Origin: Candidatus Saccharimonadota bacterium
GTDB taxonomy: Bacteria > Pseudomonadota > Gammaproteobacteria > Enterobacterales > Enterobacteriaceae
Length of the DNA stretch: 32,000 nucleotides
Reading direction: 5' to 3'
NCBI RefSeq assembly: GCF_000185985.2
Contig: NC_014909.2
Coordinates: forward strand, 60,001-92,000
In this document: positions 1 through 32,000 of the stretch, in pieces
How positions within the stretch are numbered: position 1 is the first letter of the stretch
How the letters are laid out: the number at the start of each line of letters is the position of its first letter
The notes under the pieces: generated by a model
What the model saw: only the letters and a program-made list of their open reading frames with translations
The model's database searches: none
Told to the model about the DNA's origin: nothing
Made by a program: the position numbers and the translations under genes

Positions 1-56
1 TAGAAAGTAATGCTATTATAGATAATAGAGATAATTTTTTAGATAATTTATAGATG

Positions 57-492
57 GTAAGTTGACTGAGTAATCGCTGCTTTTTTAGTAAAAAAAGGAG
101 AGGAAAGTCCGGGCTCCGCAGGACAAGGCGCCAGGTAATACCTGGGAGATGTGAATCTACGACAAGTGCAACAGAAAAAAAACCGCCATTCTTAGTTGAA
201 TTGTATTTTATTTATTGCATAATTTTTTATAGTTTTGAGTAAAAATATTATATCAATAATAACGTTATAATATTAAAGAAAGAGTGGTAAGGGTGAAAAG
301 GGGCGGTAAGAGCGCACCGTACAATTGGTAACAATTTGTAGCAATGTAAACTCCGCTTGGAGAAAGGCTAAATAAAAATTCTATAGCATGGTCCGTGCTG
401 AATTTGGGTAAGCCGCTTTAATTTATATGTGAATATAAATATAGATGAATGATTGCTCTAGACAGAACCCGGCTTATAGGTCAACTTTTATA
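57..492 (+). ncRNA. rnpB: RNase P RNA (M1 RNA, bacterial type A); ends approximate
   Basis: The conserved cores are read directly: GAGGAAAGTCCGGGCTCC at 100-117, GGTAAGGGTGAAAAGGGGCGGTAAGAGCGCACCG at 286-319, and GACAGAACCCGGCTTATAGGTCAAC at 461-485. P1 pairs aagttgac (59-66) with gtcaactt (480-487). The sequence is colinear with E. coli rnpB apart from AT-rich variable helices. Confidence 0.93.
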
Positions 493-846
493 TTATTGTA
501 TTGTTTTTTGGAATATATCAAATATTGATGGTAGTCTATAAATAGAATAGATTAAAGAAAATAAAAGATATATTGTTATTAATTTATTAGACCGTAGCCT
601 ATTTTTAAAATTTAAATGTATTAATATGTGAATTTTATACAATTGTTATTGTTAATTAATATCAAATTTTTGATTATTACTGAAAGTTTGTGTAATTTCT
701 GAAATAAACTTAAATTGATCTAGATTTTACAGAATATACATTCTAAAATGATTGATATGTATCATAATAAATTATGTTAAACTTTAAAACTATCAGGCAT
801 TGTTATATGTGTTATTTATTTTAAGATAAACTAAATAAAAAAAATT

Positions 847-1398
847 ATGAATATTTTAAAAGAATTGTTTAATTTAGTACCTCAAAATGGTGCGCTATTA
901 TCTTTTAATATAAAGATAAATTTAGTTTTTTATTTGACAATATTTATTATTGTATTTTTAGAAAATGCTATTATTCCAGCTTTTTTTTTACCTGGAGATA
1001 GTTTATTGATTGTTTTAGGGATATTAATTAAAAAAGGAATTTTAAATTTTTTTTTAACTTTAAGTATTTTAACTATTGCTGCTAGTTTGGGGAGTTGGGT
1101 AAGTTATTTGCAGGGGAAATTTTTATTAAAAAATAAAAAAACATTGAAGGGTTGGATGTCATATTTACCTAGCCGCTCATATCAAAGAGCAAGTAATATG
1201 TTTAATAAGCATGGATTGCTGGCTTTATTTATAAGTCGTTTTGTTGTATTTATGAGAACAGCGTTACCAGTAATAGCTGGAGTATCTGGATTAGATTCAT
1301 TAAAATTCCAATTATTTAATTGGATTAGTTCTTTTATATGGGTATTAATTTTAATTATTTTAGGCGGATGTTTAGGGCATATAGAGTGTTTTTTCTAA
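847..1398 (+). CDS. DedA-family inner-membrane protein (YghB/YqjA-like)
   Basis: 183-aa ORF carrying the DedA signature FLENAIIPAFFLPGDSLLIVLG, plus TLKGWMSYLPSRSYQRASNMFNKHGLLALFISRF, which is colinear with E. coli YghB/YqjA. The C-terminus is about 35 aa shorter than those proteins. Confidence 0.85.
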   Translation: MNILKELFNLVPQNGALLSFNIKINLVFYLTIFIIVFLENAIIPAFFLPGDSLLIVLGILIKKGILNFFLTLSILTIAASLGSWVSYLQGKFLLKNKKTLKGWMSYLPSRSYQRASNMFNKHGLLALFISRFVVFMRTALPVIAGVSGLDSLKFQLFNWISSFIWVLILIILGGCLGHIECFF

Positions 1399-1464
1399 TT
1401 TTATATAAATTGTAATTTTATTTAATAAATTATAAAACTGTATATAGTGAAAGTATATAAAATT

Positions 1465-1538
1465 TGGCCCCTGCTGGATTTGAACCAGCGACCAAGCGAT
1501 TATGAGTCGCCTGCTCTGACCATCTGAGCTAAGGGGCC
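1465..1538 (-). tRNA. ileX: tRNA-Ile2 (anticodon CAU, lysidine-type, ileX-like); no encoded 3' CCA
   Basis: The minus strand reads ggccccttagctcagatggtcagagcaggcgaCTCATAAtcgcttggtcgctggttcaaatccagcaggggcca. It folds as a cloverleaf with anticodon CAT and is near-identical to my recollection of E. coli ileX. It lies just downstream of rpoD, as in E. coli. The discriminator A is followed by aat, not cca. Confidence 0.9.
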
Positions 1539-1751
1539 TTACTTAAAAATTTAGTAATCTTGAAAATTTGATTTTTATAGCCATTATTATGTATAAATTT
1601 ATTATGACATAATCTACCATACATATAGGTAAAAAAGTCAAAAAATAATATATATTTTTATTTTGAAAAATTTAAAATATTAAATGTGTATTAATGTTTT
1701 TAATTATAAAAAAGTTTATCATAATTGTATATTTATTATATATATCCTGCT

Positions 1752-3614
1752 TTAATCATCATCTAAAAAACTTCTTAGTATTTCAGATCGACTGGGATGT
1801 CTTAATTTTCTCAAAGCTTTTGCTTCGATTTGACGAATACGTTCTCGTGTTACATCGAATTGTCTACCTACTTCTTCTAAAGTGTGGTCGGTATTCATGT
1901 CGATTCCAAAACGCATGCGTAATACCTTAGCCTCTCTGGGAGTTAAACCTGAAAGTACATCGTTTGTGGCGGCTTTTAAATTGTCTGATGTTGCAGAATC
2001 TAAAGGTAAATCAAGATTAGTATCTTCAATAAAATCACCTAGATGTGAATCTTCATCATCACCTATTGGTGTTTCCATAGATACAGGTTCTTTAGCAATT
2101 TTCAGTACTTTTCTAATTTTATCTTCCGATATTAACATACGTTTTGAAAGTTCTTCTGGCGTAGGCTCACATCCTGTTTCTTGTAAAATTTGTCTTGAAA
2201 TACGATTAAGTTTGTTAATAGTTTCAATCATATGTACTGGAATTCGAATAGTACGAGCTTGATCTGCTATAGATCGGGTGATGGCTTGACGGATCCACCA
2301 GGTTGCGTAGGTAGAAAATTTATAACCTCGACGATATTCAAATTTATCTACTGCTTTCATTAAGCCAATATTACCCTCTTGAATTAAATCTAAAAATTGT
2401 AATCCTCTATTTGTATATTTTTTAGCAATAGATATAACTAATCTTAAATTAGCTTCAACCATTTCTTTCTTAGCTCTGCGAGCCTTAGCTTCACCGATAG
2501 ACATACGTCGGTTAATATTTTTTACTTGTTCTATTGTTAAACCTGTTTCTTTTTCTATTTGATATAATTGCCATATATTTTGTTGTACTTCTGCATTAAC
2601 TGTATCTAATTTTTTAGCCCACCCTGCATTCATAGATAATGCTTGAATAAGCCAAGCTTTATTAGTTTCATTACCTGAAAATAAATCAATAAATTTTTTT
2701 TTAGGCATTTTACTAATATCTACGCATAATTTCATAATTAATCGTTCATGAAATCGAATTCGATCCATCATAGACCGCATATTATTCACTAAGTAATCAA
2801 ATTGTTTTGGAACTAATCTGAATTGTTTAAATATTTCAGAGAGTTTTAAAATTTCAGATGATGATTTATCATGGTTGCGTCCGTTATATTTAATTGTTTG
2901 TCGGGTTGTTTCGTATTGTTTTCGTAAAGCTATAAATTTTTTTCGTGCTAATTCTGGGTCAATACTATTATCATCATCTTCATTTTCTGTGTTTTCTTCA
3001 TCATCTGTTACTGTTAAAATATTAGATGAAAGATGGTGAATATTTTGTTGTGTAATGTTGGGTATTGTTTCAACGTTTTGGTTAAAATTATCTAGATCAA
3101 CAAAACCAGTAATTAAATCTGATAATCGGGTTTCACCTGTTTCTACACGTTGATATTGTTCTAATAAATAAGTGATTGCTTCTGGATATTCTGCAACAGA
3201 ACATTGTACTTGATTGATTCCATCTTCGATTCTTTTAGCAATATCTATTTCCCCTTCTCTAGTTAACAGTTCTACAGCCCCCATTTCTTTCATATACATT
3301 CGCACTGGATCGGTAGTTCTTCCTAAATCTGGATCTGTATTGGATAAAGCTTGTACAGCAGCTTCTGTTGCATCTTCTTCATCATTATTAACAACGGTAT
3401 CGCAATTTTTTGTTAATAAAAATTCATCGGAATCAGGAGCTTCTTCCATAACTTGAATACCCATATCGTTCATCATTTGAATAATATTATGTAATTGATC
3501 AGAATCAATAATATCTTCTGATAAATGATCATTTACTTCAGAAAAGGTTAAGTAGCCTTGTTCTTTTCCACGTGTCACAAGTAACTTAAGTTGTGATTGT
3601 GGGTTATGTTCCAT
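1752..3614 (-). CDS. rpoD: RNA polymerase sigma-70 factor RpoD
   Basis: 620-aa ORF. The N-terminus [31 protein letters not shown], region 2 ([32 protein letters not shown]) and region 4.2 ([33 protein letters not shown]) are all near-identical to E. coli RpoD. Confidence 0.99.
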
Positions 3615-3778
3615 AAAACGACTCCCACTATTGTAAAAAATGATTTTTTAGGTTAAAGATGATTATCTTCATATGTAATTTTAATTAAAATTTTAATAAA
3701 TAAAAAAGTTTTTGAGTATCTTATAACTAGATTATTGCTAGTTATATAGCATATATAGTTAGTGTGTTGTATCATAAT

Positions 3779-5556
3779 TTATTTCAATATATGTATTGAA
3801 GATAATTTTTGGTTTAACATCCACAATTCTCGGCGTTCTTTGTTTGTTAATCCGAATAAACGTTCTCGTGTGATGAGCATATTTTGTTGTTGTTCAAGAA
3901 TTAAGTTATATAATTTTGTTAAAGTATCAATAAAAGTAATAATAATCATATCGTCTTTAATTATGTGTTTCCAATACGCCAATTTTTTAAGTATTATAAA
4001 ATAGTGACGATTTGTAGTTTTTTTATTATAAAAATATTCCAACAATTGTTCAGTGGTAAAATTTGGATAAAATTTACATAATTTCACCAAATTTATAAAT
4101 ATTTTTATATTATTATGTTTAAGTGTTTCTAATCCTTGTATGGTTGGAACTAATTTAGCAAGTTTTGGGTTTTGTATCAATAACCCTATTAAAATATGTT
4201 CTATGTTATATGTAATATTATGTTTATATTGTGTGAGGGGGATATTTTTTTTTGGTTTTTTGAGTAGTTGTTGTAATTTACTATCGTCTAAGATTCCTAT
4301 TATTTTACTTAATTTTTGCTGTAAACATAATTGTAATATTTGTCCTGGAATTTGATTAATCATGGGTAATATTAAGCTGCTGAGCTTAACTCGCCCTTCT
4401 AGTGTGTGTAAATTTATTTTTTTAGATAAGGTTTCAAATAGAAAATTAGATAAGCTTTGAGCTTTCGATATTTGTTTTAAAAAACTGTCTTTTCCTATTT
4501 TACGTATTAATGTATCGGGATCTTCTTGATTTGGTAAGAACATAAAAGATATTTCTTTGTTGTCAGTAAGATATGGTAGTACAGTATTAAGTGTGCGCCA
4601 GGCAGCTTTTTTTCCAGCATTATCACCATCATAGCAACAAATAATTTGGTTAGTGACACTATATATTAATCGAATGTGGTAAACTGACATAGATGTTCCT
4701 AATGTCGAAACTACATAATTTATTCCAAATTGAGTTAAGATTATTACATCCATATATCCTTCTACTAATAGAATATATGGAATATTTTTATGTTTTTTAC
4801 AAGTTTCGTAAAATCCATATAAATATTGGTTTTTTTTAAAGATAGTAGTATCTGGAGAATTTAAGTATTTAGGTTGTTTAGGATTGTGTTGAATGGTGCG
4901 TCCGCCGAATCCTATTATTTTTCCTTCTTGGTTTTTCATAGGAAAAATGATACGTTCTCGAAATCGATCATATTTATTTTTTTTTCCGTTTTCTACGTAT
5001 ATGCCTGATTGTGTTATTAATTTTGAATTGTATGTGTTAAGGTTTAAATTTTGAGCAATATTATTCCAGCCCATAGGAGCAAATCCAATATTAAAGTTTG
5101 CAATGGAATTTGTGGTTAGTCCTCTATTTTGTAAATATTTGTGAGCATAAGCATATTTTTTATTTATTAAATTGTTTTGATAATAATTAGAAACATCACT
5201 CATAAATTTATATAAATTGTTTTCATGGGAAATTTGGCTGGTAGTATTGTGATAAAAAAAATTTTTTATGCTAATACCATGGATAGTAGATAATTTTTTT
5301 ATACATTCAATAAATGTATATTGATCATAATTCATTAAAAAATTTATGATGTTACCATGTGCTCCGCAACTAAAACAATAATAAAATTGTTTTTTAAAAT
5401 TTACAGTAAAAGATGGGTATTTTTCTGAGTGAAATGGACAACAAGCAATAAAATTTGAGCCTTTTTTTTTAATGGGATTCGTTGATTGATTAAATCAACA
5501 ATATTAGTACGAGATATTAATGTCTCTATTAATGTTTTTGGAATGCGAGCAATCAT
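3779..5556 (-). CDS. dnaG: DNA primase DnaG, interrupted by a 1-nt frameshift in an A9 run (N-terminal 51-aa fragment 5556..5401; main ORF 5335..3779)
   Basis: The 518-aa track ORF matches the DnaG TOPRIM and C-terminal domains (LLVEGYMDVI, CYDGDNAGKKAAWR). Upstream, ATG 5556 opens MIARIPKTLIETLISRTNIVDLINQRIPLKKK, which matches the E. coli [32 protein letters not shown]. The zinc finger GSNFIACCPFHSEKYPSFTVNFKKQFYYCFSCGAHGN follows in the frame of the main ORF. The two frames differ by one base at the run 5462-5470. Confidence 0.88.
5462..5470 (-). repeat. A9 homopolymer (T9 on + strand) at the dnaG frameshift site
   Basis: Block 5461-5470 reads c followed by nine t. The distance from start codon 5556 to the in-frame ATG at 5335 is 221 nt, which is not a multiple of 3. 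A10 would join the frames. Confidence 0.95.
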
Positions 5557-5691
5557 ATTATCGTTATATTTACATCAGTTATTTTTATTCATATTGTGGA
5601 TAAGAAATTAATTAAATCTCATATATTTGTAATACATTAAATGATAATAAAAAATTTAATCGTTTGAAATGAGGGTAGTAAATTCATAATA

Positions 5692-5907
5692 TTAAAACGA
5701 TTTAAATCGTTTAGAATTTTCTCTAGTTATTTTTTTTATGTGTCGTTTAATTGCGGATGCTTTGGCTCTTTTTCGTTCTGTAGTAGGTTTTTCATAAAAT
5801 TCTCTACGACGTACTTCTGATAAAATCCCTGCTTTTTCACATGATCTTTTAAAACGACGTAATGCTACATCAAACGGTTCATTTTCTCGTATTTTAATTA
5901 TTGGCAT
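5692..5907 (-). CDS. rpsU: 30S ribosomal protein S21
   Basis: 71-aa [55 protein letters not shown], near-identical to E. coli RpsU. It heads the rpsU-dnaG-rpoD operon arrangement. Confidence 0.98.
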
Positions 5908-6111
5908 ATATACTTCCTATTTTTTGTGATAATAAATATTTTTTAAATTTTTTGTTATTTATGGATATGATTAATGATATTTAATATTTGAAATTATAAT
6001 GTAAACTTGGTTATTATAATAAAGAATATTAAATTTTCAAAATTTTTAGTAATTTTTTTATATAAAAAATTGTTAATCGTTCCATAATATATAATACAGC
6101 CATATAATACA

Positions 6112-7182
6112 ATGCGTGTGTTGGGAATTGAAACTTCGTGTGATGAAACCGGAGTAGCAGTATATGATCAAAATGAAGGATTGTTGATAAATAAGATATA
6201 CAGTCAAAGTTTGTTGCATTCGCATTATGGAGGTGTTGTACCTGAATTAGCAGCAAGAGATCATACATTAAGAATTATTCCTTTAATTGTATCTGCTTTA
6301 AGAGAAACCGGGTTAACTTCATCTGATATAAATGGAATTGCATATACAGCTGGACCAGGTTTAATAGGATCGTTGTTAGTAGGTTCTGCAGTTGCTTGTG
6401 CTTTAGCTTATGCATGGAACATACCTATAATTGACATTCATCATATGGAAGCACATTTATTGGCTCCTATGTTGAATCAAAAAAATATATCTTTTGATTC
6501 TGGTTTTTATAGTAATTGTACTGACGTTATTAAATTTCCTTTTATTGCCTTATTAGTTTCTGGAGGACACACTCAACTTGTAATGGTAAAAAAAATAGGA
6601 GAATATAAAATTTTAGGAGAATCAATAGATGATGCAGTTGGAGAGGTATTTGATAAAATTGCTGTATTATTAGGATTACAATATCCGGGGGGAGCTGCGT
6701 TATCAGTAATGGCACGAAATGGTATTAAGGGGCGTTATATTTTTCCGAAACCTATGATCCATAAACCAGGTTTGAATTTTAGTTTTTCTGGGTTAAAAAC
6801 TGCTGTATCCAGGGTAATATTATCATTAAAAACTAATGATAATCAAGTTAAAGCTGATATTGCATGTGGATTTGAATGCGCCGCAATTGAAACTCTAACT
6901 ATTAAGTGTTATCGTGCCTTAAAACAAACACAAATAAAAAATTTAGTGATTTCTGGAGGAGTAAGTGCTAATCTTGTTTTAAGATCGTATCTTTCGAATA
7001 TGTTAGAGTCTATGCAAGGCACATTATTGTATCCTCCTAAATTGGAATTTTGTACAGATAATGGGGCTATGGTAGCTTGTGCTGGTTTGATTAGATTAAA
7101 ATCAGGATTAGCTCATACTAATTTATCTATTTTAGTTAAACCTCGTTGGTCATTGGAATCTTTACCTAAGGTAGAAATTTAA
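6112..7182 (+). CDS. tsaD: tRNA N6-adenosine threonylcarbamoyltransferase TsaD (YgjD/Gcp)
   Basis: 356-aa ORF containing [44 protein letters not shown] and CTDNGAMVA. It is divergent from rpsU, as in E. coli. It carries a roughly 14-aa insertion (about 6475-6534) relative to E. coli between APML and FPF. Confidence 0.96.
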
Positions 7183-7261
7183 CTGCAAGTATGCGTGTTG
7201 ATTGTGTGCATTATTTTTTAAATAAAGAAGTAGTGATAATTAAATAAATTTAAAGATGTTT

Positions 7262-7828
7262 TTACTGAGGATTCCACAGTTGTTTAATGTTATTAATATG
7301 TCGAATTAATATTAACAATGATAATATTATTATCAATAAAATATGTGAGTATTGGATATACCATGCATATGTAGGTACAATTAAGTTGGAAATTATTGAT
7401 CCTAGCGCTGAATGTTTGAATATTAATACAATAATGATCCATGAGCTGATCATGACGAAAAACAAATGAATGTTTATCGCAGCAAGGCTTCCTAATTCGG
7501 TAGCTACTCCTTTTCCGCCCTTAAATTGAAAAAATATAGGATACATATGTCCTATACAGACTACGATAGTTATTATATGTAAATATAGTGGAGTGATTTC
7601 TAAATAAGATCCTATCCAGATTGGAACAGCACCTTTTAACATGTCAAATAATGTTACATAAATTGCTAGTTTATAGCCAAATATTCTAAATATGTTGGTA
7701 GCTCCAGGATTTTGAGATCCTTGATTTCTAGGATCTGTTAAGTTTAAAATTTTACATATTAAGATAGCTCCAGACATAGAGCCTAAAAAATAAGCAAAAA
7801 ATATTGTTAATATGGTAGTAATAATCAT
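7262..7828 (-). CDS. plsY: Glycerol-3-phosphate acyltransferase PlsY (YgiH)
   Basis: 188-aa polytopic membrane ORF with NPGATNIFRIFG, FDMLKGAVPIW and FKGGKGVAT motifs, colinear with E. coli PlsY. Confidence 0.92.
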   Translation of the reverse strand: MIITTILTIFFAYFLGSMSGAILICKILNLTDPRNQGSQNPGATNIFRIFGYKLAIYVTLFDMLKGAVPIWIGSYLEITPLYLHIITIVVCIGHMYPIFFQFKGGKGVATELGSLAAINIHLFFVMISSWIIIVLIFKHSALGSIISNLIVPTYAWYIQYSHILLIIILSLLILIRHINNIKQLWNPQ

Positions 7829-7936
7829 AGTTGTTACGAAATAATGGTTAAATAATTATTATTGTATATTTTTGATTTGGTGTAAACTAAAATTAATTTT
7901 TGTTTATGTAGAATAATAAATATGAAATCAGGATTT

Positions 7937-8338
7937 ATGAAATTTTTGTATATTGATCAATTAATAGTAATGGCTAGTATTGGAATTTATAATTGGGAAA
8001 GACAATGTTTGCAGAAATTAGTTTTTGATTTACGATTAGTTTATGATAGTGAGTTTTGTAAATTTATTAACGGTATGAATATGTATGTAGATTATGTGCA
8101 AATAAATCAAATCATATTAAATATGATAAACTCGAGGCATTTTGAGTTGATTGAAGATGTTGCTGAAATAACAGCAGAAGCTTTGATAAACAGGTTTCCT
8201 ATTATTTCTTGGATTCAAGTCAAAGTTAATAAGCCAAATGTAATTCGTAATTTATGTAATGTTGGATTTTGTGTAGAGCGTAGAAAAAGCAAAGTACATG
8301 ACTTTAAGAAAGTTAGATTATATACAGGTTGGAAATAA
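7937..8338 (+). CDS. folB: Dihydroneopterin aldolase FolB (start chosen at second ATG; the track ORF starts at 7922)
   Basis: MKFLYIDQLIVMASIGIYNWERQCLQKLVFDL aligns with E. coli MDIVFIEQLSVITTIGVYDWEQTIEQKLVFDI. VAEITAEALINRF and VKVNKPNV are conserved. The C-terminus is about 10 aa longer than in E. coli. Confidence 0.86.
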   Translation: MKFLYIDQLIVMASIGIYNWERQCLQKLVFDLRLVYDSEFCKFINGMNMYVDYVQINQIILNMINSRHFELIEDVAEITAEALINRFPIISWIQVKVNKPNVIRNLCNVGFCVERRKSKVHDFKKVRLYTGWK

Positions 8339-9507
8339 ATGATTTTGATATATGAGTAGTGGTGATGATCATTTTGTTTAAATTTATGGTAAAGCCAAGA
8401 AATAGAGCATATGATAATGTGTATATGTATTTATTAATATAAAGTCATATATCTGATGTTAATATTTTTATGTATGTTCTTTATGTATATAAAAAAGTAA
8501 TATATGTATTAAAAATAAAAAATGATTTTGAATATATTTAAATTAATTGTTTTTTAACTTTCATAATTGTAAAAAGATATAATTAAATTTCTTTTTATTT
8601 TCAATAGATTTTTTAATTGTAATAAATAAGAAATTGTTGCATTGTAAATAAAATAATTTTCGATATATACTATATATGTATATAATAACATAATTATGCC
8701 TATTTTTTATTTATTTTTAATAGTATTTGCATTAGCAAGAATTATATTGTATTTGTTATAAATGGGATTTTTAGTGTGCTTAATAAAAAAAATATGGCGA
8801 TTTTTTTAAAAATATAATATATATTAATCGTGATTATCTTTAAAATAATTTTTTGGTTTTTTGTTCTAATGGGATTAGACGTTATTACGTGATTTATTTT
8901 TTATATGTGACTTGATAATAGAAGAATTTTATGTATTGAAGAATAATAATATTTGTTTTAATTATAGATTATTATTGTAATATTAATGTAATTATTAATC
9001 TGAATAATATATAAAACAATATAATCAGTGTTTTTTAGTAAGATAATTGTAGAGTAGTGTGTTTTTTGAGGGTTTTTTTAGGTTTAGAGCTTGATTATGA
9101 GGGGATAATATAATAATAGAATAGAGTAGGTTGAGATGAAAAATTAAAAAATTTTGCTTTAATTATTTGCATCATATTAAGATTAGTTGAATTTATCATA
9201 TATATTATATAAAGTTGACAGTAGTACATTGTATATATGTTATCTTTGTTTAAGATTAGATTTTGTGATCGGGGTTTTTAAAATTAGATCAAGAGTAATT
9301 CAAAATATTTTTAAATTTTTCGTGAAATACGCAGGTTTATAATAGTCTTAGGAATAATGTATTTAGGATGAAATACATAACATTTTATTTGAGAAATAAT
9401 GATATTTCGTTACGTCGGTTAATTCACAATATTTTTATATTTTTTGTAAGAATCATTAATGTGATTAGATTTAAAAAATAAAAGTATAAAATTAAAGGAC
9501 AAGGGAG

Positions 9508-10707
9508 TTATTTATAATTTTTGTTCCATGCATTTAAAATATTTATTCTTCTGTTGTGTAGTTCTTTTCCTATATTTATATTTTGAAATCCAGAACTTAT
9601 TACATCATGAGCTTTTATTTGTTTGGTGAGCTTAAACGCTGTTCGTAAAAAATTTTCTTGATAATATGAGAGTTGTGTATAGCATTGATGATCTAATAAA
9701 TGAGATTTGTTGATATAAATTATCTGTTCAATATTTTTTGGGCAATGCCAACAATTGAACTTGTTAAATATTCTTATAATCATTTCTGAAGATAACGTTG
9801 TAACATCATATAAGTCATTGTAATAAATAGCAACGATTTTTGAAAGTTTAAGAATATTATTTGGAATTGTTAATCTTTTACATAAATTGTTTACAGAAGA
9901 GATTATTAATTGTTTTGATGAATTATGTTGTTCGCTTAAATTACAACATAATATTGAGAAACGTATAGCAAGATCTTTAGTTAAACGAGAAATATTGGAT
10001 AGTTTAGTCATAGTATGGGAACCTAAGTTATTAAAATTTAGATGCCATTTTTTTGAACCAGATATTGTAAATAATGTATATATTTCAGGGAATAGTATGT
10101 TTAATGCACCACATTTTTTTAAAATTTGGAAATATACTTGAGGGTTATTTGTTATAAGTGCTTTTTTAGTTTCTGTCCATATGCGTTCTGATGATAGTAA
10201 TTGTAACTCAGAAGAGGACATTTGGATCATGAGTTGTAATGTTTCTGAAGCAATGGAAAATCCCATGTGTTTAAATTTTGCAGCAAATCTAGCAACTCTT
10301 AATATTCTTAATGGATCTTCATAAAATGCATCAGAAACATGTCTTAAAAGTTTTAATTTAATATCTCTTTGTCCATTGTATGGGTCTAATAAATTTCCAT
10401 GCATATCATATGCCATAGCATTAATGGTTAAGTCTCTACGATATAAATCTTCTTCGATAGTGACAGAAGGGTTAGTATAACAAATAAATCCTGTGTATCC
10501 TTTTCCGTTTTTACGTTCAGTACGAGCTAAGGCATATTCTTCATGACTTGTAGGGTGTAGAAATACTGGAAAATCCTTACCAACTTGTTCATAGCCTATT
10601 TTTAACATTTCTTGAGGGTTGGAGCCTGTTATAACCCAATCTTTCTCTATAATAGGTAGATTTAATAATGAGTCTCGTACAGCTCCTCCTACTAAATATT
10701 TTTTCAT
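9508..10707 (-). CDS. cca: CCA-adding tRNA nucleotidyltransferase
   Basis: 399-aa ORF. MKKYLVGGAVRDSLLNLPIIEKDWVITGSNPQEML, FPVFLHPTSHEEYALARTERK, RRDLTINAMA and DPLRILRVARFAAKF are colinear with E. coli Cca. The C-terminal HD-domain motifs are degenerate (see findings). Confidence 0.93.
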   Translation of the reverse strand: MKKYLVGGAVRDSLLNLPIIEKDWVITGSNPQEMLKIGYEQVGKDFPVFLHPTSHEEYALARTERKNGKGYTGFICYTNPSVTIEEDLYRRDLTINAMAYDMHGNLLDPYNGQRDIKLKLLRHVSDAFYEDPLRILRVARFAAKFKHMGFSIASETLQLMIQMSSSELQLLSSERIWTETKKALITNNPQVYFQILKKCGALNILFPEIYTLFTISGSKKWHLNFNNLGSHTMTKLSNISRLTKDLAIRFSILCCNLSEQHNSSKQLIISSVNNLCKRLTIPNNILKLSKIVAIYYNDLYDVTTLSSEMIIRIFNKFNCWHCPKNIEQIIYINKSHLLDHQCYTQLSYYQENFLRTAFKLTKQIKAHDVISSGFQNINIGKELHNRRINILNAWNKNYK

Positions 10708-10902
10708 ATTTTATTTAATTAAAATTAAATTATTTTATATAATTTATATTATAACTATTAATGTAGTATCTGTACTAAATTGGGGTATACGAGTAGTGAT
10801 AATACTATAAATTTTTCTTGATTATATGTAGTATAAGAATACCACTTAATATTGTTATTATAAAAAGTGAATATAATTTTTTAATTGTATTTAGGTATAC
10901 TA

Positions 10903-12369
10903 ATGAAAGATGATAATTTTTGTTTTGTAAATTTTTTGAAATCTAATGTATTAATAGTAGGAGATGTTATTTTAGATCGATATTGGTGTGGATTTACTAA
11001 TAAAATTTCTTTAGAATCATCTGGGCCAATAGTTAAAATTAATAAGATTGTTAATCGACCAGGTGGAGCTTCTAATGTAGCAATGAATATTGCCGCATTG
11101 GGTGGACAGGTTAGATTGATAGGATTGGTAGGTATTGATAAAGCTGCTCGTATATTAAAAAAACAGCTTTTGAAATTTAAGATAAAGTGGAATGTTGTTC
11201 CATTACATACTTATTCAACTATTCTTAAATTACGAGTTTTATCTAAAAAACAACAACTAATTCGATTAGATTTTGAAAAAAATGTTGAAAATATTGATAC
11301 TAATCAATTGATTAATGAAGTGAAGTTACATTTAACAAAACATAAAATTTTAGTTTTATCTGATTATGCGAAAGGGGCTTTAAATAAGATAGAGGAAATA
11401 ATAGAATTAGCACGTTTAGCTAATATTCCAGTAATAATAGATCCAAAAGGTATACAATTTTCTCGTTATAAAGGGGCAACTATATTAACTCCTAATATGT
11501 CAGAGTTTGAATCAGTTGCGGGTTTTTGTCGAAACGATAAAATTTTGATTAGTCGTGCTAAAGAAATTATATATGATTATAATTTGTCAGCACTATTAAT
11601 TACGCGTGCTGAAAAGGGCATGGTGCTATTACGTAAAAAATTAATAGATCATCCGTTATATTTTAAAGCGCAATCAAAGGTAGTATATGATGTTACTGGA
11701 GCTGGAGATACAGTGGTTGGGGTATTATCTGCAGCTTTATCGTATGGAGAAAGTTTAGAAAAAGCATGTTTTTTGGCGAATTCAGCAGCAGGGTTAGTAA
11801 TAGGTAAATTTGGTACTGCTACTGTTGATATGATTGAAATGAAAAATATTATACAAAAGTATGAATATGAAAACATGCCGTTTGGTATATTGGATGAAAA
11901 TACTCTGAAAAGAATTGTATCTGTAGCACGTAATAGAGGAGAAAAAATAGTTATGACTAATGGTGTATTTGATATTTTACATTATGGGCATGTTAATTAT
12001 TTGACTAATGCAAGAAAACTTGGAGATAGATTAATTGTAGCGGTGAATAGTGATGAATCTACTAAAAGATTGAAAGGAAAGGGACGGCCAATAAATACTT
12101 TAAAAAAACGTATGGTTGTGTTATCTGCTTTATCTATGGTAGATTGGGTAGTGCCTTTTTATGAAGATACTCCGATTAGATTGATATCAGAAATATCTCC
12201 GGATTTTTTAGTAAAAGGTGGTGATTATGATATTTTGGATATTGATGGAAATAAGGAAGTTGTTAGTAAAGGAGGAAAGGTATGTGTTTTGAAATTTCAA
12301 TCTGGTTTTTCTAGTAGTAAAATAATTAATTTTATTCAAAATAATCGTGATAAATTAAATGTACGTTGA
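10903..12369 (+). CDS. hldE: Bifunctional D-beta-D-heptose 7-phosphate kinase / heptose 1-phosphate adenylyltransferase HldE (RfaE); ATG 10903 preferred over the track's TTG 10885
   Basis: It has an N-terminal ribokinase-like domain (GDVILDRYW, VTGAGDTVVGVLSAAL) and a C-terminal cytidylyltransferase domain (TNGVFDILHYGHVNYL, VAVNSDES). Confidence 0.94.
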   Translation: MKDDNFCFVNFLKSNVLIVGDVILDRYWCGFTNKISLESSGPIVKINKIVNRPGGASNVAMNIAALGGQVRLIGLVGIDKAARILKKQLLKFKIKWNVVPLHTYSTILKLRVLSKKQQLIRLDFEKNVENIDTNQLINEVKLHLTKHKILVLSDYAKGALNKIEEIIELARLANIPVIIDPKGIQFSRYKGATILTPNMSEFESVAGFCRNDKILISRAKEIIYDYNLSALLITRAEKGMVLLRKKLIDHPLYFKAQSKVVYDVTGAGDTVVGVLSAALSYGESLEKACFLANSAAGLVIGKFGTATVDMIEMKNIIQKYEYENMPFGILDENTLKRIVSVARNRGEKIVMTNGVFDILHYGHVNYLTNARKLGDRLIVAVNSDESTKRLKGKGRPINTLKKRMVVLSALSMVDWVVPFYEDTPIRLISEISPDFLVKGGDYDILDIDGNKEVVSKGGKVCVLKFQSGFSSSKIINFIQNNRDKLNVR

Positions 12370-12513
12370 ATTAGATTTATCGTAATTTTTGAAAATGTAT
12401 TTTTTCGTTAAAAGTTTTGAATGAATTAAAGTAATTTTTTATTAATTTATGATATTAAATTTTGAAGTAATTAGATATCGAGGATAATTAATTTGCTTAT
12501 ATTTTATATATAA

Positions 12514-12795
12514 TTATGTATTATTATTTGATTTATTTTTTTTAAGTTTATGTTGATAAATTGACTCTAAAATTTGTACTTTTTTTTCTAATTCATTTAT
12601 TTTTTGTTGAATTTCAAGAAGAACTTGAGATTGTATATCGAATTCTTCTCTGTTAACAAAATCCATATAATCAAGTTGATTTTGTAATATTTGTTGTATT
12701 TTAGAATCTAAATCACATGTAAGACCAGAAATTATTTTATGAACGTATTCGTTGATATAACGTGTGAATTTTGCAATAGTTTTAAGGTCCAACAT
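12514..12795 (-). CDS. ubiK: Ubiquinone biosynthesis accessory factor UbiK (YqiC)
   Basis: 93-aa coiled-coil ORF. QNQLDYMDFVNREEFDIQSQVLLEIQQKINELEKKV matches E. coli YqiC [36 protein letters not shown]. It is divergent from ribB, as in E. coli. Confidence 0.82.
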   Translation of the reverse strand: MLDLKTIAKFTRYINEYVHKIISGLTCDLDSKIQQILQNQLDYMDFVNREEFDIQSQVLLEIQQKINELEKKVQILESIYQHKLKKNKSNNNT

Positions 12796-13173
12796 AAATA
12801 ATAAGCTCAGGTTTTATTTATATATATTTTGTGTTACATAGATTTTAATGAATTTTTTTAAAGATAACTTAATAATATTACTGAATTAAATTATACAATT
12901 TTCGGATTATATTGTAAATTTATTTTGAATTGAATTTGAATTTTTATGAAAAATTATAGTAAATATAAGCTCGTTTATTTATTGTGTTAATTTATAAAAT
13001 TGTAGTATGTATTGATTTAGGGAATTAATAATATTAATTTATATTATTGGTTTTGGTTGTGTATTACATTAAATTTGGTTGTGTTTAAATAAGTGGAGTT
13101 GTGATAATTTTATTAAACTTATAAAAATAATTATAATGTAATTTTCGATAGGAATTTAAGTTATTTTATTATT

Positions 13174-13827
13174 ATGTATTGGCAAGAAGATATTTTATCT
13201 AAATTTGGAACTTCGATAGAACGTGTGCAAAATGCATTAAATGCATTACGTGGTGGGCGTGGAGTTTTAGTGATAGATGATGAAAATCGAGAAAATGAAG
13301 GAGATATGATATTTGCTGCAGAAAATATGACTGTTACACAAATGGCTTTAGCTATTCGGCATGGTAGTGGTATAGTGTGTTTATGTTTAACAGAAGATAG
13401 ATGTAAACAGTTAAATTTACCTATGATGGTTGAAGAAAATAGTAATAATTATAAGACTGCCTTTACTGTAACTATAGAGGCTTCAAAAGGCGTGACTACT
13501 GGTGTTTCTGCAAAAGATCGTTTAACTACTATTCAAGCTTCAATAGCAGATTATGCAAAGCCTTCTGATTTGAATCGTCCTGGGCATGTTTTTCCTTTAA
13601 GGGCAAATAAAGGAGGTGTATTAACTCGATTAGGGCATACAGAAGCTGCTGTTGATTTAGTGACATTAGCTGGGTTAAAGCCATTTGGTGTGTTATGTGA
13701 GGTAACTAATAAAGATGGGAGTATGGCGCGTACTTTGGAAATAATTGAATTTTCAAAAAAGTATAATATGCCAGTTTTAACTATTTTAGATTTAATAATT
13801 TATATTAAAATTAGAACTAATTTTTAA
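13174..13827 (+). CDS. ribB: 3,4-dihydroxy-2-butanone 4-phosphate synthase RibB
   Basis: 217-aa [58 protein letters not shown] and GHTEAAVDL are near-identical to E. coli RibB. Confidence 0.97.
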
Positions 13828-14148
13828 TATCTTTGTATATTATAGAATAATATTATTGTAGTCGATGATTTAGCTTATATTTAATTATGAGAGTTTATTT
13901 TGTTTAGTTTATTAAATACAAGTTCATTATATAATTATATAAGTTAAACTAATTTGTTGCTGGAAGAATTGATATGTGTTGTTTTAAAAATAAATCATAT
14001 TTGTATGTGTATGGTATTTAATATGTATGCAGTGTTATATATGTATGTATAACAAAGTTGATTTTGGTATGTAAATTGAGTTATGTATAATGAGTACATT
14101 ATGTATGTGAATCATGATAAATTTTGATAGGTGTGTATATTATTTTAT

Positions 14149-14883
14149 ATGATCGCTATAATACGTGTGGTTTTAATTTTAATTATATCAATTAATATTT
14201 GCGTATTTGGTATAATTTATTGTTTATTAGTTCCTAGGCAATTGCGTTATATTGATATTTTTAGTCATTTATTTGGATGTATGGCGCCTATTTTTGGAAT
14301 TCAACTTGAAATACGAAAATCTTCAGATATCTTATTGCCTAAAAATTGCGTCTATATTTCTAATCATCAAAATAATTATGATATGGTGACTGTATCTAGT
14401 GCAGTGCAATCAAATACTGTAACAATAGGCAAAAAAAATTTATTATGGATTCCATTATTTGGTCAATTGTATTGGTTAAGTGGTAATATATTGATTGATC
14501 GAACATATAATAGTGTACAGAAAACTCGTAGTATTTTAACTAAAATCATTAAAACTATTAGAATAGATGGTATGTCAGTATGGATTTTTCCAGAAGGAAC
14601 ACGAAATCAAGGCAGAGGATTGTTGCCTTTTAAAATAGGAGCGTTTTATGCAGCAATTTTTTCTAAAGTGCCCATCGTTCCGATTTGTGTTTCAGATATT
14701 TCTAATAATAAAATTAGATTAAATCGTTGGTCAAATGGATTAGTAATAATTGAAATCATGCCTTCTCTGAAAACATGTCAATATAAACTTAATCAAGTTC
14801 GTATTATTGCTGCGCATTGTCATAAAATTATGAAATTGAAAATTGATAAGCTTAATGAGGAAGTAATGCTCCGAGAAAATTAG
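14149..14883 (+). CDS. plsC: 1-acyl-sn-glycerol-3-phosphate acyltransferase PlsC (ATG 14149 preferred over the track's GTG 14131)
   Basis: MIAIIRVVLILIISINICVFGIIYCLLVPR aligns with the E. coli PlsC N-terminus. The acyltransferase motifs NHQNNYDM and FPEGTRNQGRGLLPFKIGAF are present. Confidence 0.93.
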   Translation: MIAIIRVVLILIISINICVFGIIYCLLVPRQLRYIDIFSHLFGCMAPIFGIQLEIRKSSDILLPKNCVYISNHQNNYDMVTVSSAVQSNTVTIGKKNLLWIPLFGQLYWLSGNILIDRTYNSVQKTRSILTKIIKTIRIDGMSVWIFPEGTRNQGRGLLPFKIGAFYAAIFSKVPIVPICVSDISNNKIRLNRWSNGLVIIEIMPSLKTCQYKLNQVRIIAAHCHKIMKLKIDKLNEEVMLREN

Positions 14884-14894
14884 ATTTTTTATAC

Positions 14895-14942
14895 AAAACG
14901 GATTAGATCGAATTTAATTTTAAATGCGATCTAATCCGTTTT
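14895..14942. terminator. Bidirectional intrinsic terminator between convergent plsC and metC (16-bp perfect stem, 16-nt loop)
   Basis: aaaacggattagatcg (14895-14910) is the exact reverse complement of cgatctaatccgtttt (14927-14942). There is a T-run after the right arm on the + strand and an A-run before the left arm. The right arm and part of the loop lie inside the last 7 codons plus stop codon of metC. Confidence 0.72.
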
Positions 14943-16095
14943 TTAAGTCTTGAATTAAATCTGTATAATGTTCTAATCCTACATGTATTCGTACTAATGT
15001 TCCTGTAAAATCTAATAGTCCGACTGGTCGAATAGAATTTAATTCTTCTATTTGATTTGTTATAATTAATGATTCAAATCCTCCCCATGAATACGCCATT
15101 TTAAAGTATTTAAAATTATTAAGAAAATTTGATAATTGGACGTTGGTGAGTCGTTGTTTTAAAATAAAGGAAAATAGTCCACTAGATCCACTAAAATCTC
15201 TTAAGAAATATTCATGTCCCCTACAAACAGGGAGAGCTGGGTGGTTTACTTTATAAACTTTAGGATGATCAGTTAACCAATGAGCTATATTTAATCCATT
15301 TTCTTCATGTTGTTTTAATCTAATGTACAGTGTTCGTAATCCTCGAATTGCCATGTATGCAGTATCAGCATCAACGGTTTGTCCCATTAAGCAAGCATGT
15401 TCTTTTAATTGTTTCCAACATCTTAAATTAGATACAGCGATCCCTAACATTCCATCAGAATGTCCCAAAATATATTTTGTGCCAGATTGAATAGAAATGT
15501 CTACTCCTATATTTATAGGTTTTAAAAAGATTCCTGCAGACCAGGTATTATCTAATAGTATAACGATATCTTTCTTTTTTGTTCGTGCTGATTTAATAAT
15601 TTCAGGAATATTTTGTATTTCCATAGTAATAGAACTGGGAGATTCTAGAACGATTAATTTAGTGTTATCTTGAATGAGGTGAGCAATATTAACACCAATT
15701 AATGGATCAAACCAACTAATTTGAATGTTCATTTTTTTCGAGATAACTCGACAAAAATTTTGAGTAGGTTCATATGCTGATCCTGTAATTAAAATATGAT
15801 CTCCTTCTGAAATAAAAGCAAGGATTGAATGAGTAATAGCAGCCGTGCCGCATGGATACAATACACACCCTGATCCATTTTCTAGTTCTATCATAGCTTC
15901 TTGTAAAGCAAAATGAGATAAAGTACCATATCTACCATAGAATAATTTTCCATTCATCCGATTTTTGAAGGCATATTTTTTTTGTTCAACGGAATTAAAA
16001 ATTATTGAGGATGCTCTTTGAATAATAGGATTCACTGTTCCTTGTGTAAATTTTTTATTTCTTCCAGATGTAATTAGTTTGGTTTCATCTTTCAT
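14920..16095 (-). CDS. metC: Cystathionine beta-lyase MetC
   Basis: 391-aa ORF. VNPIIQRASSIIF, the PLP-lysine context SGTKYILGHSD, YSWGGFESLI and VRIHVGLE are colinear with E. coli MetC. Confidence 0.94.
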   Translation of the reverse strand: MKDETKLITSGRNKKFTQGTVNPIIQRASSIIFNSVEQKKYAFKNRMNGKLFYGRYGTLSHFALQEAMIELENGSGCVLYPCGTAAITHSILAFISEGDHILITGSAYEPTQNFCRVISKKMNIQISWFDPLIGVNIAHLIQDNTKLIVLESPSSITMEIQNIPEIIKSARTKKKDIVILLDNTWSAGIFLKPINIGVDISIQSGTKYILGHSDGMLGIAVSNLRCWKQLKEHACLMGQTVDADTAYMAIRGLRTLYIRLKQHEENGLNIAHWLTDHPKVYKVNHPALPVCRGHEYFLRDFSGSSGLFSFILKQRLTNVQLSNFLNNFKYFKMAYSWGGFESLIITNQIEELNSIRPVGLLDFTGTLVRIHVGLEHYTDLIQDLKNGLDRI

Positions 16096-16487
16096 AATAT
16101 TGATATATTTATTTTTTATATTAAATCTTACACAAGTTATCTGTAAGTATAAAACACTATGTTGATAGTATACAAGATATTTATGAGGTGTTGAGTTTTG
16201 TGAAATTAAAGGTATATATTATGTTTATATTGTACTTTGGTGATATTTCTTATGTTTATAGGACCATTAAAATAAAATTTTATATTTTTAAAGCAAAAAA
16301 TTTAGTACTAAGACAGTATAATGTATTTAATTTTTTTATTTTTTATGTAAATTTTATATTTAAATATATGTAATATTATATTCATATGATTCGGGAAAAT
16401 GGGTTGATTTGTTAGTTTAATTTAGTTTGATTTGTATATATATTTAAAATGTATTATGTAGTATTAATATAATCTAATTATAAAAAA

Positions 16488-16560
<73 letters not shown>

Positions 16561-16806
16561 TCTTTTACAAATTAGTGACACCGTATTTGTGTTCTGTTTA
16601 GGTAATAGTTATATTATATTCCTTAGTGTTATGTACACAGTATATATAACAACTCAGTAAAGATTCTAAGTTAAGGTTAATTATACATAAATTATAGGGT
16701 AAATGTAATATTACCTAAAATAAATGTAATATAATTAAATTATAACATATTAGTATTGGGAAATTTTTTTGAGTTACATTGACGCGTATTTTTATCAAAG
16801 TTATTT

Positions 16807-17118
16807 TTAACTTAACACTTTGGTTATCCAATTTAAATATTGTATTTCTCCAAAAGTTATTGGTATTACTAATAATTCAGGTATAGTATAGGGATGTGTT
16901 TTTTTTATTGTATTAAATATTTTTTCTTGGAGGGAATCTTGTGTTTTAATTAAGAGTTGTAATTCATTAGAGGTTTGTAATTGATCATTCCAATAATAAT
17001 ACGAACGTATGTTGCTTATTAAATTTACACATGCTGCTAACTTTAAATTTAGTAAGGTATGTATTAATTTTAAAGCCAATTTTTCATTATTAGGTAAGGT
17101 ACATAAAATAATTATCAT
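16807..17118 (-). CDS. cutA: Divalent-cation tolerance protein CutA
   Basis: 103-aa ORF. KLAACVNLI, SYYYWNDQL and HPYTIPELLVIPIT align with E. coli CutA KLAACATLI, SLYYWEGKL and HPYQTPELLVLPVT. Confidence 0.9.
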   Translation of the reverse strand: MIIILCTLPNNEKLALKLIHTLLNLKLAACVNLISNIRSYYYWNDQLQTSNELQLLIKTQDSLQEKIFNTIKKTHPYTIPELLVIPITFGEIQYLNWITKVLS

Positions 17119-17367
17119 TTTTTTATCTCAAGATTGAAAATCTAATTCTCTGATAAATTATAGGAATTTAATTTATTGAATACAAGTTAAAAAGTCATTG
17201 TAAATGTATATAACAATTATTTATTGTATTAGATTTTATTAAAAATAAAATTTTAATGCATGAGTTATTGCTATTTCTAAAAAAATTAGATAGATTATGT
17301 GTTTAATTTAGGCATTTAATATTAAATAGCAGGTTGGATCTAAATTTTAGATAAAAGTTTTTTATAA

Positions 17368-17399
17368 CCCCTTGAAGGGATGGTGAATGCCCCCATTTT
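17368..17399 (+). promoter_or_regulatory. Sigma-32 (RpoH) heat-shock promoter of groESL
   Basis: ccCCTTGAAgggatggtgaatgcCCCCATTTt: the -35 element CCCCTTGAA is at 17368-17376, the spacer is 14 nt, and the -10 element CCCCATTTT is at 17391-17399. This matches the E. coli groE promoter (CCCCCTTGAA...CCCCATTTC) and the consensus CTTGAAA-N13-15-CCCCATNT. It lies about 105 nt upstream of the groES ATG and is a GC island in an AT-rich spacer. Confidence 0.82.
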
Positions 17400-17503
17400 A
17401 AATATTGTCTTGAAGAGATAATATGTAAAAATTGTGTGTTGATTTGTGATTTCATGAGACACTGTAAGTAGAGTAATATAATATAATAATTAGGGAGCGT
17501 TAA

Positions 17504-17797
17504 ATGAAAATTCGTCCATTGCATGATCGTGTAATTGTAAAACGTAAAGAAGTTGAATCAAAATCTGCTGGAGGTATTGTGTTGACTGGATCTGCAGCTG
17601 GGAAATCTACGCGAGGAGAAGTGTTGGCTGTTGGTCATGGTCGTGTTTTAGAAAACGGAGAAGTGAAAGCTTTAGATGTGCGCGTTGGTGATACAATTAT
17701 TTTCAATGACGGGTATGGTGTAAAGGTAGAGAAAATTGATAATGAAGAGGTATTAATTATGTCAGAAAACGATATCCTTGCTATCGTTGAAAAATAA
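17504..17797 (+). CDS. groES: Co-chaperonin GroES
   Basis: 97-aa [47 protein letters not shown]. The Shine-Dalgarno sequence agggag lies upstream. Confidence 0.99.
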
Positions 17798-17825
17798 TTA
17801 GTGACTAACTTATTAATTTAACTAA

Positions 17826-19487
<1,662 letters not shown>

Positions 19488-19563
19488 TTTTATAGCACTG
19501 GTTTATGTTAGATAAATCATGCATTGTGTGTATGATGTTTAGTAAAAAATGTAGATGTAATAT

Positions 19564-19631
19564 ACTTACTAAGTCGGACGCTGAGATATGAATTTAAAAT
19601 ATTTATTTGTCCACTGTCCGGCTTAGTAAGT
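19564..19631 (+). repeat. Inverted repeat downstream of groEL (16-bp stem: 15 Watson-Crick pairs plus 1 G.U; 36-nt loop); possible 3' hairpin or terminator of groESL mRNA
   Basis: acttactaagtcggac (19564-19579) pairs with gtccggcttagtaagt (19616-19631). There is no clean U-tract after it. Confidence 0.5.
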
Positions 19632-19655
19632 TAAGGTTAAGATAAAAATAAATGT

Positions 19656-20231
19656 ATGATACAATATGGGATTAATGAGTTGAGGGTTGGATTAAAAGTT
19701 ATTCAAAACCAGGAACCATGTGTTATTATCTCGAATGAAGGGGTGAAACCTGGAAAGGGGTTATCGTTTAATAGAATACGTTTAAAAAATATAATATCTG
19801 GAAAAATTTTAGACCGAACATTAAAATCTGGTGATTTTTTAGAATTAGCTGATGTTGTAGAAACACAGTTAATCTATTTATACCGAGATTATAATCTGTG
19901 GTATTTTATGCATGATAAAAATTTTGACCAAGTTTCTATTCACAAGAATATAATAGGTAAATCTGATAAATGGATGAAAGAACAGTGGATTTATTTTGTT
20001 ACTTTTTGGAATAGCATGCCAATTCTTGTTACTCCTCCAGAAATTATGCATTTTAAAGTTGTTAAAACTGATTTGTCTATAAAGAGTTCGTCATCTACCT
20101 CAACGTCTTCTGGCAATAAATTAGCTATCTTAAGTACTGGAGCTATTTTAAAAGTCCCTTTTTTTATTAAATCTGGGGAATTAATTAAAGTTAATACTAA
20201 TACAGGTACTTATATTTCTAGAATGAAATAA
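19656..20231 (+). CDS. efp: Elongation factor P
   Basis: 191-aa ORF. LRVGLKV, VKPGKGLSFNRIRL (K34 retained) and LSTGAILKVPFFIKSGELIKVNTNTGTYISRMK are colinear with E. coli EF-P. Confidence 0.93.
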   Translation: MIQYGINELRVGLKVIQNQEPCVIISNEGVKPGKGLSFNRIRLKNIISGKILDRTLKSGDFLELADVVETQLIYLYRDYNLWYFMHDKNFDQVSIHKNIIGKSDKWMKEQWIYFVTFWNSMPILVTPPEIMHFKVVKTDLSIKSSSSTSTSSGNKLAILSTGAILKVPFFIKSGELIKVNTNTGTYISRMK

Positions 20232-20300
20232 TTAATAATATTTATAAAAAATTTTTTAAAGATTTTAAAATTATTTATTATCGTATAAGTAATTAATGTA

Positions 20301-23300
20301 TTAATATGTTGGTTTGATTTCGTTCAAGTGAGTATTTTGATTGTACGAAGGAAAATCAACAGTCGTCATATGTTCTTTGCATATATAAATGGGAAAACAT
20401 GGTAGTTTTAATCCGTTGTTTTTATAATATTCTATAATACTTATATTTATTTGATGGCGTAATGGAACACGAGATTTTATATCTGAGGTATATATGCGAA
20501 TTTCAAGGATAGGTAGTCCTTGTTGAAAATCTACTAAATATACTTCTGGAGGGGGAGTATCTAAAGATAAAGGAGAGCTCTTTATGATTTCCATAAGCAC
20601 TTGAATCATTTTTTTTGTATCTATTTGAATGGGTGTAGGAATTCGTAAAATTACTCGCGTTGTTGTATCAGATAAAGACCAATTAATAAATTTTTTTGTA
20701 ATAAATTCTTTATTAGGCACAATAATTTCTTTATGATCCCAATCAGTAAGTATTGTTGCACGGATGTTTATACGTGTAACGTTTCCAGTAAAATTACGCA
20801 TAGTTATGGTATCTCCAATCCGGATTGGTTTTTCAAACAAAATCATTAACCCAGAAATAAAATTTGCAAAAATTTCTTGTAGTCCAAATCCTAATCCTAC
20901 TCCTAAGGCTGCAATTAACCATTGAATTTTCACCCATTCTATTCCTATTAGAGAGCATCCTGTTAATCCACCTAATACCATTAAAATATATTTAGTTAAC
21001 GTAATGATGGCATATTCTGTGCTAGGAGTAAAATTTAAGTATTGTAATAGTGTTAATTCTAAAAAAGCCGGTAATTTTCTCACTGTGATCGTGGTGATGA
21101 TAATCACCACGATCACAGTGAGAAAATTATTTAATGTTATAGGTTGAATATTTTCAATACCTTTAATAGTGGATTTTACATCCCATAATGTAATATTTTC
21201 TAAAAAGGAAAATGCGAATCGTAGTTCAGACCACAATAAAGATATTAAAATGAGAGCTGTTAAAGTAACAATAGATTTTATTAATTGTAATGATTGAGCA
21301 CTTATAGAATCAAGATCTAAAAATTTTTTATGATTATTAATAATAATTGGTCGTTCTTTTGTTATTAATTTGTGTTTTGAATGAGATTGTTTATAGTGTT
21401 TGGTTATAAATTGAATCCCTTGGTTTTCTTGAGATCTTTTAAATGCAATACGCCTACGTTGAATCAACATCCATCTTCGAATAATATAATATGTTATGAG
21501 TAATAGAACCCAAATAAATAATGATTTTTCTAATCGTATTAATATTTCTTGAGCGACAGATAAGTAACCAATTGCACAAGAGATAGCTGAAATAATTGGA
21601 GCAATTATCATAATATTCCATAAAGATTGATTAATTATATTATTAGAGGAATCATGTTTATTTAAGTACAAAGGTAATCCAGAACGTTTTAAGTTAATAG
21701 TAATATATGTTAAATACATACATAATATAAAAAAGCATAATCTCCCTAAAGTATTGGAAAATTCTCGATTATTATAATGATTAAATACAACACAAGATGT
21801 GATTAGAATTATAATGATAGTTGTTGACCAGAAATAATTTTTAGAAAAGACTTGCTGAATTCTTTTTTTAGACCATCCGAAATGAACAATAAATAATCCT
21901 TTAGGAGATGCAAAGTACCCACTGGTTATGAAAATCCATAACATAAAAGCTGTAGCATTCATTCCATTTCCGATAGAAACGATTATTGGATAGAGCCAAC
22001 AAGTATGATTTAAATTATATCCTATACTGATCCATAGTATTGGTATGGGTAACGCTATAAATATAGTACTCCATATATTATAAAAAGTTATTAAAAAGTT
22101 ATCTTGATTTACTTTGCCAACATAATTACTAGTTGTTTCTAAAAATTTATAATAATAATGACGTGCTCCAAAATGTAATCCTAGCGATATTATAAAACAA
22201 AATATCATTGGTATTAATGTTGATTGATTTGTAACAATCATATAAAATGCAGATTTTATTTGGTTATGAAAAGAATGGTTGGTTAAGAGTTTACATATGT
22301 CTTGATATACGTATCGCGGGTAAGATATAGTAATAGGACAAATATCAGCTGTCCAGAATAAATAACGATGAGTAGCTTGTTGTACCGCTTGTAGTGAGTC
22401 TTTGAGTTGATCATAAAGTAATTTTAATTTTGTTAACTCAAGGATTTGATTATCATAATTATTTAATAAAGATGTAATAAGTTCTCGTTGTGTATGTAAT
22501 TGTTTTGTAAGAATACTTTTTTGTATAAATGTTAACTCTAATTCGTTGTCTTGTTTGCTATTTAATATGAGATCAGGAATTTTGTTTATATAATTTTCGT
22601 ATTGTAATCTTTTTGCTTTTAATTGAGCCATATCATTATCTAATTGTTGAAATTTAGGTTTTTTTGGCAAATTAGTAACTTGAGAACGTAATGTTTCTCC
22701 AAGAATTGGAGATTTATTTATCCATTGTGATTGCTCAATTAGATTAGAAAAAACTTGATTTACTTGTGAAATATGAGTTTCAATTTCTCTTTGTCTTAAA
22801 ATAATGTTATTCATGTCTTGAGTTTGCTGCGTAATTAACAATGAAAGATCATGATTCATATATAATTGGATTTTAATAGATTTTGGTAATGTATCATGTT
22901 GTTCTTTTAAAATTTTTTCAGTATAAGCTATTGTTTGATCGGCTTCTTTATGACGAAGATGAGTTAATTGATTTTTTAATATTTTTAGTAAATTATTTGT
23001 ATAATTATATTTTTTTTTAATTAATGTTATTTTTAATTTAATTAGCTCTTTACGATTATTAGAGCTTAATTGAGCTAATTCTAATTCAACTAATTTTAAT
23101 CGATTAGCAGAACGTTCCGCTTGAAATGAAATAAATTGAGCGTATTCTATATTAGAATTAGTAAATAAAATTTGTTGTTGCTCTAGGTTATGTAATATAT
23201 GTTTGATAGTAACTTGTTGTTGAGGTAATAGTCTTAATGCTTCATAAATAGAATGCAATTGATCTTCTTCTTGAACAAGTTGTTCTGATAAATTTATTAA

Positions 23301-23693
23301 TTGGTTATTAACCTGGAATATTTTTTGTTTTAGCTCTTGGATAGTTAAATTTTGATATATATTGGTTGGTTGTTCGTTTATGTTATTGTATTCTTTTTGT
23401 AATTTCAGAATAATATATGAAAAATTATTAATAATATGTTGGTATTCGTTAATTTTTTCATTAGATGTTTTTTTTTCAGCAATAAAATATAAGGCAGATT
23501 TCAAAAGATTTATAGTAGTTTTTTGATTATTATTAATATGATCTAATTTTTCTATTTGTTGTAAATCTTTTTTAATTTTTTCTTCGTTTAAAAAATTACA
23601 GGAAGATGCTTTTGTGATGAATGTACAACATGCGCAGATATTGATGTATATTATTGCAAGAATAAATTTCGATATATATTTGTGTAGACCCAT
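20301..23693 (-). CDS. mscM: Large MscS-family mechanosensitive channel, MscM (YjeP)-type (MscK/KefA family)
   Basis: 1130-aa ORF with a signal-like N-terminus, a long coiled-coil periplasmic domain, about 11 TM helices, and an MscS core (LGVGLGFGLQEIFANFISGLMILFEKPIRIGDTIT, IIVPNKEFITKKFINWSL). It lies immediately downstream of psd, as yjeP does in E. coli. Confidence 0.87.
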   Translation of the reverse strand: MGLHKYISKFILAIIYINICACCTFITKASSCNFLNEEKIKKDLQQIEKLDHINNNQKTTINLLKSALYFIAEKKTSNEKINEYQHIINNFSYIILKLQKEYNNINEQPTNIYQNLTIQELKQKIFQVNNQLINLSEQLVQEEDQLHSIYEALRLLPQQQVTIKHILHNLEQQQILFTNSNIEYAQFISFQAERSANRLKLVELELAQLSSNNRKELIKLKITLIKKKYNYTNNLLKILKNQLTHLRHKEADQTIAYTEKILKEQHDTLPKSIKIQLYMNHDLSLLITQQTQDMNNIILRQREIETHISQVNQVFSNLIEQSQWINKSPILGETLRSQVTNLPKKPKFQQLDNDMAQLKAKRLQYENYINKIPDLILNSKQDNELELTFIQKSILTKQLHTQRELITSLLNNYDNQILELTKLKLLYDQLKDSLQAVQQATHRYLFWTADICPITISYPRYVYQDICKLLTNHSFHNQIKSAFYMIVTNQSTLIPMIFCFIISLGLHFGARHYYYKFLETTSNYVGKVNQDNFLITFYNIWSTIFIALPIPILWISIGYNLNHTCWLYPIIVSIGNGMNATAFMLWIFITSGYFASPKGLFIVHFGWSKKRIQQVFSKNYFWSTTIIIILITSCVVFNHYNNREFSNTLGRLCFFILCMYLTYITINLKRSGLPLYLNKHDSSNNIINQSLWNIMIIAPIISAISCAIGYLSVAQEILIRLEKSLFIWVLLLITYYIIRRWMLIQRRRIAFKRSQENQGIQFITKHYKQSHSKHKLITKERPIIINNHKKFLDLDSISAQSLQLIKSIVTLTALILISLLWSELRFAFSFLENITLWDVKSTIKGIENIQPITLNNFLTVIVVIIITTITVRKLPAFLELTLLQYLNFTPSTEYAIITLTKYILMVLGGLTGCSLIGIEWVKIQWLIAALGVGLGFGLQEIFANFISGLMILFEKPIRIGDTITMRNFTGNVTRINIRATILTDWDHKEIIVPNKEFITKKFINWSLSDTTTRVILRIPTPIQIDTKKMIQVLMEIIKSSPLSLDTPPPEVYLVDFQQGLPILEIRIYTSDIKSRVPLRHQINISIIEYYKNNGLKLPCFPIYICKEHMTTVDFPSYNQNTHLNEIKPTY
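21072..21129. repeat. Perfect palindrome (27-bp stem, 4-nt loop) embedded in frame in the mscM CDS
   Basis: taattttctcactgtgatcgtggtgat (21072-21098), gata (21099-21102), atcaccacgatcacagtgagaaaatta (21103-21129). The arms are exact reverse complements. The region encodes NNFLTVIVVIIITTITVRKL of a TM helix. Confidence 0.97.
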
Positions 23694-23751
23694 TCTGGTT
23701 TGATAAATAGAATTTGTAATGGTATGTGTATGTTTTTAATATTTATAAAAA

Positions 23752-23818
23752 TAAAAATACTGATAGGCAACAACCTTAATTTTAATAGAATTGATGTTGT
23801 TGCCTATCAGTATTTTTA
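23752..23818 (-). terminator. Strong hairpin (22-23-bp perfect stem, 21-nt loop) between psd and mscM; probable intrinsic terminator or attenuator
   Basis: aaaaatactgataggcaacaac (23753-23774) is the exact reverse complement of gttgttgcctatcagtattttt (23796-23817). A U-rich tract follows on the minus (sense) strand. It lies 30 nt after the psd stop and 59 nt before the mscM ATG. Confidence 0.72.
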
Positions 23819-23847
23819 GCATATTGTTTCGATTTTTGTGTATTTGT

Positions 23848-24744
23848 TTAGTTATTATTACGATTGTTTCCTTGAGCTAAAGACATTCCAATTCGAATAA
23901 TATCATTGGGTTGTAATTGACTATTTAATAATACAGAATCATTATTAAACAAATTTATTACAGTAGAACCTAGTTTAAATGCCCCCATTTCCTCTCCTTT
24001 AGTTAAAACAACTACTTCATTGTTATCAGTTTCTGATGCACTGCCTAAAGGGGGATAATGCCAATGTTTAACTACCCCTGTTCTAGGAGGAGTGATAGTA
24101 CCTCCCCAGGTAGTTTCTATACTACCAACTATAGCAGCTCCCACTAAAATTTGAGCCATGTAACCAAAATTTGTATCAAACAAGCAAATTATTTTTTCAT
24201 TTCTGGATAATATATTGGGTATATTTCTAAAAATTTTTGGATGTACAGAAAACAATTCTCCTGGTATATATAATAACTCTCTTAGAGTGCCCGTGCAAGG
24301 CATATAAACTCGGTGACAGTTTTGTGGAGGTATGTAAATAATGCAAAAATTTCCATTTTTAAAATAGTTGATTATTGTGTCATGACCTGCAAGTAATTCG
24401 TCTAGATAGTATGAATGCCCTTTTATGTTAAATAAATGGGTATCATTAATTTTTCCTATTTGAGAGATTACTCCATCTGCAGGGACTATTAAGGTATTCT
24501 GGTCTCTATTAATAGGACGATCATGTATGTTAAATTCCCTAGAAAAAAAATCATTAAAAGTTTCGTAATCATCTATATTTGGGTTAGAACATTCTTTCAG
24601 ATCTATATTATAGAATTTTATAAATAATTTGATGGCATACCGAGTTGCCCATCCTCCTTTCATAGAGGCAATTAGTCCTGCAAAGTAATTAACCCATCTT
24701 ATGGGTAGTAAGTATTGTAGTATAACTTGTATTTTTTCTAACAT
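23848..24744 (-). CDS. psd: Phosphatidylserine decarboxylase proenzyme
   Basis: 298-aa [37 protein letters not shown] and the self-cleavage motif [11 protein letters not shown] are colinear with E. coli Psd. Confidence 0.96.
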
Positions 24745-25413
24745 GGTATCATACCTAATTAAGTATGAAATGAGTTAATATTAATTACATTAAATTATAT
24801 TTTTATGATGTTATATATCGAAACTCTATTATAACACGTGTTTTATTATTGTTATAATAAAATTGTTTATATTTATTATTTTTTATAATTAGAGTTATTG
24901 GTTAGGTTTTAGCTAAATAATTTTATATTAACTAATTTTAGTATTATGTAACAAATGCAAAATATTACATATTATCTCATGAAATGAGATAAATTACTTA
25001 TTTAAATTATTAAAATATTGAATTAAAATATACATAAATTATGTATTGACTCTAGTATTAGTAGTAAGCAAAAGATATGTTCATTGTTTTTTATATATAG
25101 AGATTTTTTGATTAGTCATGAATTATATTATTTACTTGAATTGAATATTATGTATTGAGCAATTTTGTAAATATTTTAATTATTGATAAGATGGCATAGG
25201 TGTTAAATTATATGTATAATATTTGAATAACATAAAGGGTAGTTTATGATTAGTGTACACAAGAAGTTAAACGTTTTTAATAAATGGTTGATTTTTATTT
25301 ATGGCGGTGATTTATTTTGTATTAAATAAAAAATATAATAAATAACTTAACAAGCACTCATGAATTTAACTTAAATCAAGAGATAAAGTGGTGCATTTAA
25401 ATGTGGGATTTTT

Positions 25414-25962
25414 ATGGATAAAAATTTGATTTGGATAGATTTAGAAATGACTGGTTTAAATCCAGAAAAGGATCGTATTATTGAGATAGCTACATTAATT
25501 ACAGATAGTGAATTAAATATTTTATCAACAGGGCCTAATTTAGCAATTAATCAAACTGAATTGAAATTATCAGAAATGGATTCTTGGAATGTACGTACCC
25601 ATAGCGCTAATGGTTTATTAACACAAGTTCGGTCTAGTAAATTAAATGAATGTGATGCATCTAATTTAACTATAAAGTTTTTAAAAAATTGGATATCTTT
25701 TCAAAAATCTCCTATATGTGGAAGTAGTGTAGCTCAAGATCGCAGGTTTTTAATTAAGTATATGCCAAAATTAGAATCTTATTTTAATCATCGTTATTTG
25801 GATGTTAGCACAATTAAAGAATTAGTAATGAGATGGAGATCAGATTTAATAGTAGGATTAAAAGTGCATAAAAAAACTCATCGTGCTTTAGAGGATATCC
25901 ATGAATCTATTTTAGAATTGGCGTATTATCGTCAGTATTTTATCAATTGTGGAAATAGGTAA
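25414..25962 (+). CDS. orn: Oligoribonuclease
   Basis: 182-aa [58 protein letters not shown] and [18 protein letters not shown] are near-identical in pattern to E. coli Orn. Confidence 0.96.
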
Positions 25963-26105
25963 GAGTTTTAAAAAACTTAATTTTGAATTTTTAGGAGCAT
26001 GTAGCATGATTTGTAGTTAAAATTCTAATATTAATGTTATTGTTTTTGATAGTCTTGATATTATGTTGGTTTTTATTAAAAATTTTTATTAAGATTAATA
26101 TAAGA

Positions 26106-26178
26106 GCGGGAATAGCTCAATAGGTAGAGCACAACCTTGCCAAGGTTGAGGTTGCGAGTTCAAATCTCGTTTTCCGCT
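26106..26178 (+). tRNA. glyV: tRNA-Gly (GCC); no encoded 3' CCA
   Basis: gcgggaatagctcaataggtagagcacaacCTTGCCAAggttgaggttgcgagttcaaatctcgttttccgct folds as a cloverleaf with anticodon GCC and is near-identical to E. coli tRNA-Gly3. It is a single copy, where E. coli has glyV-glyX-glyY. It is followed by tgt, not cca. Confidence 0.97.
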
Positions 26179-26629
26179 TGTGTATTTTTGAGTTATAATT
26201 TTTTATATGTTTATAGTGCTATTTGCTAATTTAAATTAATTTTGTGTTGTATGTATTGTGAATGTAAGCAATATACATGCAAGCATGGTAATTAGTTTGA
26301 CAATAGTATTTCATTGATAGGGGGTAGAGCGTTTAGTAATAAAATTAATGTGGGATTTTTATCAGTTATTTTATAATTATTCATATTAATTTTAAAGGAT
26401 GGTTATTATATTCATATAAATAAGCTTACATTAGCTGTTTGTAGGCTTTCAAGTTTATACTGTCTGTATTAATCACTATTAGTGATTAGTAAAATATTGT
26501 AATAGTATGAAGTATTGTTATTTTTAAATATATGTATTTTATTCGTTCTTAGAACGAGTATATGTATTAAAATCATTAACGAATAAAATTAATTAAATTA
26601 TGGTATTATGCATAAATACATTGTGAATA

Positions 26630-27127
26630 ATGAGACAATACGTATTAATTTTATATAATGAATCTCAAACTTTATTATTAGGAGCTAATTTAGCGAAAGT
26701 CTGTGTGCTGGGTTGTATTTTTTATTTACATGGGAATATAGGATCTGGAAAAACAACATTATGTAGAGGTTTTTTAAAAGCTTTAGGTTATACAAAATAT
26801 GTAAAAAGTCCAACGTATACCTTAGTAGAGTTTTATTCGTTATCTAATAAACATATTTATCATATTGATTTATATCGATTACATTCAAAAGATGAATTAA
26901 TCAATATGGGTATTTATGATTGTTTTGATAATAAATCTATCTTATTAATAGAATGGCCAAAATTAGAAGTTGATTGTTTACCTAATCCAGATATTTCAAT
27001 AAGTATTGATTATTATAAGCACGAAACGTATCGACAAGTAGTTATTGTTACTTGTAGTAATATTGGCCAAATAATAGTAAATACTGCATTACATGCTGGA
27101 TATTTTGAGTATGAAGTTAAAAAATAA
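26630..27127 (+). CDS. tsaE: tRNA threonylcarbamoyladenosine biosynthesis ATPase TsaE (YjeE)
   Basis: 165-aa ORF. The Walker A motif GNIGSGKTTLCRGFLKALG, plus VKSPTYTLVEFY, YHIDLYRL and LIEWP, are colinear with E. coli TsaE. Confidence 0.92.
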   Translation: MRQYVLILYNESQTLLLGANLAKVCVLGCIFYLHGNIGSGKTTLCRGFLKALGYTKYVKSPTYTLVEFYSLSNKHIYHIDLYRLHSKDELINMGIYDCFDNKSILLIEWPKLEVDCLPNPDISISIDYYKHETYRQVVIVTCSNIGQIIVNTALHAGYFEYEVKK

Positions 27128-28475
27128 AATAATATTTTTCATATTAATATTATCAAAATGTTTATTTTTTAATATAATTTATGCTTCGACAGCATTGCAT
27201 TCGATTTATATAAAAAATAATATACGTCAATCTACAGTGATTATATATTGCAATACTACTGTACCTGAATATACAGTTTTTTATCTACATCATCCAGAAA
27301 GAATAGTAATAGATTTATTAAATATTCCTAATGTACAAAAAAAAAATACATTTCCGATAGCTTGCAATAAAAATAATTTAATTAAGTGTGTTCGTTCAAA
27401 TACTTCTGTAAATTGTAATGGAACACGTATAGTATGTGATTTAAATCATCCATCTTATATAAAAGTAGTAATTCAAAAAAAAATAAAAAAAAACTATCAA
27501 GTTATCTTAAAAATTGTAAGAAAAACATCAATTGCATCTCATTTAAATGTACGTAATTTGTATAATAATATTATTCAACGTCAAAAGTCATGCATTACTA
27601 CTATTTATTCAAAATTAATGGTAAGTAATGGAGATACTGACTCAGTAAAAGGAATAAATAATAGAAATAGTATTAGCCTTAGTAGTTCTAAGCATTATTT
27701 TAATAATAATAGTGGTGTTTATCATAGTAAGAGTCAAAATCAATTCCCTATTATCGTGGCGATTGATGCGGGTCATGGGGGACAAGATCCGGGCGCAATA
27801 GGTTTTCATGGAACATATGAAAAAAATATTACTCTTAGTATTGCAAAAAAATTAAAGAAATTATTAGATACTGATTTAAGATTTAAAGCTGTTATGATTA
27901 GAAATGGAGATAATTTTGTATCAATTACAGATCGAGCAGATTTAGCTAGAAAAAAAAGAGCAAATATATTAATTTCGATTCATACAGATGCTTCCGTAAA
28001 TTCTAAGGTTAAAGGAGCTTCAGTATGGGTTTTATCTAATCACAGAGCACATATAGAAACGATTCATTGGTTAAAGTGTAAAGAAAAATATGCAGAACTT
28101 TTAGGAGGATTGGGTCAAATATTAAATAATTATCGAAATGATCCATATTTTCAATATTTAATTTTAGATTTGCAGTTTGGGTATACTCAAAAGGCTGGGT
28201 ATAATATTGCGATGCACATGTTACATCAATTGAAGAATGTTGGAATTTTGCATAAAGATATCCCTGAATATTCTAGTTTTGGTGTATTAAGATCTCCTGA
28301 TATTCCATCTATTTTAGTAGAAACTGGATTTATTAGTAATTTTAAAGAAGAGAAGTTACTTATAACTGATACGTATCAGAGAAAAATAGCTCAAGCTTTA
28401 TATATGGGATTACGTGCGCATTTTTTAGTATTATTGCATCAGCATCAGCAAAAAATAATGTCAAACCATATATAA
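27111..28475 (+). CDS. amiB: N-acetylmuramoyl-L-alanine amidase AmiB (ATG 27111 preferred; the track ORF starts at ATG 27093); overlaps the tsaE 3' end
   Basis: From 27111 the N-terminus MKLKNKIIFFILILSKCLFFNIIYAS looks like a signal peptide. The catalytic domain IVAIDAGHGGQDPGAIG, LISIHTDA, GASVWVLSN, LDLQFG, FGVLRSPDIPSILVETGFISN is colinear with E. coli AmiB. Confidence 0.92.
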   Translation: MKLKNKIIFFILILSKCLFFNIIYASTALHSIYIKNNIRQSTVIIYCNTTVPEYTVFYLHHPERIVIDLLNIPNVQKKNTFPIACNKNNLIKCVRSNTSVNCNGTRIVCDLNHPSYIKVVIQKKIKKNYQVILKIVRKTSIASHLNVRNLYNNIIQRQKSCITTIYSKLMVSNGDTDSVKGINNRNSISLSSSKHYFNNNSGVYHSKSQNQFPIIVAIDAGHGGQDPGAIGFHGTYEKNITLSIAKKLKKLLDTDLRFKAVMIRNGDNFVSITDRADLARKKRANILISIHTDASVNSKVKGASVWVLSNHRAHIETIHWLKCKEKYAELLGGLGQILNNYRNDPYFQYLILDLQFGYTQKAGYNIAMHMLHQLKNVGILHKDIPEYSSFGVLRSPDIPSILVETGFISNFKEEKLLITDTYQRKIAQALYMGLRAHFLVLLHQHQQKIMSNHI

Positions 28476-28681
28476 TAAATATTATAAGATATATATATAA
28501 ATTTAGGATGAATTATTGTTGTATAATTTTTTAAAATAAGCGGTTTAAATTAATCATTTACAAATTTTGTTATATTTTAATAATACGGATAATGTTTTAT
28601 GCATTAGGTAAGAATAAAGAAAAATATAATATAATATTTGATACACATTAATTGTGTAAAAAAATATACTTTGACTACAAC

Positions 28682-29677
28682 ATGCAACAAGATAAAAAAA
28701 ATAATATTATTATAAAGCAGAATATTTCTTTCCCGTTAATTATTTTTATAATGGGTCCTACAGCTTCTGGTAAAACGAGTTTAGTTATTGCTTTAAAAAA
28801 ACGAAAATTAAAAATTAAAATTATTAGTGTTGATTCAGCTTTGGTATATAAAGGTATGAATATTGGTACATCTAAACCTTCTGTGTCTGAATTAGAAATT
28901 GCTCCACACAAACTTATAGATATTCGCGATCCATCGGATTGTTACTCTGTATCGGATTTTTATTGTGATGTAATTGTAGAGATAAAAAAAATTATAAAAT
29001 CTGGTTATGTTCCTGTATTAGTAGGAGGAAGTATGTTGTACTTTAAAGTATTGTTGCAAGGTTTGTTAATATTACCAAAATCTGATGAAGTCATTCGTAA
29101 TAATTTAAAATGTATTGCTCAAAAAATAGGTTGGATGAATGTATACAGAAAGCTTCAATATATTGATCCTGACGTGTCTAGAGCTATTCATTATAATGAT
29201 CATAAAAGAATAATTAGAGCATTGGAAATATTTTTAATTTCTGGTAAAACGTTAACAGAATTGAAATCTAAATATAGATCTGCTACTTGTTTTACATCAC
29301 AAAATAGAATATTACAGTTTGCCATTATGCCGTCAAGTCGAGAAATTTTACATAATCGTATTGAAAGGCGTTTTTATAAAATGTTAGAAATAGGATTTGA
29401 AAATGAAGTAAGAGTATTGTTTTCTAGATCGGATTTACATAATGATAAATCAAAAGCAGCAATTTCTTGTGTAGGGTACCGTCAAATGTGGGAATATTTA
29501 TTAGGTAAAATTGAATATAATGATATGATATACCAAAGTATTTCAGCAACTAAGAGAGTAGCGAAGCAGCAGCTTACGTGGCTTCGATCTTGGTCTGATT
29601 TATATTGGGTAAACAGTGATTGTATATCTTGCGCCGTTGATGAAGTGTTATTGATTTTATCTCAGCAAATATATTGA
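28682..29677 (+). CDS. miaA: tRNA dimethylallyltransferase MiaA (ATG 28682 preferred over the track's TTG 28652)
   Basis: IFIMGPTASGKTSLVIAL, ISVDSALVYKGMNIGTSKP, APHKLIDIRDPS, VLVGGSMLYFKVLL and VGYRQMWEYL are colinear with E. coli MiaA. Confidence 0.94.
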   Translation: MQQDKKNNIIIKQNISFPLIIFIMGPTASGKTSLVIALKKRKLKIKIISVDSALVYKGMNIGTSKPSVSELEIAPHKLIDIRDPSDCYSVSDFYCDVIVEIKKIIKSGYVPVLVGGSMLYFKVLLQGLLILPKSDEVIRNNLKCIAQKIGWMNVYRKLQYIDPDVSRAIHYNDHKRIIRALEIFLISGKTLTELKSKYRSATCFTSQNRILQFAIMPSSREILHNRIERRFYKMLEIGFENEVRVLFSRSDLHNDKSKAAISCVGYRQMWEYLLGKIEYNDMIYQSISATKRVAKQQLTWLRSWSDLYWVNSDCISCAVDEVLLILSQQIY

Positions 29678-29909
29678 TATCCAATAAAATTAGTTATACT
29701 TGTGAAGTTAATTGATATTCTTGTTTATTTTATTCGTAAATGTTTATTTTTTATATACAAGAGAAAGTAAAGATATATTTATATTATAGTATAAATAATT
29801 GATTTTAGTGTGTGATTAGAGCTAAAGAAAGCAATGTTACATTTATTGAGTGAGTTAAATAGTAAGATATTTGTAGCAATGAAATTGTTGATCTTTTTTT
29901 TATTTTTGA

Positions 29910-30088
29910 TTACAATGCACAACTATAGTTAAAATAGTGGTAGTTTTGATTGTGATTTATTTCTATAATTGTTAAGTCAAGGTTGTTTTATTATTTATTT
30001 TGAAAATAAAGAGGAATTTGATTTTTTTCATGTAAAAACGGTTTATGTTAGAAGTGTGATTGAATGTATTATTAATATAATTACTTAA
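29910..30088 (+). pseudogene. hfq: Probable decayed relic of hfq (no start codon, in-frame stop, frameshift, indels)
   Basis: It sits exactly where hfq lies in E. coli (miaA-hfq-hflX). The frame from 29910 reads LQCTTIVKIVVVLIVIYFYNC*, compared with Hfq [23 protein letters not shown]. The shifted frame from 29972 reads LSQGCFIIYFENKEEFDFFHVKTVYVRSVIECII, compared with [33 protein letters not shown]. DNA-level matches include gaggaatttgattttttt vs GAGTCTTTTGATCAGTTC and aaaaacggttta vs AAAAACACGGTC...GGTTTA. Confidence 0.45.
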
Positions 30089-30242
30089 AAATAAATATTT
30101 TGATCGAATAAGTAAAATTAACTGATGTATAAGTGCAAATATTGTAAATAATAACTTTTGAAAATTGAATTAATAAAATAGTTGAGGTTTTTAGATAAAA
30201 TTTGAATTTTTATTATTGATATAATGATGTGGATAGTGCTAT

Positions 30243-31529
30243 TTGATAACAGTAAATAAAATAAACAAAAATGCTATATTAGTGTATGTAGTACTTTCTA
30301 AATCAGAAGATATACCTTGGAATATAAAAGAGTTATTAGATTTAGCATATTCTTCTGACATTCAAGTATTGGATACTTTACTTGTAAAAAATTTAAGAAT
30401 AGTTAATTCTAAATATTTTATCAGCAAGGGAAAAATATTAGAGCTTGAATCGAAGATTAAAGAGAATTTAGCATCTGTTGTATTGTTTAGTTGTATTTTA
30501 TCCCCCAATCAAGAACGTAACTTAGTTAAGTTATTCGGTTGTAAAGTGATAGACAGAAATCAGCTGATTCTTAATATTTTTGCTGATCGTGCTCGTACGT
30601 ACGAAGGTAAATTACAAGTACAATTAGCACAGTTACGTTATTTAAATTCTCGTTTAACTCATGAGTGGAATCATTTAGAGCGTCAAAAAGGAGGAATTGG
30701 GGTAAGAGGTGGGCCAGGAGAAATGCAGTTAGAAAATGATCGTCGTTTATTGAGTAAACGTATATTTCGGGTTTTATCGGATTTAAAAAAAATAGAGAAT
30801 CAAAGAAAACAAAATAGACGTCATAGAGTAAAGATTGGTATTCCTACTATTTCTTTAGTAGGTTATACTAATGTTGGAAAATCTACTTTATTTAATATTA
30901 TGACATCTGCGCACGTTGATACAGCTAAAAAATTATTTGTTACTCTTGATCCGACATTTAGAAGGATTGGGAAAAGAAAGAAGTCAAGCGCTATACTAGT
31001 CGATACAGTAGGTTTTATTCAAAATTTACCGAAAGATTTAATAACTTCTTTTAAATCTACATTACAAGAAACGGTAGAATCAACTTTATTATTACATGTG
31101 GTAGATGTGTCTAGTAACAAAATTAATCAACATATCAAGACAGTGAATGATATTTTAAGAGAAATAAATATTAAAAATATCCCTGTTCTTTTAATTATGA
31201 ATAAAATTGATTTGATAGATAAAATAGAACCTCATATTGATCGTAATTTTGATGGGAGACCGATTCGAGTGTGGTTATCTGCTCATAATAGAGTAGGTAT
31301 AGATTTATTAAATAAAGCTATTGATGAGTTATTGCCTAATAATATGGTTTCTTATAAATTAATGGTACCAATAAATAGTAGTTTATATCAGAAATTATAT
31401 AAATTACAAGCGGTCACTCGATTTTATCATGGTAATGAAAATATGGCGAAATTAAAAGTAGATTTATCTTTTGAGGATTGGAATTATTTAACAAAATGTC
31501 ATGGTTCTTTACATGATTATATTGTGTGA
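30243..31529 (+). CDS. hflX: GTPase HflX (TTG start)
   Basis: 428-aa ORF. RARTYEGKLQVQLAQLRYL, HLERQKGGIGVRGGPGEMQLENDRR, VGYTNVGKSTLFN, DTVGFIQNLP and LIMNKIDL are present. The N-terminal spacing to AILVYVV equals that of E. coli MFDRYDAGEQAVLVHIY. An in-frame TAG at 30234-30236 excludes any upstream ATG. Confidence 0.94.
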   Translation: MITVNKINKNAILVYVVLSKSEDIPWNIKELLDLAYSSDIQVLDTLLVKNLRIVNSKYFISKGKILELESKIKENLASVVLFSCILSPNQERNLVKLFGCKVIDRNQLILNIFADRARTYEGKLQVQLAQLRYLNSRLTHEWNHLERQKGGIGVRGGPGEMQLENDRRLLSKRIFRVLSDLKKIENQRKQNRRHRVKIGIPTISLVGYTNVGKSTLFNIMTSAHVDTAKKLFVTLDPTFRRIGKRKKSSAILVDTVGFIQNLPKDLITSFKSTLQETVESTLLLHVVDVSSNKINQHIKTVNDILREINIKNIPVLLIMNKIDLIDKIEPHIDRNFDGRPIRVWLSAHNRVGIDLLNKAIDELLPNNMVSYKLMVPINSSLYQKLYKLQAVTRFYHGNENMAKLKVDLSFEDWNYLTKCHGSLHDYIV

Positions 31530-31578
31530 TCAGTTGTATCAAACAGTATAAATAGTTATTAAATTATTAGGGTGACAA

Positions 31579-32000
31579 ATGATGTGTAATTATTTTTGTG
31601 ATGGTTGTAAATGTATACGTAAATTTTGGTATAATTATATGCACAGTAATTTAATGATTAATTTTTTGATTAAAAATAAAAAAAGATTGAAATTTAATAT
31701 TTTTGATATATTTAAGTATTTAAATAAAATGATTTACACTTCTAATGAGTTTACTACTTATAATAATGATGATAAAGAATTTCCTAAAAATATATCGCCT
31801 TTAGTGATTGTTAGTATTATTGTTATAGTTATTGTTTTATGGGCTATGAGTGGATTTTATACTATTAAAGAAGCAGAAAGGGGAGTAATTTTAAGGTTTG
31901 GAAAATATCATCATTTAGTACAGCCTGGGTTAAACTGGAGGCCTAGTTTAATAGATTATGTCATACCTGTCAATGTTGAATCAGTGCGTGAATTAGCGGC
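31579..32000 (+). CDS. hflK: HflK (FtsH modulator), 5' part; runs off the window end
   Basis: The frame is open from ATG 31579 (Shine-Dalgarno-like agggtg at 31569-31574) to the window edge. It reads ...NIFDIFKYLNKMI...LVIVSIIVIVIVLWAMSGFYTIKEAERGVILRFGKYHHLVQPGLNWRPSLIDYVIPVNVESVRELA. This is colinear with E. coli HflK ...DLDDIFRKLSKKL...IWAASGFYTIKESERGVVTRFGKFSHLVEPGLNWKPTFIDEVKPVNVEAVRELA. It is absent from the ORF track because no stop codon falls in the window. Confidence 0.92.
   Translation, partial: MMCNYFCDGCKCIRKFWYNYMHSNLMINFLIKNKKRLKFNIFDIFKYLNKMIYTSNEFTTYNNDDKEFPKNISPLVIVSIIVIVIVLWAMSGFYTIKEAERGVILRFGKYHHLVQPGLNWRPSLIDYVIPVNVESVRELA

Follow-up and report, generated by a model that had tools for sequence, protein, structure and literature searches.

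The 32-kb stretch of DNA analysed here, referred to throughout as the window, belongs to a Blochmannia-type ant endosymbiont and raises the question of how a perfect palindrome could come to occupy part of a membrane channel gene, exactly where that gene encodes a transmembrane helix, and of what has kept its two arms complementary. The structure could serve some function in the RNA or DNA, or it could result from one arm being copied off the other during replication. Taken together, the evidence indicates that the mscM palindrome is real and old, and most likely a product of template switching rather than of function.

The palindrome and its host gene

The original prediction described a perfect 58-nt palindrome (27-bp stem, 4-nt loop) lying in frame in mscM. 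An inverted-repeat search recovered the same arms, at 21072-21098 and 21103-21129, which are 100% complementary over 27/27 pairs and separated by a 4-nt spacer (GATA on the + strand, TATC on the gene strand). The elements of the locus are as follows:

20301..23693, minus strand: coding sequence of mscM (1130 aa), which hosts the palindrome, assigned from its open reading frame, homologues and structure matches
21103..21129, minus strand: gene-strand 5' arm, comprising the third base of N855, codons N856 F857 L858 T859 V860 I861 V862 V863 and the first two bases of I864
21126..21128, minus strand: codon N856 (AAT), whose change adds two base pairs with L874 (TTA)
21099..21102, minus strand: loop (TATC on the gene strand), comprising the third base of I864 and codon I865
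21072..21098, minus strand: gene-strand 3' arm, codons I866 T867 T868 I869 T870 V871 R872 K873 L874
21075..21077, minus strand: codon K873 (AAA), whose A pairs with the T of N856
23752-23818 and 14892-14945: long terminator- or stabiliser-like palindromes of the same window

The peptide read in frame across the palindrome, from N855 to L874, is NNFLTVIVVIIITTITVRKL. The chance of such a repeat had been put at effectively zero, and about 2e-9 repeats of this kind are indeed expected in 32 kb of this composition. With the encoded peptide and the codon usage of mscM held fixed, 27/27 pairs still has a P of about 1e-4. Folding energies, whose calculation had been proposed as a check, were computed in a 98-nt context and reached -44.7 kcal/mol for RNA (z = -13.4) and -31.2 kcal/mol for DNA (z = -12.0); none of 200 shuffles was as good in either case. 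The segment is also richer in GC than the gene that contains it, as first noticed (36% versus 26%), and 11/20 of its codons end in G or C in the window, where 3.3 are expected (P = 3e-4). The palindromes known for instability in E. coli are much longer than 58 bp, so the earlier argument from SbcCD cleavage is weak.

The host gene is a MscM/MscK-type mechanosensitive channel with full-length similarity to characterised MscM. Its product matches its own cluster at 100% and Blochmannia MscM at 60-66%, carries the Pfam domains PF12795, PF12794, PF21088, PF00924 and PF21082 (MscS_porin, MscS_TM and the MS_channel/MscS core), and matches the solved structures of MscM (E 1e-122) and MscK (E 4e-73). 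Alignment to E. coli MscS places residues 855-874 in TM1. The palindrome had been thought, from its length, to replace the homologous helix. Actually, it is that helix: its peptide aligns gap-free with the MscS-TM1-equivalent helix of about 90 orthologues, with no indel relative to any of them, and shares 18/20 residues with B. floridanus.

Orthologue alignment had been suggested as a way of finding the ancestral arm. The gene-strand 3' arm keeps the ITT..VR of free-living orthologues, and 5/8 residues of the 5' arm are unlike the free-living consensus VLIAILVF; the 3' arm (ITTITVRK) is the more ancestral and the 5' arm the more derived. Both halves are homologous to halves of free-living orthologues that are not complementary to each other. 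At the base of the stem, position 873 is Asn (AAT/AAC) in every other orthologue examined and Lys only in the window, and the codon at position 856 is ACA, GCA, TCA or ATA in other Blochmannia lineages. The base of the stem thus has a window-specific 3-bp extension, made at the cost of an otherwise invariant Asn (N873K). It takes three or more nucleotide changes, which cannot all be traced to one copying event.

Distribution of the hairpin among lineages

Covariation was studied in an alignment of 14 lineages, B. floridanus being taken from a scan of a genome collection and the other Blochmannia from look-up of exact proteins. In the lineage tree, bootstraps at deep nodes are unreliable (rooting mismatch), and only the well-supported groupings were used, namely the window with B. 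floridanus (87%) and the subclade in which the hairpin has decayed (100%). The lineages are partly dependent, with a fourfold-site identity of 0.54-0.61 versus 0.35-0.38 for random sequence.

At the homologous 27 positions, the window has 27 Watson-Crick pairs, L082 and L090 have 25, L086 has 24, B. floridanus 23 and L091 22, followed by the sister subclade with 17-21 and the Camponotus-clade Blochmannia with 13-17. Free-living Enterobacterales, Wigglesworthia and Westeberhardia have 7-13/27, and Arsenophonus (L056) has 15/27, in each case equal to their null. The relatives therefore carry an imperfect form of the same inverted repeat, of which the window has a derived and more complementary version. 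The RNA folds of the five hairpin-bearing relatives lie between -29 and -35 kcal/mol versus about -11 in synonymous-codon nulls, and the six lineages together span -28.6 to -43.4 kcal/mol (nulls about -11 +/- 4.5; P <= 3e-4 each). G.U pairs are nearly absent from the best stems.

These relatives also settle the suggestion that the palindrome might be an artefact of assembly or of chimeric reads, with the frame preserved by luck, which must be rejected as very improbable. The exact protein is recorded from a single 722,585-bp contig, the exact 44-nt core has 0 matches in a metagenome collection, and palindromes have impeded Blochmannia assembly before (PMC3017870). Against this, hairpins of 22-25/27 pairs are found in five independently assembled Blochmannia, one a Sanger-era complete genome (BX248583) and four separate SRA-derived assemblies, with the frame and peptide conserved, residue for residue in the 18/20 positions shared with B. 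floridanus, and no indel relative to any orthologue.

Complementarity at first and second codon positions rises from 7/18 in free-living species, which is the chance level, through 9-11 and 13-14 up to 16-18/18, while shuffles of codon order give 8-9/18 (P <= 2e-4). Complementarity grew stepwise inside Blochmannia and was then held by coordinated changes. One subclade has only a decayed hairpin and the basal lineages have none, so that it is dispensable. The loop varies between lineages (TATC, AATC, TACA, TGTA, TACC). TACA in L082 and L084 is the reverse complement of the TGTA found in L085, L086 and L091, as an inversion of the spacer would leave it, but the ATA intermediates of L083 and L089 permit a path between them by point mutation.

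Concerted evolution of the arms

Changes on both sides of a pair occupy 27 cells of the 14-lineage alignment versus 11.5 +/- 2.6 in shuffles, a value reached in 0/500 of them, and double changes are seen in nine stem pairs. In the true register 82% of cells are paired, versus 31-62% in slid registers. In at least five pairs a purine and a pyrimidine have been exchanged (G:C to T:A and A:T to T:A are examples), a change with no route via a G.U intermediate. Nonsynonymous changes are also coupled: V860(GTG) stands opposite T870(ACA) in the window and B. floridanus, whereas L082, L086, L090 and L091 have I or M (ATT/ATG) opposite M (ATG). The arms have thus co-evolved over a long time, amino-acid changes included.

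The rate and composition of these changes are also informative. Synonymous divergence of the stem among hairpin lineages amounts to 100 differences, versus an expectation of 74.8 derived from those amino acids in the rest of mscM. Since compensatory evolution through deleterious intermediates should run slower than neutral, the unreduced divergence favours template switching. Paired third positions are G or C in 42/120 cases in hairpin-bearing lineages (about 21 expected) and in 25/160 in non-hairpin lineages (24 expected), with a GC3 of 13-17% in mscM. Such enrichment suggests either that stable stems are selected or that the correction step is biased, and it counts against unbiased copying, which does not predict it.

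Chance combined with coding constraint, that is, a lucky perfect draw from an AT-rich genome and an Ile/Val/Thr-rich helix with no maintaining process, is improbable on these data. The amino-acid sequence alone does take the null mean to 18-20/27 pairs in these lineages, and an in-phase slid register still leaves 50-62% of cells paired. However, with own amino acids and codon usage fixed, the pair counts of four lineages have P values of at most about 1e-4 and that of a fifth one of 6e-3, the order of the codons is itself palindromic, double-sided changes exceed all 500 shuffles, and other AT-rich symbionts with the same helix stay at their null. Even less credible, and refuted by the gap-free alignment, is the idea that a mobile palindromic element, similar to Rickettsia palindromic elements or REP/MITE sequences, inserted in frame. 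In-frame insertion of such elements into genes is known, but here the length equals that of every orthologue, the alignment with about 90 of them is gap-free, the residues it encodes have their homologues in the ancestral helix, no second copy occurs in the window with up to 3 mismatches, and there is no similarity to the window's other long hairpins. Elements of the REP, RPE and MITE-like kinds were discarded on the single copy and the gap-free alignment.

Template switching or selected structure

The explanation that we favour, at slightly better than even probability, is recurrent RecA-independent quasipalindrome correction acting on a permissive transmembrane helix, a mechanism deduced from the pattern only. 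The codons of the MscS-TM1-equivalent helix turned quasi-palindromic during Blochmannia evolution, and the arms have evolved in concert since. In this model, the nascent strand would fold back on the existing stem during replication and copy one arm off the other (intrastrand template switching). A point mutation in one arm would at once be either erased or transferred to the partner arm, and the same process could lengthen the stem at its base. Purifying selection on the protein would let through no more than a helix facing lipid can accept, which means exchanges among I, V, T, M, F and L. The geometry of the codons suits such copying: third positions lie opposite third positions and first opposite second, which therefore sets Val against Thr, Ile against Ile, Phe against Asn or Lys, and Leu (CTN) against Arg (AGA). 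The window's lineage has the most perfected version, with 27/27 pairs and 3 bp more paid for by N873K. The very stable mRNA hairpin would be a by-product, which may affect expression but would not be why the palindrome exists.

The idea of a template switch tolerated by a transmembrane helix was already part of the original prediction, and it stands as the best-supported mechanism; its version as a single recent copying event does not, given the stepwise rise in complementarity. The E. coli template-switch rate of about 2-4e-8 per generation is comparable to the total point-mutation input over 54 bp at the usual per-base-pair rate. Blochmannia lost recA ancestrally and is mostly missing mutS (PMC4389277); mutL is not at its syntenic site in this window. 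In E. coli, template switching at quasipalindromes is RecA-independent, and lacZ reporters put its rate at about 2-4e-8 per generation (PMC6357072). Template switching has also been put forward to explain why perfect inverted repeats are conserved in Proteobacteria (PMC5941160), how several bases of an RNA stem come to change in a compensatory way (PMC8794818) and why amino-acid replacements cluster in yeast genes (PMC8604942). Across the window's 20 ORFs, perfect in-CDS inverted repeats with arms of at least 8 bp number 11 versus 8.6 expected, which is no general excess, and the next longest has arms of 10 bp. A pervasive drive is thus not visible in the window, and the mscM case would be a rare runaway.

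A less probable but serious competitor holds that the hairpin is a structure selected at the RNA or DNA level, and that selection for its pairing and stability forced coordinated synonymous and conservative nonsynonymous changes; the double mutants themselves may have been supplied by template switching. Candidate roles would be a 27-bp double-stranded RNase III target tuning the level of mscM mRNA, a translation pause during membrane insertion of the upstream transmembrane helices, or a block against antisense transcription that enters from efp, the convergent gene. The perfect 27-bp stem (-44.7 kcal/mol) is long enough for RNase III, whose substrates have uninterrupted dsRNA from about 20 bp upwards; this speaks of capacity only, and rnc does not lie within the 32-kb window. 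Selection would fit the pairing kept in six lineages with strong covariation, the G/C-rich paired third positions found only in hairpin-bearing lineages of a gene with such low GC3, and the singularity of this hairpin among the window's in-CDS repeats. It would also fit the view of Williams and Wernegreen that long Blochmannia palindromes require selection to persist (PMC3017870). The mismatches in hairpin lineages, read in the sense orientation, are G.T four times and A.C once, which leans the same way, although they are too few to separate an RNA-level from a DNA-level cause. On the other hand, 24-27 bp of perfect Watson-Crick pairing exceeds functional need and would be hard to hold by selection in an endosymbiont of small population size, the window's true terminators being just 91-92% paired. 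Stem evolution is not slower than neutral, many pair changes are transversion swaps, the loop is unconserved, and the 3-bp extension gave up an otherwise invariant Asn. Moreover, the hairpin was lost in one subclade and never occurred in Camponotus-clade Blochmannia or in other symbionts with the same gene.

More specific forms of function were also considered. An intrinsic (Rho-independent) terminator was excluded, with TTTT before the stem and AAAA after it on both strands, a reversed polarity. A simple scan does score the + strand as terminator-like, a point in favour of a selected structure, but this only match is lax, antisense and has a weak tail (AAAATTATTTAA). The sense direction lacks a U-tract at the stem (a U6 run begins 5 nt past the full 27-bp stem and 12 nt past its G+C-rich core), and the true terminators nearby consist of an A-tract, a stem and a T-tract. 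A programmed -1 frameshift was set aside, inspection by eye having revealed no X XXY YYZ slippery heptamer upstream of the stem. Rfam 15 at the gathering threshold gives nothing at 21072-21129, the window containing only RNase P RNA and three tRNAs. A tentative and on balance rather unlikely reading would make the hairpin a regulatory element within the coding sequence, lineage-specific and under selection, for example a dsRNA switch sensed by RNase III or ribosomes and tuning the channel, with pairing and G:C stability having dictated the sequence of the tension-sensing TM1-like helix.

Comparison with known systems

Template switching at mscM would have its closest counterparts in the quasipalindrome hotspots of E. 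coli (the Ripley model; lacZ QP5/QP6 and thyA of the Lovett laboratory), in which an imperfect repeat is likewise perfected by arm copying, independently of RecA and at a rate (about 2-4e-8 per generation) that can keep pace with point mutation in about 54 bp. Those hotspots, however, are known as single laboratory events at engineered or short repeats, whereas for mscM the process can only be deduced, from arms that have co-evolved for tens of millions of years in the natural and essential-looking coding helix of an endosymbiont. The perfect repeats of Lavi et al. 2018 (PMC5941160) are similarly over-conserved and ascribed to preferential template-switch correction, but their arms are shorter than 20 bp (mean about 6 bp) and lie in non-coding DNA, while the mscM arms have 27 bp, are in frame and keep their pairing as the sequence turns over. 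One-step multi-base compensatory stem changes were described by Monttinen and Loytynoja 2022 in rRNA genes (PMC8794818). Arm homogenisation, with clustered nonsynonymous and parallel changes that need no adaptive explanation, was described by Abraham and Hazkani-Covo 2021 for events of up to five residues in yeast strains (PMC8604942). In mscM, by comparison, about 17 codons of one transmembrane helix are held in a single palindromic code across several bacterial lineages.

Within the same genus, Williams and Wernegreen 2010 (PMC3017870) counted 6-20 long palindromes per Blochmannia genome and thought an active force was needed for their persistence. All but two of these are at least partly intergenic and terminator- or stabiliser-like; the mscM palindrome differs from that set in being wholly coding, perfect and of reverse tract polarity. 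Rickettsia palindromic elements are also translated as part of a protein, but they are multi-copy mobile insertions that add residues, while the mscM palindrome is single-copy, adds none and is the ancestral helix.

Implications

The mscM palindrome is an unusually clean natural case in which self-complementarity, and not protein function, appears to steer the choice of residues in a transmembrane helix. About 17 codons are locked in a palindromic code that sets Val/Thr, Ile/Ile, Phe/Asn or Lys and Leu/Arg opposite each other, hence the coupled amino-acid replacements and the loss of an otherwise invariant Asn. Covariation is usually taken to prove that an RNA stem is functional, but it can arise in a genome without recA and mismatch repair, where mutational copying is at least an equal explanation; this calls for caution in structure-prediction pipelines and in tests of positive selection. 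If the regulatory reading were true, an RNA structure would have written protein sequence over tens of millions of years. With six lineages carrying the hairpin, one clade losing it and several never having had one, Blochmannia mscM offers a testable system for separating drive from selection.

Host gene and encoded helix

The palindrome lies within an ORF that, from its sequence matches, is MscM: its closest named relatives are Blochmannia MscM proteins (60-66% identity), and the solved structures it matches are MscM (E 1e-122) and MscK (E 4e-73). The source genome (~27% GC) belongs to a Blochmannia-type ant endosymbiont, the MscM tree places the window as sister to B. floridanus (87% bootstrap), and the gene order at the locus is groEL, efp (convergent), mscM, psd and orn.

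20301..23693, minus strand: mscM ORF, 1130 aa, containing the palindrome
21072-21098 and 21103-21129: palindrome arms, 27 nt each, 100% complementary, with a 4-nt loop

Arms, complementarity and loop were all found as originally predicted. Among the perfect short-range inverted repeats of the 32-kb window this palindrome is the longest, and it has no second copy there (up to 3 mismatches allowed); random sequence of the same composition and length would contain ~2e-9 such repeats. Folded within 98 nt of sequence, the palindrome has an energy of -44.7 kcal/mol for RNA (z = -13.4) and -31.2 kcal/mol for DNA. Along the gene strand, the 5' arm reads T AAT TTT CTC ACT GTG ATC GTG GTG AT and the 3' arm ATC ACC ACG ATC ACA GTG AGA AAA TTA, a register in which third codon positions face third positions and first positions face the second of the partner codon. 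At the protein level this gives a pairing code, Phe(TT)-Asn/Lys(AA), Leu(CT)-Arg(AG), Thr(AC)-Val(GT) and Ile-Ile, with the helix residues F-L-T-V-I-V-V-I and I-T-T-I-T-V-R-K on the two sides of the loop.

The peptide encoded here, N855-L874 (NNFLTVIVVIIITTITVRKL), shows no gap against any orthologue; 18 of its 20 residues are identical in the B. floridanus counterpart (NAFLTVIVVIIITTITVRNL), and free-living Enterobacterales carry GAVLIAILVFIITTQLVRNL. By alignment to E. coli MscS, segment 855-874 belongs to the lipid-facing helix equivalent to TM1, in its N-terminal half. The palindrome and the ancestral helix are therefore one and the same: the gap-free alignment rules out an insertion and, with the residues shared with B. 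floridanus, contradicts the earlier proposal that the homologous helix had been replaced. In the MscM of one contig (L091; protein P0010), two residues are inserted just upstream of the helix (GIDNINIQP versus GVDNIQP), apparently a 6-nt tandem duplication directly ahead of the hairpin region.

Pairing and co-evolution of the arms

Orthologous mscM DNA came from B. floridanus (L001), ten Logan SRA-derived Blochmannia contigs (L081-L086, L089-L092), B. vicinus (L087) and Blochmannia of C. modoc (L088), as well as ~70 other bacteria (Sodalis, further symbionts and free-living Enterobacterales).

Watson-Crick pairs at the 27 homologous positions
Window: 27/27
L082, L090: 25/27, 24 contiguous
L086: 24/27, plus one G.T
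B. floridanus: 23/27, plus two G.T
L091: 22/27
Sister subclade (L081, L083-L085, L089): 17-21/27
B. vicinus, C. modoc symbiont, L092: 13-17/27
Free-living relatives, Wigglesworthia, Westeberhardia: 7-13/27, their null
Arsenophonus (L056): 15/27, its null

Against nulls that keep the amino-acid sequence and codon usage of the lineage concerned, pairing reached P = 6e-3 in B. floridanus and P <= 4e-4 in L082, L086, L090 and the window. The six hairpin lineages (these five and L091) fold at -28.6 to -43.4 kcal/mol versus ~-11 +/- 4.5 for synonymous-codon nulls (P <= 3e-4 each), and Camponotus-clade lineages stay at the null (-4.7 to -7.2 kcal/mol). Such homologous hairpins in several relatives rule out the assembly artefact once entertained, and mean that the structure is older than the split of several lineages. 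It decayed in one subclade (ACC -> ATT, AGA -> CGN) and was never present in basal Blochmannia or the other symbionts examined.

The arms have changed together. In the 14-lineage alignment (A2), 82.3% of cells are paired versus 76.4 +/- 0.9 in shuffles, and 27 cells have both sides changed versus 11.5 +/- 2.6 (0/500 for each), with double changes at nine pairs; slid registers are just 31-62% paired. Between the window and B. floridanus, both sides changed in five of the six differing core third-position pairs.

Double-changed pairs as listed, window versus B. floridanus
CTC/GTG versus CTT/GTA
ACT/ACA versus ACC/ACG
GTG/ATC versus GTT/ATA
ATC/ACG versus ATT/ACA
GTG/ACC versus GTA/ACT

At least five pairs show purine-pyrimidine swaps, impossible via a G.U intermediate. 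Residues are coupled as well: where the window and B. floridanus have V860(GTG)/T870(ACA), L082, L086, L090 and L091 have I or M(ATT/ATG)/M(ATG). First/second-position complementarity, 7/18 in free-living relatives, climbs through 9-11 and 13-14 to reach 16-18/18 in hairpin lineages (8-9 in codon-order shuffles, P <= 2e-4). Ancestral residues are better kept in the 3' arm (ITT..VR), the 5' arm being altered at 5 of its 8 positions. The stem starts at codon 857 in relatives; in the window, a change of codon 856 to AAT from ACA, GCA or similar, and of codon 873 to AAA, adds three base pairs at the stem base. Lost in exchange is Asn873, a position where all the other sequences examined have Asn. 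These three nucleotide changes are unexplained by any single copying event.

The loop sequence varies among lineages. At A2 columns 42-45 it is TACA in L082 and L084 and the exact reverse complement TGTA in L085, L086 and L091, the two states being seen across two distinct subclades. Spacer inversion through template switching could account for this, but the ATA intermediates of L083 and L089 are also compatible with stepwise point mutation.

Other features of the window

14131-14883, plus strand: plsC
14892-14945: terminator-shaped hairpin between plsC and metC, 26-nt arms, 92% complementary, overlapping the metC 3' end
14920-16095, minus strand: metC, convergent with plsC
19564-19631: groEL-efp intergenic hairpin, 16-nt arms, 94% complementary, 36-nt spacer
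23752-23818: hairpin just past the end of psd and ahead of the mscM start, 33-nt arms, 91% complementary, 1-nt loop (A-tract, stem, T-tract)
26630-27127: tsaE
27093-28475: amiB
28652-29677: miaA
30243-31529: hflX
58-492: RNase P RNA gene

The hairpin at 23752-23818 has the shape of a classical intrinsic terminator, possibly bidirectional, in which case mscM would be its own transcription unit; this hairpin and that at 14892-14945 fit earlier reports of long palindromes in intergenic regions of Blochmannia. The groEL-efp hairpin is probably the groESL terminator. The conserved enterobacterial cluster amiB-mutL-miaA-hfq-hflX is cut down to amiB, miaA and hflX. Neither spacer, 28476-28651 (176 nt, 15% GC) or 29678-30242 (565 nt, 20% GC), contains a reading frame resembling mutL or hfq; mutL (between amiB and miaA) and hfq are therefore absent from their syntenic sites. 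The tsaE and amiB frames as called overlap by 35 nt, and the true amiB start may lie further downstream. No NCBIfam match at E 1e-20 was obtained for the 183-aa ORF at 847-1398, which neighbours the RNase P RNA gene.

Copying or selection

The best-supported mechanism is template switching, one arm being copied from the other, tolerated by a permissive TM helix. This option of the original prediction fares best; the single recent event it implied does not hold, as complementarity rose stepwise, and concerted evolution of the arms would have run long. Synonymous divergence shows no reduction within the stem (100 differences versus 74.8 expected for these amino acids in the rest of the gene; 15 hairpin-lineage pairs), which favours copying because compensation via deleterious intermediates should lag the neutral rate. 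Also counted for copying are the strictly Watson-Crick best stems, with wobble nearly absent, and the contrast with genuine terminators of the window, only 91-92% paired; the transversion-type double changes favour it too. Total point-mutation input into 54 bp is of the same order as the per-generation rate of quasipalindrome template switching. The latter process is RecA-independent, was measured in E. coli reporters at ~2-4e-8 per generation (PMC6357072), and has precedents in conserved perfect repeats (PMC5941160), RNA stems (PMC8794818) and yeast coding genes (PMC8604942). The genomic background fits copying as well, with recA lost ancestrally in Blochmannia, mutS lost in most lineages (PMC4389277) and mutL missing in the window.

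A selected RNA or DNA structure is a serious rival. Third positions of the segment are enriched in G/C only in hairpin-bearing lineages (42/120 versus ~21 expected; for the window, 11/20 versus 3.3, P = 3e-4), the lineages lacking the hairpin being at 25/160 versus 24. Met ATG imposes part of this enrichment in one clade, but the remainder is unpredicted by unbiased copying. Perfect in-CDS repeats show no general excess in the window's 20 ORFs (11 versus 8.6, arms >= 8 bp; next longest 10 bp), which makes the mscM case singular. With 27 perfectly paired bp, the RNA duplex is predicted to be long enough for an RNase III substrate, and the -44.7 kcal/mol stem could slow ribosomes. Against selection, decay in one subclade and absence from basal Blochmannia and other symbionts make the hairpin dispensable, while the unconserved loop, the lack of an Rfam match and the reversed tract polarity (T-tract/stem/A-tract on both strands, the reverse of a terminator) favour mutational copying. 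The inference about SbcCD from the persistence of the palindrome is weak.

Read as template switching, the mscM palindrome is a new and unusually extreme example among known inverted repeats kept perfect by this process. It stands out for being in frame, 27 bp long and old, with a protein sequence visibly shaped by the palindrome.
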